From NCBI GenBank assembly GCA_026396065.1, contig JAPLXO010000004.1:18387-82386 (forward strand): a DNA stretch of 64,000 nucleotides. The letters are read 5' to 3'. The position numbers and the translations under genes were made by a program. This DNA is from Candidatus Nomurabacteria bacterium (GTDB lineage: Bacteria; Patescibacteriota; Minisyncoccia; Phycocordibacterales; UBA9973). Numbering within the stretch: the first letter of the stretch is position 1; each line of letters starts with the position of its first letter. The notes beneath the pieces were generated by a model. The model worked only from the letters and a program-made list of their open reading frames with translations, was not told the origin of the DNA and searched no databases. This document shows, in pieces, positions 1 to 64,000 of this stretch.

Positions 1-2851
1 TCTGATCAGTTTTTGATTCTGTTGTAGTGAAAGAATATTCTGGTTCAATGGTGTCTTTTGTAGCGTTAGGATCAATTTTAAAGGTGGCATTAGTAGGAGC
101 TACTTGTTTTTTCGATGTAGTAGGATTAACGGTGATTGATCCTGGGGTAAGTGTCGGAGCTATGAATGATTGGATTGGAGACCATTGGCAGAAGGTCATT
201 TTAGTAGCGCCGGCATTTTCTTTGAGAGGATCTGGGTCGTTCAAACATCTCTGACGCCAGAAATATTGTTGGCCAGGTACAAGCAATGGAAGTTCTACAG
301 AAACCTTACCTGTTAAATTACCATTAGCAATCACGGGCACAGGACCAAAAGAACCAAAATGAAGATCCTTTCTTGGTTCCCAAGAAGGTCCATAATTCTT
401 AGCAACTATTTCAAATTTATATTCTCCTTTAGTACCACCGAATGAAAGCGTTGATATTGTTTTGGATGGATTCTGTGAAATGCCTAGCACCGCTCCACCA
501 GTACTTTGATTAATAATTATCAAAGGTATACCAGATGTTAATACAAGCTGATTGTTTGCTTGAGGTGTTATGTTCATACCAGTAAGTGTAGTCATTTTAG
601 GGAAGAAGTCGTCTATGTTGGAATCGTAGTCATATAGACCAGTCAGGAATGCATTTTGTCTGATCAGATCGTCATTGGCATAATCATATGGTTGATCTGG
701 TGGATTATAGGGATAATATTTATTATTTTCGGTGTAATATCCATTTGCATATGCCACTTTTATATCAGAAATTCGACTCCACTCTAAAATATCTTTAAAC
801 TTATTAACCACCATTTTTCTGGAATCATAATTTTGATTTGGAATGATTTGTCGGGTGACATATAGATCAGAATATTGGTCTGGTGCTTCTCCTGTGCCTA
901 TTTGTGTCGTACTGGTTCCACTACCATTTATTGCAAGGCTTGCAGTATTAGTTTGAGTTGTTTGAGTGTTTGTTCCTATGCCACCAATCTGTGTAGTCGT
1001 TCCTGTTGTATTTGGAGTAATGGTAGGTGACGCATCAAGATTTGGTAATTTATCTAAGTCAGCAATATTTTCAGCTACATCTAGAACATATGCGGTGGCA
1101 GAAGCAGACTTGTTCCAAACTGGGAAATAAAATGAGAATGGTTCACGAGGAGCAGGAACCTCTATAATTCCGTCTTGATAATATTGCACATATACAGGAT
1201 TATTATTTTCATCAATACCTCTCACTCTCCAATATATGTACACATACGAAGGTACACCATTAGCATTATTCCCTCCGGGAATAGTTGCCTGACTTAGCTG
1301 TGCCCCTGGGCTTGAAGCAAAGTTATATTGAAACCCGGGTTTCCATTTGATTAAATCATCATCCATTTTTAAAGGAGCAGTCGGGTACATATCATTACTG
1401 ATGACATTTGTAGTGTGTTGAGAAACTCCACCAGCAGGACTGGTAAAATTAAATGTTGCTAAGTCTGTAAAGGGTGTCGAGTTTGGAAAAGGTGCATCAG
1501 AAAATTGAATTTCATATCTCCTCGCTGCATCAATTTTTTTCCAAGAGATAAATTCATATCCAGGACGATATCCACCTGTAGGCTTTCCATTAAAATAATA
1601 TCCATTATCACCAATACATAGAGGGGTTCCCGTGCCGACATCTGCTCCTCCACGAGCGAAATATATATGACCTACATTTACAGAGCAGTCGTAATAACGT
1701 GGGTCACCTGGGTGTGCTGGAGTAGTACTGTATGATGGAACTTGGATATTAAATGGATTCGCAGAATATCCATCACTGCCATGAAAAATCATATCACCAT
1801 GCACTCTAGCATTTTGCTGATCTACTGGATACACTGACCAGTTATAAGTGTTCAGACCGTATCCAGGGAATGTATAGCTCAAAGTTGTTACTGGTAAGAC
1901 AATATCGATTCCTCCATTAGGTAAACCGGTAGGTAATCCATCAATACCATTGTATGCGACAATATGTAAATGGTGCCCGGTTATTGCTGGCTGGCCTGCT
2001 GGCTGAGAAAAGGGTTTCCATTTTAATGTTACCGGCATTGAAGGCATAGATTCCGCTGGATTGCCAAGGGACCAATACGTTATGGGATATTCTTTTGCAT
2101 TATTTTGATTGTTTTCTTTATATGCTTCAAATATAGAACTGAGGGCTTTATTCCAGATATTTGAATGCGTGTATAAACTATCTGGTGGCCAAGCTAAGCT
2201 CTCATTTCCTCCGAAACCTGCTGGAAGTTTATAACTCGCTTGAATAAAACCTTTTGAGTCAATTTCAGTTGGATCTGCATCTGATGTTGAGTTTGAAGTT
2301 CCCACAATAAATGGATCATTATGTGGAAAAGAACCCAAAAATGGCTGCAGTATGTTTAAATCATATGGCCAACCAGAAACATTTACAGATCCGGTACCAC
2401 TATCATTTAAAATAGAACTTGGATTAGGAAAAGAAAGTGATGTATATTTGTTTGGTATAGAAGATAATTGAGGCAATGGATTGAGCATCGACATGTTTAT
2501 GGTTATAGGTGAAGCAATAACACCTCTATGAGGATTACCCCACCTTTGAGGGCCTCCTTTAACAGCATTTATTGATCCCTCTTTACCAAGAGAGTGGGCG
2601 TCCTCTGCGTTATAAGAAGGCATTCCTACTTCTGAGCATTTGCCAGCATGGGTTAATGAACACGTTGCATTATCATTGGTACAAGACCATACTATTACCT
2701 TAGGAGTGCCATCATCATATTCTTCTGGCACGCCTTGATATTCTGTACTATTTGTAGTACAGCCAAGTTGAATCGCGTAAATAAACTTCGCTCCACTCAA
2801 AACCAACACCATTATTAATAAGAACTTCGAGATATTTATAAATATTTTCAT
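1..2851 (-). CDS. Large secreted protein, partial: N-terminus at 2851, C-terminus beyond the window start. About 950 aa are visible, with a signal peptide (MKIFINISKFLLIMVLVLSGAKFIYA) and Thr/Asn/Gly-rich, beta-rich repeats.
   Basis: Continuous minus-strand reading frame from ATG at 2849-2851 to position 1, translated by eye. The last ~1.1 kb was re-checked codon by codon and has no stops. The ORF is absent from the track because it runs off the window edge. Function is unknown. Confidence 0.6.
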   Translation of the reverse strand, partial: MKIFINISKFLLIMVLVLSGAKFIYAIQLGCTTNSTEYQGVPEEYDDGTPKVIVWSCTNDNATCSLTHAGKCSEVGMPSYNAEDAHSLGKEGSINAVKGGPQRWGNPHRGVIASPITINMSMLNPLPQLSSIPNKYTSLSFPNPSSILNDSGTGSVNVSGWPYDLNILQPFLGSFPHNDPFIVGTSNSTSDADPTEIDSKGFIQASYKLPAGFGGNESLAWPPDSLYTHSNIWNKALSSIFEAYKENNQNNAKEYPITYWSLGNPAESMPSMPVTLKWKPFSQPAGQPAITGHHLHIVAYNGIDGLPTGLPNGGIDIVLPVTTLSYTFPGYGLNTYNWSVYPVDQQNARVHGDMIFHGSDGYSANPFNIQVPSYSTTPAHPGDPRYYDCSVNVGHIYFARGGADVGTGTPLCIGDNGYYFNGKPTGGYRPGYEFISWKKIDAARRYEIQFSDAPFPNSTPFTDLATFNFTSPAGGVSQHTTNVISNDMYPTAPLKMDDDLIKWKPGFQYNFASSPGAQLSQATIPGGNNANGVPSYVYIYWRVRGIDENNNPVYVQYYQDGIIEVPAPREPFSFYFPVWNKSASATAYVLDVAENIADLDKLPNLDASPTITPNTTGTTTQIGGIGTNTQTTQTNTASLAINGSGTSTTQIGTGEAPDQYSDLYVTRQIIPNQNYDSRKMVVNKFKDILEWSRISDIKVAYANGYYTENNKYYPYNPPDQPYDYANDDLIRQNAFLTGLYDYDSNIDDFFPKMTTLTGMNITPQANNQLVLTSGIPLIIINQSTGGAVLGISQNPSKTISTLSFGGTKGEYKFEIVAKNYGPSWEPRKDLHFGSFGPVPVIANGNLTGKVSVELPLLVPGQQYFWRQRCLNDPDPLKENAGATKMTFCQWSPIQSFIAPTLTPGSITVNPTTSKKQVAPTNATFKIDPNATKDTIEPEYSFTTTESKTDQ

Positions 2852-2917
2852 ATACTAAATAATACCATATTTTCAAAAATTACAACCCCCCCGTGGATAA
2901 CTGAAAATAAAAACAAA

Positions 2918-2940
2918 TGTCGGAGGGAAACACTCCGACA
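2918..2940. repeat. Solo REP-like hairpin (tgtcggag-ggaaaca-ctccgaca), preceded by an aacccccc tract.
   Basis: 8-bp perfect stem whose cggaggg core matches the REP hairpins flanking the RAYT gene at 3725 and 4409. The same aacccccc(c) tract precedes the left REP at 3697-3708. Confidence 0.5.
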
Positions 2941-2981
2941 TAAGGTTGCAGAAGAGAAATAAAATTCTAAAAAAGACAAAC

Positions 2982-3011
2982 AAAAAATCCCCATTCAGTT
3001 GGGGATTTTTT
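2982..3011. terminator. Bidirectional rho-independent terminator (tcccca-ttcagt-tgggga) flanked by A-run and T-run.
   Basis: Perfect 6-bp GC-containing stem with a T tract on both strands, lying between convergent genes ending at 3040 (minus) and the upstream large ORF. Confidence 0.55.
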
Positions 3012-3039
3012 GTTTGTCTCAAAAGAAACATGATTAAGT

Positions 3040-3654
3040 TTATCTGTTACCACCAAGTTTTTTTGTACAAGCGGCAACTTCATCATCAATACATTGCAGA
3101 TAATCTGGATATGAGAGATGACGACCACCACATAAATTAATAGCAAATTGTCGACAAAATCCACCATTTGGTGCTTTAAGATCTCCATTACTAGAAACAC
3201 CTTTTGAAATAGAACGATTATACCAATTATATAAAAAGGTTGAAGTTTCAACTTGTTGCTTTTTATCAAAAGCAAGAACAGCTTTTTTAAAATCATTTTG
3301 AAATTTTGTCTGTGCTGTAGTTAATGTTAATGTTGCTCCTGCTTGAGTAGCTCCTGTTCCTGTTACCGTATGTAAAGGAGGATTAATTGGATTTGCTAAA
3401 CAGGTTTGAAAAGTACCTCCAGCTGCATAACAATCATCAAGAGAAGCATACTCTGGAGGACAAGAACCATTAAGACAATAAGTAAAAGGTTGTGGAGTAG
3501 GAGGGACTATTGGAATACTTCCAACTACTGTTGCTGTCTGACTAGATTGTAAAATGAGAGAATCTTTAGCAACACCGAGAAGAACAAAGACCGCAAGACT
3601 AGCCACTACTACACCAGCACTAACGACTAAAAACTTTTTAATAGTATTTTGCAT
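3040..3654 (-). CDS. Secreted Cys-containing hypothetical protein (204 aa) with an N-terminal signal/TM.
   Basis: ORF with a hydrophobic N-terminus (FLVVSAGVVVASLAVFVLLGVA) and multiple Cys. No family recognised. Confidence 0.5.
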   Translation of the reverse strand: MQNTIKKFLVVSAGVVVASLAVFVLLGVAKDSLILQSSQTATVVGSIPIVPPTPQPFTYCLNGSCPPEYASLDDCYAAGGTFQTCLANPINPPLHTVTGTGATQAGATLTLTTAQTKFQNDFKKAVLAFDKKQQVETSTFLYNWYNRSISKGVSSNGDLKAPNGGFCRQFAINLCGGRHLSYPDYLQCIDDEVAACTKKLGGNR

Positions 3655-3724
3655 AAAATTTAATAATTTGACCTATTTTTAATAATATTGTAATTATAAC
3701 CCCCCCCCACAAAAATGCAAGACA

Positions 3725-3743
3725 GCGGAGGGTTCCCCTCCGC
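3725..3743. repeat. REP palindrome (gcggaggg-ttc-ccctccgc), left flank of RAYT.
   Basis: 8-bp perfect GC stem 27 bp upstream of the RAYT start. It is the reverse complement of the hairpin at 4409-4431. Confidence 0.7.
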
Positions 3744-3769
3744 CCTAAACTCTGTTATACTAAATATAT

Positions 3770-4396
3770 ATGTCTACAAGAAAACAATCTTTTGCAATAA
3801 ATGAATTTTATCATCTATATAATAGAGGAACTGAAAAAAGAACAATATTCTTAGAAAAGAAAGATTATGAACATTTCTTGTTTTTAATGCATATTTGTAA
3901 TACGAGCAAAAGTATTGAATTAAGGAAAATTGGTAAAAACTTTGATCGCAAGGAAACTTTAGTTAATATCGGAGCGTACTGTTTAATGCCAAATCATTTT
4001 CATATTTTAGGTTACGAAAAAATAGAAGGTGGAATTTCTAAGTACATGCTTAAACTATTAACTGCATACACAATGTATTTTAATAAAAAATACAAACGAA
4101 CAGGAAAACTATACGAAGGAGTATTTAAATCAATTCATGTAAACACGGACCGTTACTTGAAATACCTTTATTCTTATATACACCTGAACCCAGCAAAATT
4201 AGTTGATAAAAATTGGAAAGAAAACAAAAAAAGAAATACTGCTGAGTTATTAAATTATGTTTTTAATTATAAATATTCTAGCTTAGAAGAGTATTTAAAT
4301 TTAAATTTTAATATAGTAAATCAAAATCCATTTCCAAATTATTTTGGAAAACTAAATGATCATAAAAAAGAACTTTTTGAATGGTTAGAAATTTAA
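3770..4396 (+). CDS. REP-associated tyrosine transposase (RAYT), IS200-like Y1 HUH family.
   Basis: 208 aa with the HUH motif LMPNHFHIL and the catalytic Tyr region YSYIHLNPAKLV typical of RAYT/TnpA_REP (PF01797 family). Flanked by inverted REP hairpins. Confidence 0.75.
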   Translation: MSTRKQSFAINEFYHLYNRGTEKRTIFLEKKDYEHFLFLMHICNTSKSIELRKIGKNFDRKETLVNIGAYCLMPNHFHILGYEKIEGGISKYMLKLLTAYTMYFNKKYKRTGKLYEGVFKSIHVNTDRYLKYLYSYIHLNPAKLVDKNWKENKKRNTAELLNYVFNYKYSSLEEYLNLNFNIVNQNPFPNYFGKLNDHKKELFEWLEI

Positions 4397-4408
4397 AAAT
4401 AACAACGA

Positions 4409-4431
4409 GGGCGGAGGGGAACCCTCCGCCC
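4409..4431. repeat. REP palindrome (gggcggaggg-gaa-ccctccgccc), right flank of RAYT, inverted relative to the left copy.
   Basis: 10-bp perfect GC stem 13 bp downstream of the RAYT stop. Confidence 0.7.
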
Positions 4432-4468
4432 TAGCTCGATTATAATTTTAGGCATATAATTAAAATCT

Positions 4469-5053
4469 ATGGCAAATATAAATCAAAAACCTTCGAAGTT
4501 TATGTACAATCTTTTGCATGTGCTTCCAGCATTTGCAGATGAAAGTAAAAATGTTATTAATGTAATTGTCGAAGTTTCTGCAGGCAGTATAAATAAATAT
4601 GAAATTATCACTGAGTCTGGTCAATTGAAACTCGACCGTGTCGGCTACTCTTCCCTTTCGTATCCATTTACTTATGGGGCAATTCCAATGACTTGGGATT
4701 ATGATGGCGACCCTCTCGATGTAGAAATAGTAAACATTACAGAGCCACTCGTACCGGGATCATTGGTAGAAGCTAGAGTAATTGGTGTGATGAAATTCGT
4801 AGATGGTGGAGAAGTAGATGATAAAATCATAGCTGTTTTAAATGACGACAGACGTTCTGACCATATAAAACATGTCGACGACCTAGGTGAATACTTTAAA
4901 ACACAGACTAAATATTTCTGGGAAAATATAAAATTCTTAAAGAAACCAGGCACAGGAGTAGTAGAGACTTTCTACGGACCAGATGAAGCTATGAAAGTCC
5001 TCAAAGAATGCGAAGAAAAATATAAAAATGAATACGCTCCAAAATTAGAATAG
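4469..5053 (+). CDS. ppa: Inorganic pyrophosphatase (family I).
   Basis: 194 aa with the motifs VIVEVSAGS..KYE and DGDPLDVEIV characteristic of soluble family I PPase. Terminator hairpin at 5060-5092. Confidence 0.85.
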   Translation: MANINQKPSKFMYNLLHVLPAFADESKNVINVIVEVSAGSINKYEIITESGQLKLDRVGYSSLSYPFTYGAIPMTWDYDGDPLDVEIVNITEPLVPGSLVEARVIGVMKFVDGGEVDDKIIAVLNDDRRSDHIKHVDDLGEYFKTQTKYFWENIKFLKKPGTGVVETFYGPDEAMKVLKECEEKYKNEYAPKLE

Positions 5054-5134
5054 TAAAACAAAAAAATCCTTAATAATTTAAGGATTTTTTTATTGACATT
5101 TTGTCTTTTAAATGCTATATATAAATAGATTTTG

Positions 5135-5217
5135 GCACTTTGAAAAAAAAATTTTGGGAAATATTATTGCACTTTCAAGTACTTATATAAAGTATGAGTC
5201 TTTGAAAGTGTAATAAT
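5135..5217. promoter_or_regulatory. Candidate operator: three gcactttSaaR half-sites. These include a 17-bp inverted repeat (attattgcactttcaag / ctttgaaagtgtaataat) with a nested small palindrome in the 20-bp spacer.
   Basis: Seen directly in sequence. Located 25-100 bp upstream of the ORF starting at 5241. Confidence 0.4.
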
Positions 5218-5240
5218 GCACTAATCTCAAAAAATAAACC

Positions 5241-5576
5241 ATGGCGGTAGCAGAAATACAAAACACTGCGACAATTATAAAATATTTGTCGTATGAAATT
5301 TGCCGAATAATTCGGCGTCTAACAAAATACAAAATAAAGGGAGATAAAACCCTAAAACCAGGAGAAATTTGTTTAAATGTTGAAAATCTTGGAGAAACAC
5401 AAGTTTGGATAAGGATAAACAATGGATCACCTGAAGAAAAAGAGGAAATAGTCGAAGAATTAATAGAAACAATAGGTAAACAATTTGGCCCAAAAGCTAC
5501 AATAGAACCTACTGTGAAAACTTTAACAATTTCAATCGATGGCCTAAAAAACAAGCCATCAAAAAAGAAAAATTAG
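5241..5576 (+). CDS. Hypothetical protein (111 aa).
   Basis: Protein-like composition, ATG start, followed by a hairpin plus T-run terminator at ~5594-5625. The overlapping minus-strand ORF 5183..5554 is low-complexity S/F-rich and was rejected. Confidence 0.5.
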   Translation: MAVAEIQNTATIIKYLSYEICRIIRRLTKYKIKGDKTLKPGEICLNVENLGETQVWIRINNGSPEEKEEIVEELIETIGKQFGPKATIEPTVKTLTISIDGLKNKPSKKKN

Positions 5577-5720
5577 TAAAAATTTATCTAAAAAGCCCTG
5601 TTGCAGAAATGTAGCAGGGATTTTTATTTGTAAGATTTGCACATTTGAAACGGCATATATTAGTGTATAATAGAAAGTACAGTCGGTTTATTAGTAATTT
5701 ATTAGTTTAAAAATAATTGT

Positions 5721-6530
5721 ATGAAAAAATATTTAATTTTAAGTTTAGTTTTAGCTATGACTTTAGGTGTATCTGGTGTCACTCGTGCAGAAAATAATGG
5801 TAACGAGCAAGAACAAAATAGAAATCAAGTGCAACAAGATAGAAAAGATATGAGAAATAGTATACAAGATGCTAGAGAAGCATTGCGTGGCGATATTAAA
5901 GGAGAAAGAAGAGATTTAAGAGAAGGTGTAAGACAAGAAAGAGAAGATTTTAAAGATGGGAGAAAGGCTGAATTTGAAGCAATGAAAGCTGATGGAGAAG
6001 TAACTCCAGAAGAAAGAGCTACTTTCAAAGCAGGATTGGAAGCAGATAAAGTAGCACTAAAAGCTGATATAGAAGCTAAAAAATTATCATTTGAAACTGA
6101 AGTAAAAACAAGAAAAGAAGCTTTTAAAAAAGAAACTGAAGAAAAGAAAAGTGCTTGGAGAGAAGAAGCAGAAAAAGTAAGAACAGAAGGTTTAGCAAAT
6201 GCTATTTCAAATATAGAATCAGCTCAAGCAAGACTTTCTCTAAAACTAGTAGAGATGAGTGCAGCAGGGAAAAATGTAACAACAGCACAAACATCACTAG
6301 CTAGTTCAAAAACAAATCTAGAAACAGCAAAGACAAAATTAGCTGCACTTACAATACCTACTACAATGACAGCAGAAGCTTTTGCAGCAATCAAATTAAG
6401 TATAAATGATATAAAAAGTTCATTGATACTATCAAGAGGAGATTTGAACACTGCAATTAAATTAGCAAGATTAGCAAATACTCCTGTAGTACCAGCTTCA
6501 ACGACTACTCCACCCACAACGACTCAATAA
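5721..6530 (+). CDS. Secreted coiled-coil protein (signal peptide, E/K/R-rich, Thr-Pro tail).
   Basis: N-terminal signal MKKYLILSLVLAMTLGVSGVTRA. Highly charged repetitive body. Confidence 0.55.
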   Translation: MKKYLILSLVLAMTLGVSGVTRAENNGNEQEQNRNQVQQDRKDMRNSIQDAREALRGDIKGERRDLREGVRQEREDFKDGRKAEFEAMKADGEVTPEERATFKAGLEADKVALKADIEAKKLSFETEVKTRKEAFKKETEEKKSAWREEAEKVRTEGLANAISNIESAQARLSLKLVEMSAAGKNVTTAQTSLASSKTNLETAKTKLAALTIPTTMTAEAFAAIKLSINDIKSSLILSRGDLNTAIKLARLANTPVVPASTTTPPTTTQ

Positions 6531-6579
6531 TTATTATTAATTAAATTACGCTAAGCGTGATTTTACCAAATCAAATAAC

Positions 6580-6798
6580 ATGGAACAAAAATCAAATGGT
6601 GCATTAATAGGTTCAATAATTATAATAGTATTGTTAATTATTGGTGGAGTTTACCTTTATCAAACAAGTGTAAAACAAAAACTTGACCAAAAAAATACTC
6701 CAGCCACAGTACAAACACAATCTACTACAGATGAATTTTCAACATTAGAAAATGAAACAAATAATATAGATCTAAATAATATAGATAAAAACCTATAA
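6580..6798 (+). CDS. Small single-pass membrane protein (72 aa).
   Basis: TM helix LIGSIIIIVLLIIGGVYLY. Followed by the terminator at 6811-6840. Confidence 0.45.
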   Translation: MEQKSNGALIGSIIIIVLLIIGGVYLYQTSVKQKLDQKNTPATVQTQSTTDEFSTLENETNNIDLNNIDKNL

Positions 6799-6810
6799 AA
6801 AGTTTCTATT

Positions 6811-6840
6811 AAAAAATCCCCTTTAAAAGGGGATTTTTTA
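6811..6840. terminator. Rho-independent terminator (atcccctt-taaa-aggggat plus T-run).
   Basis: Perfect hairpin flanked by A-run and T-run. Confidence 0.6.
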
Positions 6841-6879
6841 ATTTTGACAAAAGAGAGCAATAAATATAATATGGGGAAT

Positions 6880-7935
6880 ATGAAAATAAATATAAAAAAA
6901 TTACCACAAAGCATGGTTGAAATAGAGGGCGAATTGGAAGCTGAAATTTTTGAGAGCTATTATACTAAGGCTTTAAAAAAAATTGGTGAAAATTTAGAAA
7001 TAGATGGTTTCCGTAAAGGTAAAGTACCTGAAAATATCTTAGTATCAAAAGTTCCAGAAATAAAAATTCTAGAAGAAATGGCAGAAATGGCTCTTGGTGA
7101 GAATTATGGAAAAATTTTAGATGAGAATAAAATTGACGCTATTTCACGACCAGAAATAATGATTACTAAATTAGCTAGAAATAATCCTCTCGGATTTAAT
7201 ATAAAAACTGCTATTTTACCAGAAGTTAAAATGGCTGATTATAAGGAAATTGCTAAAAAGGTTTTAAAGGAAATTCCAGAAGAGGATAAAAATATTGTTG
7301 TATCAGGTGATGAAGTAGAAAAAGTAATTTTAGATATTAGAAAATCTAGAGCACCAAGAGTAGAAGTAGCAGAAGGTGCTGAAGCAAAAGAAGGAGAAAA
7401 GGAATTAGAACCAGTACTTCCAGAACTAAATGATGAATTTGTAAAAGGTATGGGACCTTTTGAAAATGTTGATGATTTCAAGAAAAAACTCAAAGAAAAT
7501 TTGATACTAGAAAAAACAAATCAATCAAAAGAAAAAACAAGAATAAAAATGATTGAGGCAATCATTGAAAAATCAGAAATGGAATTACCAGAAATTTTAG
7601 TGAAATCAGAAACTGACAAAATCATTCACAGAATGCAGGGTGACATAGCACAGATGGGTTTGAAATTTGAAGATTATTTAGTTCACCTAAAAAAGACAAT
7701 TGATGAAATTCGTGCAGATTTCAGAAAAGATGCAGAGCAAAGATCCAGACTTTCTTTAGTTCTAGCTAATATTGCTAAATTGGAAAATATAAAACCAGCA
7801 GAAGAAGACATCGAGCACGAAGTTTCTCATATTTTAGAGACATACAAAGATGCGGATCCGGAAAGTGCTAGAATGCATACAGAAAACGTATTAACAAATG
7901 AAAAAGTTTTCCAATTCTTAGAAATACAACAATAG
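6880..7935 (+). CDS. tig: Trigger factor (short form).
   Basis: The hallmark GFRKGKVP motif lies ~45 aa from the ATG at 6880 (MKINIKK...). The track ORF begins at a TTG at 6844, so the start is uncertain. Classic tig-clpP neighbourhood. Confidence 0.75.
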   Translation: MKINIKKLPQSMVEIEGELEAEIFESYYTKALKKIGENLEIDGFRKGKVPENILVSKVPEIKILEEMAEMALGENYGKILDENKIDAISRPEIMITKLARNNPLGFNIKTAILPEVKMADYKEIAKKVLKEIPEEDKNIVVSGDEVEKVILDIRKSRAPRVEVAEGAEAKEGEKELEPVLPELNDEFVKGMGPFENVDDFKKKLKENLILEKTNQSKEKTRIKMIEAIIEKSEMELPEILVKSETDKIIHRMQGDIAQMGLKFEDYLVHLKKTIDEIRADFRKDAEQRSRLSLVLANIAKLENIKPAEEDIEHEVSHILETYKDADPESARMHTENVLTNEKVFQFLEIQQ

Positions 7936-8161
7936 ACAATAAATATAATTTTGCTATAATATGAACATGTTAAGAAAACAAAAAATCAACGTATTACCCG
8001 TACCCCCTACCAGCTTAATGGTGGTTGATTTTTGTGCTCAATAATAAACTCTAAAAGAATTTACTTGAACAAAAAAACCAGCTACCAAGCTGGATTTTTT
8101 GTTGTTTTGTAAATTAAATAATAGTTTAAAGATCCCCAGAAAAGGCTGGGTAGTAAAAAAG

Positions 8162-8338
8162 ATGAAAAAGATTAGAGAACAAATCATTTTCGGAGTAGCA
8201 ATCGTTATTATTATTATAATTATAATAATAGCAGTAGTAGCTACTTCACCGTACTGGATTCTAGGATTAATCCGCCTAAAATTAAAAGGTGACTTAAAGC
8301 CAGATGACTACGGTAAAAGTTGGGGTTCAGCAAGCTGA
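8162..8338 (+). CDS. Small membrane protein (hydrophobic VAIVIIIIIIIIAVVATS).
   Basis: ORF 8099..8338. The likely start is MKKIREQ at 8162. Confidence 0.35.
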   Translation: MKKIREQIIFGVAIVIIIIIIIIAVVATSPYWILGLIRLKLKGDLKPDDYGKSWGSAS

Positions 8339-8358
8339 AATTCCAACATCACATCAAA

Positions 8359-8395
8359 ATCCCTCACTAAAATATATAAAAGTGAGGGATTTTTT
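8359..8395. terminator. Rho-independent terminator (atccctcact...agtgagggat plus T-run).
   Basis: 10-bp perfect stem followed by TTTTTT. Confidence 0.6.
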
Positions 8396-8831
8396 ATTAC
8401 AAATATTCACTTGCAGAATTATTATAATCAGAATAGAATTTAATCAGGATAATTGTCGAAAGCTTTCATAGTGAAACTATTCTCGTTCCGAAAAAGAACA
8501 AGTACCACAAACGGACCGTCGTTTGTTAGGAAATAGTTTGGAGTAGCTATGATTAGGGAAGTTTTTATCGTCAGTTTCGATAATTCATAGTTCATCATGA
8601 GTTGGTCTTGGTTAGAAGTGTAAAGCAGTTAGGCCGTAAAATCGGTATTGGTAGAATACACCGCACCTGGATGGTATCTTTTGTCTATCACACTTTAATT
8701 GAACCGAAGGACACGACAATTTCTCAAAAGGTCATCATTAGCTTGATGACCTTTTTTATTTTGACTAAATAAGCTTTTTTTGATAAAATTTTAATTGATA
8801 TATATAGTACAAATCATTAAAAGAAATAACA

Positions 8832-9137
8832 ATGCGAAAAAACTCATTAGTATTAGAAGAGTTATCGACTAAAATAGGAGGTCTCTTCAAGAAAAATTCT
8901 CCGGAAAAAAATGCAGAGAGAATTGAATTAATAAAAAAATTACGGAAAGAGTGTGGACACAAGAAAGTAATAGAGACTGATATCGATGAAATCGATCACA
9001 GATTCTGTACTATTTGTGGTACACAAGAATATGGTCTCGGCCATAATGAATTAGTAAATTCAAGTAAACGGACTGTTAGTCCTGAAAAATACTTGGAAAT
9101 AAAAGAACAAAAAGAATTTCTGCTATTCAATGAATAG
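8832..9137 (+). CDS. Hypothetical protein with a CxxC...CxxC zinc-ribbon-like motif (101 aa).
   Basis: CGHKK...CTICG. Followed by the hairpin terminator at ~9140-9180. Confidence 0.45.
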   Translation: MRKNSLVLEELSTKIGGLFKKNSPEKNAERIELIKKLRKECGHKKVIETDIDEIDHRFCTICGTQEYGLGHNELVNSSKRTVSPEKYLEIKEQKEFLLFNE

Positions 9138-9223
9138 CCAACGCAATCCTTTTACCAAAAACGGGTTGCGTTTTTGGTTTTAAGGAGGTTGATTTGAAAT
9201 AAAATTAAGTATATTATTGAGTT

Positions 9224-9817
9224 ATGTTAATACCAACCGTTATAGAAAAAAGCCAATTTGGTGAGCGAGCGTATGATATTTACTCTCGTTTACTTCGTGA
9301 TCGTATTATTTTCCTTTCAGGACAAATAGACGACCACACAGCCAATATTATTATTGCTCAATTATTATTTTTAGAAAGTGAAGATCCTAAAAAAGATGTT
9401 TTCCTTTATGTGAACTCCCCTGGTGGCTCTGTCACTTCTACTATGGCCATCGTTGATACTATGAATCACATTCGCCCAGACATCGCGACATTTTGCGTAG
9501 GTATGGCAGCATCAGGTGCAGCTATTGTCCTCTCTGCTGGAAAGAAAGGCAAGAGATATATTTTGCCAAATGCTGAAGTCATGATTCACCAACCTTTAGG
9601 TGGCGTAGAAGGACAAGCCACAGATATCGCCATCTCTGCAAAACACATTTTGAAAACTCGTGATAATTTAAACAAACTCCTTGCGAAAAATACTGGCAAG
9701 ACCCTCGCTCAAATAGAAAAAGATGTCGAACGCGACTTCTACATGGATTCCGACGAAGCCAAAAAATACGGCATCATCGATGAAATAGTAACAAAGTCAA
9801 AAGCGACTCCTAAATAA
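9224..9817 (+). CDS. clpP: ATP-dependent Clp protease proteolytic subunit.
   Basis: 197 aa. Motifs [21 protein letters not shown] and the catalytic-Ser context [14 protein letters not shown], plus His in MIHQPLGG. Confidence 0.9.
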
Positions 9818-9840
9818 AAGAAAAATAAAAAATGAAACTA

Positions 9841-9887
9841 AAAAACTCCCTGCAAAATGAATTGCAGGAAGTTTTTTTATAATTTTT
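9841..9887. terminator. Terminator hairpin ctccctgcaa-aatgaa-ttgcaggaag plus T-run. A near-identical copy lies at 11245-11288.
   Basis: Hairpin plus T tract. Forms a repeat family with 11245-11288. Confidence 0.55.
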
Positions 9888-9892
9888 AAAGA

Positions 9893-10207
9893 TTATTCAT
9901 TAATCAAAACGAAAATCTTATTTAAGTGGGAAAAGAGTTTGTAAAACTCTTCAATGTGAATAGAACTCACTATCACTGAATCTTTTACCTTAATTAAGGC
10001 ACCTTCAAGTGGAAATAAGTTCTGATAAATTATCGTAACCTCTTCTTTATCACCAAACAAAGCGTGTATCTCTACTCCTCTTTGTGGTTTTTCAGTATTT
10101 TTTACGAAATTTATTGCGGATTTAAGTTCTGGGGCATTACTGCCTCCATGCTCTTTTGCTAGTTCCTTAAAACCAGCATAATTTCCTACATCAATTCTTG
10201 TTGTCAT
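9893..10207 (-). CDS. Hypothetical protein (104 aa).
   Basis: ORF with protein-like composition, co-directional with and 24 bp from the downstream gene. Confidence 0.45.
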   Translation of the reverse strand: MTTRIDVGNYAGFKELAKEHGGSNAPELKSAINFVKNTEKPQRGVEIHALFGDKEEVTIIYQNLFPLEGALIKVKDSVIVSSIHIEEFYKLFSHLNKIFVLINE

Positions 10208-10230
10208 GATTTACAAATTTTAATTGTTTA

Positions 10231-11058
10231 CTACTTGTGTATTATTAGTACACCATTTCGCCCCGAAGCAATTTCGTCTTCGTGGTAATACCGGTAATGA
10301 GACCAGTATGAATACTCTCCATCTTCATCTTTATCAGTTGCAGTATCTATGTCGTCATATACAATTTCACTATGTATACCAAACGCTTCGAACTGCGCAC
10401 TAATAATGTTTTTAATGGAAATTCCTCCATGTTTTTTACCCATGGGTACGCTAGCCTCACCATATTTATTGATAAGGTGATCTAAAATAATTTCATTATT
10501 TTTTCCATGCACCTCATCGTGTATGTCATAAATGAAACTGGAATGCCTAATTCCACAATGTAAGGAAATTTCAATGTCTTCGATAGAATACAAAGAAAGA
10601 TCCAGCAAACTGCCGACTACACCGTCATGAATACGTGGTGATGATTCGTCAGTTTTTCCTGTTAGGATTTTTTTCTTATCAATCACAGAATTTAATCCTG
10701 CATGACAAGTAAATACTTCTCCTTTTTCCAAATCACGACAAACTAATGTCGGGCAATCTGCTGACCGGAAAAGCACAGCTGTACCTTTTGGTAACAGCAA
10801 CCCTTCAGTAGGTAACGTCCACAAACTTAAACCATTTCTGAAACCAGCATCTTCGAATGCTTCTGGATCACTCAATGTGCCCAGAAAATCTGAAGTGCTC
10901 GGTAAATAACAGATTGTGATTTTTTCTTTGTTTAACATTCTGTGAATGTCTGTAAGATTCCAAAAACTATTTAACCAGTTTTTTTGTGATCCGAATACGT
11001 AAATACTAGTGTTCGCACTATGTAGCGAAACTTTTGGTAAAATTTCATTGCTGTTCAT
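10231..11058 (-). CDS. YfiH/PgeF-like (DUF152, purine nucleoside phosphorylase / laccase-domain) protein.
   Basis: 275 aa with an ADCPTLV motif and a CHAGL / HCGIRH arrangement resembling the ADCxP...HAGWRG...C motifs of the family. Assignment is moderate. Confidence 0.45.
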   Translation of the reverse strand: MNSNEILPKVSLHSANTSIYVFGSQKNWLNSFWNLTDIHRMLNKEKITICYLPSTSDFLGTLSDPEAFEDAGFRNGLSLWTLPTEGLLLPKGTAVLFRSADCPTLVCRDLEKGEVFTCHAGLNSVIDKKKILTGKTDESSPRIHDGVVGSLLDLSLYSIEDIEISLHCGIRHSSFIYDIHDEVHGKNNEIILDHLINKYGEASVPMGKKHGGISIKNIISAQFEAFGIHSEIVYDDIDTATDKDEDGEYSYWSHYRYYHEDEIASGRNGVLIIHK

Positions 11059-11244
11059 TTTTCAAATATTAAATTGTTTATTATTAATTTAGTTCAAGAT
11101 ATTATCACAATTCCCTATCAAAGGAACACTGATAATATCTCGACTAAAAACAATAAATACAAAATACTTGTCGAAGGGCTTTTTTTATAAAATTACATCA
11201 AATACTACGAAATGTCAATCATTCTAAAAATGCTAATAAAAATG

Positions 11245-11288
11245 AAAAAACTCCCTGCAAAATAAATTGCAGGGAGTTTTAAAAAAAA
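11245..11288. terminator. Terminator hairpin ctccctgcaa-aataaa-ttgcagggag, a copy of the 9841 element.
   Basis: Perfect 10-bp stem and T-run. Immediately downstream of the pepD-like stop on the minus strand. Confidence 0.55.
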
Positions 11289-11302
11289 TATTCTTTGAAG
11301 AA

Positions 11303-12844
11303 TTATATGCTTTTAAGTAAAAGCAATAAATACTTCCAAACGCGTTCACAAGAATCCACGTCTACCCATTCTCCGGTAGTGTGAACATCCCCCATCGTAG
11401 GCCCAAAAGAGATTATTTCAACACCTTTCAACTTGTTTGAAATAACTCCGCACTCAAGTCCTCCATGAGTACTTGTTACAACCGGTTTCGCATCAAACAT
11501 TACTTCCCACTGTTGTACAGCCGTTTTTAACAATGGTGTATCAAACTGTGGAATCCATCCAGGATAACCACTACTAATTTTTGTTTTAGCTCCGTAATAA
11601 TGGAACATGCCTTTAATAATTTCACCAATCCCTTTTAGTTGGGTTTGATTAGAGCTACGGTACATGCAAGAGATAGCGATCTTGCGTCCTTTCATTTCTA
11701 CAATTGCAAGATTGTTTGATGTTTGAACTAACTTTTTATCTTCTTTTTGTTTAGATCTCACCCCGTGTGGTAACTGTATCAGTATTTCTAGAAAATCTTT
11801 GGTGGAGTTTTCGTCCATCATTTTTTCTTTTAGAATAATGCCTACACGTGCAACTTCAGTTTTTATCGGCTCTTTTGGCCACACCATCTTCACAGCTTCA
11901 AACTGTTTTTGTAGTATTTCCAAAAAATTTTCAGCGTCTTCTTCCGGTAGCACTACTGTAGCTTTTGCTGACACCGGTATAGCATTGTCTTTTTCACCAC
12001 CGGAAAAACTTACAAGGTGCATCTTAATTTCACCAAGAGTATTCATGTTGAATTTTCCTAAATCAGTTAGGATTATGGCAAGGTCTTTTATAGCATTCCC
12101 ACGTTCTTTCTGAATTTCAGCCCCTGAGTGACCACCGACAAAGTCGGACAATTCAATATTAAATTTACAATACCCACTAGGAGTATTAATAAATTTTGGT
12201 TTAAACAAACCATTGATTCTTGATCCCCCAGCACAACCCACCGTGAATTCACCCTCCTCTTCGCTATCGAGGTTGATAAATTTTGTACTTTTAATCGAAC
12301 TAAAATCGAATCCAATTGCGCCGACAAGGCCAACTTCTTCGGTAGCAGTGAATAAAAGCTCAAGTGGACCGTGTTCTATGTCGCGGTTAGTCAAAATTTC
12401 CAACATGTAGCTAATAGCTATTCCGTTGTCAGCACCTAAAGTAGTGCCGATTGCCTTTAAAACATTTTCCGTTTTGAAAAAAAGTTCAATAGGGAAAATT
12501 TCTTTTTTTAACCCCTTGTCTTTCACTTCCACCATGTCAATGTGGCCTTGAAGACAAACAGATGGAATATGTTCAAACCCTTTTGAGGCAGGAACCGTAA
12601 CCAAGACATTATTCCACTTGTCTTTGATTACTTCTAATCCATTTTTTTTAGCCAGGTCCTCTATCACCGAGGCGATAGGGCCTTCGTTCCAAGAACCTCT
12701 TGGAGTTGCGCATAAGGTCTCAAAATGACGCCAAAATGGCAGTTTTTTCTTGAGCGGACTCAATAAAACTCCATTTTTTGTAATTACTTCTTCAGCTCTC
12801 GCTGCTTCGGTGTCTTGCACCGGTACTGTGTCTGTTTCTTTCAC
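11303..12844 (-). CDS. pepD: M20-family aminoacyl-histidine dipeptidase (PepD-like).
   Basis: 513 aa. LQGHIDMV (GHxDxV metal ligand) and GADNGIAI motifs. Length matches Xaa-His dipeptidase. Confidence 0.7.
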   Translation of the reverse strand: MKETDTVPVQDTEAARAEEVITKNGVLLSPLKKKLPFWRHFETLCATPRGSWNEGPIASVIEDLAKKNGLEVIKDKWNNVLVTVPASKGFEHIPSVCLQGHIDMVEVKDKGLKKEIFPIELFFKTENVLKAIGTTLGADNGIAISYMLEILTNRDIEHGPLELLFTATEEVGLVGAIGFDFSSIKSTKFINLDSEEEGEFTVGCAGGSRINGLFKPKFINTPSGYCKFNIELSDFVGGHSGAEIQKERGNAIKDLAIILTDLGKFNMNTLGEIKMHLVSFSGGEKDNAIPVSAKATVVLPEEDAENFLEILQKQFEAVKMVWPKEPIKTEVARVGIILKEKMMDENSTKDFLEILIQLPHGVRSKQKEDKKLVQTSNNLAIVEMKGRKIAISCMYRSSNQTQLKGIGEIIKGMFHYYGAKTKISSGYPGWIPQFDTPLLKTAVQQWEVMFDAKPVVTSTHGGLECGVISNKLKGVEIISFGPTMGDVHTTGEWVDVDSCERVWKYLLLLLKSI

Positions 12845-13205
12845 TTTGTTTTTTTTAAAAATGTTTATACTAACTTTTTTTTACTCACTTTCTCAATACC
12901 CGTAAAGAAACTGGGAAAGTGAGTAAAATAGAGAAATATAGACAACTCATTGTCGAAGGGCTTTTTTTATAAAATTACATCAAAGGATGGCTTTTGTCAA
13001 CAAGGTAAAATCCACTATTTTCAGACCATAGACAAACAAGAAATATTTTGTTATATTAAACATGTGAGATTTACAAATTTTATTTAAATTGGTTTTTAGG
13101 AATATATCATATATTATGAAGGGCTTAAAAGTTTTCAAAAATTTACTCAGTTACAAAATGGAAATCCCAATATAGCGGTGTGTTCTTATAAGCTGACACA
13201 AGCTT

Positions 13206-14735
13206 ATGAGTTTAACAATAAAACTTTTGATCGGGGCCGGCGTGCTCTTTTTCGGAGTTGGTTTAGGATACTATCTCCGAGTGATCATCGCTTTAGGTAA
13301 AAAGCGATCTATCGAAATCGACATCAAAGATATGATGGTCGGAGCAAGAGAAGAATCACAAAGAATTTTAGATGAAGCAAAAAAGAAGTCAGAGGCTACT
13401 CTAGAAGAATTAAAAGAAGAAGAAAAAAAGAAGTCGGAAGAATTTAAAGAAACAGAAAAAAGACTTATCAAAAAAGATGAGCTTCTAGACGCGCGCCAAG
13501 TAGAAATAGATAAAGAAGTCGAAAATATAAAATCAAAAGTAGAAGATATAAAAAAGATTCAAGAACGTGTTGAGAACGCGCAAGCTGAAAAAATGCTGGC
13601 ATTAGAAAAAGTTGCAAAATTGACGACAGAAGAAGCAAAAGAAGAACTTTTGAAAGACATTGAAAAAAAATATGAAGAAGATATTTTAGTTCGCATGGTC
13701 AAATTAGAAAATTCTGCTACAGAAAAACTCGACCGTCGCGCAAAAGACATCCTCTCCACTTCTATTCAACGTCTTGCTGCAAGTACTGCTTCAGAATTAA
13801 TGACTACAGTCATCACAATTCCAAACAATGAAATAAAAGGAAAGATTATCGGTAAAGAAGGACGAAATATCCGTGCTTTCGAACGTGCTTCTGGAGTCGA
13901 GCTTATTGTAGACGACACACCAGGCACAATCGTAATTTCATCTTTCGATCCTATTCGCCGACAAGTAGCTCGCGTAGCACTTGAAAATTTAATTCTTGAT
14001 GGAAGAATTCAACCAGCAAAAATTGAAGAGTTGGTTGAAAAAGCAAAAGAAGAAATTAATAAAATTATTAAAGAAAAAGGAGAACAAGCCGTTTACGAAT
14101 GTGGAATCTTCAACTTTGATCCTCGTATCGTAGCTATTATTGGTCGCCTTTACTTCAGAACAAGTTATGGGCAAAATGTCTTGCAACACTCTATAGAAAT
14201 GGCACACATAGCTGGAATGCTCGCCGAAGAACTCGGTGCTGATGTAGCGATATCAAAAGCTGGAGCTCTAGTGCACGACATTGGTAAAGCTCTCGACCAC
14301 GAAGTGCAAGGCACACATATTGAAATCGGTATGCGTATTCTTCAAAAGTTTGGTGCTGATGAACGCATCATCACTGCAATGAAATCTCACCATGAAGACT
14401 ATCCTTATGAAACTATTGAATCAGTAATCGTACAGACAGCTGATGCTATCTCTGGTGGTCGTCCTGGAGCTCGACGTGACTCTGTAGAGAACTATTTGAA
14501 ACGTTTACAAGAATTAGAAGCATTAGTGAATGGATTCACTGGTGTCGAAAAATCTTATGCTCTTGCAGCAGGGCGTGAAGTGAGAATCTTCGTAACCCCA
14601 GAAAAAGTTTCCGACGCTGAAGCAAAACTCATGGCTCGTGAAATCGCAAATAAAATAGAACAAGAATTGAAATACCCTGGAGAAATCAAGGTTACTATGA
14701 TCCGAGAAAGTAGAATCATAGAATACGCTAGATAG
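13206..14735 (+). CDS. rny: Ribonuclease Y.
   Basis: 509 aa. N-terminal TM, coiled-coil, KH domain (GKIIGKEGRNIRAFE) and HD domain (HSIEMAHIAGMLAEELG...LVHDIGK). Confidence 0.9.
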   Translation: MSLTIKLLIGAGVLFFGVGLGYYLRVIIALGKKRSIEIDIKDMMVGAREESQRILDEAKKKSEATLEELKEEEKKKSEEFKETEKRLIKKDELLDARQVEIDKEVENIKSKVEDIKKIQERVENAQAEKMLALEKVAKLTTEEAKEELLKDIEKKYEEDILVRMVKLENSATEKLDRRAKDILSTSIQRLAASTASELMTTVITIPNNEIKGKIIGKEGRNIRAFERASGVELIVDDTPGTIVISSFDPIRRQVARVALENLILDGRIQPAKIEELVEKAKEEINKIIKEKGEQAVYECGIFNFDPRIVAIIGRLYFRTSYGQNVLQHSIEMAHIAGMLAEELGADVAISKAGALVHDIGKALDHEVQGTHIEIGMRILQKFGADERIITAMKSHHEDYPYETIESVIVQTADAISGGRPGARRDSVENYLKRLQELEALVNGFTGVEKSYALAAGREVRIFVTPEKVSDAEAKLMAREIANKIEQELKYPGEIKVTMIRESRIIEYAR

Positions 14736-14781
14736 AAAAGTTAAAAAAAAGGCCTGTATCGTAAAACGAACAGGTCTTTTT

Positions 14782-15402
14782 TTAATCCATTTGCAATAAT
14801 TTAAAAATAATTATTGCAAATACAACAGTTAGGAATCCAAGGAGTAGCTTATGTGTGTTAAAATCTTGAACCCATTCAGGATCACCTTTATCCATTATTT
14901 TTTCTGTAAAGATAAAACATCCATATTCTTTATCAAAACGACAAAGAATATGAAGTTTATTTTTATTCTTACAAATAAATTCCTTGTTTGGAATTTGGTG
15001 TGCTTTTGATAAATCAATAAAGTGAATTCCTTTTATTGTTTTATCATTCAAGCCGATAGTATTAAAAGTTTGCACTTCTCTACTATATCTGTTAAATCCT
15101 AGTGTAGGATTTTTTTTATCCCTAATGTAAACTACTCTCGTTTTTGGATTCTTGTAACGAAATGTTTTTATACTGTCGGGTAAAATAATTCTTTCAATTT
15201 GAATTATCTGGAAAGCTGTATCTTTTTTTACAATTTTCCATTCTTCATTTTGAATACTATCTATCATTTTTGGAGGTTTAATACAACCAGCTAAACTTGC
15301 AAAAAATAGTCCGAGAAGTATGCCGCCACCAATACCTAGTAGAAGTGCTATTACCGTCATAACCTTAACGATAATTTTTTTTAATTTTCTGAATTTTTTC
15401 AT
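14782..15402 (-). CDS. Membrane-anchored hypothetical protein (206 aa).
   Basis: N-terminal TM VMTVIALLLGIGGGILLGLFFASLAG and C-terminal TM. Confidence 0.45.
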   Translation of the reverse strand: MKKFRKLKKIIVKVMTVIALLLGIGGGILLGLFFASLAGCIKPPKMIDSIQNEEWKIVKKDTAFQIIQIERIILPDSIKTFRYKNPKTRVVYIRDKKNPTLGFNRYSREVQTFNTIGLNDKTIKGIHFIDLSKAHQIPNKEFICKNKNKLHILCRFDKEYGCFIFTEKIMDKGDPEWVQDFNTHKLLLGFLTVVFAIIIFKLLQMD

Positions 15403-15669
15403 TTTTTTTTATTTAGGTGAAACTTAGTTAAAATTACTTCACACACCAAGTTGATAGGCAAAGTAATTTCAACTAAAATAACCATTTTTAAAAGAACAAG
15501 ATCTATACTCTATTAAAACTTTACGTTTTTTCACAAAAAAGTCAAATAAAAAAAAGTATTAAAGCTATTGCCTAAAAAAACCCTTGATATATAATGTATA
15601 GGTAAATTAGCCACCGTAAATCGGGGCAAGGTCGAAAGATTTTTATTAAAAAATAATCAAATTAAATAT

Positions 15670-15942
15670 ATGAATAAGCAAGATTTAGTTGAATTTGTAC
15701 ACGGCAAAATGGGTGGTACAAAGGTAGCAGCTGAAGAAATCGTAAGTGGAATGTTTGATGCAATCATCGGCACAATGAAAAAAGGTGGTGAAGTATCAAT
15801 CGCTGGCTTCGGAATCTTCTCTGTAAAACCTCGTGCAGCTAGAATGGCTCGTAATCCAAAAACTGGAGAACAAGTCAAAGTAGCAGCTACAAAGGTTCCA
15901 AAGTTTCGTGCATCAAAAGGTTTGAAAGACGCAGTTAAATAG
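15670..15942 (+). CDS. hup: HU family DNA-binding protein.
   Basis: 90 aa. MNKQDLV...GFGIFSVKPRAARMARNPKTGE, the classic HU arm. Confidence 0.9.
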   Translation: MNKQDLVEFVHGKMGGTKVAAEEIVSGMFDAIIGTMKKGGEVSIAGFGIFSVKPRAARMARNPKTGEQVKVAATKVPKFRASKGLKDAVK

Positions 15943-16107
15943 TATTTGTCTCGAGACAAAGTGTAAAAGCCCAAAGCGAAAGCGGAGGGCTTTTATGTTT
16001 TTGATATATGAAAGTCATTTGCAATTTATAAATAAACATGGTACAATATGTGTCGATATGGTTATCAAAATGGTAACAAATTGTATCTTTAACAAAAAAA
16101 ATAAAAA

Positions 16108-16968
16108 TTGGAAAATAAAAAAGAAGAATCAAAAAGCCTTACTAACGTAAGTGGCTCTCTTCCTAAATATCTCAAGGAAATAGAAAAGGAAGAAAAATTG
16201 ACAGTTGAGCAAGAAAATCAACTTTCAGAAGAAATCAGAAACGGGAGCGCTCTTTCGTTAGAAAAATTAATTAAATCAAACTTACGTTTAGTGAAAACGG
16301 TAGCAGATCAGTTTAAAAGACAAGGAATGTTATTGCAAGATTTAATTAATGAAGGCAACCTAGGCTTAATTGAGGCGGCAAAAAGCTTTGATGAAAGAAG
16401 GGGTTTTGTTTTTAAAGTGCACGCTACAAGGGAAATTAAAAAATCTATCCGTGATGCATTAATGAAAAAAACAAAAATCATTAGGTTACCGTTTAATGAA
16501 ATTACCTCAAAAAAACAAATTGAGGACACAAAAGAAAATTTTATTAAAGAATTCGGTTATGAGGCCAGCACTGAAGAGCTATCAGCTATCTTAGGAAAAA
16601 ATGAGGAAGATATATCTGATACGATGTATTTCTCACAGGAGACAATTTTAGCTGACTCCCCTATCGATGAAGAAAACACGTTACTGGACACCCTGTCAGA
16701 CACAGCAACTCCCACAGGAGAAACTTTTTTGATAGATGAATCATTAAAAAAAGAAATTGAGCGAGCACTCAAGAATCTTAAAAACCCACGCCAAGTCGAA
16801 GTTTTAAAATTATTTTTCGGCTTTGACGAAGGTATTAACTGGACGCTTGAATCAATTGGGTCAAAATTTAATCTGACTCGTGAATCAGCTAGGCAGATTA
16901 AAGAAAAGGCGATTAAACGCCTTAGAAAGCAACCAAACATACCGTTGCTAAAAAGCTATCTGGGATAA
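16108..16968 (+). CDS. RNA polymerase sigma factor, sigma-70 family.
   Basis: Region 2 (LIKSNLRLV...LINEGNLGLIEAAKSFDERRGFVF...ATREIKKSIRDAL) and region 4 HTH (IGSKFNLTRESARQIKEKAIKRLRK). TTG start in the track; start uncertain. Confidence 0.8.
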   Translation: MENKKEESKSLTNVSGSLPKYLKEIEKEEKLTVEQENQLSEEIRNGSALSLEKLIKSNLRLVKTVADQFKRQGMLLQDLINEGNLGLIEAAKSFDERRGFVFKVHATREIKKSIRDALMKKTKIIRLPFNEITSKKQIEDTKENFIKEFGYEASTEELSAILGKNEEDISDTMYFSQETILADSPIDEENTLLDTLSDTATPTGETFLIDESLKKEIERALKNLKNPRQVEVLKLFFGFDEGINWTLESIGSKFNLTRESARQIKEKAIKRLRKQPNIPLLKSYLG

Positions 16969-17166
16969 TTCCCAACAACTCCCCTCACCGTGAAAATGGT
17001 GTGGGGAGATTTTGTTTTTTGTGCGGGATAAGAGAGTCGGTCACTTATAAATTTCTACTGAAATTTTATGCGACCCCGGCTCGGCGCGTCCGCCTCCGCC
17101 TTTCTCCTCACTTCCCCATCACAAAACAAAATCGCCGAGGACATGCCTCGGCTCATTTGTTTTTTG

Positions 17167-17237
17167 TGCGGGATAAGAGAGTCGAACTCTTCACCACAGT
17201 TTGGAAAACTGTTGTTTTACCGATAAACTAATCCCGC
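17167..17237 (-). tRNA. tRNA-Gly (anticodon TCC), 71 nt.
   Basis: Cloverleaf by hand: acceptor GCGGGAT/ATCCCGC, anticodon stem ACAGT/ACTGT with loop TTTCCAA, T-arm AAGAG-TTCGACT-CTCTT. CCA not encoded. Confidence 0.8.
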
Positions 17238-17300
17238 AATAGTTATATATTAGCATTTTATTTGTAAAAAGCCAGATATTTTGACAAAGTATTAGATGGA

Positions 17301-17702
17301 TTGTTTAATATTGACTTTTGGATTAATGGGGTGTATAATATACACATGAATGAAAATATAAATTTAGAAACAAAACCTTTAATAACACGAAAAGAAAGAA
17401 TTTTAAAAGCTCAGCAAGCTGAGACATTTGAAGATATAGATCCTGAAACAAAAAAAGATATTTTAGAGATTGCAGAAAAAAATATAACAGGCACACTAAA
17501 ACCACTCAGTTTTACTAAATTTTATAAATTTTCAACATATAAAAATAAAGGTGATTACAAACCTTATATGGATACAATGATGGAATATGCAACTACAGAA
17601 TTTAAAGAAATACTAAAAGAAGAATTAGAAAAAATAGATACAAAATTTATTCCAGCAAAAAAATTAGTGGAACAGTACGAAAAAGAAAGCGATAAAAACT
17701 AA
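17301..17702 (+). CDS. Hypothetical protein (133 aa from TTG; 118 aa if the ATG at 17346 is used).
   Basis: Charged protein-like ORF. Terminator at 17706-17732 (atcccgcaattgcgggat plus T-run). Confidence 0.45.
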   Translation: MFNIDFWINGVYNIHMNENINLETKPLITRKERILKAQQAETFEDIDPETKKDILEIAEKNITGTLKPLSFTKFYKFSTYKNKGDYKPYMDTMMEYATTEFKEILKEELEKIDTKFIPAKKLVEQYEKESDKN

Positions 17703-17897
17703 ACTAAAAATCCCGCAATTGCGGGATTTTTAGTTTTAAAAGTCGGGCTGCTGGGAATCGGCTATTACATAGCCAGGTGCTTTTCTACCTCGCTACGCTC
17801 GTACAGAAAAGCCTTTCGATATCCCAATAAAAGCAAATCAATTTGCTTTCTCCAGCCCAAACAAAAACAAACAGGTTTTACCTGTTTGTTTTTTAGT

Positions 17898-17968
17898 TCG
17901 GGCTGCTGGGAATCGAACCCAGTCAACGTGTTCCCAAAACACGTGTACTACCGGTATACTACAGCCCG
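17898..17968 (-). tRNA. tRNA-Pro (anticodon TGG), 71 nt.
   Basis: Acceptor CGGGCTG/CAGCCCG, anticodon stem CGTGT/ACACG with loop TTTGGGA, T-arm CTGGG-TTCGATT-CCCAG. Confidence 0.8.
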
Positions 17969-18006
17969 TTACAAAACAAGCTTAACATATTTGAGCAAAA
18001 AAACAA

Positions 18007-18438
18007 TTATTTATTTAAATTATCTAAATAAGTAGAATAAATAGGATAAAATTTTTCTACTTCGTCTTTAAGTTTATTTAATTCAACTTCAAAATCTGGC
18101 GAATCAAAATCCATATTCCCTAGTTCACTCTCCTTCTGTATTAAAGGAGAAATTTGATTCCAAATTTCTTTATCAAAACCACGAGAACCGACACCAAATA
18201 AATTTATAATGAATTTTAAATTTTGAAATTTAGTTTGAATTGATTCGTTTGAATCATCAAGTTCTTTCAATTTTCCTGCAATTACCCTTTTCCAATTATT
18301 TTTTGTTTTAGTAGGATCTGTACTTTCTCCCCTATCAGAAGGTATTAAATCATCAGAAAGTTTTCCTATATGCTCGTTCATAGGTGTGCCTAAAAAATGA
18401 ACTGGGCCAGTATTTTTTTTGTTATTTTCTATAGACAC
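18007..18438 (-). CDS. Hypothetical protein (143 aa).
   Basis: ORF co-directional with yraN and 12 bp downstream of it. Confidence 0.45.
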   Translation of the reverse strand: MSIENNKKNTGPVHFLGTPMNEHIGKLSDDLIPSDRGESTDPTKTKNNWKRVIAGKLKELDDSNESIQTKFQNLKFIINLFGVGSRGFDKEIWNQISPLIQKESELGNMDFDSPDFEVELNKLKDEVEKFYPIYSTYLDNLNK

Positions 18439-18450
18439 AACAATATATTA

Positions 18451-18855
18451 CTACAAAATTACATCTCTGACCACTTTTACTCTAGCCTTCTTTGTTTTCA
18501 TGTCCATAAAGACAACAATCAGATCAAACTGCCATTCTACGTTCTCTGGAACTTTTTTAGCTATTAAATACGTCTGAATTGTCCTTGAGAGACGCTTTAG
18601 CTTCCAAGGGTGCATATTATCTTCTGGTTTATACTGATCTAATGTTTCACGTTTAACACTTAGATCTCGTGTCACAGCCTTAACCTCCACAAAATGTATC
18701 CGACTTCCCTCCTGTGCTACAATATCTATCTCACCATACTTTCGAGTATAGTTTCTATCTAGAATAGAAAAACCTTGTTTCACGAGAAACTTACAAGCAA
18801 TATTTTCTCCCATTTCCCCTATCTTCTGTGTTTCAGAAGTAAATACTTTAGGCAT
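18451..18855 (-). CDS. yraN: YraN family (UPF0102) predicted endonuclease.
   Basis: 134 aa. GEMGENIACKFLVKQGFSILDRNYTRKYGEIDIVAQEGSRIHFVEVKA matches the YraN signature. Confidence 0.75.
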   Translation of the reverse strand: MPKVFTSETQKIGEMGENIACKFLVKQGFSILDRNYTRKYGEIDIVAQEGSRIHFVEVKAVTRDLSVKRETLDQYKPEDNMHPWKLKRLSRTIQTYLIAKKVPENVEWQFDLIVVFMDMKTKKARVKVVRDVIL

Positions 18856-18914
18856 TACTATAATTATACTACTCTAATAAAAATATCAAAAATGTTTCAT
18901 GAATAACACCTTTG

Positions 18915-18936
18915 AAGTGTTTCACGTGAAACACTT
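18915..18936. promoter_or_regulatory. 22-bp perfect palindrome aagtgtttcacgtgaaacactt, ~60 bp upstream of the yraN operon start.
   Basis: Seen in sequence. A perfect DnaA-box consensus TTATCCACA also occurs at 19060-19068 in the same intergenic region. Confidence 0.4.
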
Positions 18937-19176
18937 TACTATAAAAAAGCTGTTTTTATGTCTTTTATATAAAATGTCTTTATAATATAAGCTAGAATGG
19001 AAATTAACTACTTAAATAAACAGATAAATATATGTCCTTTATACACAATACCCCCACAGTTATCCACAGTTTTAGATAAAATCCTTACAAAATAAGGAAT
19101 AAACAAAAGGACAACTTGCTAAGTTTTTGAATTGATTTCGTTGTGAATCCGAGCTGATTAGGCTAGTACTTAAATG

Positions 19177-19248
19177 TGCACCCGGAGGGATTCGAACCCC
19201 CAACAACTGCTTCGAAGGCAGGCATGATATCCATTTCACTACGGGTGC
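19177..19248 (-). tRNA. tRNA-Arg (anticodon TCG), 72 nt.
   Basis: Acceptor GCACCCG/CGGGTGC, anticodon loop CTTCGAA, T-arm GGGGG-TTCGAAT-CCCTC. There is one C·T mismatch at the top of the anticodon stem. Confidence 0.65.
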
Positions 19249-19430
19249 AGTAAATGTCTTATAAGTATAAGCTAAATAAAGAATTAAGTAAATCAATAAT
19301 TTTGCATTAGAAATAAAAAAGTATATAATACATGTATAAAATTTTATAAATTAGCCACGCGTTTATGGTTTAGTGATTTATCATGCCACCGAGCTACGTT
19401 TAGGTTTCAATATTAAGAGTTAAGATAAAA

Positions 19431-19501
19431 GCGGTTATGGTTTAGTGGTAGAACACGTCCTTGCCAAGGATGAGACGGGAGTTCGATTCTCCCTAGCCGC
19501 A
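19431..19501 (+). tRNA. tRNA-Gly (anticodon GCC), 71 nt.
   Basis: Acceptor GCGGTTA/TAGCCGC, anticodon stem CGTCC/GGATG with loop TTGCCAA, T-arm GGGAG-TTCGATT-CTCCC. Confidence 0.8.
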
Positions 19502-19521
19502 CACAAAGAAGAATTAGCAAA

Positions 19522-21039
19522 GTGGAAACACTTACAAAGAACTTAATAGGGAAAGTACCTGAAAAGGTTTTAAATATTTTAACTACTTTAGAAAAAGGAG
19601 GTTTTGAAGCGTACCTAGTCGGTGGATGTGTTAGAGACATGATCATCGGAAGGGAACCAAAAGACTGGGACATTACGACAAATGCGACCCCTGAGCAAAT
19701 AATACCTTTGTTTGAGAAAACTATCTATGAAAACAAGTTCGGGACAGTAGGAGTGTGTGTTATTCGTGAAACAACAGGGGAGGATGTTTCACAAGAAACC
19801 AAATACGACATAATTGAGGTGACACCTTATAGAATAGAAGGCTTATATAGCGATAAAAGACACCCAGACGAGGTTAAATTCAGTCAAAGGATAGAAGATG
19901 ACTTAAAAAGACGCGACTTCACTATAAACGCATTAGCCCTAAATTCTAAAGGACACCTAGTAGATCTATTTGAAGGTATAAAGGACATTCAAAATAAAAC
20001 TATCCGTACAGTAGGAGATGCAAAAGAAAGGTTTAATGAAGATGCTTTGCGATTAATTCGTGCTGTGAGGTTTTCCACAGAATTGGATTTCGTAATTTCT
20101 CACGAGACAATTTCTGCAATTGTGGAAAACTCTGCATTAATAAAAAATATTTCTTTTGAAAGAATTCGTGATGAATTTTCAAAAATAATTATGTCTAAAT
20201 ATCCGATGACAGGCATCGGTATGCTTTCAAAATTAAAATTGTTGCAACATATTATTCCTGAACTCGAAGAAGGAATTAATTGTGAACAAAAAGGCGAACA
20301 CATTTATGATGTCTTCGAACATATCTTGCACGCGCTCGGACACGCAGCAGATAAAAAAGAGCCTTTAGATATAAGGCTCTCTGCGCTCTTTCACGATATA
20401 GGGAAGCCACGCACCCGCAGATGGGACGGCACAAAAGCTGGAGGAAAAGGGAAGTACACTTTCTACGGACACGAAGTCGTCGGTGCACGAATGGTAAAAA
20501 AAATAATGGAGCGATTAAAATTCCCTGGAGATATTTCAGAGAAAGTAGAAAAATTAGTTCGCTATCATATGTTCTTCTCTGACACAGAAACGATTACACT
20601 TTCTGCTGTGCGCAGAGTAATTGTAAATGTGGGGAAAACTAATATTTGGGATTTAATGAAAGTTCGCGAATGTGACCGTGTCGGTATGAAGAAAAAAGAA
20701 GCTCCTTACAGACTTCGCAAATATCATGCAATGATCGAAGAATGCTTGCGTGATCCTATCTCTGTTTCACAATTAAAAATAGATGGTACTATTCTAATGA
20801 ATGAACTCGGTATAAAACCCGGTCCTAAAATGGGCTTTATTTTAAATGCTTTATTGGAAGAAGTCCTTGATGACCCGAGTAAAAATGTCCGTGAATACCT
20901 CGATGTCCGTGTGGCTAAATTAAATTCTCTATCGGACACAGACCTCAAAGCTCTCGGAGAAAAAGCAAAAGAAAAGAAAGAGGAACTCGAAGAAAAAGAA
21001 GTTTTGCAATTACACAAAAAACATGGTGTAACGAAATAA
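19522..21039 (+). CDS. cca: CCA-adding tRNA nucleotidyltransferase (PolyA-pol head domain plus HD domain).
   Basis: 505 aa. GGCVRDMIIGREPKDWDITT head-domain motif and the HD motif ALFHDIGKP. GTG start. Confidence 0.8.
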   Translation: METLTKNLIGKVPEKVLNILTTLEKGGFEAYLVGGCVRDMIIGREPKDWDITTNATPEQIIPLFEKTIYENKFGTVGVCVIRETTGEDVSQETKYDIIEVTPYRIEGLYSDKRHPDEVKFSQRIEDDLKRRDFTINALALNSKGHLVDLFEGIKDIQNKTIRTVGDAKERFNEDALRLIRAVRFSTELDFVISHETISAIVENSALIKNISFERIRDEFSKIIMSKYPMTGIGMLSKLKLLQHIIPELEEGINCEQKGEHIYDVFEHILHALGHAADKKEPLDIRLSALFHDIGKPRTRRWDGTKAGGKGKYTFYGHEVVGARMVKKIMERLKFPGDISEKVEKLVRYHMFFSDTETITLSAVRRVIVNVGKTNIWDLMKVRECDRVGMKKKEAPYRLRKYHAMIEECLRDPISVSQLKIDGTILMNELGIKPGPKMGFILNALLEEVLDDPSKNVREYLDVRVAKLNSLSDTDLKALGEKAKEKKEELEEKEVLQLHKKHGVTK

Positions 21040-21078
21040 AAAAAAGAGTCTCCATTGTTGTCACAATGAACGACTCTT

Positions 21079-21609
21079 TTAGAAAAAATGTTTTAAAAAT
21101 TCTAGTCCATAGAAAAATCCGGACAAGACTACTACCGCCAAAAGATTATTTAAAAATGAACTTAACACAGCCAATATCCAAACTCGGGGAGTTCGAATTC
21201 CATTATATAAATAATATCCATTGCGATAATACAAAACTACTACCATTGGGTCCCAAAACAAAAAGAAAATTAGTAATATATATCTACCTTTGTTTGCCCA
21301 TTTACCAATAGCTTTAGTAATTGGATTTTGTTTTTCCATAGTTGTTGATTGTTCTTGTGCTTCTTTGAGTGCTTCGATTAAAAGCCAGTCGATTTTTATT
21401 ATGTCATAAACAAAAATAGTTATAACAAAAAGAGCAACAGAGCTTCCAAACAAAACTAAAATACTCCACCAAAAACTAAAATGACAAACAATATAAGGAC
21501 ACAAGATCAAACCGTATGATAAATTTATCATCCTATGTATTACAAACCCAATACCGAATATGCCAATTTTTTTAAGGTTTGACAGAACCCAGTTTTTTAA
21601 ATTTTCCAA
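21079..21609 (-). CDS. Polytopic membrane hypothetical protein (176 aa).
   Basis: Several hydrophobic helices. Confidence 0.45.
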   Translation of the reverse strand: MENLKNWVLSNLKKIGIFGIGFVIHRMINLSYGLILCPYIVCHFSFWWSILVLFGSSVALFVITIFVYDIIKIDWLLIEALKEAQEQSTTMEKQNPITKAIGKWANKGRYILLIFFLFWDPMVVVLYYRNGYYLYNGIRTPRVWILAVLSSFLNNLLAVVVLSGFFYGLEFLKHFF

Positions 21610-21752
21610 GGTTCCTCCTTTTTTAATATGTTAAATAACTCTGTAAACTATACAGCCATACTAGCACAATTTTATTTATTTAAAAGAAATATAACTTTTA
21701 TCAAAAAATAAAAAAACCGACTAGAATAAATCTGAGTCGGTTTTTTGATGCG

Positions 21753-21876
21753 TGCACTTGATGGGACTCGAACCCATACACCATGAATCTACACTACTTG
21801 TTTGGACCAAATAGAATAAACCAGGACTTACCCAGATCCTAATTCTGGAGCTCTACCAATTGTTAGCTACAAATGC
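21753..21876 (-). tRNA. Atypical tRNA-Leu(TAG)-like gene, 124 nt, with a ~54-nt insertion between the anticodon stem and the T-arm.
   Basis: By hand: acceptor GCATTTG/CAAGTGC (one G·U pair), D-arm, perfect anticodon stem CCAGA/TCTGG with loop ATTAGGA, canonical T-arm ATGGG-TTCGAGT-CCCAT. The 54 nt between them is far longer than a class II variable arm. Confidence 0.5.
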
Positions 21877-21887
21877 ATTCCATAACA

Positions 21888-22232
21888 CTACTGACGTTTT
21901 TTTAATTTAAAATACTTTACAATTTTAAAAATAAATTCATCAATAGTGAGATACTCGTGTGAAAACTTTTGTTCTTTTGAAATCTTTTTTCCTTCTTTTA
22001 CTTCTTTATCAGTGAAAATACCAAAACCAAAACCTTTTCCTCTAACAGTAGAAAAAATAATGAACTTTGCTTTTGGCTTCTTTTCCATTTCGTAAAAATA
22101 GAAATTAAGGGTTAAATTAAGTTCTTGAAGCTCATCAGGAGCCAAAAACAAACGGAACATTTTCACAACTGTTTCTATTCTTTCTTTGCCCGAAACAGTG
22201 GCAACTGGTGCGTAAGTAAAATAACTTTTCAT
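21888..22232 (-). CDS. Hypothetical protein (114 aa).
   Basis: ORF. No family recognised. Confidence 0.4.
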   Translation of the reverse strand: MKSYFTYAPVATVSGKERIETVVKMFRLFLAPDELQELNLTLNFYFYEMEKKPKAKFIIFSTVRGKGFGFGIFTDKEVKEGKKISKEQKFSHEYLTIDEFIFKIVKYFKLKKRQ

Positions 22233-22391
22233 TGTATATAATTTTTAAAGAACAGCAACATTGCTGTTCTGATATAAAGATATCAACCGTGCAATATATT
22301 TATTTTTTGATATAATGAGTATATTAGAAATATGTTGATATATAAGGCTTTTTTGTAATAAATACAAATTTGTTCGTCTAAAGTAACAAAA

Positions 22392-23180
22392 ATGAACCAA
22401 AAGATTATAGAAAAAATACAAAAAATAGGGCTTTCTGATAAGGAGGCAAGAGTATATTTATACTTACTCGCCTCGCAAGGCGCATACCCCTCAAAGGTAG
22501 CCACTGAAACACGCCTCAATAGAAGCACAGTATATAAAATACTCACTGGGCTCTCAATTAAAGGCCTCGCGACAGAGATTGAGCATGGTAAAAAAATATT
22601 TTACCAGCCAGAATCATTGAATAAATTAAAGAGGTATATGGATTATCAAATTGAACGCGCAGAAAATGCCAAAGAATCTGCGATTAAGATGATGCCTGAG
22701 CTCGAGGAACTCTTTGCAAAAGCAGATAACCCAAAAGTTTCTTTCTATAAAGGAAAAGAACAAGTTATCGAGGCATATCTACGCCATGTGCAAGTCGAAA
22801 AGCCATATAGAATGACTGCTTTTGCGAATGTTCAATACATTACAAAGTTCTTACCGGAGAAAGTATTTAATTTTTACAAGAAAGAAAAGACGCGTATTGG
22901 TATAACTGCACGAGGAGTAACCTCTTCAAGCCCTTACAGTCACCAGTTCCAAAAAGATATCTATAGCAAGGTAAAGAGAAGTATTCGTCCAGAATTACGT
23001 TTTATCCCAGAACAACTTTTCCCATTCTCAGCAGAAATGACGATGTTTGATCATAATAAAGTCTCTATAGTAAAATTCGATGAGCAAAACCCTATCGCTA
23101 TAGTCATAGAAGACAAAATGGTGCATGACATGATGAATATGTTATTTGAATTCGTCTGGAAACGAGCAGAGAAAAAATAA
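22392..23180 (+). CDS. TrmB-family transcriptional regulator (paralog 1).
   Basis: N-terminal wHTH (IGLSDKEARVYLYLLASQGAYPSKVATETRLNRSTVYKIL) typical of TrmB. Shares a C-terminal domain with the 25773 paralog (VSFYKGKEQV / VLFYEGKEGL). Confidence 0.65.
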   Translation: MNQKIIEKIQKIGLSDKEARVYLYLLASQGAYPSKVATETRLNRSTVYKILTGLSIKGLATEIEHGKKIFYQPESLNKLKRYMDYQIERAENAKESAIKMMPELEELFAKADNPKVSFYKGKEQVIEAYLRHVQVEKPYRMTAFANVQYITKFLPEKVFNFYKKEKTRIGITARGVTSSSPYSHQFQKDIYSKVKRSIRPELRFIPEQLFPFSAEMTMFDHNKVSIVKFDEQNPIAIVIEDKMVHDMMNMLFEFVWKRAEKK

Positions 23181-23195
23181 CTTATAGTGGATTTA

Positions 23196-23870
23196 TTAAA
23201 TAGTCATATGGCTTTGTTTCCATTTTGAGACATCAGCCCAGTCAGAAAATTTTTCAACTGAAGTAATAGTAATATTGTAGGCATTTTTCGGATGCTGATC
23301 AAAGAAATATCTATGTAAATCATCAGATATAAGTACTGCTTTCTTATCTAGAGTATCAATATTTAGCTTGTAAATAATTGGATTATACTCACCATTTTCA
23401 ACTATATTTTCTCTTATAAGAAATTTGTTATCAATCGTACAATCGGTGTAAATAATATTTCTATTAACAAACCCGAAACCCAAGTTACAAAAAGATATTT
23501 TTTCTAATCCAGTATCTAAGTCGTATACTTTCGTCTCACGAACAAGTGAAGTTCCAAGGTCAGCAATAATGTATTTATCATCTTGTGTTACGTAATTAAT
23601 GATCATATGATACGCATCAACTTTTTTTAATAAGATAGTTTTATTTGTATTTTTATCTAAAACTTTTACATCATGTAAAATAGAATCGTTGTTTGCATCA
23701 GCATCAACTATTTCTACTGCAAGTCTAGGGTTACCAATGTCTAATGTTTTTGGAGTAATTTTATTTATTTGAATAGCCTGATCTACCACTTTTTTACCAA
23801 AGAAATGCTGGGAAACAATTAATCCCGCAAAAACTAAAATAAGTACGATAATTACTTTTTTCATACACAT
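23196..23870 (-). CDS. Secreted or membrane-anchored hypothetical protein (224 aa).
   Basis: N-terminal signal/TM MCMKKVIIVLILVFAGLIVS. Co-directional with, and downstream of, the Cys-rich gene. Confidence 0.5.
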   Translation of the reverse strand: MCMKKVIIVLILVFAGLIVSQHFFGKKVVDQAIQINKITPKTLDIGNPRLAVEIVDADANNDSILHDVKVLDKNTNKTILLKKVDAYHMIINYVTQDDKYIIADLGTSLVRETKVYDLDTGLEKISFCNLGFGFVNRNIIYTDCTIDNKFLIRENIVENGEYNPIIYKLNIDTLDKKAVLISDDLHRYFFDQHPKNAYNITITSVEKFSDWADVSKWKQSHMTI

Positions 23871-23936
23871 ATAATACCATAGAAGTATGTGGTGAAATAA
23901 AAAACTCTTAATAAATTTATTAAGAGTTTTTTATTG

Positions 23937-25670
23937 CTATGAAACTTCTTGTTGATAGCAGGATTCACAGTAGACTATTTCTTTTCGGTCGGGGGAGTAT
24001 GAAGTTTCAAACTTTACATCACAATGATTTTCACCGTGAATATGATTTTTTAATTCACACATACAAGACCTTGGATAAAGTTTTCTCGGATTTCTTTTTG
24101 CCATACGAGCACGGTGACGACATTCGAAATCTTTGTGTGGAAGTGGAATATTCATTCGCTTATAAAAGTCGAGTTCCATTTTTGTAATACGAAAATTTTT
24201 ATCACACTCTTCACAAACCAGAATTTCATTTAAAAAATTATCATCTACGTTTTCAATACTGTTTGGCACTTCACCTTTTTTAATAGTTTCTTTACCATAG
24301 GTGCCTGTAGTTTTTTCTTGCCAAGAAAATCCACGCTTCAATGCCTCTTCTTTTGTGAGAGGGAATAAATCATGAGCCAATGTTTCGTTATAACCAAAAG
24401 GAGAAATGTCTGGAGAAAAATATTGCCCCCAGGTACCATCTTGTTTTAATTGATTTTCAATTTGTTCTTTTAATTTAAGATATTCTTCTTTTGAATATTC
24501 TTTATTTAGAATCATATTATTTCCTTTTCGAATAGCAGTGCAACCAAAAGAATTTGTCAAGTTATAGCAATTATCACAATAGTCTAAGTCAGTAGAATAG
24601 AAAACGAAAACACAATTTTTAGATCGGCTTAACTGCATTGCACCCATAATATTATAATTAAATTCGCATTTATAATAATAATTATTGCAATCCATACTAT
24701 CTGTAGGATTTTCAGAGTCGGTCATATAAGAACAATTTTTTGCATCATAAGTATCATAGAGCATTACACCTTGATGACAATTATGTAAATAATCTCCAGA
24801 GACATCATGGCATTTTGTTTGGCAAGCAAATTTTCTAACTGTCTCCTTTTTTAATTCTTCAAATTCTTTTTTGGCTTGTTCGATGTTTTCATAACTAGAA
24901 AAAATCTCTGCTTTTTTCTTTTCATATTCTTCTTTAGAATATTTTACATTAAAAATAGCATTTGAAACATTGCGTCCATTCGTGCAGAAAATACAATTGT
25001 TTGAATTGCGCATATTGTAGCAGAAGAGTAAATCACTAGATTCTTGGCATTGCTCAGAATACATACACTTGAAACACTTTCGGCTATCGATAGTCTCATA
25101 GCAAAGCTCTGATTCGTGTAAAAATGCACAGTCCACACAGCCTTTATTTCTCTGTAACAATCTTCCATACAAACAATCTTCATTGTAATCCGCGGCGAAA
25201 ATTAAATAACAATCTTTATTTTCTGCAGAGCCATTTGTATAATCACTGCGGACATTGTTGTGAATCATAATGCCTAGGCGTGGTGTTTCTTTTACTAAAT
25301 CATTAAACTGTTCAAAAAAAGATTTGTTTAAATCATAATTTTTTCCAAAACTTTTTGGATCCCAATTGTCACTCCACCAACATTCGTAACAATATACATT
25401 GTATGGAGACTCTGGCGCATAAACAGAAATAAAATCTTTTTCACAAAGACCACAGGGACGTTTATAAAAAGTCCTTTCATTACGAAAAACCAATCGCCTT
25501 GCCATACGGCAATCAGGGCAGTAGAGAGGTGGCGCAGTTTTCACTTGCTCATAAAAAGTGAGGTCTGCATCTCGTATTTCAAATTCCTTTTCACAACTTT
25601 TACAATTTTTTATAATCATAATTACTAAAGTATATACTAATGCACTATATTTGTCAAGGATATTCGTCAT
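23937..25670 (-). CDS. Cysteine-rich cytoplasmic protein (577 aa, ~55 Cys) with duplicated N- and C-terminal zinc-ribbon modules.
   Basis: N-terminal CKSCEKEFEI...FYEQV...YCPDCR and C-terminal CEECDKNFRI...FYKRMN...CRHR repeat the same pattern. The interior holds dozens of CxxC / NCxFC units. No signal peptide. Confidence 0.6.
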   Translation of the reverse strand: MTNILDKYSALVYTLVIMIIKNCKSCEKEFEIRDADLTFYEQVKTAPPLYCPDCRMARRLVFRNERTFYKRPCGLCEKDFISVYAPESPYNVYCYECWWSDNWDPKSFGKNYDLNKSFFEQFNDLVKETPRLGIMIHNNVRSDYTNGSAENKDCYLIFAADYNEDCLYGRLLQRNKGCVDCAFLHESELCYETIDSRKCFKCMYSEQCQESSDLLFCYNMRNSNNCIFCTNGRNVSNAIFNVKYSKEEYEKKKAEIFSSYENIEQAKKEFEELKKETVRKFACQTKCHDVSGDYLHNCHQGVMLYDTYDAKNCSYMTDSENPTDSMDCNNYYYKCEFNYNIMGAMQLSRSKNCVFVFYSTDLDYCDNCYNLTNSFGCTAIRKGNNMILNKEYSKEEYLKLKEQIENQLKQDGTWGQYFSPDISPFGYNETLAHDLFPLTKEEALKRGFSWQEKTTGTYGKETIKKGEVPNSIENVDDNFLNEILVCEECDKNFRITKMELDFYKRMNIPLPHKDFECRHRARMAKRNPRKLYPRSCMCELKNHIHGENHCDVKFETSYSPDRKEIVYCESCYQQEVS

Positions 25671-25772
25671 AAAGTATCAGAACAAGCTATATATATTAAG
25701 GTATAATAGAAGTATTAAAAATAGTGTGGGATGAGCTTGACACAGATATAGCAAACAATATATACTTAAAAA

Positions 25773-26555
25773 GTGAAAAAGGAATTGTCCCCAATTGAAA
25801 AACAGCTCAAAATAATAGGTCTTTCAGAAAACGAAATCGTGATGTATGTCGCACTCCTTGAACTCGGAAAAGGAACAGTTTCACAAATATCTCGAAAAGC
25901 ATTTTTAAATAGAACGACAGGCTATGATGTTTTGGATAGATTAGTATCTAAAAATCTTATCAGTATTTCTGGTAAAGAACCGAAACAAGAATATGTAGCG
26001 GAATCTCCAGACAATGTCGGAAAATTAATTACCGAAGAACTCGAAAGAAGGCAAAGTGAATTAAACGAAGCAAAAAAAATAATTCCTGAATTAAAATCCA
26101 TTCATAATGTAGTAAACAGACCAAAAGTTTTATTTTACGAAGGAAAGGAAGGTTTGAAACAAGTATATGAAGATACATTAACTTCGACAGAACCAATTCG
26201 AGCATATGCAAGTGTAGAAAATATGCACGCAGGATTACCTGGATATTTCCCTGAATACTATAAACGCCGAGCAAAAAAAGGAATCGCTATTCGTGCTGTG
26301 GTGCCAAATAGTGAAACGGGAAGGGAAAGAAAAATTTTCGACAAGGCAGAAATGCGTGAGACAGCACTCGTGCCGACAGATATGTGCAATTTTATTCCTG
26401 AAATAAATATCTACGATAACAAAGTAATGATCGCATCGTGGCGAGAAAAGCTCGGCATCATTATTGAATCAGCGGAAATTGCCGATGCGATGAAAAAAAT
26501 ATATGAACTCGCTTGGGCAGAGGCAAAGAGATTAGACTCTGAAATTAAAAATTAA
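25773..26555 (+). CDS. TrmB-family transcriptional regulator (paralog 2).
   Basis: wHTH IIGLSENEIVMYVALLELGKGTVSQISRKAFLNRTTGYDVLDRL. GTG start. Confidence 0.65.
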   Translation: MKKELSPIEKQLKIIGLSENEIVMYVALLELGKGTVSQISRKAFLNRTTGYDVLDRLVSKNLISISGKEPKQEYVAESPDNVGKLITEELERRQSELNEAKKIIPELKSIHNVVNRPKVLFYEGKEGLKQVYEDTLTSTEPIRAYASVENMHAGLPGYFPEYYKRRAKKGIAIRAVVPNSETGRERKIFDKAEMRETALVPTDMCNFIPEINIYDNKVMIASWREKLGIIIESAEIADAMKKIYELAWAEAKRLDSEIKN

Positions 26556-26579
26556 TTAATTTATGCTAATATAAAAAAT

Positions 26580-27356
26580 ATGAAAATTGGTATATTTGAT
26601 TCAGGGGTAGGGGGGTTATTGATAGCGAAATCTATTCGTAAGACTCTACCACAATATGACTATGTATATTTAGGGGACACAAAGCGCGTACCATATGGCA
26701 ACCGAAGCCATGAAACGATTTTGGAATTCACTCGTGAAGCTGTGAAATACCTTTTTGAAAAAGAAAATTGCGGGTTGATAATAATAGCTTGCAATACGGC
26801 ATCAGCTCAAGCTTTGCACGAATTGCAAATTGAATATAAAAACAAAAAAATTCTCGGTGTAATAATTCCAGTAGCAGAAGAATCTATAAATTTTAAAAAA
26901 ATTGGTATCCTCGCTACTTCAGCTACAGTATCTTCAAACACTTTCCCTAGAGAAATAAAAGAAGTAAATAAAAATGCTAAAGTTTTTCAAAATCCTGCAC
27001 CAATGCTAGTACCACTAGCTGAAAGTGGAGAAAATAAAAATGCTTTACCTTTTATTAAGGAATATTTAAAACCTCTTTTAGCAAAAAAAATAGATGCACT
27101 TATTTTGGGATGCACGCATTACCCTATATATAAAAAAGAAATAAAAAAAATATTACCAAAGAATATTAAAATAATTTCTCAAGACGAAATAATCCCAAAA
27201 AAATTAAAAAACTATTTACAAAGACATACGGAAGTAGAAAACAAACTTTCTAAAAATGGAAAAGCAAAAATTCTTGTGACGGACAAAACAAAAAATATAG
27301 AATTTCTCGCCCATAAATGGTTTGGCAAAGAAAGCCTGAGTTTAATCGAAATTTAG
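26580..27356 (+). CDS. murI: Glutamate racemase.
   Basis: 258 aa. IGIFDSGVGGL, YLGDTKRVPYG, IACNTASA and GCTHYP motifs. Confidence 0.85.
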   Translation: MKIGIFDSGVGGLLIAKSIRKTLPQYDYVYLGDTKRVPYGNRSHETILEFTREAVKYLFEKENCGLIIIACNTASAQALHELQIEYKNKKILGVIIPVAEESINFKKIGILATSATVSSNTFPREIKEVNKNAKVFQNPAPMLVPLAESGENKNALPFIKEYLKPLLAKKIDALILGCTHYPIYKKEIKKILPKNIKIISQDEIIPKKLKNYLQRHTEVENKLSKNGKAKILVTDKTKNIEFLAHKWFGKESLSLIEI

Positions 27357-27423
27357 AAAAAAAATACCCGCCAATCAATTTAATGATTAAGCGGGATAAG
27401 TTTTTTAATAGGGGTGCGTAGTT

Positions 27424-27891
27424 CTACACTACTCTCTTCATTTTTTTATCTACAGAAGAGGCGCTGGTTTTTTTGGTCGGTAATGCCACTTTGGCATTTT
27501 TAGAAAAAAGATTAGCAGCAGGAACTGGTGATTTTGCTGCATCCTGCCATTCTCCATTCACATTTTTGGCAATCTTTGGACCAAACTTGGCAATTGCTAC
27601 TTTCCAAGCATAAGCTTCTTTATACCCATCTCTTGCTTCAAGGGCAAGAAGATGAGCATCAAGTTTTGGTCTTTTTTGTACCTCTTTTTTGAAACGTTCT
27701 TCTACCTGCCCAGGAGACAATGTAGTGACTTTTTTTACTGTTGCAGTAATTTTTCTAGTGACAGCTTCTCTGCCAAAATTTTTATTAAAACTTTTTACTG
27801 CTTTTTTTACCGCTTTTTTACTACGATGAATTACTCTTTCCAAATTACTGTACCTTTTGGATCTAGGTTTTGTTTGTGCTACTTTTGCCAT
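27424..27891 (-). CDS. Highly basic Lys/Ala-rich hypothetical protein (155 aa).
   Basis: ORF with K/R/A-rich composition, possibly nucleic-acid binding. No family recognised. Confidence 0.4.
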   Translation of the reverse strand: MAKVAQTKPRSKRYSNLERVIHRSKKAVKKAVKSFNKNFGREAVTRKITATVKKVTTLSPGQVEERFKKEVQKRPKLDAHLLALEARDGYKEAYAWKVAIAKFGPKIAKNVNGEWQDAAKSPVPAANLFSKNAKVALPTKKTSASSVDKKMKRVV

Positions 27892-28033
27892 GATTTTTCT
27901 ATTCTTTTTTAAAAGGTTAAATTTTTGTTTATTGAAACAAAAATAACCGGACTATCCGATATATTTGTATATTAGCATGTATATTTTAATAAGTCAAATT
28001 TGATTCATTAAAAATATAAATACAATATAACTT

Positions 28034-28813
28034 TTAATTTAAATCAAGATAAATAGGGCAGTGGTCCGAACCCATATAATCGGAAAGCATTCCTGTATTT
28101 TTAACTTTAGGAATAATTTTTTCATCTATAAAAAAATAATCAATTCTCCAGCCCACATTCCTAGTTCGTGATGCAGTCTTTTGATCCCAATATGTGTACA
28201 CATCTTTTTTATTTGGATTTAAATATCTATATATATCTATAAATTTATTTTTTATTACTTTTGTAATCCATGCACGTTCTATCGGAAGGAAGCCGGTATT
28301 TTCTTCGTTAGCTTTTGGTCGAGCAAGGTCGACGGCTTCATGCGCAGTATTGATGTCTCCACAAAAAATAACATTCTCTCCATTTTTGCGAAGTTTTAAA
28401 ATAAATTTCAAAAATGCATCGTAAAATTCTAATTTGTATTCAAGGCGATGCGGACCAGACCCACCATTTGGATAATATCCACATATAATAGTGTAATCTT
28501 CAAACTTCGCACCGACTATACGACCTTCATCATCAAATTTTTTAATGCCCATACCGTAAAAAATTTCTTTTGGTTTTAATTCACTCTTTATATACATTCC
28601 AACTCCACTATAACCTTTTCTTAATTTTGAATATGAAAAATAACTTTCATAACCTTTTATATTTCGCACATCGACAGGTAACTGATCTGGCTCGACTTTC
28701 GTTTCTTGCAAACACAAAACATCTGGCTTGTATTTTTTAAATAGAGGGGTTAGGTGTCCTTGCTTCGCTGTCGCTCGTAAGCCATTTGTATTCCAAGAAA
28801 TTATCTTTGTCAT
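28034..28813 (-). CDS. xth: Exodeoxyribonuclease III / AP endonuclease.
   Basis: 259 aa. SWNTNGLR, LCLQETK, CGDINTAHE and GSDHCP motifs of the ExoIII/EEP family. Confidence 0.85.
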   Translation of the reverse strand: MTKIISWNTNGLRATAKQGHLTPLFKKYKPDVLCLQETKVEPDQLPVDVRNIKGYESYFSYSKLRKGYSGVGMYIKSELKPKEIFYGMGIKKFDDEGRIVGAKFEDYTIICGYYPNGGSGPHRLEYKLEFYDAFLKFILKLRKNGENVIFCGDINTAHEAVDLARPKANEENTGFLPIERAWITKVIKNKFIDIYRYLNPNKKDVYTYWDQKTASRTRNVGWRIDYFFIDEKIIPKVKNTGMLSDYMGSDHCPIYLDLN

Positions 28814-29257
28814 ATATAGCTATAATAGCATAACCCCACCCCAATGCTAAAGCATTTTCCCCTCCCCATTTTTTGCAGAAAATGGGGAGGGGGCAGGGAG
28901 AGGGGTGAGTTATGCACTTTTGCTCTTGCCTAGTGTAAAAAATAGGAGCACAATTAATGTGTAATCTTTTTCATGCCCAAAGGCTTCCTGCATGTTCCGC
29001 GAAGATATGCGGGGAGCTAATGGCTTAAAAGATTTGTTCTTTTGAACCAATTTTCTTACGAAAGTGAGAAATAAAAATATAAGGGTTAGTAGTTGATTGA
29101 TTGTGATTGTTGGGTCAAAGGCTTGCACAGTTCTCGTGCTGTGCAAGCTAATGATTCTTTTAATCATTACAAATGTTTTAGAGAAATCTAACAACTATCC
29201 GCCCAAACATAAAAATCAGCCCTACTCTTTTGTATGGCTGTTTTTTTGTCTACTTAA

Positions 29258-30205
29258 TTATTTTTTACTATGAAATTTCTTATGGACTTCGAGAAGTTGC
29301 TTGTCAGTCACGTGAGTATAAATTTGAGTAGTAGCGATATTGGAATGCCCTAGCATCATTTGCACACTCCGGATATCTGCACCATTTGAAAGTAAATCAG
29401 TGGCGAAGCAGTGCCTCACCACGTGCGGGGTAACTTTTTTTGAAATACCAGCCATCGTGGCATATTGTTTTACAATTCTTTCTATCGATCGGCGAGTGAG
29501 AGCTTTCGTATCGAAAACATCATCACCATTTTTATTTTTTGTTTTTTGTGTCACTTCTTTGCCGACTTGGATAAACAAAGCTTCACTCATATCTTTTCTT
29601 TTTGCTAAATACGCCTTCACTGCATTTCGTGCATCTTCGGAAATAAAAACCACCCGAACCTTTCCACCTTTTCCACGAATAGAATATTCATCTACACTCA
29701 AATCCAAATCACTAGTGAGAGAGCAAAGTTCTGACACACGAAGACCCGTAGAAAAAAGTAATTCGAGAATTGCTTTATCACGGAGAGATTTCAAATCATT
29801 ATCTTTCGGCGCATTTAATAATCTAGTAAGTTCAGCGGGGGAAATGAGGTCGAGGGATCGCTCTTGAACTTTGGCGAGCTCTATCTTGTCAGCATGGAGG
29901 GATGTGATATCTCTCTTTGCTAAGAATTTTAAAAATACACGAAGTGCTATCAAATAATAATTCTGAGTTTTTTTAGATAAAGTTTTTCCTGTCGCTCTAT
30001 TATTACCAGTAGACTGTCTATTCAGCCAGAGACGAAATTCACGAACAACTTGGTCGGTAATTTCTTTCGCATTTTGTATCTTTGTATATTCAAAAAACCG
30101 AGTGAGGTAGTGCCCATAATTTTCGACAGTTTTAATACTGGAACCTTTTTCAATTTCCAAATATTCTAAAAATTGTCTTTTTAAGTTTTCTATCTCGGAT
30201 GCCAT
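29258..30205 (-). CDS. xerC: Tyrosine site-specific recombinase, XerC/XerD family.
   Basis: 315 aa. N-terminal SAM-like domain. C-terminal catalytic R...HxxR...Y with VRHCFATDLL and LGHSNIATTQIYTHV. Confidence 0.8.
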   Translation of the reverse strand: MASEIENLKRQFLEYLEIEKGSSIKTVENYGHYLTRFFEYTKIQNAKEITDQVVREFRLWLNRQSTGNNRATGKTLSKKTQNYYLIALRVFLKFLAKRDITSLHADKIELAKVQERSLDLISPAELTRLLNAPKDNDLKSLRDKAILELLFSTGLRVSELCSLTSDLDLSVDEYSIRGKGGKVRVVFISEDARNAVKAYLAKRKDMSEALFIQVGKEVTQKTKNKNGDDVFDTKALTRRSIERIVKQYATMAGISKKVTPHVVRHCFATDLLSNGADIRSVQMMLGHSNIATTQIYTHVTDKQLLEVHKKFHSKK

Positions 30206-30329
30206 ATATATAGTATATCAAAATTAACCAAAATATTGTGCGACATAGATAGGTTGACTTACTCTATATATAGATGTAAATTACAAATACAATTCTTTAA
30301 CAAATATAAACCCCTTAAACTAATTAATT

Positions 30330-31049
30330 ATGAAAAGTTTAATAACCTTTTACCGATTCTCATTAGTAATGGGTGTCGTTTTATTTATTGCTTTACCAAT
30401 CACAATTCAGCATATGTTGGTAGACAATGGCCGAATGCTCGGCAAAGAATTTGCATTCATTTGCAAAAAACTTCTGTGGGCATTTGGTGGTGAGTTAACT
30501 ATTGATGGAAAATTTCCTAAAAATAGTGAGAAAATGGTTGTGATGATAAATCACACATCAAGACTCGATATTATTTTAACGACAATTTACTTCAACGGTG
30601 AACTTGGAATACCTGTAGTCGCCAAAAAATTATTTTGGATACCAATCCTTCGGTTTTGGTTAAAAAGAAACAATGCTATTGGTGTAAACAGAAAAGACCC
30701 ACGTGATTGGGTTAGAGTTTACAAAGAAATGGAAAAAGTTTTGCAAGAAGGGAAATATCATCTTTTCATTTGTCCTGAAGGGGAAAGAAGCCTTACAAGA
30801 GAAATGCTTCCTTTTAAATTGGCGATATTTAAGTTAGTAGCCAAACACAACAAGACTATTCTTCCAGTTTCTGTAATCGGTGCTTTTGAAGTAAGTAGCA
30901 AAAAAGACCTGTTCATTGTACCTGGACCAATTTTTATGGTAAACAAAGAAATCATAAAAGTAAAAGATAGGACAAAAGAAGAATTAGCAAAAGTAACAAA
31001 GGAGGAGATTCAATATCAAATTGATCTCTGTAGAAGGAATTATTTTTGA
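30330..31049 (+). CDS. plsC: 1-acyl-sn-glycerol-3-phosphate acyltransferase (lysophospholipid acyltransferase family).
   Basis: 239 aa. N-terminal TM, NHTSRLD (HX4D motif) and CPEGER motif. Confidence 0.7.
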   Translation: MKSLITFYRFSLVMGVVLFIALPITIQHMLVDNGRMLGKEFAFICKKLLWAFGGELTIDGKFPKNSEKMVVMINHTSRLDIILTTIYFNGELGIPVVAKKLFWIPILRFWLKRNNAIGVNRKDPRDWVRVYKEMEKVLQEGKYHLFICPEGERSLTREMLPFKLAIFKLVAKHNKTILPVSVIGAFEVSSKKDLFIVPGPIFMVNKEIIKVKDRTKEELAKVTKEEIQYQIDLCRRNYF

Positions 31050-31131
31050 AAACTACCCCGCCAAAAACGGGGTATTTTCTTTTTTATAGATAAAAACCTC
31101 AAACTTGCAAAAGTTCAGAGCTTATGCTAGT

Positions 31132-31404
31132 ATGAAAAACATGTTAGCAACAAAGAAAAAACAAACAGTTATCAAAAAGCACCAAAAACACGATAAAGAT
31201 ACGGGTTCTTCCCAAGTCCAAATCGCTATTTTATCTACACAAATAGACGAATTAGCAAAGCACCTGAAGAAGCACAAAAAAGACAATCATTCTCGCCGTG
31301 GACTTATCAAGATGGTTGCCGATCGCCGAACACACCTGAAATACCTACAACGAAAAGACAAGGCTGCGTACGACTCAATAATGAAAAAAATGGAATTAGC
31401 TTAA
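31132..31404 (+). CDS. rpsO: 30S ribosomal protein S15.
   Basis: TGSSQVQIAILSTQIDELAKHLKKHKKDNHSRRGL matches the S15 signature. The ATG at 31132 gives 91 aa; the track ORF starts at an upstream TTG at 31105. Confidence 0.85.
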   Translation: MKNMLATKKKQTVIKKHQKHDKDTGSSQVQIAILSTQIDELAKHLKKHKKDNHSRRGLIKMVADRRTHLKYLQRKDKAAYDSIMKKMELA

Positions 31405-31469
31405 ACTTCAAAATCCCCATTAGGGGATTTTGTTTTTTACGGCAAGAAAATAGTATATAATTAAAACAT

Positions 31470-31985
31470 ATGGCAATAATAAAACACAAAGAACAACGCG
31501 TCGCAGTATTTATCGATACACAAAATGTCTATCATAGTGCCCGCAACCTCTATCACGCTCGCGTGAACTTCGGAAATATTTTGAAAGACGTAGTAGCAGG
31601 ACGCAAACTCGTGCGTGCGGTAGCATACGTCATCACGACCGAAGCAGGGGATGAAAATAAATTTTTCGAAGCATTAAATAAAATCGGAATTGAAACTAAA
31701 ACAAAAGATTTACAAATCTTTGCTGGTGGTGCAAAAAAAGCAGATTGGGATGTCGGCCTCGCCATGGATGTGATCAAAATGGCGCCAAAGCTCGATGCAG
31801 TCGTCATTGTTTCTGGTGATGGGGATTTTATTCCACTCGTAGAATATTTACAAACTATCGGTGTGCAAGTCGAAGTCGCTTCATTCGGAAAATCAACTTC
31901 AGGAAAATTAAAAGAAGTCGTTGACGAATTCGTCGACCTATCTGTTAATCCTAGAAAGTATTTGATTGGGGGTGGAGGGAAATAG
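31470..31985 (+). CDS. NYN domain (LabA-like, PIN-like) protein.
   Basis: 171 aa. VAVFIDTQNVYHSA...VIVSGDGDFIPLVEYLQ, typical of DUF88/NYN. Confidence 0.7.
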   Translation: MAIIKHKEQRVAVFIDTQNVYHSARNLYHARVNFGNILKDVVAGRKLVRAVAYVITTEAGDENKFFEALNKIGIETKTKDLQIFAGGAKKADWDVGLAMDVIKMAPKLDAVVIVSGDGDFIPLVEYLQTIGVQVEVASFGKSTSGKLKEVVDEFVDLSVNPRKYLIGGGGK

Positions 31986-31992
31986 AATTTAA

Positions 31993-32113
31993 ATACAACC
32001 CCCTAGCCCCCTTATCAGGGGGAACAAAATACAGAATACAATTTTTTAATACAACCCTAAATCCCTTATCAGGGACTTTAATACAAATACAACCCCAACC
32101 CCTTGTCAGGGGC
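31993..32113. repeat. Three tandem copies of a G/C palindromic mini-repeat (atacaacccc...cccYttRtcaRggg), immediately upstream of the DUF559 gene.
   Basis: Units at 31993-32025, 32049-32076 and 32087-32113. Each begins atacaaccc and carries a hairpin (cccccttatcaggggg, cccttatcaggg, ccccttgtcagggg). Confidence 0.7.
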
Positions 32114-32124
32114 TAAACTCAAAA

Positions 32125-32496
32125 ATGCAAAAGTATAAATTTCTTCCGTATAACAAGGAATTAATATTGAGAGCAAAAGAACTTCGTAAAAAACAAACAG
32201 AAGCTGAAATAAAATTCTGGAATAAAATTTTAAAAAGTGAAAAATTAAAGAATTTTAAATTTACAACACAGAAACCAATTGATAACTTTATTGTAGATTT
32301 TTATTGTTCAAGTCTAAAACTCATTATAGAAATAGATGGAGATATTCATAAGTTTCAAAAAGCTCGAGACAAGGAACGCGATAATATTTTAAAACAAAAA
32401 TTTGGATTGAAAATTTTAAGATATACGAATGATGAGATTTTGAATAATTCTGAATTTGTTTTGGAAGATTTGGTGAAGAGGATAAATACAAATTAA
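32125..32496 (+). CDS. DUF559 (PF04480, Vsr/restriction-endonuclease-like fold) protein.
   Basis: 123 aa. LRKKQTEAEIKFWNKIL...FKFTTQKPIDNFIVDFYCSSLKLIIEIDGDIH...RDKERDNILKQKFGLKILRYTNDEI matches the DUF559 signature. Confidence 0.75.
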   Translation: MQKYKFLPYNKELILRAKELRKKQTEAEIKFWNKILKSEKLKNFKFTTQKPIDNFIVDFYCSSLKLIIEIDGDIHKFQKARDKERDNILKQKFGLKILRYTNDEILNNSEFVLEDLVKRINTN

Positions 32497-32497
32497 G

Positions 32498-32628
32498 ATA
32501 CAACCCATCCCTAACCCTTCCCTTATCAAGGAAGGGAAACCTTCGTTCAATTAAGTAAATAAATTACTAAACTTTATTAGCAAGAAAAGTCCCCTGATAA
32601 GGGGATTTAGGGGTTGTGTTTTGTATTC
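32498..32628. repeat. Two more copies of the same palindromic mini-repeat family, mutually inverted, immediately downstream of DUF559.
   Basis: 32498-32542 (atacaacccatccctaacccttcccttatcaaggaagggaaacc) and 32589-32628 (the reverse complement of acaacccctaaatccccttatcagggg). Confidence 0.65.
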
Positions 32629-32784
32629 CTATTTGACAAAACTTCTTTAAATAAGTTATTATATAAATAATCTAGTTATTTGAAAAATTTGTTAAATTAT
32701 AGTTATTGGGTTTTCTTTGCTTATTTTATAGTAAGTTAAGATGACCTAATAAAAATAATTACTAACAACTAAATAAAAAATAAA

Positions 32785-33348
32785 ATGACAATACTAAACG
32801 GCCCTACAGATTTTGAAAATATTTCAAAAAAAGATTTGTTAAAAAGAATTCAAAACAGAAAAGATCCAATAAATTTTGAAAAGGTAGATTTTAAAAGAGA
32901 CAAAAAGACTAATAGGCAAATACTTCAATTATTTCATCAATTTATTAACTCTCCTGGCTTGCATGAAATTTTACTTTGGTATAAAAGTCAAAGTGCTTTA
33001 CTTGCTATATATAAAGATATCAACAAAGGTGTATTAAAATTTTATGGATGCAACAGACACATAGAACACCACGACAGTAATATAGAATATATTATTAAAT
33101 GGTTTTTACACAGAATACTTTACGACAATGGTAAGAATAAAGAATTAGTTGATAGATATACATTGGCACTTTGTGCTATTGGTCCCATACCTCTTATTAG
33201 CAGAGAAGAGAGAGGAAATATTTACCAGGGACACGAAATTAACTATTATTGTAATGTAGCGACTTTTAAAGTTTCTATTTCCAATGAACAAATATTTTTA
33301 GCAAGAAATATTTTAAGGTTGATTAACAACAAAGAACTTTTAAACTAA
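32785..33348 (+). CDS. Hypothetical protein (187 aa).
   Basis: ORF with a terminator hairpin at ~33360-33400. No family recognised. Confidence 0.45.
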   Translation: MTILNGPTDFENISKKDLLKRIQNRKDPINFEKVDFKRDKKTNRQILQLFHQFINSPGLHEILLWYKSQSALLAIYKDINKGVLKFYGCNRHIEHHDSNIEYIIKWFLHRILYDNGKNKELVDRYTLALCAIGPIPLISREERGNIYQGHEINYYCNVATFKVSISNEQIFLARNILRLINNKELLN

Positions 33349-33612
33349 ATGCTATTTTATTTTAAAAACCTCGCTTCATTTATAATGAGACGAGGTTTTT
33401 ACTTTTTAACCCCAAAATGCTAGTATAATCAATATATTTAACAGTTAATCAGTTTGTCTTCAAACACACAGTAATGTTCACCAAAAGTCGATTAACGCCA
33501 TTCGACTACACTCATGGTAAAGAACAATACTTTAGTTTGGAGATAAACTAAACTTTTTCTTTCCCTCTCTAAATCTTTGATTTGGGGAGGGTCAGGGAGG
33601 GGTAAATAAAAT

Positions 33613-35733
33613 ATGCAAAAAAAAGAGTACGAAGTAGAAATCGGTGGAAAAATTATGACCGCTATTTTTTCAGATCTAGCTGACCAAGCACACGGTAGTG
33701 TGATGTTGAAATACGGCGAGACTATAGTATTAGCGACAGCTTGTATGAGCAAAGACAAGCAAGCAGGTTTAGGATTTTTTAATCTCACAGTTGATTACGC
33801 AGAAAAATTTTATGCGACAGGAAAAATCCTCGGATCACAATATGTTCGTCGTGAAGGTAAACCATCAAATGAAGCGATCCTCGCATCTCGTGTTATCGAC
33901 AGAACTATCCGTCCACTCTTCGATCAAAATCTTCGTCATGCAGTGCAAGTGATTGTCACTGTTATTGCTTGTGATGACAATGATCCAGCGATGCTAGCTG
34001 TGAATGCTGCATCACTCGCACTCGTCGTTTCAAATATTCCATGGAAGGGACCGATTGGTTGTGTGAGAATTGGAAAGTATGATGACGATAATTTAGTAGT
34101 GAATGCTTCAACTACAAAAAGACAAGAAGAGTATCCTTACAAATTTGACCTAACAGTTTGTGGAAGAGAGGGAACAATAAATATGATCGAGGCTGCAGCT
34201 CGCCAAGCAAGAGAAGAAGAGCTGACACTCGCATTAGAAACAGCAAGTAAAGAAGTTACAAAATTAGAAGATTTCCAAAAGAAGATCCAAGCTGAAATCG
34301 GAAAAACAAAAAGAGAAATAATTCACGACAAAATTAGTGAAGAGTCTGTCACATTATTCAAAGAAAATATTTTACCAAAAATGGAAGCTGCTATTTTCGC
34401 AGGGGCAGGGAAAGCAAAGATTGATGAATTGCATTCTATCTGGAACGAACTAGTAAAAGAAAAATACGCCGGCAGTGATAGAAAAGATTTTCAACTCGAG
34501 GATGATATTTTTGATGAGACAGAAAATGATATGCTTCACGAAAAAGCAATCAAAGAAAATCGCCGTGCCGATGGTCGCGCAATGGATGAAGTGCGTGAGC
34601 TCTATGCACAAGCCGGAGGACTTTCAAAAATTTTACACGGCTCAGGAATATTTTATCGTGGAGGTACACATGTGCTTTCTGCACTCACACTCGGTGGCCC
34701 AGATGACAAGCAAGAAGTGAATGGAATGGATTTGCAAGCATCACGCCGATTTATGCATCACTACAATTTTCCTCCTTTCTCTGCCGGAGAACCTGGAAGA
34801 AGTGGTTTCACAAATCGTCGCGAAGTAGGACACGGAGCACTAGCAGAAAAAGCATTGATGATGGTCTTACCAGAAAAAGAAATTTTCCCTTACACTATTC
34901 GTATTGTTTCTGAATCGACTGCATCAAACGGTTCTACTTCTCAAGCAAGTATTTGTGCGTCGACTCTCGCACTCATGGATGCTGGTGTACCAATAAAAAA
35001 TCCAGTCGCTGGAATCGCGATGGGACTGATGTATGAAAATGACAATGCTTACAAAATTTTGACAGATATCCAAGGTCCAGAAGATCACCACGGTGATATG
35101 GATTTCAAAGTCGCAGGAACACGCGAAGGAATCACAGCGATACAGCTCGATGTGAAAGTCGATGGTGTCTCAATAAAAATTCTTTCTGAAGCAATGGCGC
35201 AAAGTAAAAAAGCTCGGCTCACAATTCTCGATACTATTGAAAAAGAAATTGCGAAACCTCGTGATCATATTTCTCCAAATGCTCCGGAAATTTTGATAAT
35301 TAAAATTAGACCTGACCAAATCGGTGGAGTCATCGGTTCTGGTGGAAAAATAATTAAAGATATTAAAGAGAGAAGTGGCGCTGAGGTAACTATTGAAGAT
35401 GATGGAACCGTATATTTCACTGGTCGTGATGGCTCTGCAGGAAAAGCTAAAAAGATTGTCGAGGAAATGACACACGAATTTAAAGTAGGAGAAATCTTAC
35501 AAGGTGAAGTAGTAAAAATTGCAGACTTCGGTGCATTCGTAAGATTAAATGATTTCACAGACGGAATGGTTCACATTTCTGAAATTGCACCTTTCCGTGT
35601 AGAACGTGTAGCTGATATAATAAAAGAAGGTATGATCGTGCCAGTAAAAGTAATCGGCATCGATCCTGTCCGTGGAAAAACTTCTCTATCTATAAAAGAA
35701 GCTGATCCTACATTCTTTAAACCAAAAGTTTAA
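33613..35733 (+). CDS. pnp: Polyribonucleotide nucleotidyltransferase (PNPase).
   Basis: 706 aa. Two RNase PH domains, KH (IGGVIGSGGKIIKDI) and S1 (GEVVKIADFGAFVRL) domains, and HHGDMDFKVAGT. Confidence 0.9.
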   Translation: MQKKEYEVEIGGKIMTAIFSDLADQAHGSVMLKYGETIVLATACMSKDKQAGLGFFNLTVDYAEKFYATGKILGSQYVRREGKPSNEAILASRVIDRTIRPLFDQNLRHAVQVIVTVIACDDNDPAMLAVNAASLALVVSNIPWKGPIGCVRIGKYDDDNLVVNASTTKRQEEYPYKFDLTVCGREGTINMIEAAARQAREEELTLALETASKEVTKLEDFQKKIQAEIGKTKREIIHDKISEESVTLFKENILPKMEAAIFAGAGKAKIDELHSIWNELVKEKYAGSDRKDFQLEDDIFDETENDMLHEKAIKENRRADGRAMDEVRELYAQAGGLSKILHGSGIFYRGGTHVLSALTLGGPDDKQEVNGMDLQASRRFMHHYNFPPFSAGEPGRSGFTNRREVGHGALAEKALMMVLPEKEIFPYTIRIVSESTASNGSTSQASICASTLALMDAGVPIKNPVAGIAMGLMYENDNAYKILTDIQGPEDHHGDMDFKVAGTREGITAIQLDVKVDGVSIKILSEAMAQSKKARLTILDTIEKEIAKPRDHISPNAPEILIIKIRPDQIGGVIGSGGKIIKDIKERSGAEVTIEDDGTVYFTGRDGSAGKAKKIVEEMTHEFKVGEILQGEVVKIADFGAFVRLNDFTDGMVHISEIAPFRVERVADIIKEGMIVPVKVIGIDPVRGKTSLSIKEADPTFFKPKV

Positions 35734-35737
35734 CAAC

Positions 35738-36628
35738 ATGGAAAACGAAAAAGAAATTCCAAAATCAAGTCCATCTACAGAAATAGAAGCTCCTCAAAAA
35801 AGTGGAGTTACTAGAACATATGCGGAAGATTTAGCATATGCTATGGACCATGTAGAAGGTGATTTAATTAAAAAAATAATTAAAGAACAAGAACAAATAG
35901 GTGAAGAGCAAGAAAATCTTTCCCCTCAATCTAAAAAAAATAAAGTTCTAATGATAGTAAGCGGTGTTTTAATTCTATCTGCTGTAGTTTTATTTTTTCT
36001 ATTAGCAAATTTTGGTGCTAAGATTTTTACTATCACACTAAAAACACAATCTACACCATTAATTTTTGCTGATAAAAGCCAATTTCTACCAGTAGACGGA
36101 CTTTCAAAAGATGAAATCATTCAAAAAATAAAAAGTGGAGTATCAAACACAATTGTAAAAAATGGTGGTATTGAAGCAATATACTTAACAGAAGGACAAC
36201 AAATAGTAGGACTAAAAAGGTTTATAAAACTTATCAAGGCAAACGTTCCACTTGAAATGAGCGACTATACTACAGAAAATTTTATGATTGGAGCTTTCAA
36301 TGGTAATACAAAAGATTTATTTATTTTAATAAAAGTAAATTCATTTACAGATGTTTTCCCTGGAATAAAAGCTTGGGAAAATAAAATGTTTAGTGATATT
36401 GGTGACCTTTTTGGAACTCCTACAAATATTGATACAAATTATTTACTAACAAAAGATTTTGAGGATGAAGTCGTAGGAAACAAAAATGCCAGAGTCTTAA
36501 ATACAAATGATGGTAAACCAGTATTAAAATATGTTTTTGCAAACGACACATCTGTAATAGTGATCGCAAATGATGAAGCCGTGAATGAAATCATGCTGCG
36601 ACTCTCTGCAGGACAAATTAGAAAATAA
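35738..36628 (+). CDS. Single-pass membrane hypothetical protein (296 aa).
   Basis: TM MIVSGVLILSAVVLFFLLANF. 4 bp downstream of the pnp stop. Confidence 0.45.
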   Translation: MENEKEIPKSSPSTEIEAPQKSGVTRTYAEDLAYAMDHVEGDLIKKIIKEQEQIGEEQENLSPQSKKNKVLMIVSGVLILSAVVLFFLLANFGAKIFTITLKTQSTPLIFADKSQFLPVDGLSKDEIIQKIKSGVSNTIVKNGGIEAIYLTEGQQIVGLKRFIKLIKANVPLEMSDYTTENFMIGAFNGNTKDLFILIKVNSFTDVFPGIKAWENKMFSDIGDLFGTPTNIDTNYLLTKDFEDEVVGNKNARVLNTNDGKPVLKYVFANDTSVIVIANDEAVNEIMLRLSAGQIRK

Positions 36629-36663
36629 TTTGCGAAAAAAAACTGAAATGCTATCATGTTGAT

Positions 36664-37023
36664 ATGCCATTAAATAAACAAAAAATTAAAGAGAAGCTAG
36701 AAAAAGAAAGGGATTTACTCGTTGAAGAAATGAAGGATATGGGCAAATTAAACCCAGAGACAGGTGAGTGGGAAGCACAGCCAGAAGCACAAGATTTTCC
36801 AGAATCCGACCAAAATGACCAAGCTGATAGATTTGAAGATTTTGAAAGTAGAAGCTCTATGATTAAAGATTTATCAAACAGACTAAACAATATCTTATTT
36901 GCACTTAAAAATATAAACAAAGCATCATTCGGAAGGTGCGAAGTTTGTGGAAAAGATATCGAACTAGCCCGAATGGAAGCAAACCCAGCAGCAAAGACTT
37001 GTAAGAAGCATTTAGAAAGTTAA
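36664..37023 (+). CDS. DksA/TraR family C4-type zinc-finger protein.
   Basis: 119 aa. Coiled-coil N-terminus and C-terminal GRCEVCGKDIELARMEANPAAKTCKKH (CxxC-17-CxxC). Confidence 0.7.
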   Translation: MPLNKQKIKEKLEKERDLLVEEMKDMGKLNPETGEWEAQPEAQDFPESDQNDQADRFEDFESRSSMIKDLSNRLNNILFALKNINKASFGRCEVCGKDIELARMEANPAAKTCKKHLES

Positions 37024-37093
37024 GAAATAAAAATACCCATAACTGGGTATTTTTATTTTACTTTAAATAACATATTGCTATAATTTAAATTAT

Positions 37094-38665
37094 ATGAGTT
37101 TCGCAAAAGTTTATTCTGCACAAATAAATTTACTCTCTGGAAATATCGTTACCATCGAAGTCGACCTTTCTCGCGGTTTGAATGCTTTCACTATTGTCGG
37201 CCTTCCAGACAAAGCCGTGGATGAAAGTCGTGACCGCGTCGGAAGCGCTTTAAAAAATTCTGGTTATGAATCACCAAAAAGTAAAAATCAGAAAACTATT
37301 GTTTCTCTAGCACCAGCCGATTTAAAAAAAGAAGGACCGTATTTTGACCTAGGTATTGCTGTGGCATATTTACTAGCGACAAATGAAATAAAATTTAATC
37401 CGGAAAATAAAATTTTCCTTGGTGAGCTATCACTCAATGGGGATTTGAAAAGTATTCGTGGAGTTTTACCACTGGTCCAAGAAGCCAAGAAGCAAGGTTT
37501 TGAAGAAATTTACCTACCAACAGAAAATGCTCTCGAGGCAGCACTCGTAGATGGAATAAAAATCTTCGGTGCGAATAATTTAAAACAGGTGATTGATCAT
37601 ATTGATGAAAGTAAAATTCAATTAGAAGAAGACGACGATGAAATTAGAAAAACAAAAAAGAAAATAAATGTTCAACCAAAAACAGAAATAATTTTTGAAA
37701 AGATAATTACTAATGCAGACTTTTCAGATATACGCGGACAAGAAGGTGCAAAGAGAGGATTGGAAATTGCAGCTGCAGGTGGACACAACATAGCTATGTC
37801 AGGCCCGCCCGGTACAGGAAAGACAATGCTAGCGCGAGCATTTAGTGGCCTTCTTCCTGATCTCAGTATTGATGAAGTTTTAGAAATTACAGGAATACAT
37901 TCCATTGTAGGAGCAAACGGTGGAGAGCTTGTAAAAAATGCACCATTTCGTGCACCACATCACACTTCATCTTATGTTTCACTCATCGGGGGAGGAACAT
38001 TTCCAAAACCAGGTGAAGTTACTCTCGCACATCGTGGAGTTTTATTCCTTGATGAATTTCCAGAATTTGATAAAAGAGTAATGGAAAGTTTGCGTCAGCC
38101 ACTCGAAGATAATATAGTCACAATTTCTCGCGCCAAAGGTACAGCTGTTTTTCCATCCAATTTTATTTTAGTCGCAGCCATGAATCCTTGCCCATGTGGC
38201 AACCAAGGCAACAAACAAAAAGCCTGTATCTGCAAACAAAATGATTTAGATAGATATAAAAGAAAACTTTCAGGCCCAATTATGGATCGCATAGATTTAT
38301 GGATCACTGTCAGTAATATAGATTACAAAAAACTCGGCGAAGAAGGTACTGGAGAAAAAAGTAATACTATTCGTGAAAGAGTAGAGAGTGCTAGAAAAAT
38401 TCAAAAAGAGAGATTTGCAAAAGCTGGCAGAAAAATAAATTCAAATAGTGAAATGAATGTGAAAGATTTAACATCGCTTATTAAACTTTCAGACGAAGTA
38501 AGAAAAATTTTGGAAGATAGCTCAGAACGTCTCGCGCTATCTGCTCGTGCTTATCATCGTGTCATAAAAATAGCCCGCACGATCGCAGACTTGGAAAATT
38601 CTATTGAGATTGAGAAGAATCATATTTTAGAAGCGATACAATATCGCCCTAAAGTTCAAAACTAA
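37094..38665 (+). CDS. comM: YifB/ComM family Mg-chelatase-like AAA+ ATPase.
   Basis: 523 aa. Lon-protease-like N-terminal domain (TIVGLPDKAVDESRDRV) and Walker A GPPGTGKTMLA. Confidence 0.85.
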   Translation: MSFAKVYSAQINLLSGNIVTIEVDLSRGLNAFTIVGLPDKAVDESRDRVGSALKNSGYESPKSKNQKTIVSLAPADLKKEGPYFDLGIAVAYLLATNEIKFNPENKIFLGELSLNGDLKSIRGVLPLVQEAKKQGFEEIYLPTENALEAALVDGIKIFGANNLKQVIDHIDESKIQLEEDDDEIRKTKKKINVQPKTEIIFEKIITNADFSDIRGQEGAKRGLEIAAAGGHNIAMSGPPGTGKTMLARAFSGLLPDLSIDEVLEITGIHSIVGANGGELVKNAPFRAPHHTSSYVSLIGGGTFPKPGEVTLAHRGVLFLDEFPEFDKRVMESLRQPLEDNIVTISRAKGTAVFPSNFILVAAMNPCPCGNQGNKQKACICKQNDLDRYKRKLSGPIMDRIDLWITVSNIDYKKLGEEGTGEKSNTIRERVESARKIQKERFAKAGRKINSNSEMNVKDLTSLIKLSDEVRKILEDSSERLALSARAYHRVIKIARTIADLENSIEIEKNHILEAIQYRPKVQN

Positions 38666-39753
38666 TTTTTTGCCCAAGATTTATCCCAACCTGGGTTCCA
38701 ACCTCCACGTACTTCAAAGTGTAAATGATTTCCGAAAGAGTGACCAGTGTTACCTACAAAACCAATTACTTGTCCTTGGTAAACATTATCCCCAATAGAG
38801 ACATTTAATTTTGATTGGTGTGCATAATATGTCTGCATTCCATTTGGGTGTGAAATGATAACCAAGTTTCCAAATCCACCATTTTTACCATATCTAGCAA
38901 AAATCACTCTTCCAGCTGCGGCGGCATGTATAGGGGTACCAGCGACATGACAACTAAGATCCACAGCAGTACCATCATGTATTCCTTGAGTAGTATCACA
39001 TCCAGGAAGAGGATTTACGAAATATCCTTCACTAGATCTCATTTGAGATTTATTTTTATTTGAAGGTAAACGTCCACCTTGTTTTACTTTTTTACTTTGA
39101 GAAACACTATTTGGAACTTCAGCTCCTGGGATAACGAGTTCATCCCCCACAAGAATACCTTTATCTCCAATATCATTAAAAGAAGTAATATCCTCTATAT
39201 CTACACCGTAAAGCTTCGCAATACCTTTCAAGGTTTGATTTTTTGCGACTACATGGATTACTCCTGAAACTGGTGGAATAAGCAAAAGCTCACCTTCAAC
39301 TAAAGGAGCGCCTTTTTTACGTTCATTTGCCCAATCTATAGTATTAACAGAAATATCAAACATTTTAGCAATATCAGCTATTTTATCTCCTTTTCTAACA
39401 ACATATACACCTATTTCATCGGCTGATGTATCAGCTTGGTCAGAATTTTGACCCATTGCACTAGTATTTGGTACTAGTGAGTTATTATTTATATTTACTT
39501 CTTCTCCCAACTTCACAGAATTCTTATCTTTTGAATCAGTTACGATAGACATTGGTGAGATTTTTGATTCCAATGCTGTATTTTGAGAGCTATTAGTATT
39601 GTCTGAAACAGAATCACTAGCAAAAACCTCGGTATTTAGGCCAAGACTAGAAATAAAACTAGCATTTGCTGTGCGAGTAGACACAAAAACAACCCCAAAC
39701 AACACAAAAAGGGCAAAAATGGCTAAGGCAGTTTTAAATTGAGTATTCTTCAT
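38662..39753 (-). CDS. Secreted M23 family metallopeptidase with two LysM domains.
   Basis: 363 aa. Signal peptide, LysM motifs (VRKGDKIADIAKMF..; NQTLKGIAKLYGV..) and M23 motifs (HAAAAGRV..., GNTGHSFGNHLHFEV). Confidence 0.8.
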   Translation of the reverse strand: MKNTQFKTALAIFALFVLFGVVFVSTRTANASFISSLGLNTEVFASDSVSDNTNSSQNTALESKISPMSIVTDSKDKNSVKLGEEVNINNNSLVPNTSAMGQNSDQADTSADEIGVYVVRKGDKIADIAKMFDISVNTIDWANERKKGAPLVEGELLLIPPVSGVIHVVAKNQTLKGIAKLYGVDIEDITSFNDIGDKGILVGDELVIPGAEVPNSVSQSKKVKQGGRLPSNKNKSQMRSSEGYFVNPLPGCDTTQGIHDGTAVDLSCHVAGTPIHAAAAGRVIFARYGKNGGFGNLVIISHPNGMQTYYAHQSKLNVSIGDNVYQGQVIGFVGNTGHSFGNHLHFEVRGGWNPGWDKSWAKN

Positions 39754-39917
39754 AAGATATATAGTCTTTTCTAGCTTTCAGCCATGTCTTTCGTCCATCT
39801 AATCTGTATATATTAAGGGTACCGCTTTGGGGTACCTTAGTCAATAGACATGTTAATAACCCTGTGTTTAAAATTTAGGGCAACAAAAAGACCAAGTAAA
39901 ATAAGGTTTAAAAGTGC

Positions 39918-39946
39918 TTGACAAATGACTTCGATAATGCTATACT
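39918..39946 (+). promoter_or_regulatory. Consensus sigma-70 promoter: TTGACA, 17 bp spacer, TATACT.
   Basis: ttgaca aatgacttcgataatgc tatact read directly. About 170 nt upstream of the ATG at 40120, leaving a leader with a 7-bp hairpin (ggaacac...gtgttcc). Confidence 0.5.
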
Positions 39947-40119
39947 ATCTAGAGTAGGGTATGTTCTTTAAATAAATTGTTTTTGTGGTGTAGGGAACAC
40001 CTTGGACGGAAATTCTTCTTTCTAAAGTGTTCCTTATACAGATTATCGTATATTTAACCTTGATGATTCCCAGTAAAGGAATCAAAAACAAAAAATATAT
40101 ATTTAATACACAAAAAACA

Positions 40120-40593
40120 ATGAGAAAATTAATTTTAATTATCGCAGTGTTGTTCACAACAGCAACAATTTGCAACGCGCAAAAAAGCAAATCTTCTGAC
40201 AAAAAAACCTCAACAGCAGTAGCTGAAGCTGACAAAAAAATTGCTGAGATGAGAAAAGAGATTACAGATGCAGAAGATGCAAAAGTAGCAGCGGAAGCAA
40301 AAGCCGCAGCCGCAGAAGCAAAAGTTGCAGCAGCAGAAGAAAAAGCAAAAGTAGCAGAACAGGCAAAAACAGATTTGCTGGCCTATGGAAACAAAACAGT
40401 ACAGCAGATCGACAGCTTAAATGCTCAGCTGCTAAAAGCAAAAACTGTTTCAAAAGGAAACATCTACCGTCCTGTAAAAGGAAAACTGCTGTTGAACTAC
40501 AAAGACAGCACGGCATACTATGTGAAAAGCGACAGTGCCCAGTTTGTTGACCAAATCCCACAAGGATTTAAGCACAAAGCGGGAGCACGCTAA
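40120..40593 (+). CDS. Lipoprotein-like secreted Ala/Lys/Glu-rich protein (157 aa from the ATG at 40120) in a locally GC-elevated segment.
   Basis: Signal peptide MRKLILIIAVLFTTATICNAQ (lipobox-like TIC). Codon usage rich in GCA/GCC/GCG, unlike the rest of the window. The track ORF starts at 40027. Confidence 0.5.
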   Translation: MRKLILIIAVLFTTATICNAQKSKSSDKKTSTAVAEADKKIAEMRKEITDAEDAKVAAEAKAAAAEAKVAAAEEKAKVAEQAKTDLLAYGNKTVQQIDSLNAQLLKAKTVSKGNIYRPVKGKLLLNYKDSTAYYVKSDSAQFVDQIPQGFKHKAGAR

Positions 40594-40675
40594 GCCCCAA
40601 AAGACGAACATCGACAATAAGGCCGGAACCCCACAAGGAACCGGTCTTAATCTTTTATAAGGCAATTATGCTAAA

Positions 40676-42268
40676 ATGGAAATGATGGAAATTTTTAGAA
40701 AAAAAAATACATTAGATGACGCAAGTGCACAAATTTTAATAAATAAGCAAATTGAAAATGCTTTGGCTTCTTTGCCTGTAGGTAAAGATAAAAAAGCTCA
40801 CGTTTTTGAACATTTAGAAAAAGCATACGGAAAATCTTTAGCAGAACAAATAATTTCATCTTTACCAAAAGATTTTTTCCAAGAAATCCCAATACCAAAT
40901 CCAGTCACTCCACCAGTACCCCTTGCAGCAACTCCATCACCAACACCGATTCCTGAAAATACAAATAATTTAAGTGAAAAACAAAAAACAGAACTTTATT
41001 TTAAAAAAGCTATGGCGGATATTTCTGCTCGTGTAGAATCTTTTCCAGAAGCAGAAAGAGATGCAAAATTCAAAGAAATTTTAAAAAATGAATATGGTGT
41101 AACACAAGAAAAAATAAAAGAATTTGATGCGAGTGGAAAAGGATTCAAGTGGTTTATGCGTGGAGGGCAAGCAGTGACTATTTTAGTCGCTTCACTTTTA
41201 ATATATAAAGACAGAAAAAACGAAAATACAAATGAAGAAATTAAAACTCCTACACAAAAAGAAATTTCAGTTCTAATAAAAAAGGTAATAGTAAAAAAAC
41301 CTAAAATAAAACTAGAAATTCCAAAAGAAAAAGAAATGCCACCTGTGAATATAAGATTCGATGAAAAACTATATGAATCTTTGCCAGCACAAGGAAAAGA
41401 TGTATATAAATACTACGCAGAAAATGATCCTACACCAGGCCGAGGATATATGATTTTAGATAAAGATAATGCGAAAGAATATATTTTCGATGGAGAAAAC
41501 AAACTCATGACCATAATGACAGTAGGTTTTGGCAAAACTCCTGGTGATGCACAAAATACTTCTAATAAATATAATGAAGGTAATATGACGACACCAGCTG
41601 GTGTATATTTACTATCAAAAGCCACAGTGCCAGAAGACATCTTAGAATATGGAAAATTACAATACTCAATGTTTGGAATATCTGTACTAGGTAATAGTGA
41701 ATTTATAAAAGAACATCAGACATATAAAGGACATGGTGAACTCGGACCAAGAACACTAAAACTGGAATCATTAACACCCTCAGACAATCCTTTTTCAAAC
41801 GGATGTATCAATGCAGACTCAGTAGAATTTAAAAAAAATATTTCTCCAAATTTTGAAGGAGATTATGGAGAATTAATTTTTGTATTACAAGATAAAAAAG
41901 GCAGAGATAGTGGGATAAAATTTGATGTAAAATGGCTGACAAAACAAATAGCCCCAATGATTCTAGAAATGGCCGACAAAGAAGAAAAAATATTCAAACA
42001 AAGAGCAAATGAGACAAGGCCAATAATCCAAAAGACGGAAGATGAGAAATCTCGTCTTGAAAAGAGACAAGTTGAATTAAACGCTGAATACCAAAAAGAC
42101 AAAAGTACAAAGAAAGAAAAAGAAATAGAAAAAATTAAAAAAGAAATAAAAGAAAAAATAGATGCGTTAGGGGAATATAGAAAAGTTTTCAACAAAGCAG
42201 ACCAGAAAATAGGGAGGATAGACACAAAGAGAAATGCAGCAAAAAGAATTCTAGAAAAGGCGATTTAA
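40676..42268 (+). CDS. Membrane-anchored protein with an L,D-transpeptidase (YkuD)-like catalytic motif.
   Basis: 530 aa. TM VTILVASLLIY. HGELGPRTLKLES...SNGCINAD resembles the His...Ser-x-Gly-Cys active site of YkuD domains. Coiled-coil C-terminus. Confidence 0.45.
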   Translation: MEMMEIFRKKNTLDDASAQILINKQIENALASLPVGKDKKAHVFEHLEKAYGKSLAEQIISSLPKDFFQEIPIPNPVTPPVPLAATPSPTPIPENTNNLSEKQKTELYFKKAMADISARVESFPEAERDAKFKEILKNEYGVTQEKIKEFDASGKGFKWFMRGGQAVTILVASLLIYKDRKNENTNEEIKTPTQKEISVLIKKVIVKKPKIKLEIPKEKEMPPVNIRFDEKLYESLPAQGKDVYKYYAENDPTPGRGYMILDKDNAKEYIFDGENKLMTIMTVGFGKTPGDAQNTSNKYNEGNMTTPAGVYLLSKATVPEDILEYGKLQYSMFGISVLGNSEFIKEHQTYKGHGELGPRTLKLESLTPSDNPFSNGCINADSVEFKKNISPNFEGDYGELIFVLQDKKGRDSGIKFDVKWLTKQIAPMILEMADKEEKIFKQRANETRPIIQKTEDEKSRLEKRQVELNAEYQKDKSTKKEKEIEKIKKEIKEKIDALGEYRKVFNKADQKIGRIDTKRNAAKRILEKAI

Positions 42269-42397
42269 AAGTCGTCTTTTCTGTTTTTTACTCATTGACA
42301 AAATCAGTCAAATATTATATACTGCTCGAGTAACAAATAAAATCGTGTAAAGCTATGAAAAGCTTGATATAATTATTAATTATAACTAAATAAATTT

Positions 42398-45300
42398 ATG
42401 ACTATGGAAAAACCAAAATTTGATGATGTAGCTAAACGCAAGATTGCCCTTGCAGCAGAGATAGACCAAAAAATGAAAGAGTCAGAAACTCTAGAATTTT
42501 CTTTACCTACTTTAATTGGAAAAGACCATGATGACCAAGAAGAATCTCTTAAAAGTGTAAAAAAACAAATAAAGAAATTAAAAGCTGAACAAAGTAGCTT
42601 GCTCTTAGGAGATAAACAAAAAGAAGCAAAAAGAACTAGAACCTTGAATTCTCACGAAGCATTTAATGATAGTGTAATAGTAGAAAAAGAAGTGGAGCTT
42701 CTAACTCTTGAGCTTAATCTCACAAAAGATTTACCTAAAGAATTTCAAGATCTTCAGATTGAACAAAAATTATTTGCACTTCAAAACTTGAAAAAGCGTG
42801 TAGTGGACATTGTAAAATCGGAAGCAGAGACACAATATTCAGAATATTTAAAAACAAAAATTGGTGGAGTAGTATCTTCCGATAGTAAACTAAAAAACCT
42901 AGCAAATAAAATAAAAATGGGTGGAGTATCTCTTGTAGAGACTACGAAAAAAATAACAGAGTTAAAAGATTTAGAGACTGAAATTTTCAAAGAATTACGT
43001 GAGACAGAAGAAGGAGAACAATTAATCACTGAAGATCTTTCAGTTTTGTCTAATATGGCAAAAGAAAGAACATTATTTACTACTAGTAAAAATGGAGAGC
43101 AGAATCAGGTTAGAGTTAGTTATCACGCTGAATTAAATATTCAAGACCGTACACCAGAGGAAGATGAGGCTGTTTCTAATTTTAATTGGGCTGCAAACAA
43201 ATTCCGTGAAATGCCAGACGAATGGGGACAAGCAGAAGCAAAATCTAAATGGGTAAAATGGGCATATTCTGGTAACAGAGAAAAATATGAAAAAGCAAAA
43301 GCTGAATATGAGACTGCTAAAGCAGAAATTTTAAATATAAAAATAAAAAGAGAATTACCAGATGAAAAAGGTAAATCAATGCTAGAAGTTGGTATTCTTG
43401 ATAACCAAATCAAAATGGACCAGCTTATGAATACTCACCCAGAGTTTCAAAAGGAAATAGACCAGCTTGGTGCAGATGCTAGCGCTATGGGTTGGGTAAA
43501 AACTGTTTCAAGTAAAATATTTAGTAGTAAAGGATTTACAAATGTAGGACTAGCAGGATTGGGATTCGGTACTAGAATGATGGCAAAGGGTGCTGCATTT
43601 GCATCTGGCTCTACAATAATCACTGCTGTAGCTGCACCTGTAATAGGTGGAGTTCTTGGTGGTATTCGAGGAAAAATTCGCGGACAATCTACATTGGCTG
43701 AAAAGCAAATGAAGGCTCGTCATGGACAAAAAGATGAGAGTGCTGAAGCACAAAATACTGTCGATGCAAAAAATCTAGTAAAGAAATTGGAAGATTTATC
43801 TAGAAAATTGGAACAAGTTCAAAATGATCCTAATGCAGTAGTAAAAATGGTAAAAGGTGGCGACATAATTGAAATTGATGGAAAAAGAATGAAAGTAGCA
43901 AGTGTAAAATCTAATGGAGAAGTCACTCTATTTCCAGAAGATGAGCACGTATATGAAAAGAAATTGCCAACTACATATCCTAATCTTGGAACTTTGAAAG
44001 AACAAGCAGAATGGCTTTTTAACAACAAAGTTGATCTTTTTGATACAGATGGAAATAAAGAAGAGATAGAATCAGCAGATGATATATATCCATACATGGT
44101 GGAACAATTTGAAAATTCAAGTAAGGTACGAGTAGATAAAATACCAACCACATTTGGTGTAGGAGAAGATAAGACTGAGGTTGAAATGCTAGCAATCTTG
44201 GAAGCAAACCTTGTAGACCAAATTAAAAGAAGAGTGGAATACACACAAGACAAAATAACAGATGGACGTGTAAACTTTGGTGAAGCAAAATCTGCATTCA
44301 ATAATCAATTGAATTTGATCACTGGAATAAATAATGCATTGGTACATGCTGTAAGTATGGAAAAATCTGTGCGTGAAGATATTGATGCTAGATTAGCAAA
44401 ATTACTTTCTTATAAAGAAAAGCAAATAGATGAGGCGCAAGAAAAATTTATTAAGAAACAAATAAAAACAGGGATGATTGTAGGTGCTACTGCTTCCACA
44501 CTCGGTTATGGTGTACGATGGTTTGGAGAAACTATGGGCTGGTGGGGAGGTCATGCAGAAAATGCTGTAGCTGGAGCAAATGTTGTAGAAAAAGAAGAAG
44601 TTGTAAAAATTGTAAATGAAAATACTCCTGCAGATACTTCTGAAGGTTTCATGACTCGCACAGGGAAGTGGCTAGGAGAAATGTGGGATAAAATTTCTGG
44701 AGTAGAAGATGCAAAAGAAGCAAAAATACATGCAGAAGAAGCTATAAAAGAAGCTACTAAAATAAAAAATGATTCAATAGCACATGCAAATGCAGAAGCA
44801 ATTGCAAAAGTAAAAGCACAACTTCTAAAAGATTCTACTGACACTTACAATTCAAAAATTAAAGCTGTATCAGATTCTACTGATGCATATAATGCTAGTG
44901 AAGCTGGAAAAATAAAAGCTGTTGCTGATTCAACTGATACTTACAATGCAAACCTTGCAGATGAAGCACAAGCAGCTGAAATGGCAGAAAAGTTTTCTGG
45001 TATTCAGACCGGCGAAGAAAAACAAATTATTTTAAACAATTTAGACCAGAAAAATATAGATAATCTTACACCAGATCAAATAAAGAATCTTACTAACCTT
45101 TCAGGAGAAAGTGTGGCAAAACTTAATAATCTTGATAGTGCCTCTATTGATAGAATTTCAAGAATTAGTGACATTACAAAAATCAACGATGCAATAAATA
45201 ATGTCAGCGACGATCCTTTCTGGCAAAAGTTGGAAGGACTTTCAAAAGAAGCGCAAGATAAAATTTCTGATAAACTAAGTGAAAATAATGTTTTGAAAGA

Positions 45301-46807
45301 TCTTTCTCGTGAAGAAATAGAAAAATTTGCAAAGCTCGACAGTGCTACAGTAAATAATATGTCCACATTAAATGGACCTGAACTTGCAAAAGCAATTGAT
45401 GAAGCAAAAATAACAGCAGAACCAAGTACAGGAACTGTAGAAAAAGTAGCAGCAGCAACTACAACAGGTACAAAGACTGCAGAAAAGGTAGCCGAGGCAG
45501 TAGCGACAGAAGCAAAAGAAGCTGCTGGTCCTCGTGGAGCACAAATAGATTTCTCTGTTACACTTGGAAAAAATGGTGTACCACCAAATCTAGAAACTGC
45601 TTTCAACGAAATTGCTGCAGATAAAATGCCATTGCCAGAAAGTGGAATTATTGATGAACAATTTGCTACAAAGAGTTTGAATACTGCAGCAAACTTGGTC
45701 CAACTCACAGAAGGCAATAGTGTAGCAGGCGTAGATGCGCAAGAATTTGCAAAAGCAGTCAGCTTCAAAGGTGGAATACTCGAAATTAAAGATCACGAAA
45801 AGTTCAACGAAATTCTTGAAAAATTATCAAAGCATAGTGATGAATTGTGGGATAAGGGAGCACTACAAGGTAAAGGTGCAGCAATCTCATATATAGACAA
45901 AATAAGTCCAAAATCTTGGTTGAAAATAATGCATGCCGATGGTTTGCATGAATTACCAGATGAAGCTCACACACCTACTGGTATCATTGGCCACGAAGGA
46001 ATTACTGCAGAAAATATAAAAGATTTTCATAATAGTGAAATGGTACAAAAAGCAATTGTACTAGAACAAGCTGAAGTCGACAATTATCCTGCAGATGAAG
46101 AGCAACTAGCTTTCACTGGAGAAAAATACACGCCTGAATCTGAATTCGAATACAAAGCTCCTGTAGAAAATGTTAAAGCTGAAGATACGGGATTCTTCGA
46201 TAAAGCCACAAAAGAAATGTCTGACCAAAGGACTGCAATAGAAAGAAATGTCACACCAGATGCTACACCATCTGAAAGAGTAATGACAATGAATGAATAC
46301 GCGGACAAATACAACAAAGCACCAAAAGTAAATCCTGCTGATCATGCAAAAGATAATACAGGAAGTAGTAAAGGTGGTGCAAAAAGTGGTGCTACTGTTG
46401 AAACAACAAAAGGATTAAAGGTAACCCCAGATGAAAATAATCACTTTGGTGTAAAAACAGATGATCTTTCAAAACATGTCCTTCCTGTAAACCATGGCAA
46501 TATAGAAGAATTAAAAACTCTAAGTAAGAGTAGTACTTCTTGGAAGAATATAAGAGGTGTGCCAGCAAAAACTTTCTTAGCAATGAACAAAGCAGATTTA
46601 CCAGAAAAATGGATGGTACCTTATTATGAGTATCTACATAAAATGAAAGATCTTACTGGCTTAGAACCAAGAGGTGAGTCTGCATCAGGAAAACCACCTA
46701 TTACAGTAGAACAGTATATGCAAAGTGGTCTAGAAAAAGCTTATTCTGAAAAAGGAATAAATGGAGTACCTGGTCACAGAAGTGATTATAGAAAATTAAA
46801 GTTATAA
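42398..46807 (+). CDS. Giant coiled-coil / membrane-associated hypothetical protein (1469 aa).
   Basis: Long ORF with a central hydrophobic Gly/Ala-rich segment (GLAGLGFGTRMMAKGAAFASGSTIITAVAAPVIGGVLGG) and extensive charged coiled-coil regions. Confidence 0.6.
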   Translation: MTMEKPKFDDVAKRKIALAAEIDQKMKESETLEFSLPTLIGKDHDDQEESLKSVKKQIKKLKAEQSSLLLGDKQKEAKRTRTLNSHEAFNDSVIVEKEVELLTLELNLTKDLPKEFQDLQIEQKLFALQNLKKRVVDIVKSEAETQYSEYLKTKIGGVVSSDSKLKNLANKIKMGGVSLVETTKKITELKDLETEIFKELRETEEGEQLITEDLSVLSNMAKERTLFTTSKNGEQNQVRVSYHAELNIQDRTPEEDEAVSNFNWAANKFREMPDEWGQAEAKSKWVKWAYSGNREKYEKAKAEYETAKAEILNIKIKRELPDEKGKSMLEVGILDNQIKMDQLMNTHPEFQKEIDQLGADASAMGWVKTVSSKIFSSKGFTNVGLAGLGFGTRMMAKGAAFASGSTIITAVAAPVIGGVLGGIRGKIRGQSTLAEKQMKARHGQKDESAEAQNTVDAKNLVKKLEDLSRKLEQVQNDPNAVVKMVKGGDIIEIDGKRMKVASVKSNGEVTLFPEDEHVYEKKLPTTYPNLGTLKEQAEWLFNNKVDLFDTDGNKEEIESADDIYPYMVEQFENSSKVRVDKIPTTFGVGEDKTEVEMLAILEANLVDQIKRRVEYTQDKITDGRVNFGEAKSAFNNQLNLITGINNALVHAVSMEKSVREDIDARLAKLLSYKEKQIDEAQEKFIKKQIKTGMIVGATASTLGYGVRWFGETMGWWGGHAENAVAGANVVEKEEVVKIVNENTPADTSEGFMTRTGKWLGEMWDKISGVEDAKEAKIHAEEAIKEATKIKNDSIAHANAEAIAKVKAQLLKDSTDTYNSKIKAVSDSTDAYNASEAGKIKAVADSTDTYNANLADEAQAAEMAEKFSGIQTGEEKQIILNNLDQKNIDNLTPDQIKNLTNLSGESVAKLNNLDSASIDRISRISDITKINDAINNVSDDPFWQKLEGLSKEAQDKISDKLSENNVLKDLSREEIEKFAKLDSATVNNMSTLNGPELAKAIDEAKITAEPSTGTVEKVAAATTTGTKTAEKVAEAVATEAKEAAGPRGAQIDFSVTLGKNGVPPNLETAFNEIAADKMPLPESGIIDEQFATKSLNTAANLVQLTEGNSVAGVDAQEFAKAVSFKGGILEIKDHEKFNEILEKLSKHSDELWDKGALQGKGAAISYIDKISPKSWLKIMHADGLHELPDEAHTPTGIIGHEGITAENIKDFHNSEMVQKAIVLEQAEVDNYPADEEQLAFTGEKYTPESEFEYKAPVENVKAEDTGFFDKATKEMSDQRTAIERNVTPDATPSERVMTMNEYADKYNKAPKVNPADHAKDNTGSSKGGAKSGATVETTKGLKVTPDENNHFGVKTDDLSKHVLPVNHGNIEELKTLSKSSTSWKNIRGVPAKTFLAMNKADLPEKWMVPYYEYLHKMKDLTGLEPRGESASGKPPITVEQYMQSGLEKAYSEKGINGVPGHRSDYRKLKL

Positions 46808-46826
46808 ATATGTTATAGTGTTTGTC

Positions 46827-48863
46827 ATGGACGAACATCTAGCAGGTCTAAATAGTTCACAAAAAGAAGCGGCTCTTCACACTGATGGGCCGCTTCTTAT
46901 TGTCGCGGGAGCAGGTGCTGGGAAAACTAAAACCATTACACATAGAATAGTAAATTTAATAAAGACTGGTATAGAGCCAAATAAAATTCTGGCTGTAACT
47001 TTTACAAATAAATCTGCAAAAGAAATGCGTGAAAGAATTTTGAATGAAATTGAGAAAAATGCCAAAGGAAATATTGAGCAAAATACTATACCTTTTGTAT
47101 CTACTTTTCACTCACTCGGTGTATATATAATCAAAGAAAATTCACGACTTTTAGGTGTCACTAGACATTTTACAATATTAGATGAAGGAGATTCACTTTC
47201 TATAATAAAAGAAGCTTTGAAAGAAAATGACTTAGACCCAAAGCAATATGAGCCAAAAAGAATGAAAGGCATTATTAGCCGTGAAAAAGGAAAGTTTACA
47301 AAAATGGAAGAGTATTTTGAAAATGCTACAGATTATCTGCCTAGAATTGTCGCACGTATTTGGAAAAGTTATGAAGCAAAAAAACTAAAAGAAAATGCAT
47401 TAGATTTTGATGATTTACTTTTAAAAGCTACGACATTATTAAAAGAAAATTTAGAAGTTCGTAAAATGTATCAAGACCGATGGAGCCATATACATATAGA
47501 TGAGTATCAGGATACAAATGAAGCTCAATATATAATGAGTAAATTACTTTCTGAAAAACACAAAAATATTTGTGTAGTGGGAGATGCTGATCAAAACATT
47601 TATTCTTGGCGTGGAGCAAATTTAAAAAATATTTTATCTTTTGAAAAAGATTATCCAAATGCAAAAATAGTATTACTGGAAGAAAATTATCGTTCCACAA
47701 AAAATATTTTAGAAGCAGCAAATACAATAATAAAGAAAAATAAATATCGTCCTGATAAAAATTTATTTACTTCAAATCCTGTCGGTGAAAAAATTTCATT
47801 ACATGAGGCTCTCGAGGAAACAGAAGAGGCGGACTTTATTGCATGTAAAATTTTAGAAATAGCAGACAGGCAAAATGTTCTTGAGAAAAGCATTGCGCAG
47901 ACTGACGAGCCGAGCACAGCAATTTCCCAGCAGGGAAATATGCGCGCTTTTCGAGAAAATATTTTGCCTGTCTGGTCAGATATTGCAATTTTGTATCGAG
48001 CAAACTTTCAATCTCGTGTACTAGAAGAAGCGATGCTACGTTACAATATTCCATATCAAGTTCTAGGCGTAAAATTTTTTGAAAGAAAAGAAATAAAAGA
48101 CACATTAGCATATTTGCGTGCAGCAATGAATCCAGAAAGCTTATCTGATATAAAAAGAATTATAAATTTCCCTGCACGTGGAATAGGCAAGACGACTTTA
48201 GCAAAACTTTTTGCTGGAGAGAAAGAAAATCTACCAATAAAAATGCAAATTAAAATTCGCGATTTTTATGAATTGTTAGAAGATACAAAAGAACAAATAC
48301 AAACTAGGACTGCATCAGAAGTAATAAAATATATAATCAAAAAATCGTGTATAGAAGATGAATTAAAAAACGGAGATGAAGAAGAATTGGAACGTCTAGA
48401 AAACATAAAAGAGCTTGCTACGCTTGCATTAAAATACGACAATTTGGAAAATGGACTCGGTGTAGAAAAGCTTATTGAGGATGCATCACTAGCCTCCGAT
48501 CAAGATTCTATAATGATTACCAATGAAAAACCAGAAAAGATTAATGCTGTTAAATTAATGACTGTTCACGCTTCAAAAGGACTGGAATTTAAATATGTTT
48601 TTGTCACAGGACTCGAAGAAGGACTTTTCCCAAATCAGCGTGATACTGAAAATAAATCAGCAGAAGATAGCGAAGAAGAGCGTAGACTTTTTTACGTAGC
48701 TATCACTCGTGCACGTGAAAAACTATTTTTATCATATGCAAACTTTAGAACTATTTTTGGTGAAAGAAGAATAAACACACCATCACAATTCATAGGAGAT
48801 ATACCAGCTGATATAATAGAAAAGGGGGATGAAGATCCAAATGTAAAAACTATTTATATATAA
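46827..48863 (+). CDS. pcrA: ATP-dependent DNA helicase, UvrD/PcrA family.
   Basis: Motif I GPLLIVAGAGAGKTKTITHRI, motif II HIHIDEYQDTN, and VHASKGLEF / YVAITRAR motifs. The ATG at 46827 is preferred over the GTG at 46818. Confidence 0.85.
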   Translation: MDEHLAGLNSSQKEAALHTDGPLLIVAGAGAGKTKTITHRIVNLIKTGIEPNKILAVTFTNKSAKEMRERILNEIEKNAKGNIEQNTIPFVSTFHSLGVYIIKENSRLLGVTRHFTILDEGDSLSIIKEALKENDLDPKQYEPKRMKGIISREKGKFTKMEEYFENATDYLPRIVARIWKSYEAKKLKENALDFDDLLLKATTLLKENLEVRKMYQDRWSHIHIDEYQDTNEAQYIMSKLLSEKHKNICVVGDADQNIYSWRGANLKNILSFEKDYPNAKIVLLEENYRSTKNILEAANTIIKKNKYRPDKNLFTSNPVGEKISLHEALEETEEADFIACKILEIADRQNVLEKSIAQTDEPSTAISQQGNMRAFRENILPVWSDIAILYRANFQSRVLEEAMLRYNIPYQVLGVKFFERKEIKDTLAYLRAAMNPESLSDIKRIINFPARGIGKTTLAKLFAGEKENLPIKMQIKIRDFYELLEDTKEQIQTRTASEVIKYIIKKSCIEDELKNGDEEELERLENIKELATLALKYDNLENGLGVEKLIEDASLASDQDSIMITNEKPEKINAVKLMTVHASKGLEFKYVFVTGLEEGLFPNQRDTENKSAEDSEEERRLFYVAITRAREKLFLSYANFRTIFGERRINTPSQFIGDIPADIIEKGDEDPNVKTIYI

Positions 48864-48864
48864 A

Positions 48865-49692
48865 ATGGAAAATAAAACAAAAATACACAAAGCAAAAAAA
48901 TCATTAGGGCAAAACTTTTTAAAATCAGTTCCTGCACTCACAGCAATAGTGAAATCTGGTGAGATTAATAATGCTGATACTATTTTAGAAATTGGTCCGG
49001 GTAAAGGAGCATTGACTGAAAAACTTTTGGAAGTTGCAGGAAAAGTTATTGCTGTAGAAAAAGATCGTGACCTTTTAGAATTTTTACAAACAAAATTTTC
49101 AGAAGAAATAAAAAATAAAAAACTGATTTTAATTAATGAAGATATTTTAGAATATAATTTAAAAATAAAAAATTACAAAATTATCGCAAATATTCCATAC
49201 AACATTACCGGAGCAATTTTGAAAAAGTTTTTAACAGATGAAAATCAACCAGAGAGAATGGTATTAATGGTGCAAAATGAAGTGGCAAAAAGAATTGTAG
49301 CCCGTGATGGAAGTGAAAGTATTTTATCAATTTCCGTAAAAGCATATGGAAACCCAAAAATTATTATGAAGGTGCCTGCACGATATTTTTCACCAGCACC
49401 AAAAGTAGACTCTGCAATTATTGCTATCACAAATATAAATAGAAATAATTTTCACCCCATCCCAACCTCCCCCTTAGCAAAGGGGGAGGGGAATTCTTTG
49501 GAAGAAAAATTCTGGAAAATAGTAAAAGCTGGCTTTGCTCATAAAAGAAAAATGTTAATGGGAAATTTAAAAGAATTTGATAAAAAAATAGATTGGCTCA
49601 GTATATTAACTAAGTTAAACATATCAATAAAATCTCGTGCAGAAGAATTGACACTAAACAATTGGCTTGAAATTACAAAAATGGTACAATAA
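48865..49692 (+). CDS. rsmA: 16S rRNA (adenine1518/1519-N6)-dimethyltransferase RsmA/KsgA, carrying an in-frame palindromic-repeat insertion.
   Basis: SLGQNFLKS, SAM-binding ILEIGPGKGALT and NIPYNIT motifs. An extra segment NFHPIPTSPLAKGEGN is encoded by a G/C hairpin repeat at 49453-49493. Confidence 0.85.
   Translation: MENKTKIHKAKKSLGQNFLKSVPALTAIVKSGEINNADTILEIGPGKGALTEKLLEVAGKVIAVEKDRDLLEFLQTKFSEEIKNKKLILINEDILEYNLKIKNYKIIANIPYNITGAILKKFLTDENQPERMVLMVQNEVAKRIVARDGSESILSISVKAYGNPKIIMKVPARYFSPAPKVDSAIIAITNINRNNFHPIPTSPLAKGEGNSLEEKFWKIVKAGFAHKRKMLMGNLKEFDKKIDWLSILTKLNISIKSRAEELTLNNWLEITKMVQ
49453..49493. repeat. Copy of the DUF559-associated palindromic mini-repeat family (caccccatcccaacctcccccttagcaaagggggaggggaa), inside the rsmA coding sequence.
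   Basis: 9-bp perfect stem ctccccctt/aagggggag at 49467-49488. The prefix cccatccc.a.c matches the unit at 32498-32542. Confidence 0.65.
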
Positions 49693-49696
49693 CTAC

Positions 49697-50206
49697 ATGA
49701 AAAAAGGTTTTTATATTTTAATTTTGACAGCTTTCATTTTAATGATTGGTATCAATGTGCATAAAAAAATCGACCAAGTATATGCGTCTGAAGGTGGAGA
49801 TACCGGTGGATCTTCTGACCAGCTTATGGCTGGAGAAATACAAGATTGGCAAGGAACTAGTGGACTAGTATCAAGAGAAATAGAAAGTTATGAAAATGCA
49901 GAATATACATGCATGATGGAAGGTACATCTATTACAATAACACCAATGGGTGAATTGGAAGGTGAACCAAAAGATTATTTTATACCTTCTGATGTTAATT
50001 CAGAAACTGGAAATACTCTACAGTCTGGAGAAATAATTATTGGTCTTTACCAGGGTACCACAGAAATTACCTGCCAACAAGACTATGAGCCTTGGGATAG
50101 TGTACAAGTAAAATTAAACACAATAAACTTTTTTGGTAATTCTCCATACATATCTCCAGCATCAGCCGGGGGTGGAGATATGTCAACGACAAACGGAACT
50201 GCATAA
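49697..50206 (+). CDS. Secreted hypothetical protein (signal peptide MKKGFYILILTAFILMIGINV).
   Basis: The ATG at 49697 lies just after the rsmA stop. The track ORF begins at a TTG at 49667. Confidence 0.5.
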   Translation: MKKGFYILILTAFILMIGINVHKKIDQVYASEGGDTGGSSDQLMAGEIQDWQGTSGLVSREIESYENAEYTCMMEGTSITITPMGELEGEPKDYFIPSDVNSETGNTLQSGEIIIGLYQGTTEITCQQDYEPWDSVQVKLNTINFFGNSPYISPASAGGGDMSTTNGTA

Positions 50207-50219
50207 TTATATTTTAAAA

Positions 50220-51176
50220 ATGATACAAATTAACAAAGAAAAAATTTCAAAGTATTTACCAAGTAAAAAGATAGCAATAATAGGCATTATTTGTATTGTC
50301 GTATTGACAATACTATATTTTTTCTTTCATGCATCACAAAAAGCAAAATATTTATCAGAAAATGAAAAAAATTCTTTATTATTAAACATTGGGAATAGCA
50401 CTATCAATGATCTTGTAGCAAAAGACTCAGATGGTGATGGCATACAAGACTGGCAAGAAAACCTTTGGGGTACAGACAAAAATAATACAAATACATTTAA
50501 TGGTATTTCAGATGCAGATTATATAGCAAAGAAAAAAGAAGGGTTAAATACAGCGGAAGATACTGCTGGTGTAAATCTTACAGAAACAGAAAAATTCTCT
50601 AGAGAATTTTTCTCTGCTTTTACAGCAATGAAAACTACAGAAGGAGTAGATGTAAACTTAGTAAATAATTTTGCTGAATCTTTAGGGCAAAACCTAGTAA
50701 ATCCATCTATTATAGATAAGTATACTGACAAAGATATTAAAAAAGATGACAGTGGAGATCAAGCACAGAGAGAAGAATATTATCTTTTAGTAGCTGAAAC
50801 ATATGATAAATACCAAGCTAAGGGTATGGGGAAAGAGCTAGAAATATTAGGTGACTCTTTGGCTACGTATTCAGCGACAGGAACACCAGACTCAGTAGAT
50901 GAATTAGAAAGTTTTGCTACAGCTTATCAAGATTTTGCATCAGAGCTTATGACACTTTCTGTACCAGCAGACCTAGCTACATATCATTTAAAAATAGTAA
51001 ATAGTGCAAATAACACAGGCATAAGTGTCAGCCATATGGCAAAAATCATAAATGATCCTATCGTAGCTGTATCTGGTCTTGCAGAATATCAAAAATACGA
51101 AGAAGCTTTCACCTTGGCAGCAAATGCTCTGGAGACAACATTACCCAAAGATGCTACAATAAGTATTGGAATTTAG
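50220..51176 (+). CDS. Single-pass membrane / periplasmic hypothetical protein.
   Basis: Start MIQINKEK with TM IAIIGIICIVVLTILYFFF. The track ORF 50133..51176 overlaps the upstream gene, so the ATG at 50220 is preferred. Confidence 0.5.
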   Translation: MIQINKEKISKYLPSKKIAIIGIICIVVLTILYFFFHASQKAKYLSENEKNSLLLNIGNSTINDLVAKDSDGDGIQDWQENLWGTDKNNTNTFNGISDADYIAKKKEGLNTAEDTAGVNLTETEKFSREFFSAFTAMKTTEGVDVNLVNNFAESLGQNLVNPSIIDKYTDKDIKKDDSGDQAQREEYYLLVAETYDKYQAKGMGKELEILGDSLATYSATGTPDSVDELESFATAYQDFASELMTLSVPADLATYHLKIVNSANNTGISVSHMAKIINDPIVAVSGLAEYQKYEEAFTLAANALETTLPKDATISIGI

Positions 51177-51209
51177 AAAAACAACACAAGTATAATTTTG
51201 CAAACTTAA

Positions 51210-54107
51210 ATGATTTCTATTAATAAAATATTTAAAAATATACTTTACTCAATTCTTTTAATAAACATCGTAATGATGCCTTATTTTGCATTAATACCTG
51301 ATGCTTATGCCTTTAACTTAACAAGTGGTGAACAATCAAACATAAAAGGTATCGCTGGATATATACATTACCTAGCACCAAAAATAGTAAGACTGCCTGG
51401 ATGTAGAGACATCATAGGAGTAGGTAATGGTGCCATTTTTGCTAAAATAAAAAATTCAGCTCTTGGAAAGAAGATTACAAAAAAATTAAATGACAAAATA
51501 AAAACAACAGCATCAAGCGCCCTAAGTAAAGCTGCTGGAAAATTGGGTGTAGGTTCTAAAAGTATAAAAGTCTCTCTTATCGAGACTGATCGTCAGCTTT
51601 TGTCAGATACAGCAGACAATACAGGAGACACTGCAAAAGAAACAAAAAAAATGTCATCAAAACAGCTTTGTCTAGATGGTATTGGTAAGTTAATTGCAAA
51701 ATTACTTCTAAAGAATATGACTATCAGTATGGTGAACTGGATAAATACTGGATATGAAGGCAAGCCATCTTTTGTGCAAAATCCAGGAAAGTTTCTAGAA
51801 AAAATAGGCCAACAAGAAATATTAAAATTTGGTAATGTAGTAGCTGATGTAAAATTATTCCCATATGGAAAAGATTTTATGAGGAATCAAGCTATAGCTG
51901 CCCTTCAAAACACTTTTTCTACTAGGGCACAATCAAACCTGGCTCGGCTTATGGCAGAAGATAGTGGATATACACCAGCTCAATTTAAACTTGATTTCAG
52001 AAATGGTGGATGGGGTGCATGGACAGCCCTCACTCAATCTCCTGGTAATAATGCATTTAGTTTTAATTTAATTGCTTCAGAAGAAATAGCTAAAAAAACA
52101 AAAGGTACTACAGAAGAATACACAGCACCTGGAGTACAAGCAAGGATAAGTATTTCAGATGCACAAGGATTTTTAAATATGGATCGTTGTAAAAAAGAAT
52201 GGATGCAAGAAGAAGATACAATGAATGGCGGAACTAAACTCACTGATCCAGCCAGATATGAAACAAATCATAAAATTACAAGAGCTGAAGAAGCTAAATT
52301 CCAAGCAGAAGGAACTCCTCACACAGGAAATTATGGCCATTGTGCTGAATGGGAAACAGTCACACCTGGTATGATGGTGTCTAATGCTGCAAAAAAAACG
52401 GGTGAGTGGGCAGCAGACAATATCTGGGATGCAAAAGATTTGAATGATTCCCTTATGGTTATATTAGATGCCGTAGTAACCAAATTTACAAGTGACTTGC
52501 AAAGAAAACAAGGTTATGCTGGACTTATTGATGGTGCTGGTTCTTCATCTTCTGATGATTCAAACAACGAGGGAGACTCTTTGACTTCTTATGATCAAAC
52601 AGATAAAGATTTCTCAACAGACGAGATAGAAGGTACTTTCTTAGCAGACAATCCTACTTTCAATGTACGTACAGACATCACACAAGCAATGATAGATGAC
52701 CAGCGTACATTTGTACAAAAACTAAAAGATCAAAATAGAGAACTTTTCTCTACAATTCCTACAAATGGGATTCCATATTTCACTGGTAATTACGGACTAA
52801 TACCAATAGTACACCAGCTTGATTTTTGTATCCCAGGACCACACCCAGGATGGGAAGATGGGGCAGATACAAAACTAGAAAATTTGAAAGATGACAACAT
52901 AGTAGATGTAGGTGGTATGAATTTTATGGAAATTGGTACATTGCTTGGTGGTCAGGAAGCAGAAAGTATGAAAGGGTTGTTGGATGCTAGTATTGCAGGT
53001 AGTATGGCTGATCTTAGTGGTACACTTACACCTGTAAACTTTGATCTTATATATTCACTTGGTAATGGTGGTGTAACTCTTTCACAAGAAGAAGCAAGAA
53101 AATATTATCATCAAAAAATACAAAACATGCTAGGTTTGAATGCACATAAAGATATGGCTATTGAAACTTATGATGACACAATAAATATTATCGATACGGC
53201 ATTCCAAGGATTTTTGCAAGTCGTACACAACGTCTTTAATCCATTAGTAATGCCATCATCACTACGAGAAGCAAATACAGAATTTGAAGCATTAGATAGT
53301 TACAATAAATTATATGAAAATAATAAGACAAATATAGCTACTAAAAATAACACAATAGTGAGACTAATAGGAGTAAAAAATGCAATAGCTACAATAAATG
53401 CTGACCCAAATACACCACCAGGAAGTGCTGCTTCTGAGGCAGCATTGAAGCCTTGGATTTCAGCTTTTGCGAGACTTGCCCCAGACCTAATGACAGGTAA
53501 CGATATCGCAAAAGCAGATGGTATTGTAAAAGATATAATAGATAAAGAAAAATATATTTATAATGAATTGTTGAAAGGTTCTGTAGGTTGTGAACAAGAA
53601 TTGTCAAAACCTGCTACAGCATTAGATCCAAATAAATTACCTCAATTAGTTTTAAATGGAATAAGATTTCCTTACCCACTTCCTGTTTTATATGACTATA
53701 ACAGTATCGGACACCTTGCACCATTACCTGATCCATTAGGTTCAATCCTTTATGATGGCGTAGGAAGTTATACTCCATACACAAACACTCAAGCTTATTG
53801 GAACAAACTTAATCCATATCCAAACCATTACAATGAACCATATAATTCAATGAATGCTATTATTCCATATAATCACTATTGGACAGAATTATCTTGGGCT
53901 GCATTCAACGGTTTCCCTGGTGGACCAGGCGTAAATGAACTTTGTGGATATGTTTTAGCGTATCCAGATACGCACCTGCAACCTACACCATGTGACGGTT
54001 CTTCTGGTCCTACAATAATACACATAAGTGGAGTATTAAATGCCGATTATGCAAATGCAAGTGGTGTTACATTAGATGTACTTGAACATCAATTAGGTTT
54101 GTATTAG
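51210..54107 (+). CDS. Large secreted hypothetical protein (965 aa) with a signal peptide.
   Basis: Signal peptide IFKNILYSILLINIVMMPYFALIPDAYA. Part of the T4SS-like surface-protein block. Confidence 0.6.
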   Translation: MISINKIFKNILYSILLINIVMMPYFALIPDAYAFNLTSGEQSNIKGIAGYIHYLAPKIVRLPGCRDIIGVGNGAIFAKIKNSALGKKITKKLNDKIKTTASSALSKAAGKLGVGSKSIKVSLIETDRQLLSDTADNTGDTAKETKKMSSKQLCLDGIGKLIAKLLLKNMTISMVNWINTGYEGKPSFVQNPGKFLEKIGQQEILKFGNVVADVKLFPYGKDFMRNQAIAALQNTFSTRAQSNLARLMAEDSGYTPAQFKLDFRNGGWGAWTALTQSPGNNAFSFNLIASEEIAKKTKGTTEEYTAPGVQARISISDAQGFLNMDRCKKEWMQEEDTMNGGTKLTDPARYETNHKITRAEEAKFQAEGTPHTGNYGHCAEWETVTPGMMVSNAAKKTGEWAADNIWDAKDLNDSLMVILDAVVTKFTSDLQRKQGYAGLIDGAGSSSSDDSNNEGDSLTSYDQTDKDFSTDEIEGTFLADNPTFNVRTDITQAMIDDQRTFVQKLKDQNRELFSTIPTNGIPYFTGNYGLIPIVHQLDFCIPGPHPGWEDGADTKLENLKDDNIVDVGGMNFMEIGTLLGGQEAESMKGLLDASIAGSMADLSGTLTPVNFDLIYSLGNGGVTLSQEEARKYYHQKIQNMLGLNAHKDMAIETYDDTINIIDTAFQGFLQVVHNVFNPLVMPSSLREANTEFEALDSYNKLYENNKTNIATKNNTIVRLIGVKNAIATINADPNTPPGSAASEAALKPWISAFARLAPDLMTGNDIAKADGIVKDIIDKEKYIYNELLKGSVGCEQELSKPATALDPNKLPQLVLNGIRFPYPLPVLYDYNSIGHLAPLPDPLGSILYDGVGSYTPYTNTQAYWNKLNPYPNHYNEPYNSMNAIIPYNHYWTELSWAAFNGFPGGPGVNELCGYVLAYPDTHLQPTPCDGSSGPTIIHISGVLNADYANASGVTLDVLEHQLGLY

Positions 54108-54145
54108 AAAATTAAAACTTTGTTAGCAAAAGACAGAAAGAAAAA

Positions 54146-57100
54146 ATGAAAAATATATATAAAAAAATAATATTAGCACTGATTGTAATAATAGTTGTAA
54201 CTCTAAGTATAAATAAAATTGCAAATGCTACTGGTGAACCATTAGTCGTTACTGATCCCGCGACTGAACAAACACCAACCACAATGAAAGTTCATGGCTC
54301 GGTAATAAATACAAATTTAGAACATCCATATCTTTGGTTTGAAGTTAGTCAAAGCCAGACAGACCTACTTAGTGGTTTAAATCCGCAGGCAGTCTATGTA
54401 AATGTTGTTGGTTTACCATCATACTCTATGATAGCACCACCAGTATACTCGATTACTCTTGGAAATATTTTTTTTAATTTAACACCTAACACAATATACT
54501 ATTTTAGATTTTGCGCATCAAATCAATACGGTACATATTGTGCAAGTCCTTTAAGTACAGCAACTCTTGTGGGTAATAGTGGTGGTGGTTCTGGTGGTTC
54601 TGGTGGTGGCAATCAAAACAATGCACCTGTAAATATTTCAAATGTAACCACATACGCACCAGCACAAAGTGTCACTGATACTTCTGCAATACTTCACGGC
54701 TCAGCAACAGTTACTGGGGGAGGTAATTCTTCTGGATATTTTCGTTATTCTAAAGTTACAATTCCTCCAATTTCATGTAATGATATTTTCGGTTCAGAAA
54801 TGGTAGCCACAAGGGAAGTGTCTCTTGCTGATTGGGTAAATGGTTCAGATTTTTATAAAAGTATACCAGACACTTCTTTCTCATCTAACAGTACTGCAAA
54901 TAATTTAGAACCAAATACAAAATATGCATATTGTGCAATAGTTTCAAATGATGCCCCAAACAACACTGGTAGACCACCTCAAATAAGGTATGGAGGAGTC
55001 CAAACATTTACTACACTTCCTTGTCCGCTAAACAATCCTACATGTCAATCAATAATTATAAATACAGATGATCCTTTTGTGGTAAATTCTTCTTCTGTAA
55101 ATCTAAACGGAAGTTATAATTCAAACAAAGCTATTAAAACTTGGTTTGAATATAAAAAAGACACAGATTCGAGCTGGATATCAACACCAAAAAATCTTAA
55201 TCAGGCTCAAAGTGCTGGTGAATATAATGCAAATTTATCTAGCTTGACAGCAAGCACACTATACAATGTTCGTGCTGCAGCAGAAGAATACACAAATGGA
55301 GTACTCGTCCCACCTATTTATTATGGTGATGTTGTAAATTTTCAAACCGCTGAACCAGATGGACCAGGAGTAATTGTCGGTGGACCAGAAGATGGTGCTA
55401 CTTATATCCCAGTTTATAATAATGATGATGGTTTGGTAAATGATATTGGTTTAGATAATGGTTCTGGATTAGACAATAATAATGGCAATGGTAACGATAA
55501 TGGTAATGGTTTAGGATCTGATAATGGTAATGGTAATGCTGGAGGTGAAAGCTCACAATGCCCTACACTTACATTGGCAAATGTTCCAAATCAAACAGTT
55601 CAAACCGGGTCAATACTTTCTTTTTCAAACTATGCTTGTGGATCAAATGGACAAGCTGTGACATATACAGCTACAGGATTACCAGCAGGCGCTACACTTA
55701 GCTCATCTGGAATATTTTCTTGGAATACAGGAGCTCTACCAATACCAGCAATAAATACTTATACATTTACAATTAATGCTAGTGCTCATGCAGTAAGTAG
55801 CACAGGTGCTACCACTACTACAATTGTTTATGCAGCACCTATTACTGTGACTGTAGATGTTGTACCAGTTCCACCAGATTGCTCTACTCTTAGAATAAAC
55901 TCAATAGAAAGCCAAACTATTTTCCTAGGTCAAACCGGTATTTTTAATATGAGTTCTTGTGGAGCAAACGGACAAACAGTAACTTATTTACCTACTAATG
56001 GTTTACCGAGTGGAGCAGTATTGACTCCAGCAGGAGCATTTTCATGGACACCATTAGCAAGTCAGATCAATGTTTACAATGTTACTATCAGTGCAAGTAC
56101 ACCTACCCAAGATCCAGTATCGATAACTGTACATATTAATGTTTCTCAATTTAATAGTTCTGGTGGAGGGGGTGGTGGAGGTCAATGTACAAGATTAGCA
56201 TTATCAGCTATAGGTATTCAGACCGTGCAAGCTGGATCTAGTTTAGCTTTCTCTGCTTATGCTTGTGGATCAAACGGAGAAACTGTCACATATCGTGCTA
56301 CAAATTTACCGAGTGGAGCCACATTCACACCAGATGGAATATTTTCTTGGAATACAGATGAAGATCAAGTAGATAGTTATGCAATTGTTATTAGCGCTGA
56401 CACTCCTTCTCAATATGCAGCACCTGTAACAGTACAAATAATAGTGACAGAAATACCTTTAGATTGTCCTGTCTTAAAAATTAATCCAATACAAACTCAA
56501 AATGTTACTGCTGGTCAAAACGTAGCTTTTTACGCAACTGTATGTGGAGATAATGGAGAAGTGGTTACTTATACTATGACTGATTTACCAGACGGAGCAG
56601 GATATAGTCAGCAAGCTGGATTATTTTTATGGACACCTACAACAAATCAAGCAAACAGTACTGGCTATAATGTAAAAGTAAATGCAAATACAAACACACA
56701 AGATGCAACAGAAAAAATAGTGCATATAAATGTTGCTCCAGCTATGAATGGTCTTGGAAATAATAATGGTAGCACAGGGGGTGACAATAGTTCACAATGC
56801 ACAACACTTACATTGGCTAATATTCCAAATCAAACTGTCCAAGCAGGATCAGGTCTATCATTTTCAGCTTATGCATGTGGATCAAATGGACAAGCTGTGA
56901 CATATACAGCTACAGGATTACCAGCAGGCGCTACACTTAGCTCATCTGGAATATTTTCTTGGAATACTACAACACAACAAGTAGGTACTTACACATTTAC
57001 AATTGGTGCCAGTGCTCATGCTGTAAATAGTATGGGAGCTAGTACCTCTACAATTATTTATGCTACACCAATCACTGTTACCATAGATGTAACACCAATC

Positions 57101-57997
57101 CCACTCGACTGCCCAATATTAAGAATTAATCCAATACAAAATCAATCTGTTGTAGTGGGTCAAACAGATGTTTTCAATGTCACTTCTTGTGGATCAAACG
57201 GAGAAACAGTCACATATTCTGCTACAGGATTACCGACAAATGCTACACTCACTCCAGCTGGATATTTTTCTTGGACACCAGTTGCAAGTCAAATTAATAT
57301 TTACAATATTACAATTAATGCAAGGACACCAAACCAAGATACAGTAACAACAAGAGTGCACATCAGTGTCACATTGCCAAGTGTGGGAATCGCTGACAAT
57401 GGAACAATAAGTGGATGTGTAGACACAAATGGAATACTTACTGATTGTATTATTACTGGAGGAGTAAATATTGATGGTACACTTACTGTGACTGTAAATG
57501 GAATAACTTATGTAAATACTGGTGGATCAAATACAAACGGAGTTACTACAGGGGGGACTACAGTAATAATATCTGTAAATGGAAATAGAACTGGAATGCT
57601 AGGAACACCGGGAACAATAGTACCAGCTATTGGTGCAGTAGCTATTCCACCTATAGATGATGTGGTGGGATATCAAGAAGGAATCGAAAATGTTTTCTAT
57701 AGACAAATAGTAGGTAATATTCCTTTTGCAAAACTGTACGGATATAGAGATGGAAATGATTTAAACGTCTTTGCTGGAATTCTTTCTCACACATTCGCAC
57801 AAATGTTTGGTTATGTGAATGGAGGCGGAAGAGAAATTCGAGTTAGTATTGCAAACATTGCTGCATACAGATTAGGATTCAAAAATGGTAGTCTAGCTGT
57901 TTATGAATATTATGACAACCATTTAACAGGTATATCTACACTTACAAGAAACTTCAAGAGTGCTTTTGACTACGAGTACTATTTCAAAAAGAAATAA
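54146..57997 (+). CDS. Giant surface protein (1283 aa) with an N-terminal TM/signal, a Gly/Ser linker and at least six repeated putative-Ig-like domains.
   Basis: Repeats of the form CGSNGQAVTYTATGLPAGATLSSSGIFSWNT, resembling He_PIG putative Ig domains. A 92-nt exact DNA repeat occurs at 55637-55728 and 56876-56967. Confidence 0.65.
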   Translation: MKNIYKKIILALIVIIVVTLSINKIANATGEPLVVTDPATEQTPTTMKVHGSVINTNLEHPYLWFEVSQSQTDLLSGLNPQAVYVNVVGLPSYSMIAPPVYSITLGNIFFNLTPNTIYYFRFCASNQYGTYCASPLSTATLVGNSGGGSGGSGGGNQNNAPVNISNVTTYAPAQSVTDTSAILHGSATVTGGGNSSGYFRYSKVTIPPISCNDIFGSEMVATREVSLADWVNGSDFYKSIPDTSFSSNSTANNLEPNTKYAYCAIVSNDAPNNTGRPPQIRYGGVQTFTTLPCPLNNPTCQSIIINTDDPFVVNSSSVNLNGSYNSNKAIKTWFEYKKDTDSSWISTPKNLNQAQSAGEYNANLSSLTASTLYNVRAAAEEYTNGVLVPPIYYGDVVNFQTAEPDGPGVIVGGPEDGATYIPVYNNDDGLVNDIGLDNGSGLDNNNGNGNDNGNGLGSDNGNGNAGGESSQCPTLTLANVPNQTVQTGSILSFSNYACGSNGQAVTYTATGLPAGATLSSSGIFSWNTGALPIPAINTYTFTINASAHAVSSTGATTTTIVYAAPITVTVDVVPVPPDCSTLRINSIESQTIFLGQTGIFNMSSCGANGQTVTYLPTNGLPSGAVLTPAGAFSWTPLASQINVYNVTISASTPTQDPVSITVHINVSQFNSSGGGGGGGQCTRLALSAIGIQTVQAGSSLAFSAYACGSNGETVTYRATNLPSGATFTPDGIFSWNTDEDQVDSYAIVISADTPSQYAAPVTVQIIVTEIPLDCPVLKINPIQTQNVTAGQNVAFYATVCGDNGEVVTYTMTDLPDGAGYSQQAGLFLWTPTTNQANSTGYNVKVNANTNTQDATEKIVHINVAPAMNGLGNNNGSTGGDNSSQCTTLTLANIPNQTVQAGSGLSFSAYACGSNGQAVTYTATGLPAGATLSSSGIFSWNTTTQQVGTYTFTIGASAHAVNSMGASTSTIIYATPITVTIDVTPIPLDCPILRINPIQNQSVVVGQTDVFNVTSCGSNGETVTYSATGLPTNATLTPAGYFSWTPVASQINIYNITINARTPNQDTVTTRVHISVTLPSVGIADNGTISGCVDTNGILTDCIITGGVNIDGTLTVTVNGITYVNTGGSNTNGVTTGGTTVIISVNGNRTGMLGTPGTIVPAIGAVAIPPIDDVVGYQEGIENVFYRQIVGNIPFAKLYGYRDGNDLNVFAGILSHTFAQMFGYVNGGGREIRVSIANIAAYRLGFKNGSLAVYEYYDNHLTGISTLTRNFKSAFDYEYYFKKK

Positions 57998-58041
57998 ATT
58001 CCTTTCAAAACATAAATATAGTATAATAGATACATAATTTA

Positions 58042-60648
58042 ATGAGAAAAAATTTTGTAGCAAAAATAGTAATATCATTTATTGCACTAGGCATTTTCTT
58101 ATTACCAATTTCTGCAACTTTTCAAAATTCTAATGGTATTCTTGCTGTAAAATCAAAAACAAATATTGCATTGGCAGATCCTTCTACTGTAGATTGGTGG
58201 TATGAATACAATACTGCTGCTGGAGTAGATACTATTGTCGGACCAAATAATAAAGCAGATTGTCTTAGTGATTATGGGCTCACTGTAGTAGGAGGGGCAT
58301 CACCAGTACGAACTTGTTTTGAATCAGCATCCACGCCTACATTAACGAGTACGCAATTAGTAACTACAGAATCTTGCCCACAAGGACAAGAGGGAACACC
58401 ACCAAACTGTAAAAAAATTATTCCAAAAAGTTATAGTTTGGGTTGTTCTTTGACAGATGGATGGGATGGAATTGGTGGATGTATTGCAGCTTTGACATAC
58501 TATGTTGTTTTCGTACCTGCAGCAGCCCTTGCAAGACTGGCTGGTTATTTTTTAGATTTCTTTGTTTATTATTCTACGAATAGCTCGTCTTATACAAATG
58601 GTTTTATTTCTACTGGTTGGGCTGTGGTACGCGATATTGCAAATATATTTTTTATAATTGCCCTTTTGTATGTGGCAATAAAAACAATATTAGGAATGGG
58701 TCATGATGGAAAGAAAATGATTGGTTATATTGTAGTCGTCGCACTTTTAATAAATTTTTCTTTATTTTTTACTCAAGTCATAATCGATGGATCAAATATC
58801 TTAGCAAAGGTATTTTACAATCACATAACAAATATAGATAAAAATGGTAAACCGCTAGATCCTAACATGGGAGCTGCTGGAGGACAAAAATCTATCTCTG
58901 TTAGTATTGTTGCAGGATTCAACCCAAAAGACATAATTGATGAAGAGTCATATCATAGTGTAGGTAGCGCAGACGGTACAGGTGGAATAGGTATGTTTAT
59001 TTTTATTACATTACTGGCTGCGGCACTTTGTGTTTATATTGCATTTATATTTTTTAGTGTTGGGCTCTTATTTGTAGGTAGAGTGGTGGCTCTTTGGATA
59101 TCTATGATTTTTTCTCCTTTAGCTTTTGCATCTTACACAATGCCTATTGATATCCCTGGATTTGGACACAAAGAATGGTGGAAAGAACTTTTGAGTAATG
59201 CATTTTTAGCACCATTATTTATATTCATGCTTTATATTATTTTACTTTTCATTGAAGGATTAAAGAAAATAACTTATGGCACAGCTGATCCAAACGCAAC
59301 TTTTTTTGATAAAGCAATGCATGTGATAATACCATTTATCATTATTGTCGTTCTTCTTATGAAAGCAAAAGAGTTGGCAATAAAATATTCTGGAGAAATG
59401 GGAGCTATGTTTGCAAAAGCTGGTGGAGCTATCAGTGGAGCAGTAGTCGGTGGTGCAATTGGTGTCGGTGCATTAGCAGCTAGATCTACTTTGGGTAGAG
59501 CAAGTAATGCACTAGGAAATTCAAAAATGATGCAGACATGGGAAGCAAAAGGTTGGGGTGGCGGTGCTGTACGAAAAATGTTTGAAAAGGGTGGAAAGGC
59601 TAGCTTTGATGTTCGTGGAACAGGACTTACTAGCGGTGTAGGTAGTGCGGCAAAAGGTGGCTTTGCAGGAGCTAAAGAAAGACAAATTGCAGAAAGGTTG
59701 AATAGAGCAAAATCTTTGGAGGCAGGAGAAAATAGTAAAGAAAAACAAGATGTTTACAAAGCACAAGCAGCTGTGAAGGAAGCAGAAGCAAATCCAAAAG
59801 TACAAGAAGAAATCCGACAAGCAAATATTGTTATTAAGAATGCAGATATTGCTATTGATGCTCAGAAAGAAAAAGTGGCAGATGCAGAGAAGAAGGTAGC
59901 AGATGCAGATAAAGATATTAAAGAAGGAGAAAATGATATTGCAGACGGAGAAAGACAGGCAAAAGTCGTAAGTGATCAACTTGGTAAACTTACTAAGGCC
60001 GACCTTGATGGTGAAAAGGGAAATGAACTAAGAGCAGAACTAGAAGCAGCTAAAAATAAAATGAAGGGTGGTCAATCTAAGAAAGATGCAGCAAGAGAAT
60101 TAAAAGAAAAACCAGGAGGTTTGTTGGAACAATTGAAAACAGAAAAAGCTGAACTAAAACGATTAGACCAAGAACAGAACGGAAATAAAGGTGAAATGGC
60201 AAATGCTCAGAAACTTATTACATCAGGTGAGGCAGATATGGCAGCAGCAGGAAATGACTCAGCAAGAAAAGCTGCAGCTCAAGCAAAAATAGATGCAGGT
60301 AAGGCGGCAATGGCACTTGCAGACGGAAACAGAGGAAAACTAAAGAGAGCAGAAAAACCAATTGAAGATGCAAAATTAGCAGAGAAAAAAGCTAAATTAA
60401 TACTGGAAACACATAATATAGAGATAAGACAAGTATATGCTACTACTACAGAGAGTGATCTTCATCAAATTATATCTGTAATTTCTGGAGAAAGTACTGA
60501 TGCAAATACTGAGTCTGCAAACAAGATAAGGGCACAGTTTAGTGGAGGTGGAAGCCACTCATCACCAACACCTGCACCAGCAGCAAAACCGACAGTATCT
60601 GCACCAGCAGCAAAAGTAACAGTAAAAGCAGATGATCATCATAAGTAA
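58042..60648 (+). CDS. Polytopic membrane protein with a long charged C-terminal coiled-coil. Candidate VirB6/TrbL-like T4SS channel component.
   Basis: Signal/TM1, then ~8 TM helices between residues ~150 and 480, then a ~390-aa hydrophilic K/E/A-rich tail. The architecture matches VirB6-like proteins of Gram-positive-type T4SS (e.g. TcpH-like). Lies near PrgI-like and VirB4 genes. Confidence 0.5.
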   Translation: MRKNFVAKIVISFIALGIFLLPISATFQNSNGILAVKSKTNIALADPSTVDWWYEYNTAAGVDTIVGPNNKADCLSDYGLTVVGGASPVRTCFESASTPTLTSTQLVTTESCPQGQEGTPPNCKKIIPKSYSLGCSLTDGWDGIGGCIAALTYYVVFVPAAALARLAGYFLDFFVYYSTNSSSYTNGFISTGWAVVRDIANIFFIIALLYVAIKTILGMGHDGKKMIGYIVVVALLINFSLFFTQVIIDGSNILAKVFYNHITNIDKNGKPLDPNMGAAGGQKSISVSIVAGFNPKDIIDEESYHSVGSADGTGGIGMFIFITLLAAALCVYIAFIFFSVGLLFVGRVVALWISMIFSPLAFASYTMPIDIPGFGHKEWWKELLSNAFLAPLFIFMLYIILLFIEGLKKITYGTADPNATFFDKAMHVIIPFIIIVVLLMKAKELAIKYSGEMGAMFAKAGGAISGAVVGGAIGVGALAARSTLGRASNALGNSKMMQTWEAKGWGGGAVRKMFEKGGKASFDVRGTGLTSGVGSAAKGGFAGAKERQIAERLNRAKSLEAGENSKEKQDVYKAQAAVKEAEANPKVQEEIRQANIVIKNADIAIDAQKEKVADAEKKVADADKDIKEGENDIADGERQAKVVSDQLGKLTKADLDGEKGNELRAELEAAKNKMKGGQSKKDAARELKEKPGGLLEQLKTEKAELKRLDQEQNGNKGEMANAQKLITSGEADMAAAGNDSARKAAAQAKIDAGKAAMALADGNRGKLKRAEKPIEDAKLAEKKAKLILETHNIEIRQVYATTTESDLHQIISVISGESTDANTESANKIRAQFSGGGSHSSPTPAPAAKPTVSAPAAKVTVKADDHHK

Positions 60649-60674
60649 AAAAGTAAACAGTAACAAACAAATTT

Positions 60675-61142
60675 ATGACAGAAGAATTAAAACAAAAAAT
60701 TAAAGAGCAATTGTTAACACTACCAAAAGACTCTCAGCAAGCATTGGAATCTTTCGATTGGATTTTAGAAACAGAAAAGATAGCAAAGGAACACAATATA
60801 CCTGAAGAAAATTCAAGTAAAATAGCCACGGAAATCGTTCTGATTTTGTGCAGATATGAATATAGTGGAGCTTTAGCTGATAATATAGCAGAAAATGTAA
60901 GTATAAATAAAAAAGAAGCAGAAGAGATTACACAAAAGATATTAAAAAGAATTTTAAAACCAATAAGTGACAAAAGAATTGAAATAATTAAACAAAACAT
61001 AAAAACAAAAATTCCTACTTGGGATAAATGGATGAAATTTGTACTGTCTGGTGGAGATTATTCTGTTTTTGGTGATAGCCAATTTTCTAAAACAATGATA
61101 GAACCAAAATTAATAAATACAAGGGGAAACCTTGTGATATAA
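60675..61142 (+). CDS. Hypothetical cytoplasmic protein (155 aa), paralogous at its N-terminus to the next gene.
   Basis: LPKDSQQALESFDW versus LPEETRQSIDNVDW in the 61150 ORF. Confidence 0.45.
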   Translation: MTEELKQKIKEQLLTLPKDSQQALESFDWILETEKIAKEHNIPEENSSKIATEIVLILCRYEYSGALADNIAENVSINKKEAEEITQKILKRILKPISDKRIEIIKQNIKTKIPTWDKWMKFVLSGGDYSVFGDSQFSKTMIEPKLINTRGNLVI

Positions 61143-61149
61143 TAAATAT

Positions 61150-61980
61150 ATGATAATGGATTTATTACAAATAAAGATCGAGAAGGCAAAGGCATTATTG
61201 CCAGAAGAAACAAGACAATCAATAGACAATGTTGATTGGAGACAAGCAATCTTAGATATAAAAACAAAAAAAGGTTTTAATTTAGACCAATTGGAAAACC
61301 TAGAAATAGAAACAGAGCTTCTTCTTTGTGGTCTTTTAGACCCAAAAGAATATCCAAAACAACTTCAAAGTAAACTTGGAATTACAGATAATGAAGCTCA
61401 AGAGTTGGTAAATGACATGAATGAACACGCTTTCAAAAAAATTCGTGATGAATTTATGAAAATTACCGATAAACAAAATACAGAATTATTAAAACACAGA
61501 GCTGAAATAGCAAAAGAAATCCCTGTAGAAAAAATTCCAATTAAAATAGTTACACCAGATCAAACACAGACAAAAGAAGATACATCCATTTTAAAAACAG
61601 CTGGAATAGAAATAACCCCGGCTTCTTTTAAGAAAGAAGTAGCTAGTGACATATCAGAAAAAAGAGATGATATGATAAAAGATTTAGAGCAACCAGAATT
61701 GATCAATAAACAAGAAGTAAAAACAAAAATAGGAATAGAAACAATAAATAAAATATTACCGACAATATCAAATTCAAAACTTTCTGGAAGCTTTCAAATA
61801 CCGACAGCAAAGACAGAGTACTCACTAGGTAATATGACAAAAAACACAGAAATAAAAGAGTTGACTCCAAATAAAAATCTAGCTGAAATGGAGATATCTA
61901 CACCAAAAGAAAACACAATCACAAGACCGAAAATACCAGGAGTTGACCCGTACTTGATGCCGATAGATGACGAAAAATAG
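61150..61980 (+). CDS. Hypothetical protein (276 aa), N-terminal paralog of the 60675 ORF.
   Basis: ORF in the T4SS-like cluster. Confidence 0.45.
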   Translation: MIMDLLQIKIEKAKALLPEETRQSIDNVDWRQAILDIKTKKGFNLDQLENLEIETELLLCGLLDPKEYPKQLQSKLGITDNEAQELVNDMNEHAFKKIRDEFMKITDKQNTELLKHRAEIAKEIPVEKIPIKIVTPDQTQTKEDTSILKTAGIEITPASFKKEVASDISEKRDDMIKDLEQPELINKQEVKTKIGIETINKILPTISNSKLSGSFQIPTAKTEYSLGNMTKNTEIKELTPNKNLAEMEISTPKENTITRPKIPGVDPYLMPIDDEK

Positions 61981-62013
61981 TAACTAGACAATAAAACCTA
62001 GAAACTAATTAAT

Positions 62014-62460
62014 ATGCAATTTAAAGTACCACAATTTTTAGATATAGAAGATAAAATATTTGGTCCATTTACCTTTAGACAATTTGCGTACTTAGCAGGA
62101 GGTGGTGGATTATGTTTTGTCATATACAGAGCATTACCTTGGTATTTTGCTATTTTTTTAATTTTACCACTTGCAGGCCTTTCTTTAATGCTAACGTTTT
62201 ATAAAATAAACAACAAGCCTTTCCTTAATGTAATAGAATCAGCTTTCAAATATGCTTTTGCAAGTAAACTCTACATTTGGAAAAGAAGAATGAAAAAGAA
62301 AGAAGATCAAGAAAAAGAAGCGCAAGTAGCGGAAGATAAAAAAATAGAAATGCGAGGTGCTACACCGCTTGGAACAAGCAGATTAAAAGATTTATCTTGG
62401 AGTTTAGATGTATTAGATGTAAAAAAGGGGAATGAAGATGAATTAAAAAACACACAATAA
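62014..62460 (+). CDS. Small two-TM membrane protein, PrgI/VirB3-like candidate.
   Basis: 148 aa. N-terminal FLDIEDKIFGPFTFRQFAYLAGGGGLCFVIY...YFAIFLILPLAGLSLMLTFY hairpin. Immediately upstream of VirB4, the usual position of VirB3/PrgI. Confidence 0.4.
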   Translation: MQFKVPQFLDIEDKIFGPFTFRQFAYLAGGGGLCFVIYRALPWYFAIFLILPLAGLSLMLTFYKINNKPFLNVIESAFKYAFASKLYIWKRRMKKKEDQEKEAQVAEDKKIEMRGATPLGTSRLKDLSWSLDVLDVKKGNEDELKNTQ

Positions 62461-62464
62461 TTAT

Positions 62465-63130
62465 ATGGCATTATCAGCAAAAGCAACTCAAGAGTTTGTA
62501 CCTATCAAGGAAGTCCGTGATGGTATTGTAGTTATGAAAGATGGTCAATTGCGAGCCATCGTTTTAGCTAATTCCACAAACCTTTCTTTAAAATCTGAAG
62601 AAGAACAAAAGGCTACAATAATGCAATTCCAGTCTTTTCTAAATACAATCGACTTTCCAATACAAATAGTAGTGCAATCTAGACGCCTAGACATAAGACC
62701 ATATTTACTTCTTTTAGAAAACAGAATGAAAGCTCAGACAGAACCATTACTTAAAATACAAACAAAGGAATATATGCAGTTCATAAGAAATTTTACTGAA
62801 ACCACAAACATAATGACAAAAAATTTCTTCATCATAGTTCCATATAGTGTGGAAAAAATGGTGACTAGTAGTAGTGGAGGAATTTTTAGTAGATTTTTTT
62901 CTAAACAAACCAAGGCAATGGAAAAGGAAGCTCAAACAAAAGATTTTGAAGAAAAAAGATCTCAGCTTGATCAGAGAATAGGTGTGATAGAGCAAGGTTT
63001 GGCACGATGCGGTATTAAATCAGTAGAACTTGGTACAGAAGAAGTGGTAGAAGTATTTTATAAAGTATTTAATCCAGGAGAAATAGAGGGTAAGATAAAT
63101 TTAAGCCAAGGAGAAGAAAAAAAGCTATAA
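62465..63130 (+). CDS. virB4: VirB4/TrbE-family N-terminal segment (221 aa) as a separate ORF, ending in a double stop TAA TAA.
   Basis: FVPIKEVRDGIVVMKDGQLRAIVLANSTNLSLKSEEEQKATIMQFQSFLNTIDFPIQIVVQSRRLD matches the conserved N-terminus of Gram-positive VirB4 homologues (TraE/PrgJ/TrsE type). Confidence 0.6.
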   Translation: MALSAKATQEFVPIKEVRDGIVVMKDGQLRAIVLANSTNLSLKSEEEQKATIMQFQSFLNTIDFPIQIVVQSRRLDIRPYLLLLENRMKAQTEPLLKIQTKEYMQFIRNFTETTNIMTKNFFIIVPYSVEKMVTSSSGGIFSRFFSKQTKAMEKEAQTKDFEEKRSQLDQRIGVIEQGLARCGIKSVELGTEEVVEVFYKVFNPGEIEGKINLSQGEEKKL

Positions 63131-63152
63131 TAAAACAAACAGTTATAAATAT

Positions 63153-64000
63153 ATGGGAATTTTAGATAAATTATTAGGAAGAAAAACTAGCGGAAAAGAT
63201 GCTGTAAAAGCATCTGTTTTACCAGTACTACCCCAAGAAATATATGAGTCAGCTGTTATGGAGCTTCAAGATATTATTGCTCCTTCAGCTTTAAAAATAG
63301 AACCAAAAGCATTAAACTTAGGGGATAAAATCGCTAGAACTTTTTTTGTCATTTCTTATCCTAGATTTCTAACAGAAAATTGGTTTTCTCCAATTATAAA
63401 CTTGGATAAAGTTTTTGATGTAGCAATTTTTATACACCCAATAGATACTTCTCTAGCTTTAAGACAATTTCAAAAGAAAGTTGCCGAAGTGCAAAGTCAG
63501 ATTAATGAACGTGAATCAAAAGGAATGGTGCGTGATCCAATGCTCGATACAGCAAACCAAGATCTCGAAGGTCTTCGAGACAGCTTGATGCAAGCACAAG
63601 AAAAAATGTTTGATGTTGGATTATACATCACAATATATGCTGATAATGACCTAGAACTTTTTAAAATTGAAAGTGAGATAAAATCTATTCTAGAATCAAA
63701 ACTTATTTATTTAAAACCAGCATTATTCCAACAAGATGATGGTTTTAAGAGTATTATTCCACTAGGCAACGATCTTTTGAGTGTTCACCAAAAATTAAAT
63801 TCAGAACCACTTTCTAGTATTTTTCCATTCGTTTCTTTCGACTTAACATCTGATAAAGGAATACTATATGGATTAAATAGACACAATTCATCTATGGTTA
63901 TTTTTGATAGATTTTCATTAGAAAATTACAATTCCGTAACTTTTGCAAAATCTGGATCTGGAAAATCTTATTGTACAAAGTTAGAAATCTTGCGTAGTTT
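63153..64000 (+). CDS. virB4: VirB4/TrbE-family conjugal-transfer ATPase, C-terminal portion (partial: Walker A reached, runs off the window).
   Basis: IFPFVSFDLTSDKGILYGLNRHNSSMVIFDRF...NSVTFAKSGSGKSY is the pre-Walker-A region plus the Walker A of VirB4. The ATG at 63153 is in the +1 frame relative to the upstream fragment. Confidence 0.75.
   Translation, partial: MGILDKLLGRKTSGKDAVKASVLPVLPQEIYESAVMELQDIIAPSALKIEPKALNLGDKIARTFFVISYPRFLTENWFSPIINLDKVFDVAIFIHPIDTSLALRQFQKKVAEVQSQINERESKGMVRDPMLDTANQDLEGLRDSLMQAQEKMFDVGLYITIYADNDLELFKIESEIKSILESKLIYLKPALFQQDDGFKSIIPLGNDLLSVHQKLNSEPLSSIFPFVSFDLTSDKGILYGLNRHNSSMVIFDRFSLENYNSVTFAKSGSGKSYCTKLEILRS

Follow-up and report, generated by a model that had tools for sequence, protein, structure and literature searches.

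A RAYT-like Y1 HUH gene and its flanking hairpins in Patescibacteria: a probable REPtron-like module

The closest described system to the locus reported here is the REPtron, formed by E. coli TnpA-REP (RayT/YafM) and its flanking REP/BIME sequences (Ton-Hoang 2012, PMC3333891; Messing 2012, PMC3479197). In the classification of Quentin 2018 (PMC6006769) E. coli TnpA-REP falls in subclass 2.2, and a tyrosine motif of the form Y-x-x-x-N-P marks class 2 TnpA-Y1 while Y-x-x-x-Q marks IS200. Subclass 2.1 of the same scheme corresponds to the Group 1 RAYTs (Bertels 2017, PMC5581495) and to the TIRYT/TIRtrons (Di Nocera 2013, PMC3733652), and was described as having no REP-like hairpins, a C-terminal domain of the DnaA_C/HTH-like type and TIRs with GGGGWSAS (PMC6006769, PMC5581495, PMC3733652). 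A literature search returned no paper connecting RAYTs with Patescibacteria/CPR. The locus analysed here, contained in a 64-kb stretch of DNA (the window) from a small Candidatus Nomurabacteria bacterium, is best read as a REPtron-like module, that is, a single-copy class-2 Y1 HUH enzyme (RAYT-like) together with hairpin repeats recognised by the enzyme, a reading to which we assign a probability of about 0.75. It is a known kind of system, found in a lineage where it was previously undescribed, and no new mechanism is involved.

The RAYT-like gene (3770..4396, plus strand) encodes a protein of 208 residues that was identified by its Pfam match, its motifs and its predicted fold. Both PNHFHIL and YIHLNP are read in the translation of this ORF, which places the HUH motif at N75-H76-F77-H78, the tyrosine motif at Y136-I-H-L-N-P and a serine pair in the tail at S170-S171. 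The Pfam family Y1_Tnp (PF01797) matches the ORF with 27 bits (cut-off 23), and it also matches all 84 of the homologues collected (84/84). Over these homologues, which share 40–78% identity, NHFH, N140 and S171 show no variation, and Y136, H138, L139, P141 and S170 each reach a conservation of 90% or more. The invariance of the HUH histidines, together with a tyrosine motif conserved at this level in 84 sequences, argues that catalysis has been retained. The product is a class-2 (RAYT-like) Y1 HUH enzyme, in agreement with the original prediction, which had recognised a RAYT by its HUH and tyrosine motifs and had proposed PF01797 as a check.

An AF2 model built on an alignment of 53 close homologues reached a pLDDT of 87.8, and its best Foldseek match in the PDB was 4er8_A (E 5.6e-5, TM 0.69), the structure of E. 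coli TnpA-REP in complex with a REP hairpin (Messing 2012, PMC3479197), followed by the TnpA proteins of IS608 and ISDra2. In the profile alignment the HUH and YIxxNP motifs line up with those of TnpA-REP; in sequence the profile shows marginal similarity to the solved Y1 enzymes (E about 0.1, and 0.13 for TnpA-REP), and a PDB search with the single RAYT-like sequence gave no relevant match. The gene resembles the REPtron in encoding a Y1 HUH protein with the Y-x-x-x-N-P motif, in being single-copy as far as the 64-kb window shows, and in having TnpA-REP as the nearest solved structure of its product, but the protein is 40 residues longer than TnpA-REP and, unlike the members of the NCBIfam RAYT equivalog NF047646 (REP_Tyr_transpos), stays at 30.4 bits, below the cut-off of 80. 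With subclass 2.1 it shares the motifs NH[YF]H and Y[IV]HLNP and the SS tail; it departs from the description of that subclass in having clear hairpins and no DnaA_C/HTH-like domain in its 208 residues. None of the 84 family members matches an HTH-type Pfam family (0/84), and besides Y1_Tnp no family is found in more than 5/84. The HUH Y1 fold and the hairpins beside the gene ends are also features of IS200/IS605 TnpA (IS608, ISDra2), in contrast to which the tyrosine motif is here of the NP and not of the Q type, and neither tnpB nor multiple identical copies are seen.

The gene is embraced by two intact hairpins. The sequence GCGGAGGG-N3-CCCTCCGC is found exactly at 3725-3743 (loop TTC) and at 4411-4429 (loop GAA), with zero matches in 100 shuffles as the chance expectation. 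The left hairpin (3725..3746, no strand assigned) consists of an 8-bp stem at 3725-3743 and three further nucleotides of a 22-nt repeat arm, and the right hairpin (4408..4432, likewise unstranded) has an 11-bp stem and is a perfect reverse complement of the left copy. Positions 3725-3746 and 4408-4429 form a 22-nt inverted repeat that is 100% complementary, whereas the direct-orientation alignment of both copies reaches only 87%; the arrangement is therefore correctly called inverted. In IS608 and ISDra2 the flanking hairpins are not of this kind, identical palindromes inverted with respect to each other, while cognate inverted hairpins around the gene are a further likeness to the REPtron. 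The gap between the left hairpin and the ATG is 26 nt, and that between the stop codon and the right hairpin is 11–14 nt.

A third hairpin (2917..2941, no strand assigned) reads ATGTCGGAG-GGAAACA-CTCCGACAT and matches the hairpin with three mismatches at 2920-2938. This copy is truly decayed, because one of the family-invariant C residues is replaced by A, changing the CCT arm to ACT and leaving a 7-nt loop, the orientation of which is nearer to that of the right copy. Folded as single-stranded DNA, the three hairpins gave -9.8, -14.4 and -9.6 kcal/mol (z-scores -3.8, -5.7 and -7.2). No fourth copy was found in the 64-kb window, about 60 kb of it outside the locus being empty, and all its hairpins (two intact and one decayed) lie within 0.85 kb of the RAYT-like gene; from this search of 64 kb the hairpin family of the source genome appears to be minimal. 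The GC-rich hairpins in inverted orientation, their spacing (given as 27 bp upstream and 13 bp downstream, close to our values) and a diverged solo copy at 2918-2940 had all been predicted, and each is borne out. Two AGG-N5-CCT hairpins centred at about 17143 and 17878 were discarded as terminators just 3' of tRNA-Gly and tRNA-Pro that do not belong to the family. A CGGAGGG at 19183 was also set aside, being placed inside tRNA-Arg.

The same arrangement was seen in a comparative set of 84 Patescibacteria RAYT-like loci. The signature hairpin is present upstream of the gene in 69/84, downstream in 63/84 and on both sides in 61/84, and in 58 of these 61 the upstream and downstream copies have a common stem. 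An A at -5 and a T at +5, which the search did not impose, occur in 69/69 hairpins, and the base pairs that were likewise left free by the search form in 60-62 of the 67 sequences and are of four types. Hairpin cells are paired in 89% (58.6% in shuffles), with a covariation score of 0.716 (0.155 in shuffles). The outer stem differs between genomes and is matched within each genome, around an invariant AGG-N5-CCT core. As the arrangement recurs in 61/84 loci, with stems matched within and co-varying between genomes, the flanking hairpins are most likely, judging from these alignments, the cognate repeats of the enzyme. The loops of paired copies are inverted in 31/58 loci and direct in 25/58, and in 14 loci the downstream hairpin supplies the TAG stop codon.

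The conserved AGG-N5-CCT element lies inside the stem, which distinguishes these hairpins from those of the REPtron, where a GT[AG]G foot is found. No such foot, nor any other, was detected here, and no base within 8 nt on either side is conserved in 151 hairpins; in the window the flanks are GACA and CCTA. Strongly conserved and usually single-copy, the gene is present in over 590 very small Patescibacteria genomes counted at species level. Near-closed genomes with a homologue include JACKGF010000001.1 (997 kb) and CAWCTC010000001.1 (733 kb).

The position of the upstream hairpin points to a role at the promoter. A -10 box, TATACT (3756..3761, plus strand), is read from the sequence 8 nt before the ATG, a distance that implies a leaderless mRNA, and the centre of the left hairpin (3734) is placed 22 nt before this box, at the -35 position of the RAYT promoter, where the hexamer in the window is poor (TTCCCC). 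In the relatives the median distance from the hairpin centre to the ATG is 37 nt, and in 28/63 loci the centre lies 22-24 nt before the -10 box, the box ending 6-8 nt before the ATG in 47/63; an SD-like motif was seen upstream of the gene in only 1/69. The upstream loops read TTG in 23 loci (a -35-like TTGCCT with a 17-nt spacer) and CAA in 4, and the downstream loops read TTG in 8 and CAA in 16. On this evidence the RAYT-like mRNA appears to be leaderless, and a hairpin on the gene's own -35 position, in combination with such an mRNA, suggests autoregulation via the upstream hairpin.

That the hairpins double as transcription terminators, as had also been proposed, is not supported. The genes on either side of the left copy are transcribed divergently, and the RAYT -10 box lies 22 nt downstream of it. 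A terminator scan flagged, on the minus strand, the third hairpin as well as the right one, but none of the hairpins has a T run after it on the strand of a terminable gene, with the possible exception of the third copy, itself preceded by a canonical terminator. The latter (2974..3019, minus strand) is the bidirectional intrinsic terminator of gene 3040-3654, with a 20-bp stem and A and T tails, and a similar one is found at 6808-6842. The left and right hairpins were rejected as terminators, the real ones in the window being AT-tailed hairpins of a different type. An Rfam scan of 2600-4700 gave sub-threshold terminator-type matches at 2861-3064, one weak match at 4397-4519 and no match on the left hairpin.

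In the relatives, own-type copies become scarce beyond about 2 kb from the gene, their density per 100 kb falling from 9.8 (0.3-1 kb from the gene) to 2.3 (1-2.5 kb), 1.5 (2.5-5 kb) and 0.47 (5-10 kb). The exact 19-mer occurs at no fewer than six distinct intergenic sites in metagenome contigs of related Patescibacteria that are RAYT-free in the fetched stretches, two of these contigs holding two orphan sites apiece; it is plausible that such orphans come from the same genome as a RAYT-bearing metagenome contig. Some orphan copies in intergenic DNA are likewise known from the REPtron. The 64-kb window has one copy of the RAYT-like gene, and four sampled genomes have two divergent paralogues, about 50% identical within a genome and each with its own hairpin type, again as in the REPtron. 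Canonical REPs and REPINs are dispersed through intergenic DNA in many copies (tens to hundreds), commonly as inverted doublets. The handful of copies found in the 64 kb searched differs from the hundreds of a REPtron, and no REP doublets exist at this locus, although hairpin doublets occur at the loci of some relatives (e.g. L038, L065). The low copy number seen in the window is shared with subclass 2.1, as are flanking repeats that in many cases have no further copies in the genome, or just a moderate number of them. The claim of a textbook REPIN/RAYT arrangement is accordingly kept in part: a RAYT-like class-2 enzyme with cognate flanking hairpins is present, but doublets, a GT[AG]G foot and dispersed copies in the window are not, and the NF047646 score is 30 against 80 bits. 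The absence of both a PF01797 match and further copies had been named as evidence against the original prediction; PF01797 does match, and orphan copies exist in relatives.

If the locus is a REPtron-like module, the enzyme would bind a hairpin that is extruded when the DNA is single-stranded, would recognise it by its AGG/CCT top and its loop, and would cut and rejoin the DNA there via a 5'-phosphotyrosine intermediate, as TnpA-REP and IS608 TnpA do. Cutting and rejoining could keep the two flanking copies identical and may now and then seed new hairpins, nearby or elsewhere, while binding or extrusion at the upstream copy would repress the enzyme's own promoter. A co-varying DNA palindrome could equally be explained as a double-stranded dimer site. 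One alternative is a domesticated DNA-binding regulator that uses the palindromes as double-stranded operators, without strand cleavage or any part in repeat mobility. Such a protein would suit the fixed geometry of the upstream palindrome over the -35 position, the few and local copies, and the perfect dyad symmetry with its invariant AGG/CCT core, as expected for a dimer; the HUH histidines, however, are invariant and the tyrosine motif is at least 90% conserved across 84 sequences at 40-78% identity, orphan hairpins exist away from any promoter, and the outer stem is free to vary while pairing is kept, the signature of a structure and not of a sequence-specific operator. We consider this alternative quite improbable.

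It is unlikely, too, that the gene and its two hairpins constitute an autonomous IS200-like insertion sequence moving as a unit by single-strand peel-and-paste transposition. The hairpins do hug the gene, upstream on the promoter and downstream giving the TAG stop in 14 loci, and the direct loop orientation of 25/58 loci is like that of the IS608 ends, but the loops are inverted here and in 31/58 loci, so that a single strand does not present two equivalent ends, and the tyrosine motif is that of class 2, Y-x-x-x-N-P, and not Y-x-x-x-Q (PMC6006769). Conserved synteny was not observed, the neighbouring genes being different in every genome examined, which would fit a mobile unit, yet such a loss is expected anyway at 50-78% protein identity. 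Moreover, the window holds one copy, paralogues in the same genome have different hairpins and an identity of about 50%, unlike near-identical IS copies, and RAYT divergence tracks that of other genes: its identity values are close to those of other shared orthologues, and higher in 14/22 comparisons of a small sample. In plasmid and phage collections only remote homologues (25-35% identical) were found. That the hairpins have nothing to do with the protein, being ordinary terminators or palindromes arisen by chance, is scarcely credible; the minus-strand calls on the right and third hairpins fall on strands with no gene to terminate or behind a canonical terminator, the genes around the left copy are divergent, the real terminators are of the AT-tailed type, zero matches are expected by chance, and the recurrence of the hairpin-gene pairing in 61/84 genomes contradicts such a reading.

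For the question of what RAYTs do for their hosts, the Patescibacteria family is a stripped-down example, having no more than two or three cognate hairpins, one of them within the gene's own promoter, and in AGG-N5-CCT a core that is simple and invariant. The combination of few hairpins with a strongly conserved, usually single-copy gene speaks against mass repeat proliferation as the reason for which the enzyme is kept, and the family offers clear targets for biochemistry. In annotation, the locus should be labelled as a RAYT-like Y1 HUH gene with cognate hairpins and not as an active insertion sequence.

The neighbours of the RAYT-like gene are ppa and a gene placed between the third and left hairpins (3040..3654, minus strand). 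The latter encodes a Cys-rich protein of 204 residues with an N-terminal membrane anchor or signal, matches no Pfam or NCBIfam family and has no homologue but itself among 5.8 billion proteins. A more speculative extension, which we regard as improbable, would see in the RAYT-hairpin pair of Patescibacteria a conserved housekeeping module, self-regulating and local in its action, that does not spread repeats; in it the hairpin would carry the -35 element of the enzyme's gene, and extra hairpins one gene away would mark single lineage-specific accessory genes, such as 3040-3654, as cassettes bounded by hairpins, for the enzyme to excise, insert or exchange. The C tract noted before both the solo copy and the left hairpin is indeed common to them: the only two runs of at least seven C in the window, 2886-2892 and 3700-3708, both follow ATTAYAA, each 16-25 nt upstream of a hairpin copy. 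The C9 tract (3700..3708, plus strand), after ATTATAA and 16 nt upstream of the left hairpin, belongs to a unit of about 70 nt common to the left and third copies; a C tract on the left side only, and no inverted GGGGWSAS, sets the locus apart from TIRYT. The C7 tract, which follows ATTACAA, forms with GTGGATAAC an element (2886..2901, plus strand) that precedes the third hairpin by 15 nt; its second part (2893-2901), abutting the C7 tract, is a DnaA-box-like motif on the minus strand.

The ORF at 3770–4396 (+ strand) encodes a protein of 208 residues, identical to an NCBI protein annotated as 'MAG: transposase [Candidatus Nomurabacteria bacterium]' on a contig of 124.5 kb, and is best explained as the enzyme of a REPtron-like module, that is, a class-2 Y1 HUH enzyme together with its cognate hairpins, a reading to which we assign a probability of about 0.75. 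The HUH (PNHFHIL) and tyrosine (YIHLNP) motifs named in the original prediction are present, and the Pfam search that it called for (PF01797) matched Y1_Tnp at 27 bits, barely over the gathering score of 23; the NCBIfam RAYT equivalog scored 30 bits, far under its cut-off of 80. Homologues of about 210 residues number more than 7,900; the best 120 (70–78% identity) come mostly from Nomurabacteria/Paceibacterota. In an alignment of 84 homologues (40–78% identity), all 84 matching Y1_Tnp, residues N75-H76-F77-H78, N140 and S171 are invariant, and each of Y136, H138, L139, P141 and S170 is retained by at least 90% of the sequences. Its signature motifs, NH[YF]H, Y[IV]HLNP and SS, are those given for subclass 2.1 in Quentin et al. 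(PMC6006769), which is equivalent to Bertels group 1 (PMC5581495) and TIRYT (PMC3733652). That subclass is described as having an HTH tail and no REP-like hairpins (PMC6006769), and the protein studied here has no HTH tail. The AlphaFold2 model (pLDDT 87.8) gave its best structure match with 4er8_A (E 5.6e-5, TM 0.69), the E. coli REP-associated tyrosine transposase with a REP hairpin bound, followed by weaker matches to IS608 TnpA and ISDra2 TnpA; chains of Thg1 (tRNA-His guanylyltransferase) ranked between those matches with a much poorer fit (rmsd about 10–12 Å). The HUH motif and YIhLNP of the family profile align with eHMH and YIYINP of the 4er8_A protein.

The NCBI match places the source organism in the Patescibacteria (CPR), a group with small genomes, and the window is AT-rich (GC 30–37%). 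The exact pattern GCGGAGGG-N3-CCCTCCGC occurs at 3725–3743 and 4411–4429, in the hairpins to the left (3725–3746) and right (4408–4432) of the gene, and a copy with 3 mismatches is placed at 2920–2938 (third hairpin, 2917–2941); beyond these three, no copy was found in the 64 kb, and 100 shuffles gave 0 matches. As had been proposed, the flanking hairpins are inverted, forming a perfect inverted repeat of 22 nt, and their direct alignment reaches only 87% owing to the inversion of the 3-nt loop (TTC vs GAA). A stable ssDNA hairpin fold is predicted for all three copies. The third conserves an intact left arm (CGGAGGG) and lacks one C in the right arm, giving a 7-nt loop. The C tract said to be common to this diverged solo copy and the left one was likewise found: the only two runs of at least seven C in the window (2886–2892 and 3700–3708) lie 16–25 nt upstream of the third and left hairpins, each preceded by ATTAYAA. 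Therefore, the third copy is a duplicate of a unit of about 70 nt and not of the hairpin alone. Two close relatives have similar C tracts upstream of their RAYT hairpins (upstream of 10106 in locus L006, and in L090/L101), and on the minus strand C tracts stand just upstream of the -10-like boxes of neighbouring genes.

Nearly every RAYT gene compared is flanked on both sides by the same perfect hairpin. The search required GG/CC at -4,-3 and +3,+4 relative to the centre, together with three or more further pairs; of the 84 loci (80 from species-representative genomes and 3 from homologue look-ups among them), 69 have this hairpin upstream of the gene, 63 downstream of it and 61 on both sides. 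Both copies have a common stem in 58 loci, with the loops inverted in 31, direct in 25 and otherwise in 2. The stem sequence varies by genome, CGGAGG being confined to the closest relatives, and A at -5 and T at +5, where the search required pairing only, are invariant (69/69); the conserved core is therefore AGG-N5-CCT. In an ungapped alignment of the hairpins 89% of the cells are paired (58.6% in shuffles) and the covariation score is 0.716 (0.155 in shuffles); the pairs not imposed by the search, which are of four types, form in 60–62 of 67 sequences, and pairing drops to 34–48% in slid controls. No conserved base was found outside the stem among the hairpins compared, and thus there is no foot of the GTAG type. 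Four genomes carry two RAYT paralogues of about 50% identity (L012/L018, L020/L022, L023/L049, both on one contig, and L043/L088), each flanked by its own hairpin type.

Family-wide, the centre of the upstream hairpin is placed at a median of 37 nt ahead of the ATG. In 63/69 loci a -10-like box follows this centre at a median of 23 nt, ending 6–8 nt before the ATG in 47 of those 63; a Shine-Dalgarno (SD)-like motif was seen in 1/69. Therefore, the RAYT mRNA appears leaderless, with the hairpin at the -35 position. The loop and 3' arm of the upstream copy often read TTGCCT, with a 17-nt spacer, and TTG and its inverse orientation stand at 23 to 4 upstream and 8 to 16 downstream. The geometry of the window agrees (hairpin centre 3734, TATACT 3756–3761, ATG 3770), its hexamer at the -35 position being poor. 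With a hairpin located on its own -35 element, the gene may be autoregulated. At the other end, the commonest position makes the TAG of the hairpin TAGG the in-frame stop codon (14 loci), so that the last codons of the gene are encoded by the left arm of the hairpin. These loci include L018, L021, L028, L043, L047, L071, L076 and L086, and the hairpin centre lies 4 nt past the stop.

Three other readings are less well supported than the REPtron-like module. That the hairpins are ordinary terminators is very improbable, and the proposal that they double as such was not supported: the genes on either side of the left hairpin are transcribed divergently, so that it cannot terminate either of them, a terminator scan flags the right and third hairpins in the minus-strand reading only, and the real terminators of the source genome are AT-tailed hairpins of another kind. 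An IS200-like unit moving as a whole is unlikely. Less likely still is a double-stranded operator of purely regulatory function. The favoured REPtron-like module appears to be inherited largely vertically: in a small sample, RAYT genes have diverged about as much as other shared genes, and plasmid and phage collections hold only remote RAYT homologues. If it works as TnpA-REP and IS608 TnpA do, the enzyme of this module would bind the hairpin in ssDNA and could cut and rejoin the hairpin DNA via its tyrosine.

An A-run, a short GC stem and a T-run make up a recurrent style of bidirectional intrinsic terminator, seen at 2974–3019, 6808–6842, 9842–9888 and 11234–11280; two of the four are 73–82% alike. 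Two hairpins (17131–17155 and 17866–17890) that immediately follow the minus-strand genes for tRNA-Gly(tcc) and tRNA-Pro(tgg) fit AGG-N5-CCT by chance and were rejected as members of the repeat family; their A/T tails identify them as tRNA terminators.

RAYT hairpins are mostly not, and only sometimes, dispersed REPs. A search of 52 loci for their own hairpin with at most 1 mismatch (744 kb outside the gene) gave only seven extra copies, all 0.65–2.1 kb from the gene, and with a looser match (71 loci) the density was 9.8, 2.3, 1.5 and 0.47 per 100 kb at 0.3–1, 1–2.5, 2.5–5 and 5–10 kb, respectively. Some loci hold other hairpin families of like architecture, often as inverted doublets, and the A-T pair of the family core is present in 44 of 54 distant hairpins of at least 7 bp. 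REPIN-like inverted doublets and small AGG-N5-CCT clusters were observed in L038, L017, L065 (doublets at -1194/-1175 and +3820/+3839), L052 (six copies, +4751 to +4950), L077 and L081; their stems differ from the hairpin of the local RAYT, and presumably they belong to another paralogue in the same genome.

In JGI metagenomes, the exact window 19-mer was found at one RAYT locus (protein 67% identical, four copies) and as at least 6 distinct intergenic copies with RAYT absent from the fetched stretch. The contigs of these orphan copies (27–97 kb, one sample series, two with two sites each) encode proteins 40–76% identical to those of Patescibacteria loci and are partly syntenic with them; hence hairpins of this type can spread. 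The expected textbook REPIN/RAYT arrangement is upheld as to a gene with cognate flanking hairpins, but not as to a GTAG-type foot; in the 64 kb of the window no spread is seen beyond the decayed third copy, and the repeat family here appears very small. High-GC contigs with the 19-mer, without such protein likeness, were discarded as chance matches. Further low-GC metagenome contigs with the exact 19-mer, again with RAYT absent from the fetched stretch, are L109 (position 4051, JACCDN011102987.1), L107 (793) and L114 (8108); one site falls between genes, on a contig with RNR genes 75–89% identical to those of the P0002 genome, and two are inside ORFs.

The product of the gene bracketed by the third and left hairpins (3040–3654, minus strand, 204 aa) has a hydrophobic anchor at its N-terminus and many cysteines; no Pfam or NCBIfam family matched it, and in a protein search it retrieved only itself. 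Of the seven loci that have a near-exact third copy, the other six carry it about one gene's length (0.65–2.1 kb) from the RAYT gene (centres at L027 +676, L033 +2060, L036 +1112, L040 -643, L048 -709 and L068 -653), and the looser search gave further nearby copies. The intervening genes, identified in five of the six, are unrelated and for the most part uncharacterised; their products include a beta-helix surface protein and a PsbP-like protein. Further nearby hairpin centres are at +470 (L013) and +882 (L046), and a third locus-specific hairpin is often one gene away, bracketing a single unrelated and mostly uncharacterised gene.

RAYT genes with flanking hairpins are already well known, and subclasses with atypical GTAG-less hairpins have been described (PMC6006769, among others). 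A literature search found no paper linking RAYTs to Patescibacteria, and four features of this family appear undescribed: its AGG-N5-CCT core, the overlap with the -35 position, the leaderless start and the clustering of copies near the gene.

Within 300 nt of RAYT genes, an enrichment of about 8-fold was found for the DnaA-box-like motif GTTATCCAC (10 in 49.6 kb vs 31 in 1,213 kb); it was seen near the gene in L006, L017, L031, L038, L053, L065, L067, L072 and L084, usually just outside the hairpins. Only two copies are present in the window (2893–2901 and 19059–19067), one touching the C7 tract that adjoins the third hairpin and the other, which matches TTATCCACA perfectly, next to a C5 tract in the vicinity of tRNA genes.

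Among the 41 long ORFs of the window (at least 150 aa), an SD motif was found in 1 and a strong -10 box ending 5–9 nt before the first ATG in 12. Shine-Dalgarno sequences thus seem to be hardly used in the source genome, and the data suggest that leaderless mRNAs are widespread in it, that of ppa (TATAAT 4455–4460, ATG 4469) included. The large minus-strand gene running off the left end of the window (2810–2892 region), whose start was called at 2812, more likely begins at the in-frame ATG 2851, in leaderless geometry with a TATTAT box 7 nt upstream; this start adds the hydrophobic N-terminus MKIFINISKFLLI.

Follow-up and report, generated by a model that had tools for sequence, protein, structure and literature searches.

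Small structured insertions behind tRNA genes in a Candidatus Nomurabacteria lineage, and a duplicated tRNA-Gly end that has their layout

The window, by which we mean the whole analysed stretch of 64,000 nucleotides, is a piece of bacterial chromosome encoding, among others, RNase Y, PNPase, the CCA-adding enzyme, YraN, ComM, UvrD and KsgA. Four of its tRNA genes are arranged in the order Gly(TCC)-Pro(TGG)-Arg(TCG)-Gly(GCC), followed by the gene of the CCA-adding enzyme. All tRNA genes at this place lack an encoded CCA, and the cluster together with the CCA-enzyme gene is syntenic in relatives. These relatives were gathered via homologues of the CCA-adding enzyme with amino acid identities from 97% down to 70%; they are named by their locus handles where they have to be distinguished (L006, 97% identity to the window; L001, 95%; L016, 70%). 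The sigma factor was rejected as synteny anchor and the CCA-enzyme gene used instead, the nearest homologues of the former being Bacteroidota proteins of about 50% identity. All sequences are metagenome assemblies, and the comparison covers about 12 insertion units from 6 genomes. The features behind three of the tRNA genes are listed below with their positions in the window.

17166/17167-17237, minus strand: tRNA-Gly(TCC), intact, without encoded CCA (ARAGORN; Rfam tRNA model, 64.1 bits for 17167-17237); tRNA and promoter are about 96% identical to those of L001
17156-17184, minus strand: direct repeat copy 2, C56-A73 plus 11-nt trailer (CAAAAAACAAA), from the repeat search
17134-17152, unstranded: hairpin GCCGAGG-CATGT-CCTCGGC with flanking A-run and T-run, resembling a bidirectional intrinsic terminator and found on both strands; start of the Gly insert
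17098-17120, minus strand: putative degenerate inverted tRNA-Gly tail plus AGGC (GATGGGGAAGTGAGGAGAAAGGC versus the predicted GCGGGATAAGAGAGTCGAAAGGC, 16/23), directly after TTTTGT; 51/5000 shuffles were as good
17078-17100, minus strand: GC-rich hairpin (GGC GGA GGCG GACG CGCC GA GCC) in P2 position, from the MFE fold
17039-17075, minus strand: long hairpin GGTCGC...AGTA...GTGACC in P3 position, from the MFE fold; its last C is C56 of the displaced copy
17011-17039, minus strand: direct repeat copy 1, the displaced C56-A73 plus 11-nt trailer, then the ancestral flank, which is homologous to the tRNA-Gly flank of L001
16979-17008, unstranded: terminator hairpin common to the sigma-70 gene (plus strand) and, ancestrally, tRNA-Gly (minus strand), from comparison with L001
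17898-17968, minus strand: tRNA-Pro(TGG) (ARAGORN, Rfam)
17869-17887, unstranded: tRNA-Pro terminator hairpin, which L001 also has, there without a unit
17743-17859, minus strand: Pro unit, a clear family member (134 bits, but part of the model training set) with homologues in L022 and L023
17853-17859, 17829-17850 and 17815-17827, minus strand: parts of the Pro unit, namely A5 (TGGGCTG), hairpin P1, and inverted T-stem/T-loop
17779-17812, 17760-17774 and 17743-17760, minus strand: further parts of the Pro unit, namely hairpin P2, hairpin P3, and the direct C56-A73 copy
19177-19248, minus strand: tRNA-Arg(TCG) (ARAGORN, Rfam)
19144-19176, minus strand: decayed 33-nt remnant of an Arg unit, situated between tRNA-Arg and the conserved flank CAACGAAATC and composed of the P3 3' end and a mutated tail of tRNA-Arg

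Exactly two copies of the 29-nt sequence TTTGTTTTTTGTGCGGGATAAGAGAGTCG are present in the 64 kb, at 17011-17039 and 17156-17184; a third match was absent from the window even with up to 3 mismatches, at a chance expectation of 0. An earlier note on this DNA had described the two copies as an exact direct repeat and the second of them as a tRNA end with flank, and both statements hold: as tRNA-Gly(TCC) is encoded on the minus strand, copy 2 consists of its last 18 nt, C56 to A73, and 11 nt of trailer. For the DNA separating the two copies, 117 bp had been counted; it measures 116 bp (17040-17155) and, with 52.6% GC compared to 34.1% for the window, is GC-rich, as had been said. The only open reading frames in it are chance frames of 76 and 52 amino acids that continue into the antisense strand of the tRNA. 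Searches of the window and of 23 loci with blastn or nhmmer revealed no other copy of the insert. The adjacent tRNA-Pro(TGG), overlooked in the earlier note, has the same arrangement, with its own end at 17898-17915 and an exact 18-nt copy of C56-A73 at 17743-17760.

Comparison with relatives placed the repeat in the context of an insertion. In L001, the terminator hairpin of the sigma gene runs directly into an intact 3' end of tRNA-Gly. In the window, a hairpin homologous to this sigma terminator follows the displaced copy at 17011-17039, and thus about 145 bp are extra, the 116 bp plus one repeat. L001 hence shows the empty site, and L022 also lacks the Gly insert. The repeat did not prove common at non-tRNA sites, nor did a relative carry the identical arrangement. 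The earlier note had read the repeat as an att-site scar. Of this interpretation, the extra DNA at the tRNA-Gly 3' end stands, the displaced copy having kept the ancestral flank, and tRNA 3' ends are indeed breakpoints of recombination in this lineage. The view that the 116 bp are a random remnant of a larger integrase-borne element found no support: an integrase, phage or plasmid gene does not adjoin the insert, and the layout recurs as a structured unit at tRNA-Pro, at tRNA-Arg and in four other genomes. The proposed comparison with phages, carried out by blastn against INPHARED, matched tRNAs only and gave no phage similarity of the 116 bp. A phage origin of the window itself was rejected on the same search and on the gene content, which is bacterial housekeeping. 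The repeat is the outer arm of an insertion of about 145 bp directly behind tRNA-Gly(TCC), and this insertion has the layout of a lineage-specific family.

By sequence comparison, the units behind tRNA-Pro, tRNA-Arg and the tRNA-Gly of L016 belong to one homologous family with a fixed layout. They are about 105-135 nt long, those of Pro and Arg being homologous over about 115 nt, and each follows a tRNA gene or its terminator closely on the 3' side and has the orientation of the tRNA; the four other genomes show this layout behind tRNA-Pro, tRNA-Arg and tRNA-Gly. Read in tRNA sense, a unit starts with a segment like the acceptor 5' strand (A5), the hairpin P1 and the reverse complement of the T-stem 3' strand and T-loop, continues with AAGGC and the hairpin P2 and then AC(C/U)UG and the hairpin P3 with a GUA loop, and ends with (C)GAnU, the T-stem 3' strand, the acceptor 3' strand, A73, a trailer and often a terminator. 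The inverted arm corresponds to tRNA positions 54-72, the last ~19 nt, and is usually split by P1. The direct copy comprises in intact units positions 56-73 plus 0-11 nt of trailer, which gives the locus the appearance of a duplicated tRNA end. This copy is exact in the Pro unit and the Gly insert of the window and in the Arg units of L006 and L022, all four sharing the identical boundary at C56, and degenerate or missing in the second Gly unit and the Pro and Arg units of L016, the Gly unit of L013 and the Pro unit of L023. The direct repeats vary in length (18, 19, 22 and 29 nt).

The arms follow the tRNA next to which they lie. In six of eight units, a 12-mer at unit position ~34-48 is the reverse complement of positions 54-65 of the cognate tRNA with 9-12 of 12 matches, a value reached in these six units by at most 4 of 2000 shuffles. 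The 5' T-strand of the units agrees with the reverse complement of the T-stem 3' strand, rc(T3), and not with the T-stem 5' strand (T5) of the tRNA itself. The Arg unit of L016 has GCAGA, compared with GCAGG for rc(T3) and GTGGG for T5 of its tRNA, and contains AATTGAA as the counterpart of the variant T-loop TTCAATT; for tRNA-Arg of L006, T5 is GGGGG and the unit has GAGGT. Therefore the 5' half of a unit represents the tRNA tail in inverted form rather than a second copy of the tRNA's 5' half. The stems also track lineage-specific tRNA sequence, with CTCTT in the window versus CCCTT in L016.

The internal hairpins are conserved as structures. P1 was completely paired in five units with changes on both sides in 9/9 pairs; none of 500 shuffles reached the observed value and slid controls were paired to 31-49%, where shuffle controls on related sequences overstate the significance. 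In a comparison of five units whose genomes are near-identical, pairing was 95-100% for P1, P2, P3 and the T-loop helix, with 13 pairs showing double changes, and only 47% for the acceptor-like closing helix. RNAalifold on three units yielded compensation in 19/38 pairs. Compensated hairpins and matched arms can arise by template switching in quasipalindromes without selection. Between clades with intergenic DNA that otherwise cannot be aligned, the unpaired motifs AAGGC and AC(C/U)UG as well as the GUA loop are conserved. A model (R2), trained only on the Pro and Arg units of the window clade, detected the Pro unit of L016 (49.7 bits, E 3e-11) and its first Gly unit (45.3 bits, E 6e-10), the E-values from the home-made models R1 and R2 being rough. 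An R2 match at 3396-3497 of L006 was rejected as false positive. Rfam 15 cmscan at gathering and permissive thresholds gave only sub-threshold hairpin noise over the units of the window and of L016, without matches to known ribozymes, T-box, tmRNA or YrlA. Scans of viral contigs with three family signatures revealed nothing real; one candidate, L021, was a chance match in GC-rich coding sequence. A description of such units was not found in the literature searched.

On balance, the Gly insert of the window is probably a diverged relative of this family that lacks P1. It resembles the family in position, orientation, the C56 boundary, the leading terminator and two internal hairpins, and folds with a z-score of -4.9. 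A degenerate candidate for the inverted tail with AGGC lies at the expected place with 16/23 gapless matches (p~0.01), and the Pro-type and Arg-type modules fit the insert worse, with 12 and 13 matches. Other properties deviate: P1 and the ACYUG motif are absent, and the last hairpin has an AGUA loop. In the split 12-mer test, 852/2000 shuffles were as good as the insert, and in arm-to-arm duplex energy 461/1000; the arm complementarity does not exceed that of shuffles because the insert is G-rich. The insert was matched neither by R1 nor, with filters off and E<=10, by R2. In view of the missing model match and the shuffle-level complementarity, the membership rests on the layout and one match of p~0.01.

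Presence of the units differs among genomes with CCA-adding enzymes of 95-97% identity. The Pro unit occurs in the window, L022 and L023, in the latter with a decayed acceptor 3' strand, and is absent in L001. The Pro unit of the window is situated beyond a terminator that L001 also has, a position not explained by a simple insertion into the T-loop. Behind tRNA-Arg, L006 carries an insert of 93 nt with a flanking repeat of 22 nt that again starts at C56. The Arg unit is also present in L022 and absent in L001 and L007, both with an empty site, and in L009 and L023. The window retains the 33-nt remnant, which aligns collinearly with the L006 unit at its 3' end and stops at the same conserved flank; this fit was equalled by 8/5000 shuffles. 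In L016, units are located behind tRNA-Pro, tRNA-Gly(TCC), here two in tandem, and tRNA-Arg, where the unit is degenerate; L013 has a degenerate unit behind tRNA-Gly. Thus, the units decay by deletion and mutation and stack in tandem, and they have to be seen as dispensable because they are missing from close relatives and decaying. Among the about 12 units in 6 genomes, neither a copy away from a tRNA nor a circular or excised form was observed. The clean empty sites could equally be precise losses via the direct repeats.

The tRNA ends are also places of larger rearrangements. In every relative the sequence diverges right after the tRNA 3' end, and the gene content between HU and YraN varies from genome to genome, with hypervariable neighbours. 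The pair tRNA-Arg/tRNA-Gly(GCC) is inverted in L022, L023, L012 and L016 with respect to the orientation in the window, L001, L006, L007, L009, L011 and L013. The breakpoints are at ...GCAC|, exactly where each tRNA, or the direct copy in the Arg unit, ends; thus, tRNA ends are active recombination points in this lineage.

Our favoured explanation, held with a confidence somewhat short of even, is that the units are dispensable, non-autonomous and probably mobile DNA elements that recombine at tRNA tails with an enzyme acting in trans. In this proposal, the single strand in tRNA sense would fold such that the tRNA tail pairs with its inverted copy. The resulting hairpin, with P2 and P3 as its cap, would reproduce the duplex end of the tRNA gene; as RNA, the same fold would be an acceptor/T-stem-like minihelix. 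Entry and exit would proceed by recombination within the segment of tRNA genes from the T-loop to the 3' end, with the recombinase provided in trans, and the direct repeat would represent the regenerated tRNA end and the displaced target fragment. Short-range template switching or gene conversion may keep the inverted arm matched to the adjacent tRNA. Genes for a transposase, integrase or reverse transcriptase were not found beside any unit, and a Pfam analysis of the window (44/53 ORFs of at least 120 amino acids) gave no transposase, reverse transcriptase, TnpB/IscB or extra integrase as partner enzyme. The only candidates in the window are a RAYT-like Y1 gene 13 kb away and a gene for an Xer-like recombinase (29258-30205), which adjoins rpsO in all relatives. 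The only sites of the palindrome that flanks the RAYT-like gene, GGCGGAGGGGAACCCTCCGCC, are 3717-3750 and 4401-4440; a link of this RAYT/REP pair (3717-4440) to the Gly insert was rejected, just the 8-mer CCTCCGCC being common to both.

Four other explanations were weighed against mobility. A functional small RNA, the main rival, appears unlikely. It would be expressed by read-through of the terminator or by processing of the tRNA transcript and form an acceptor/T-stem-like minihelix with stems matching the cognate tRNA, in which P1 replaces the D and anticodon arms and P2 and P3 are inserted in the T-loop; such a top-half mimic could serve as decoy or substrate for RNase P, RNase Z, the CCA-adding enzyme, a synthetase or a tRNA-targeting toxin, or act as antisense to the 3' third of the tRNA. 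The strand in tRNA sense folds indeed better than the antisense strand (summed MFE -317 versus -290 kcal/mol) with more G-U pairs (17 versus 11), and the wobble pairs of P1 and P3 are G-U in tRNA sense, without an A-C mismatch in these two hairpins. Unpaired motifs that are conserved between clades, stems that track lineage-specific tRNA sequence, the own terminators of the L016 units, and tRNA genes without CCA in synteny with a CCA-enzyme gene also fit an RNA. However, promoters have no room because the units begin 0-2 nt past a strong terminator, the acceptor-like closing helix is kept in some units only (47% of cells paired), and the pairing with its complement destroys the T-loop motif. 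The direct copy is lost in the second Gly unit and the Pro unit of L016, the Gly unit of L013 and the Pro unit of L023, and the absence from close relatives and the decay of units speak against an RNA in use. Two further candidates were rejected, a TnpB-omegaRNA-like scaffold with 3' guide, as the guide would target the filled site too and TnpB is not present, and a PBS-like primer site, as the complement of CCA is absent.

A by-product of local replication, without mobility or function, has in our opinion a small probability: fold-back or template switch at the terminator hairpin of the tRNA would copy the tail inverted and then direct, and correction of the quasipalindrome would keep arms and hairpins perfect. 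Mutation by template switching in quasipalindromes is well established (PMC7202029). In line with it, the tRNA tail is joined through the terminator to its inverted copy in a single long quasipalindrome, in L016 ATCCCGCACAAA..TCACCC TATA GGGTGA..TTTGTGCGGGAT, and the inverted arm shows Watson-Crick complementarity to the 3' strand even at positions of G-U pairs in the tRNA. Such a process leaves unexplained why Pro, Arg and Gly units across clades have a homologous core that is not tRNA-derived, and why unpaired motifs are conserved. A classical att scar would mean that an element with tyrosine integrase entered the T-loop of tRNA-Gly, regenerated the tRNA and later lost everything except 116 bp. 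A 3'-end repeat with regenerated gene and displaced fragment is a hallmark of tDNA islands (PMC4383910), and the Gly locus has such an 18-nt repeat starting in the T-loop, an empty counterpart in L001, a neighbourhood that is a hotspot of gene turnover, and an insert that the family models do not detect. The scar is nevertheless improbable and only a minor rival for this one insert: remnants of an integrase or cargo and, by blast and nhmmer, relatives of the 116 bp were not found, the insert begins with a terminator of its own and forms a single folded unit (z = -4.9), and two further tRNAs of the cluster have inserts of similar size from a conserved family, a size that independent deletions would not yield repeatedly. 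Nor does an attL/attR pair predict the inverted tRNA-tail copy of the family units. We do not read the Gly repeat with its insert as the eroded remains of a large integrated island. Least credible is a decayed tandem duplicate of the tRNA, a pseudo-tRNA. The segments like the acceptor 5' strand and the T-stem 5' strand, combined with a 3' end, give the units some tRNA likeness, but the 5' T-strand follows rc(T3) instead of T5 and is succeeded by the reverse complement of the T-loop, D and anticodon arms have left no trace, and the non-tRNA core is common to units of different tRNAs. Moreover, neither the Rfam tRNA model (E<=10) nor ARAGORN reported a tRNA match in 17011-17155 or 17743-17862.

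A more specific proposal is possible but doubtful: the units may represent a new class of elements with a conserved two-hairpin core between inverted and direct copies of a tRNA tail, folding as a single strand into a replica of the tRNA gene end that is used either (a) as self-contained recombination site of a host tyrosine recombinase or (b) as RNA that mimics a tRNA minihelix on enzymes which process or target tRNA. If real and mobile, this would be a small non-coding element with terminal arms re-tailored to each tRNA, and a mechanism of that kind was not found described for MITEs, REPs or integrative elements. It would also open a way to understand why inversions and gene turnover concentrate at tRNA ends in the streamlined CPR genomes. 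If expressed instead, the units would be a new RNA mimicking the tRNA top half in organisms with poorly known tRNA processing. In practice, software for the detection of islands will misread the units as att scars or partial tRNAs.

Several known systems have properties in common with the units. The tRNA-like elements, e.g., plant mitochondrial t-elements (PMC1920247), the tRNA-like domain of tmRNA and viral tRNA-like structures, also have acceptor/T-stem-like helices without an anticodon arm, and the units could, as these, be substrates of RNase P, RNase Z or the CCA-adding enzyme. In contrast to them, a unit has stems copied from one specific tRNA next to it, a T-loop that pairs with its complement and, in many cases, a degenerate closing helix; Rfam families of tRNA-like elements did not match the units of the window and L016. 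MITEs and REP/REPIN sequences are likewise small, non-coding and hairpin-forming, lie between convergent genes, are patchy between strains and have inverted terminal arms, and the arms are inverted repeats in the Pro and Arg units and the first Gly unit of L016. Unlike MITEs and REPINs, the units are strictly located behind tRNAs, and their arms copy the tail of the neighbouring tRNA and not a recognition sequence of a transposase. The duplications are long and variable (18-29 nt), whereas MITEs have target site duplications of fixed length, and a related transposase gene was not found.

Islands in tRNA genes (PMC4383910) share with the units the intact regenerated tRNA, the displaced 3' fragment as direct repeat from the T-loop on, and the empty sites. 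The inserts of the units, however, have only 93-137 nt without integrase or cargo, and they carry an inverted tRNA tail and conserved hairpins. One core is shared by units behind three different tRNAs, with arms matched to each of them, which a fixed attP does not allow. The attC site of integrons is a recombination site formed by a folded single strand. Similarly, the attP(+) hairpin of CTX-phi is a folded single-strand site used by the host recombinases XerCD (PMC3442271, PMC4246890). Both resemble the units, as folded in the proposal, in being imperfect palindromes of about 60-150 nt with paired arms that rebuild the double-stranded chromosomal target and with an extrahelical or variable apical structure, and in depending on a recombinase that is not encoded by the element, an Xer-type recombinase being present in the genome. 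They differ in the target, attI or dif instead of a tRNA gene end, and R/L core boxes or a dif-like sequence were not identified in the units. As analogies, attC and the CTX-phi attP come closest to the units, and reading (a), a counterpart of these sites for tRNA genes, would also explain the inversions and the gene turnover at the tRNA ends.

The segment carrying tRNA-Arg and tRNA-Gly(GCC) is present in both orientations among the loci of relatives that were fetched via homologues of the CCA-enzyme (designated L with a number). It is reversed in L022, L023, L012 and L016 in comparison to the window, L001, L006, L007, L009, L011 and L013.

Window 19144-19520: tRNA-Arg/tRNA-Gly(GCC) inversion segment
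L022 6955-7990: the segment in reversed orientation
L023 7794-8066: the segment in reversed orientation

The breakpoints of the inversion coincide exactly with the tRNA 3' ends and lie behind ...GCAC in each case. As the orientation varies even between genomes with approximately 97 % identical CCA enzymes, the inversion looks recurrent. The orientation of tRNA-Gly(TCC) likewise switches from genome to genome.

In four genomes, a second copy of the 5'-terminal 17-19 nt of tRNA-Gly(GCC) precedes the gene by 40-76 nt, and this partial copy is conserved clade-wide.

Window 19359-19376: partial 5' copy of tRNA-Gly(GCC)
L001 10045-10062: partial 5' copy
L009 6913-6930: partial 5' copy
L011 1145-1161: partial 5' copy

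For the small structured units behind tRNA genes, the folds of hypothetical read-through transcripts were predicted (window 17021-17237; L016 3505-3743). In these predicted folds the inverted arm of the unit pairs with the 3' third of the tRNA across the terminator, and the direct copy of the tRNA tail pairs with the 5' acceptor strand. As a purely thermodynamic prediction, such a transcript may adopt a domain-swapped alternative to the cloverleaf. In the unit behind tRNA-Pro of L022 (about 5465-5505, minus strand) the direct copy is truncated (CGATTCCCAGCAG) and followed by an additional mini T-arm and acceptor 3' strand (CTGGGAGTCGAAGGAGATTCCCAGCAGCCCGA); the end of this unit looks nested or partly duplicated.

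The gene content between HU and YraN (window 15670-18855) differed in each relative. The sigma-70 gene of the window (16108-16968) is Bacteroidota-like with 49-50 % identity, the sigma gene at the equivalent position in L001 is just 44 % identical to it, and a 118-aa ORF (17346-17702) had no homologue among all fetched loci of relatives. Several repeats of the palindrome TGTTTCACGTGAAACA and its variants surround the YraN/tRNA-Arg region and occur also within the start of the CCA-enzyme gene. The palindrome, which is also kept in relatives, resembles an operator motif.

Window 18642-18936 and 19757-19799: palindrome TGTTTCACGTGAAACA and variants
L001 9209-9672: palindrome TGTTTCACGTGAAACA and variants

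The variable region of a tRNA-Leu is enlarged by an insertion of ~50 nt to a total of 124 nt; ARAGORN made no call for this gene.

21753-21876, minus strand: tRNA-Leu(UAG), Rfam tRNA 41.8 bits

An IS200-like Y1 gene is bordered on either side by a GC-rich palindrome, of which the whole window holds only these two copies.

3717-3750: palindrome GGCGGAGGG..CCCTCCGCC
3770-4396: RAYT-like Y1 gene, 208 aa
4401-4440: palindrome GGCGGAGGG..CCCTCCGCC

The region 3717-4440 presents a REP/RAYT-like arrangement in a CPR genome.

Follow-up and report, generated by a model that had tools for sequence, protein, structure and literature searches.

A gene-less, structured unit of about 100 nt beside tRNA genes of Candidatus Nomurabacteria: a candidate integrative mini-element

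The DNA lying between two copies of a tRNA-Pro 3' end in a genome of Candidatus Nomurabacteria (CPR/Patescibacteria) is a non-coding element of about 100 nt, here named family P, which is apparently previously undescribed and which we place, from sequence comparison, at no fewer than four different tRNA genes of related CPR bacteria. On a narrow balance of probability, we take family P to be a non-autonomous, gene-less, tRNA-mimicking integrative mini-element residing beside tRNA genes, integration being the step that we infer. Recombination would occur in the stretch from the T-loop to the 3' end and would be catalysed by an enzyme encoded elsewhere, and the unit would probably be transcribed and processed in the manner of a tRNA. 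What appears to be new here is a structured unit without genes, with arms matched to the adjacent tRNA, at four tRNA species.

The tRNA cluster, its repeats and the element between them

The window, i.e. the whole stretch of 64,000 nt that was analysed (G+C content 34%), contains four tRNA genes identified with ARAGORN, all within one cluster: an intact tRNA-Gly(TCC) (17166-17237, minus strand, also found with Rfam), an intact tRNA-Pro(TGG) (17898-17968, minus strand, Rfam tRNA score 60.3 bits), a tRNA-Arg(TCG) (19176-19248, minus strand) and a tRNA-Gly(GCC) (19431-19502, plus strand). By pattern search, the 18-mer TCGGGCTGCTGGGAATCG has exactly two copies in the window, one being the last 18 nt of the tRNA-Pro gene (17898-17915, minus strand) and the other a spare tRNA-Pro 3' end (17743-17760, minus strand; CGAUUCCCAGCAGCCCGA), with no third copy in the window even when two mismatches are tolerated. 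The sequence-only reading of this locus had recognised both copies and their length, and had placed the spare one at 17742-17759 and the copies 156 bp apart; the correct coordinates are those given here and the start-to-start spacing is 155. On the strand of the tRNA the repeat reads CGATTCCCAGCAGCCCGA and spans T-loop positions 56-60, the 3' strand of the T-stem, the 3' strand of the acceptor stem and the discriminator, thus starting at T-loop C56, ending at the discriminator and lacking CCA.

The same reading had pointed to a second case of matching geometry at the neighbouring tRNA-Gly(TCC), which we also find: 29 nt are exactly repeated (spacing 145), the first copy (17156-17184, minus strand) being the tRNA 3' end with 11 nt of its trailer and the second (17011-17039, minus strand) a spare 3' end with the same 11 nt. 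This repeat starts in the T-loop (TT|CGA) as the proline repeat does, and extends 11 nt beyond the end of the tRNA. Together with the sites in other contigs described below, the repeat lengths are 18 nt (Pro), 22 nt (Arg, in contig L014), 21 nt (Gly GCC, in contig L009) and 29 nt (Gly UCC); all four begin at T-loop C56, and the tRNA genes are intact. The four repeat sequences have little in common beyond CGAWTC.

Several simple origins of the repeat were rejected. Dinucleotide-shuffled sequence gave no match to the 18-mer in 100 shuffles with two mismatches allowed, which speaks against a chance repeat. An assembly artefact is conceivable in principle, as tRNA-derived sequence may confuse assemblers, but the layout with a spare tRNA tail recurs in independent assemblies from JGI, ENA, NCBI and Logan; because independent contigs show it, the artefact is refuted, and we give chance and artefact together a practically negligible probability. 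Tandem duplication of a block of about 150 bp does not fit either, the copies sharing 18-29 nt and being otherwise unrelated, nor does retroposition of a mature tRNA or of a 3' tRNA fragment, as the copies lack CCA and contain trailer sequence of the gene. A T-loop intron was also dismissed: the upstream tRNA is already complete.

The body of family P in the window (17761-17859, minus strand) scores 123 bits with the covariance model R1, described below. In the order of the tRNA strand, the consensus fold comprises a 5' arm of about 7 nt, UGGGCUG (17853-17859, minus strand, as are all the following parts), hairpin 1, AAAGCAAA…UUUGCUUU (17829-17850), a second arm of about 10 nt that is complementary to the T-arm, UUGGGAUAUCG (17817-17827), the conserved junction CGAAAGG (17812-17818), hairpin 2, GCUUUUCU…AGAAAAGC, with a variable tip (17779-17812), and the conserved CACCUGG with hairpin 3, GGCUAUGUAAUAGCC (17760-17779; the hairpin itself is GGCUAU-GUA-AUAGCC), which is followed by the tRNA tail. 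Folded as a single sequence, the unit reaches -45.4 kcal/mol (z = -4.9). The only open reading frame over the body starts with TTG, encodes 53 aa and overlaps the tRNA, and no integrase fragment was found among the ORFs of the element region. Two further structures frame the unit. Directly 3' of tRNA-Pro lies an A/U-rich hairpin with a U-run (T1; 17863-17893, minus strand; an inverted repeat with 14 of 14 positions complementary). At the other end, a perfect 18+18 palindrome with the look of a bidirectional terminator (17701-17736, no strand assigned; found as an inverted repeat and in the terminator scan) closes the element on the minus strand and an ORF (17346-17702) on the plus strand.

Occupied, empty and decayed sites

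Scanning metagenomes with a 43-nt tRNA-Pro pattern gave eight contigs, and further contigs, L014 among them, were fetched through homologues of the CCA enzyme, whose gene lies beside the tRNA cluster. The model R1 was built from five copies of family P and recovers all five at 112-128 bits. At tRNA-Pro, where family P is found in three lineages, the scores are 123 (window), 127 (L012) and 112 bits (L006); in other Nomurabacteria contigs it follows tRNA-Gly(GCC) (L009, 120 bits), tRNA-Arg(TCG) (L014, 119 bits) and tRNA-Gly(UCC) (L018, 55 bits). Each copy ends with a duplicate of the last 18-22 nt of the local tRNA. Of the two options that the sequence-only reading had offered, the second, a systematic miniature element linked to tRNAs, is thus borne out by an element of about 100 nt after tRNAs for Pro, Arg, Gly(GCC) and Gly(UCC).

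The cleanest comparison is between L012 and L009. The former shares its junction with the window (…GGGAATCG|GCTACTACATAGCC…), and its body of about 100 nt is homologous, with 83% identity; the latter presents, at its tRNA-Pro, the background of L012 without the element. Positions 1-264 of L012 match 2199-2462 of L009 (99.6% identity over 264 nt) and positions 364-643 match 2444-2723 (97.9% over 280 nt), the two matches overlapping in L009 by 19 nt, which are the repeat. The contigs therefore differ here only by the element and one repeat copy, so that the alignment with relatives, which had been suggested as a check, yields a clean presence/absence difference of 118 bp. In L012 the native trailer (CAAGGAGGGG…) follows the spare tail. 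Overall, 3 of the 15 distinct tRNA-Pro loci are occupied and 12 are empty, hence the insert is far from being conserved and syntenic in all relatives, the outcome that had been named as fatal to an insertion. As judged from the sequences, the pattern of occupied and empty sites is compatible with insertion or with deletion between direct repeats, and cannot by itself tell the two apart.

Further sites show the element in various states. The second site in L009, after tRNA-Gly(GCC), holds a copy, found by BLAST, that ends in CGATTCTCCCTAGCCGCACAA, the tail of that tRNA. In L014, whose CCA enzyme is 97% identical to that of the window, the element follows tRNA-Arg with a repeat of 22 nt; a four-way alignment of this tRNA-Arg site shows L014 occupied, L002 and L015 empty, and in the window a decayed relic (19141-19175, minus strand), made of a degenerate tail copy (tgtgaatccgagctgatt) and 15 nt similar to family P at its hairpin-3 end. 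In L006, where tRNA-Pro and tRNA-Gly genes point the same way and stand 122 nt apart, the whole interval is taken up by an element whose tail has decayed; this position would make the element part of a tRNA precursor. Finally, L018 carries two tandem units after tRNA-Gly(UCC), scoring 55 and 17 bits, in which the decay of tail and body grows with the distance from the tRNA, as is expected from serial insertion. Decayed copies are therefore found at the tRNA-Arg of the window, in the tail of L006 and in the second unit of L018.

The locus of the window itself was compared with L002, a Nomurabacteria MAG obtained by a genome scan with the neighbouring sigma factor as bait, which gave three loci, L002 being the syntenic one (a protein search with the same neighbour returned only Bacteroidota sigma factors, about 50% identical). 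The genes for RNase Y, HU, YraN and the CCA enzyme of L002 share 78-86% DNA identity with those of the window, and the order of the tRNAs is the same, with neither of the spare tails present. At tRNA-Gly, positions 16977-17039 of the window align to 6862-6918 of L002, where this sequence is adjacent to the tRNA; the L002 hairpin 3' of the tRNA is homologous to the terminator hairpin that in the window stands after the spare tail (16979-17008, minus strand). A trailer hairpin beside the spare tail is the arrangement expected if something had recombined in with its own 3' end. At three sites, those of L012 and L014 and the tRNA-Gly of the window, the original trailer or terminator adjoins the spare tail, as would be predicted for recombination within the gene.

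At the tRNA-Pro of the window the arrangement is reversed: the L002-type hairpin adjoins the intact gene and not the spare tail, so that the original trailer is not in the predicted position. The hairpin in question is T1, which aligns to 7690-7728 of L002, a locus without the element. In addition, the ORF between tRNA-Gly and tRNA-Pro (17346-17702) is unrelated to the two ORFs that occupy this slot in L002, and the promoter region 17238-17354 is 88% identical to that of L002. With the hairpin on the side of the intact gene and the ORF cassette swapped, more than one event must have affected the tRNA-Pro locus. As we read these alignments, the misplaced hairpin is genuine evidence against the simplest integration model, as a native hairpin beside the intact tRNA-Pro calls for an extra event or for insertion downstream of the terminator.

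It may be asked whether the repeat is the scar of a large prophage or island that had integrated into tRNA-Pro and whose interior was subsequently deleted. A repeat of part of the tRNA 3' end beyond an intact tRNA is indeed the classic footprint of a tyrosine integrase (10.1101/2020.12.28.424599). Independent deletions, however, would not have spared the same stretch of about 100 nt, between the same ends, in all six copies at the four tRNAs; in addition, what remains covaries as a structure, integrase fragments are missing and the core is absent from IMG/VR, which makes such a scar a very improbable origin.

Fold and matching of the arms to the tRNA tail

The element has two segments complementary to the spare tRNA tail, and element and tail together form a helix like that of the acceptor and T arms, with three hairpins. 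Applied to a plain MAFFT alignment, RNAalifold gave a structure of four helices in which 16 of the 39 pairs are compensatory, pairing the 5' arm with the 3' strand of the acceptor stem, and the second arm with the 3' strand of the T-stem and the 3' half of the T-loop. In alignment A6, which was fitted to the model and in which the covariation rests on six distinct copies only, 93.9% of the cells are standard pairs and 24 of the 39 pairs have changed on both sides; because A6 was so fitted, the MAFFT result is the independent one. In the controls, none of 500 shuffles reached any of the measures, and partners slid along the alignment paired at 39-52%. Each unit folds alone to the common shape (z from -4.4 to -7.1). 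The excess of G.U over A.C cells (10 vs 1) places the fold on the tRNA-sense strand.

The arms follow the tRNA species. With their cognate tail they make 10-13 of 13 pairs, vs 6-9 with non-cognate tails. Where tRNA-Arg has G50.U64 the arm carries A-U, and where tRNA-Gly(GCC) has U5.G68 it carries C-G; being Watson-Crick at two positions that are G.U in the tRNA, the arms are complements of the tail and not copies of the 5' strand of the tRNA. The part of the arm that faces the T-loop half is AGUCG for CGACU in L018 and AAUCG for CGAUU in L012, not UUCG. Mismatches and bulges recur in the helix of arm and tail.

This fold is also what one would look for in a host gene for a small tRNA-like RNA, vertically inherited after a partial tandem duplication of the adjacent tRNA, serving as a decoy or as the substrate of a tRNA-binding enzyme, and patchy through repeat-mediated deletion only. 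Such a gene would account for the strong covariation of a sense-strand fold, for an acceptor-like stem and discriminator identical to those of the real tRNA, for the terminator-like hairpins downstream of the spare tails of the window and L018, and for the placement of the unit after the hairpin of the tRNA, as if it were a separate gene, at the tRNA-Pro of the window and in L018. Yet one and the same core (CGAAAGG, hairpin 2 and CACCUGGCUAUGUAAUAGC) is joined to four tRNA identities, which excludes independent duplications. Most relatives also lack the unit and decayed copies exist, the native trailer follows the spare tail and not the tRNA in L012, L014 and at the tRNA-Gly of the window, and a terminator upstream of the unit leaves no space for a promoter. 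We thus hold a host RNA gene to be an unlikely alternative to the integrative mini-element.

Known RNA families offer no match. With permissive E-values, Rfam scans of the window region and of six loci retrieved only true tRNAs; no unit matches tRNA (RF00005) at E <= 0.5-1, and ARAGORN and Rfam give only the four true tRNAs. A tmRNA has tRNA-Ala-like ends and a tag reading frame; ARAGORN finds none in the window, and the ends of the units mimic tRNAs for Pro, Arg or Gly, not Ala. Hammerhead, twister and other small ribozymes were discarded, their core motifs being absent, with no Rfam match. Among tRNA-like RNAs (the tmRNA domain, YrlA/Y RNAs, viral 3' structures, mascRNA), family P resembles the others in mimicking an acceptor/T arm, a mimic on which RNase P and the CCA-adding enzyme might act, given the modelled fold; it differs in building the mimic from a literal duplicate of the adjacent tRNA's tail, and in having no T-loop, no anticodon arm and no Rfam match.

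Recombination, known systems and look-alike units

Pfam scans of the 49 ORFs of the window revealed only two recombinase-like genes. One is a XerA/XerD-like gene (29258-30205), which had already been spotted as present and not adjacent; it lies 11 kb from the family P element, being the nearest recombinase gene, and keeps its neighbours S15, NYN and Exo_endo_phos in relatives, because of which it looks like a housekeeping gene. The other is a weak Y1/IS200-like gene (3770-4396) with GC hairpins on both flanks. These REP-like hairpins occur in the window only at 3724-3744 and 4410-4430, and family P, whose core has a single occurrence in the window, bears no resemblance to them. An origin as REP/RAYT or IS200/IS605 PATE was consequently set aside, given the lack of relation to the Y1-flanking hairpins and the presence of long direct repeats, as was a casposon-type insertion: the repeat length varies from 18 to 29 nt, terminal inverted repeats are missing and no protein gene is present. 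Of the features of an integrase-type element, the tRNA-3' direct repeat with an intact tRNA is present and an integrase of its own is absent.

No autonomous relative with the same ends or with a recombinase was found among the 34 fetched loci or, with two core patterns, in IMG/VR. Exact and gapped patterns of the family P core retrieved nothing real from IMG/VR, the one match being due to chance and without a model score, and searches there with both bare tRNA tails and with the core of family G, described below, gave nothing real either. The matches on viral contigs L005 and L034 are chance hits to high-GC phages that lack both a tRNA and a hit of the model. Full-text literature searches returned no published description of such elements, which does not prove that none exists.

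The life cycle that we propose for the mini-element would be the following. The unit would bear a duplicate of 18-22 nt from the end of a tRNA, beginning at T-loop C56 and reaching slightly beyond the discriminator, and would recombine with the tRNA gene inside this shared stretch, leaving the gene intact and an extra tRNA tail at the far end of the element. The arms of the element would complement this displaced tail, one facing the 3' strand of the acceptor stem and the other the 3' strand of the T-stem with the 3' half of the T-loop. On read-through from the tRNA promoter, element and tail would then adopt the shape of a tRNA-like acceptor/T helix bearing three hairpins, and the tRNA-processing enzymes could cut the folded unit out, making the insert harmless or neutral. 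The element would be lost when the reaction runs backwards or when the repeat copies slip on each other. A circular form is predicted to have the junction tail, trailer and 5' arm, ...CAGCCCGA-N-GGGCTGG... The recombination step is supported by where the native trailers lie at three sites, by the progressive decay in L018, by the relics and by the patchy distribution, and the step of read-through and folding by the sense-strand fold and by the unit of L006 inside a presumed tRNA precursor.

One might speculate that integration is guided by the folded strand itself: arms and tail would rebuild the duplex of the tRNA 3' end, a host recombinase would pair it with the gene, and the arms would determine the choice of target, the folded strand being DNA, as in attC and CTX attP, or RNA. 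The arms are Watson-Crick complements of the whole tail, including the 3' half of the T-loop, they co-vary with the tRNA species, the helix has recurrent mismatches and bulges, the element encodes no enzyme, and the window offers a XerA-type recombinase and a Y1/IS200-like gene. Neither of these enzymes is linked to the element, however, the four tRNA repeats share little beyond the CGAWTC motif, and selection for a tRNA-like RNA fold explains the pairing of arm and tail equally well. Guidance of this kind consequently seems improbable to us.

The integrative mini-element that we favour has partial precedents. Partial tRNA repeats left by integrase elements are textbook knowledge, and Williams, in NAR in 2002, reportedly distinguished a T-loop sublocation class of tRNA integration. 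Tyrosine-integrase prophages and islands, including the tycheposons of Prochlorococcus, target tRNA genes, and serial insertion has been described, the tycheposons being one example (10.1101/2020.12.28.424599). Family P is like these elements in the succession of an intact tRNA and a partial 3' copy, in an identity block that starts from the T-loop with a variable overrun, in serial insertions that push older copies outward and in the persistence of decayed partial tRNAs. It differs from them in measuring about 100 nt instead of kilobases, in having no integrase and no gene, in a body that is a covarying structure with arms pairing to the displaced tail, and in the native hairpin on the "wrong" side at the tRNA-Pro of the window. 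CIMEs, known from work on streptococcal ICEs, are cis-mobilizable, flanked by att sites and devoid of recombination genes; they span kilobases and derive by deletion from a known autonomous element. Family P shares with them the att-type flanking repeats, the lack of a recombinase and a presumed movement in trans, but is a single structured module for which no autonomous parent is known.

In integron attC sites and in the attP(+) of CTX phage, which uses the host XerCD, the duplex recombination site is restored by an imperfectly paired hairpin of some 60-150 nt, which IntI or XerCD processes as single-stranded DNA; structure outweighs sequence there, and CTX has no recombinase of its own. The pairing of arm and tail in family P is similarly hairpin-like, but the target is a tRNA gene and not attI or dif, and the helix would, on the modelled fold, be broken by an extra hairpin. 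The REP/REPIN-RAYT (Y1) elements and the IS200/IS605 PATEs are, like family P, short, non-coding, hairpin-rich and intergenic, and are moved in trans, as presumed for family P; unlike it, they generate no long direct repeats and show no association with tRNA 3' ends.

Mobile DNA classically lands in tRNA genes, but the known occupants are kilobase elements with their own integrase, whereas family P is a single structured module of about 100 nt without any gene, found at several tRNA species in very small CPR genomes poor in mobile elements. If mobile, it would be about the smallest site-specific integrative element described, and a simple system for addressing whether proteins or base pairing select the tRNA target and what connects attP sites with tRNA-like structures. 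Should it be an expressed tRNA mimic instead, it would constitute a new RNA family absent from Rfam, with a possible role in tRNA processing. Either reading accounts for the partial tRNA copies that automated annotation of these genomes will encounter.

The insert at tRNA-Gly(TCC) in the window belongs to another family, G (17040-17155, minus strand), recognised by its composition, its folds and a homologous core in L008, L009 and L012. With up to 64% G+C it includes the most G+C-rich 80 nt of the window (64%), and it has a terminator-like hairpin of its own (17134-17152, minus strand). Its 5' arm is complementary to, and folds with, the spare tRNA-Gly tail, and its hairpins are GGCG-GACG-CGCC and a GUCGC...GUGAC helix around an AAAUUUC/GAAAUUU hairpin. 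The core (CCGAG-N-CGGGGUCGC…GUGAC) recurs in L008, L009 and L012 in the opposite orientation, abutting sequence that resembles a tRNA tail, with compensatory changes in GGCG/CGCC, GGAU/AUCC and GGAC/GUCC. Families G and P are unrelated in sequence and alike in layout.

The similarity of layout could be taken further, family P and its look-alikes representing a new class of gene-less mobile elements of CPR bacteria with a programmable address, in which the arms set the target tRNA. Folding of a DNA or RNA strand would let the arms and the copied 18-22 nt of tRNA tail recreate the target site by pairing, a host recombinase would place the element at whichever tRNA gene matches, and changed arms would retarget the element. 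We regard this wider reading as rather doubtful.

An 8-mer, GGCGGAGG, is common to family G and the REP-like hairpins, an observation made post hoc and on a sequence too short to count. A third type of unit is seen in L018 after tRNA-Gly(GCC), where an 8-bp stem, made with an 11-nt copy of the end of the tRNA, closes the unit.

Genes and small ORFs beside the tRNA cluster

In the window (at 18451-18855) and in every related contig that we examined, the tRNA cluster is flanked by a YraN/UPF0102 (nuclease-fold) gene and by a CCA-adding enzyme gene. The sigma-70 gene that adjoins the cluster (16108-16968) shares only 44% identity with its positional counterpart in L002, a Nomurabacteria MAG with the same tRNA order, whereas the genes on either side of it share about 80-86% DNA identity with that contig; the next-best database matches for it, at about 50%, are sigma factors of Bacteroidota.

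Upstream of tRNA-Gly(TCC), the promoter region and its L002 counterpart share 88% identity, which extends to the ATG. Downstream of it lie one ORF in the window (118 aa) and two in L002 (116 and 85 aa), which are related neither to each other nor to any other fetched locus. This slot between tRNA-Gly and tRNA-Pro (window 17238-17702 against L002 6972-7691) looks like a swap-prone small-ORF site.

Further candidate tRNA-linked elements

Within 19359-19430, 17 nt (GCGTTTATGGTTTAGTG) repeat the 5' end of tRNA-Gly(GCC) with 1 mismatch, at a distance of exactly 72 nt upstream of this tRNA; the 55 nt that come after the copy are absent from the close relative L014. This stretch may represent another type of insertion, one duplicating the tRNA 5' end.

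Elements resembling family G, the structured element that follows the window tRNA-Gly(TCC), occupy the tRNA-Gly/tRNA-Pro spacer of L008 (118-250), L009 (2272-2444) and L012 (74-246), in the orientation opposite to the window copy. They are adjoined by TCGAACCTTGGAGATCCCC, a sequence that resembles a tRNA tail, and a decayed tRNA-Pro tail, AGCCCAGCAGCCAGA, is also present in this spacer.

In L018 (regions 4105-4255 and 505-930), a third kind of unit closed by a tRNA tail follows tRNA-Gly(GCC). Four similar terminator hairpins (ACCAGC…GCTGGT) recur there after tRNAs and after units, as if the terminator travelled with each unit. In L027 (45-215, minus strand), three successive hairpins with loops of the GAAG type (GCGCUGAAGCGC, CCACGCGAAGCGUGG and CUUCUGCUGAAGCAGAAG) form a G+C-rich stretch downstream of tRNA-Pro and its terminator; this stretch is unrelated to family G and to family P, the element that follows the window tRNA-Pro.

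A Y1-like gene and a block of large ORFs

A 208-aa ORF (3770-4396) carries a weak Y1/IS200-like transposase domain (Pfam, 27 bits) and scores 30 bits against the REP-associated tyrosine transposase model, far under its cut-off. Inverted GC-rich hairpins, GGCGGAGGGGAACCCTCCGCC, stand on both sides of it (3724-3744 and 4410-4430), an arrangement (3724-4430) that resembles a RAYT/REP system; the hairpins have the 8-mer GGCGGAGG in common with family G.

The region 42398-63130 holds a run of co-oriented, very large ORFs (1469, 965 and 868 aa) that have no Pfam match. It also encodes a 1283-aa He_PIG-repeat protein and, at 62014-62460, a PrgI-family (type IV secretion) protein. Together these genes may form a block for secretion or for a conjugation-like process.

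Follow-up and report, generated by a model that had tools for sequence, protein, structure and literature searches.

A tRNA-shaped RNA with a 54-nt variable-position arm, encoded beside a conserved small protein in a strain-variable island of a Candidatus Nomurabacteria bacterium

The stretch of DNA analysed here (the window, 64,000 nt of a contig from a Candidatus Nomurabacteria genome, an uncultivated CPR bacterium) carries a tRNA-shaped RNA gene directly downstream of a short ORF, next to a divergently transcribed regulator gene. The features of the locus are as follows.

21045..26560, no strand: strain-variable island holding the module, downstream of the CCA-adding enzyme gene
21708..21749, minus: terminator-like hairpin (A-tract, CCGACU...AGUCGG, U-run), from reading of the sequence; inverted repeat I15
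21753..21876, minus: tRNA-shaped RNA gene, 124 nt, five-helix cloverleaf, from the RF00005 match, the minimum-energy fold and our own covariance model R1
21761..21777, minus: T arm, AUGGG / UUCGAGU / CCCAU
21778..21831, minus: variable-position insert, 54 nt, between the anticodon stem and the T stem
21781-21825, minus: hairpin proper of the insert, from the predicted fold
about 21793-21813, minus: invariant apex of the extra arm, including the loop GUCCAAA
21832..21848, minus: anticodon-like arm, 5-bp stem CCAGA/UCUGG, loop AUUAGGA, with U33 and G37
21850..21867, minus: D arm, stem GCUA/GAGC with an A.G mismatch, loop ACAAUUGGUA with G18G19
21888..22232, minus: 114-aa ORF for a conserved small protein, followed after 12 nt by the RNA on the same strand
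22392..23180, plus: TrmB-family winged-helix regulator, 262 aa (Pfam PF01978, E 3e-13), divergent from the ORF

One orthologue of the RNA was recovered (L129/L130; positions 3787-3909 of L129), in the same position after a homologous ORF that is 85% identical. The L129 assembly is independent of that of the window, and at about 20% sequence divergence it has the same RNA architecture.

Infernal gave a single match to the Rfam tRNA model RF00005 at exactly 21753-21876 on the minus strand, scoring 41.8 bits against a gathering score of 29 in the 64-kb window, with E-values of 1.8e-5 for the whole window and 8.7e-8 locally. The initial annotation had proposed a 124-nt tRNA-Leu(TAG)-like gene here, with no strand given, whose 5′ and 3′ halves belong to one tRNA, and both proposals hold: one element was called rather than two, and the orthologous locus keeps the halves together. 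Our own covariance model scored the RNA at 137.6 bits, and the minimum-energy fold of the whole molecule is a cloverleaf with a long extra arm. The acceptor stem has 7 bp including one G-U pair, U8 and A14 are present, the anticodon UAG lies at 21839-21841, and the 3′ end has the discriminator A73 (21753) and no encoded CCA. The D loop, with its GG, carries AAUUGGUAGA, which we take to be as in bacterial tRNA-Leu. All of the tRNA invariants tested (G18G19, U33 and T54-Psi55-C56) were present in the window RNA.

The tRNA finders suggested at the outset as a check gave a split answer: whilst Infernal calls the gene with RF00005, ARAGORN does not call it in the window, either by default or with intron options. 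Once the hairpin is deleted or cut to 5 bp in silico, ARAGORN calls tRNA-Leu(tag), and its failure with the full-length gene therefore reflects a length limit rather than a defect of the cloverleaf. The four remaining tRNAs of the window are two Gly, one Pro and one Arg, in agreement with the earlier remark that no other tRNA-Leu is present. The core of the RNA without the insert matches tRNAs for Arg, Ile, Lys, Asp and Leu equally well, at about 70% identity.

The insert between the anticodon arm and the T arm, first put at about 54 nt, measures exactly 54 nt. It had been described as showing no strong single hairpin, which our folding contradicts: whether folded alone or within the whole RNA, it forms one long imperfect hairpin of 17 pairs with the 7-nt loop GUCCAAA, at -12.3 kcal/mol compared with a shuffle mean of -6.9 (z -2.3; 4 of 200 shuffles as good), and the same hairpin is found in the orthologue. 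Class II variable arms reach about 20-odd nt, and a variable region of 54 nt is outside the known tRNA range for both class I and class II. Provided that the window RNA is a genuine, stable product, it would have a variable arm about two to three times the length of the longest known to us in tRNA-shaped molecules. The class I variable region is 4-5 nt long, and class II arms are described as ‘greater than 10 nucleotides’ (PMC7609411). No second copy of the insert was found in the window or in relatives, and the idea of a dispersed mini-element was rejected for that reason. Pairing of the apical loop with a target in the module was likewise rejected, as no complementary site was found in the sense transcripts.

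The ORF is identical to MCX6757451.1 (locus tag NTZ44_01035), and the RNA starts 11-12 nt past its stop codon in both the window and L129. Between the two, the ORF differs at codon positions 1, 2 and 3 by 12, 7 and 30 substitutions, respectively, which is a coding signature. Homologues of the 114-aa protein range from 97% down to 41% identity and share 24 invariant residues. The distant ones, P0168, P0169/P0171 and P0170, are 41-47% identical, and P0169 is found on 7 contigs, the longest of 98 kb, in JGI/IMG and Logan. The AlphaFold model has a pLDDT of 90.7; family and fold searches with the protein returned no match, and neither did the PADLOC models. The terminator-like hairpin on the 3′ side of the RNA was left out by the automatic terminator scan because of its 12-nt loop, and L129 has a different hairpin and U-run at the same place. 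A promoter scan found none recognizable for the RNA itself.

The TrmB gene adjoins the 114-aa ORF in all three cassettes, and the set of TrmB gene, ORF and RNA (or an RNA-sized gap) occurs with different neighbours in three independent assemblies, among them ERZ1426853, where the ORF homologue is P0121. Where TrmB homologues (72-87% identity) occur without the ORF, the RNA is missing too. The surrounding island is variable: one relative whose CCA enzyme is 97% identical (L004) has no island between the CCA enzyme and Asp/Glu racemase genes, the cargo at the site differs in L002, L003, L005 and L133, and the RNA gene is absent from the close relatives compared. The islands that carry the module are rich in toxin-antitoxin genes. 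CUA makes up 5% of Leu codons in island genes versus 13% in core genes, and codon supply was rejected as a role of the RNA because CUA is rarer in the island. A 16/17 inverted repeat brackets the module in the window, a match that 0 of 300 shuffles reach; its arms were nevertheless rejected as terminal inverted repeats bounding the module, since the right arm is TrmB-promoter sequence shared with relatives that have no module, and L129 has no left arm. An att-site duplication of the tRNA 3′ end was also rejected, as no such repeat was found.

Folded separately, the window RNA and its orthologue give the same five helices, and 36 of 37 modelled pairs form in the L129 RNA. Across both RNAs, 95.9% of pair cells form, compared with 31-47% when the partners are slid, although with two distinct RNA sequences the covariation statistics are weak and a column-shuffle control is uninformative at n=2. 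Twelve pairs vary: two have changed on both sides (3-70 from A-U to C-G, and 49-65 from A-U to G-C), seven on one side with pairing kept, and three contain one unpaired cell. The compensatory changes could all lie on the window branch. The insert is conserved as well as the stems (45 of 55 positions identical), and none of the seven columns of its apical loop has changed.

The classical tRNA loops behave quite differently. In the D, anticodon and T loops together, 15 of 24 columns (63%) have changed, compared with 19 of 101 in the rest of the RNA (p = 5e-5) and with 30 of 115 third positions of the ORF (p = 0.0013). The anticodon-arm stem of L129 is identical to that of the window, whereas six of the seven loop columns differ (CAAUCAA), leaving neither U33 nor UAG. 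The D arm has a perfect 4-bp stem, GCUC/GAGC, presumably of class I type, and its loop AAAAUAUCA lacks G18G19. In the T arm, the first stem pair has gone from A-U to G-C, and the loop UAAAAU has no T-Psi-C; the discriminator is U, versus A73 in the window RNA. RF00005 did not match L129 3787-3909, either at the gathering threshold or with the cut-off relaxed to E <= 10. Most of the L129 loop changes are from G/C to A/T, and AT-biased drift under relaxed constraint could be a partial source of them.

Wider searches brought no further long-armed tRNA to light among the matches listed. The exact D-arm plus anticodon-arm pattern of the window gene had no match in 185,579 species genomes. A pattern for tRNA-Leu reading CUN, allowing 31-61 nt in the variable region, gave at least 119 matches; among the matches listed, four passed a crude cloverleaf filter, and none of these four was a true long-arm tRNA. 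In one of them, L043, a 3′ half is duplicated in tandem; the others are chance motifs upstream of ordinary tRNAs. Chimeras of tRNA fragments do occur in public MAGs, as seen in the duplicated 3′ half of L043 and in a fused pair in L046. The architecture pattern gave one chance match each in viral and metagenome contigs, namely L127, which lies in an array of phage tRNAs, and L128, not recognized as a tRNA by Rfam. In viral contigs, neither the invariant arm apex nor the anticodon-stem junction had a match, and phage and plasmid collections gave none to the island, the module DNA or the ORF protein.

Our data are best explained by a model in which this gene encodes a tRNA-derived, five-helix structured RNA whose family-conserved function resides in the helical scaffold and extra arm rather than in decoding, a reading to which we assign a probability of about 0.5. 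The RNA and the 114-aa ORF form an accessory module of about 585 bp beside a divergent TrmB-type regulator in a strain-variable island. The RNA would be co-transcribed with the ORF, ending at the downstream hairpin and U-run, and its 5′ end could be freed by RNase P because of the tRNA-like stack of acceptor and T stems. Selection across the family would have kept the helical scaffold and the extra arm, and not decoding. The extra arm is most likely a binding handle, we infer, the obvious candidate to bind it being the 114-aa protein of the same module. The window copy may in addition be processed, given CCA and even leucylated; judged from its sequence, it is, apart from the arm, a flawless tRNA, as a working tRNA-Leu would look.

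An unlikely alternative takes that appearance at face value, the window copy being a working accessory tRNA-Leu(UAG) that is charged by LeuRS and decodes CUN with an arm three times the normal size, and L129 being a derived, non-decoding offshoot. The canonical positions U8, A14, G18G19, U33, G37, UUCGAGU and A73 are all present, ARAGORN calls tRNA-Leu(tag) after the arm is trimmed, the genome encodes a CCA-adding enzyme, and recognition by bacterial LeuRS does not, to our knowledge, involve the anticodon or the variable arm, all of which would suit such a tRNA. However, the sole orthologue recovered has kept the helices and the arm but not the anticodon, U33, G18G19 or the T loop, and the absence of the gene from close relatives means that it is not an essential CUA reader. 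The island genes are not rich in CUA, the insert-free core has no special likeness to Leu tRNAs, the D stem of the orthologue, GCUC/GAGC, is presumably of class I type, and no other tRNA-Leu with a variable region above about 31 nt was seen among the pattern matches listed. Engineered molecules speak on both sides: tRNAs with hairpin-aptamer-tipped V-arms stayed translationally active, whereas V-Spinach tRNAs with large inserts were only marginally active (PMC7590224). It is rather doubtful, too, that the RNA acts chiefly in cis, as a 3′ element of the ORF mRNA which, like mascRNA, recruits RNase P or blocks 3′ exonucleases and has no function once released. Its location on the ORF strand in both copies, 11-12 nt past the stop codon, the terminator-like hairpin directly after it and the failure to find a separate promoter accord with this idea, and a processing or stability structure would be expected to keep its helices and not its loops; yet the 17-bp fifth arm with its invariant apex of about 20 nt is left unexplained, and a plain acceptor/T minihelix or a terminator alone would suffice.

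Of the three readings offered in the initial annotation, an extended variable arm comes closest in structural terms, since the insert forms a helix at the place of the variable arm, and its substitutions in the orthologue preserve pairing; the other two, an inactivated tRNA and a small non-canonical intron, fare badly. A decaying, functionless tRNA pseudogene with a junk insertion could account for the location in an accessory island, the missing ARAGORN call and the loss of the tRNA loops in the orthologue, mostly from G/C to A/T. We consider it improbable: with 36 of 37 pairs formed in the orthologue despite change in 63% of loop columns, and two pairs changed on both sides, the RNA does not look like a product of simple neutral decay, and the insert is conserved like the stems, has an invariant apex and, as no second copy turned up in the window or in relatives, does not count as a dispersed element. 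Removal of the 54 nt as an intron from a pre-tRNA is very improbable, even though the exon parts alone would make a tRNA of normal length that ARAGORN accepts. The host is bacterial, as seen from its sigma-70 factor and bacterial CCA-adding enzyme, and we know of no tRNA splicing endonuclease in bacteria; self-splicing introns are far larger than 54 nt, and no intron family in Rfam matched at the gathering threshold or at E <= 10. The predicted folds have a plain hairpin and no bulge-helix-bulge at the junctions (a weak test), the relaxed intron mode of ARAGORN gave only a different and poor solution, Tyr(ata), with a weak anticodon stem, and the insert is kept in an orthologue whose ‘exons’ no longer form a tRNA. 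Least credible of all is an assembly chimera of two tRNA fragments: although such cases exist in public MAGs (L043 and L046), the same architecture is present in an independent assembly at 20% divergence, the gene order of the cassette occurs in a third sample as well, and in each copy the 5′ half pairs with the 3′ half.

Amongst known RNAs, the class II tRNAs (Leu, Ser, bacterial Tyr and Sec) share with the window RNA a 7/5 cloverleaf with a helical arm between the anticodon and T stems, and A73 and the UAG anticodon fit a class II tRNA-Leu. The window RNA departs from them in its variable region of 54 nt with about 17 bp. A class II D arm has a 3-bp stem, whereas that of the orthologue has 4 bp, as we presume for class I, and the anticodon, D loop and T loop are not conserved between the window RNA and the orthologue. 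Possible further parallels are the phage T4 stable RNAs ‘species 1 and 2’ and the staphylococcal cell-wall tRNA-Gly, tRNA-like or tRNA-derived molecules found on accessory DNA or in non-ribosomal use, with non-canonical D or T loops. Neither ARAGORN nor Rfam found a tmRNA in the window, and there are no tandem repeats in or near the RNA of the kind that would mark the RNA antitoxin of a type III toxin-antitoxin system. The allo-tRNAs and selC* tRNAs (Mukai et al. 2017, PMC5389517) resemble the window RNA in their non-canonical shapes, long variable arms and metagenome-only occurrence; they have 8/4 or 9/3 acceptor/T stems and retain their decoding loops, whereas the window RNA has a 7/5 body and its arm is far longer.

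One structural parallel in the literature is synthetic. In engineered aptamer-tagged and V-Spinach tRNAs, the tRNA body is kept and a hairpin added at the end of its variable arm serves as a handle for protein binding, and a ‘pseudo-anticodon’ arm in the V position was also explored (Mukai 2020, PMC7590224). Those molecules are built on a 9/3 allo-tRNA chassis, whereas the window RNA is natural and has a 7/5 body, and its binding of a protein is our inference. As for how the RNA may work, the best analogue is YrlA, the bacterial Y RNAs in which a module that mimics tRNA is encoded beside the gene of the protein partner; in M. smegmatis, YrlA is an RNase P substrate and has CCA added to it (Chen et al. 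2014, PMC4201824). Where the window RNA has a full cloverleaf with a fifth arm, YrlA has its 5′ and 3′ ends joined in a long Ro-binding stem, and no Ro60/Rsr (TROVE) gene lies among the neighbours of the window RNA. The Rfam Y_RNA model did not match the window RNA or the L129 RNA; its sole match, at 13.7 bits, is at chance level and falls mostly over the L129 terminator region.

The retention of helices and extra arm whilst all of the loops that define a tRNA are replaced is an unusual evolutionary pattern, seen here in two sequences, and on the strength of that comparison points to recruitment of a tRNA for a new role, probably linked to a protein, in CPR bacteria, a group whose accessory biology has hardly been explored. 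If real and stable, the window RNA would be a natural counterpart of the synthetic aptamer-tagged tRNAs. More speculatively, and in our view with a small chance of being right, there could be a family of ‘tagged tRNAs’ on small mobile CPR modules, in which the fifth arm docks the 114-aa protein and the classical loops are free to evolve, so that some members, such as the window copy, would still be charged and processed as tRNA-Leu while the rest had turned into scaffolds only. The system could then divert an aminoacyl-tRNA, or sequester it, for use outside the ribosome, or could act as a decoy or sensor for tRNA-targeting toxins. For annotation, the consequence is that ARAGORN misses such genes and Infernal calls them plain tRNAs; the window copy would be entered as a tRNA-Leu, and its orthologue as nothing.

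The tRNA-shaped gene of the window and the small ORF beside it are best described as a two-gene accessory module in a CPR bacterium, composed of a tRNA-derived five-helix RNA and a small protein. The Rfam tRNA model matched the RNA as a single element (41.8 bits against a gathering score of 29; local E-value 8.7e-8), and the unusually long tRNA-Leu(TAG)-like gene seen in the initial annotation, with its anticodon UAG and 54-nt insert, is real and more than a chance resemblance. Read 5′ to 3′, the RNA is GCAUUUG-UA-GCUA-ACAAUUGGUA-GAGC-U-CCAGA-AUUAGGA-UCUGG-[54 nt]-AUGGG-UUCGAGU-CCCAU-CAAGUGC-A, and the features of the module are as follows.

21753-21876, minus strand: window RNA
Acceptor stem of the RNA: 7 bp
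D side of the RNA: U8, and G18G19 within the D loop
Anticodon arm of the RNA: 5-bp stem, U33, anticodon UAG, G37
3′ part of the RNA: textbook T loop and discriminator A; CCA not encoded
Within about 10 nt 3′ of the RNA: hairpin and U-run
21888-22232, minus strand: 114-aa ORF, its stop 12 nt upstream of the RNA

The window holds four other tRNAs (two Gly, Pro and Arg) and, as had been stated, no second tRNA-Leu. Two of the tRNA predictors proposed as a check gave a divided answer: Rfam reported one element, whereas ARAGORN, with default settings and with intron options, made no call until the insert hairpin was deleted or cut to 5 bp, when it called tRNA-Leu(tag). The cloverleaf is therefore sound, and the length of the arm alone is out of range.

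The insert, in which the initial annotation had found no strong single hairpin, has one imperfect hairpin of 17 pairs as its minimum-energy fold, both alone and within the whole RNA; in the window copy it is interrupted by three single-nucleotide bulges and a U.U mismatch, and the loop GUCCAAA lies on top. At -12.3 kcal/mol it is more stable than dinucleotide-shuffled sequences (-6.9 +/- 2.3; z -2.3), of which 4 in 200 fold equally well, and the whole RNA forms a five-armed cloverleaf of -34.4 kcal/mol (z -2.1). The suggestion of an extended variable arm was structurally right. No further copy of the insert occurs in the window or the relatives' loci, which rules out a dispersed repeat. The apex of the arm (21793-21813, a 7-bp stem under the invariant loop GUCCAAA) looks like an anticodon loop, with U second, CCA, then purines. 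It is similar to the tRNA-Trp anticodon loop, CUCCAAA, and may be a ‘pseudo-anticodon’ or a coincidence. A terminator scan also picked out a weak hairpin inside the RNA (21821-21835, minus strand; CUGGG-UAAGU-CCUGG, then a U-rich run), which would compete with the anticodon stem, is less clear in the orthologous contig L129, and could mark an attenuation point or a second fold of the RNA.

It is the comparison with an orthologue that changes the interpretation of the window RNA. Contigs L129 and L130 carry identical 123-nt sequences 3′ of a homologous ORF, aligning with the window RNA end to end. Rfam did not call this orthologue as a tRNA, either at the gathering threshold or at E <= 10, and it folds independently to the same five helices (-36.9 kcal/mol). 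When the two sequences are aligned on a shared structure of 37 pairs, standard pairs form in 95.9% of pair cells; sliding the 3′ partners by 1-3 columns lowers this to 31-47%. With two rows, shuffling gives no informative control for the pair counting and was not relied on. Of the twelve variable pairs, two are substituted on both sides (A-U to C-G at acceptor 3-70, A-U to G-C at T stem 49-65), seven are substituted on one side and still pair, and three have one unpaired cell, among them A13.G22 of the window, a C-G pair in L129. On the assumption that about one random substitution in three keeps pairing, preservation of at least 9 of the 12 has a probability of about 0.004. The anticodon stem is the same in both copies, and the extra arm is identical at 45 of 55 positions, with an invariant apex, UAUUUG-GUCCAAA-CAAGUAGU.

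Differences are concentrated in the three tRNA loops, where 15 of 24 columns differ. By comparison, the rest of the RNA differs at 19 of 101 columns (Fisher p = 5e-5), and the neighbouring ORF at 30 of 115 third codon positions (p = 0.0013) and at 5 of 31 four-fold sites (p = 0.0006). The D loop ACAAUUGGUA of the window is AAAAUAUCA in L129, with GG gone; the anticodon loop AUUAGGA is CAAUCAA, with U33 and UAG gone; and the T loop UUCGAGU is UAAAAU. These changes run mostly from G/C to A/T, and AT-biased drift after release from constraint explains them in part; drift is insufficient, because it would not keep 36 of 37 pairs in the same RNA. Across the two distinct RNA sequences of the family sample, the pattern points to selection on the helices and the extra arm, without selection on the tRNA loops. 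The same orthologue contradicts the pseudogene, intron and chimera readings, and leaves the small non-canonical intron and the inactivated tRNA of the initial annotation unsupported.

The 114-aa ORF is identical to MCX6757451.1 (NTZ44_01035), encoded on a 124.5-kb contig of a Candidatus Nomurabacteria MAG, and has two close homologues, P0121 (97%, sample ERZ1426853) and P0122 (85%, L129 and L130), to which an exhaustive profile search added three distant ones (41-47% identity, 116-128 aa). Differences between window and L129 number 12/7/30 at codon positions 1/2/3, so the ORF is genuinely coding; with 24 invariant positions in its family, the protein is real and conserved. From linkage alone, it would be predicted to bind the RNA. 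A divergent 262-aa TrmB regulator is paired with the ORF in all three contigs; the other neighbours differ (a Fic protein in L129; in the ERZ1426853 contig a ParE/YafQ toxin and an adjoining small gene, presumably its antitoxin).

The block common to the window and L129 (window 21706-23180, 80% identity) takes in terminator, RNA, ORF, intergenic region and TrmB. TrmB homologues in contigs L131-L135 (72-87% identity) have only 22290-23180 in common with the window and no trace of the RNA, which indicates that ORF and RNA form a unit of ~585 bp, variably present next to the regulator; in those contigs, TrmB faces another gene, of 250-320 aa. Four-fold synonymous divergence between window and L129 is 0.16 for the ORF (21888-22232 vs 3431-3775) and 0.61 for the adjacent TrmB (22392-23180 vs 2483-3271), suggesting that the module was swapped between lineages much more recently than its neighbour. 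In the window, a 17-nt inverted repeat (21696-21712 and 22299-22315; 16/17 complementary, reached in 0 of 300 shuffles) flanks the module. It is probably not a transposon end, as its right arm, which is TrmB promoter-proximal, is also conserved in module-less relatives and its left arm is missing from L129. The motif ATCAAAAAA occurs just 3′ of the RNA and again in the intergenic region.

The host is bacterial; the window encodes a sigma-70 factor and a CCA-adding enzyme (scores below curated cut-offs), and homologues of the latter are named Candidatus Nomurabacteria, Pacebacteria or Patescibacteria. At the syntenic loci of relatives, the CCA-enzyme gene and the tRNA-Gly/Arg/Pro cluster upstream of it are retained, with no tRNA downstream of the enzyme gene. 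In L004, the closest relative, whose CCA enzyme is 97% identical, the Asp/Glu racemase found at 26580 in the window comes almost immediately after this gene, so window ~21045-26560 is a strain-variable island at a hot spot downstream of the CCA-adding enzyme gene. Cargo between this gene and the conserved racemase or Exo_endo_phos genes differs among L002, L003, L004, L005/L006 and L133/L134, and L133 has the same TrmB regulator at that spot without the module. The island holds two TrmB-family regulators and ORFs without annotation, with no integrase, phage or defence-model matches. One ORF, a 577-aa protein (23937-25670) adjoined by the second TrmB paralogue (25773-26555), has no family match and a sub-threshold treble-clef zinc-finger hint only; L002 also has a 577-aa protein at the corresponding place after the CCA enzyme, and the ERZ1426853 cassette contig has one of 564 aa. 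A diversity-generating retroelement signature (bAvd accessory protein and reverse transcriptase; L003 8134-9501), then a RelB/ParE-YafQ toxin-antitoxin pair, lies a few kb from the syntenic region in L003.

Beyond the observed structure, tRNA-model match, conservation pattern, linkage and accessory status, we propose that the RNA would be co-transcribed with the ORF, because 12 nt separate the two, no promoter-like site was found for the RNA itself and a terminator-like hairpin lies directly 3′ in both copies. Its 5′ end would be released by RNase P at the acceptor/T-stem stack, and its function would rest on the scaffold and fifth arm. The closest analogue for this possible mode of action is the YrlA class of bacterial Y RNAs, tRNA mimics encoded beside a protein partner, one of which is cleaved by RNase P and given CCA (PMC4201824), although by every membership test the window RNA falls outside that family.

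In shape, the closest analogue is an engineered aptamer-tagged tRNA, which recruits a protein through a hairpin at the tip of its V-arm and can remain active (PMC7590224). The window copy could thus still be charged, as a decoding tRNA; we consider this main rival unlikely, as an orthologue without the anticodon, close relatives without the gene, a lower CUA share of Leu codons in island genes (5%) than in core genes (13%) and an insert-less core without special affinity to Leu tRNAs all argue against decoding as the conserved role. Slightly less probable again is a pure 3′-UTR role in processing or stability, which accounts for the helices but leaves the invariant arm apex unexplained. We regard the window RNA as a variant of the tRNA-mimic kind, newly seen here.

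A scan of 185,579 species genomes did not find the 5′-half sequence of the gene, and a general pattern for CUN-reading tRNA-Leu with a 31-61 nt variable region gave no genuine long-arm tRNA among at least 120 matches listed; the same kind of pattern had one chance match in viral contigs and one in metagenome contigs. R1, a covariance model made in this analysis, gives 138-141 bits for the three known copies, against 20-31 bits for ordinary tRNAs, and found nothing further in ~200 kb of related loci. Permissive Rfam scans gave no support to another family (Y RNA and tmRNA included), and the literature searched describes no RNA of this sort from CPR bacteria. Three other unusual genes were encountered. 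A tRNA-Leu(CAG) in a Betaproteobacteria MAG (L043 5939-6024, minus strand) has its T arm and acceptor 3′ strand tandemly duplicated (...GGGGGUUCGAGUCCCUUCCUGGGCACC twice), either an assembly artefact or a real duplication. A metagenome contig (L128 1620-1720) holds a tRNA-like gene (GCUCAGUUGGUAGAGC ... GGGUUCGAAUCCC) with ~50 extra nt after the anticodon-loop region, which Rfam leaves uncalled at the gathering threshold. This gene, unrelated to the window RNA, is possibly a eukaryotic-type tRNA with an intron. Lastly, on a Parcubacteria contig (L046 ~257-354, minus strand), the 5′ part of a tRNA-Leu(GAG) through the variable arm is followed without a break by a second tRNA from D arm to 3′ end, giving the appearance of a tRNA gene chimera or fusion in a further CPR genome.
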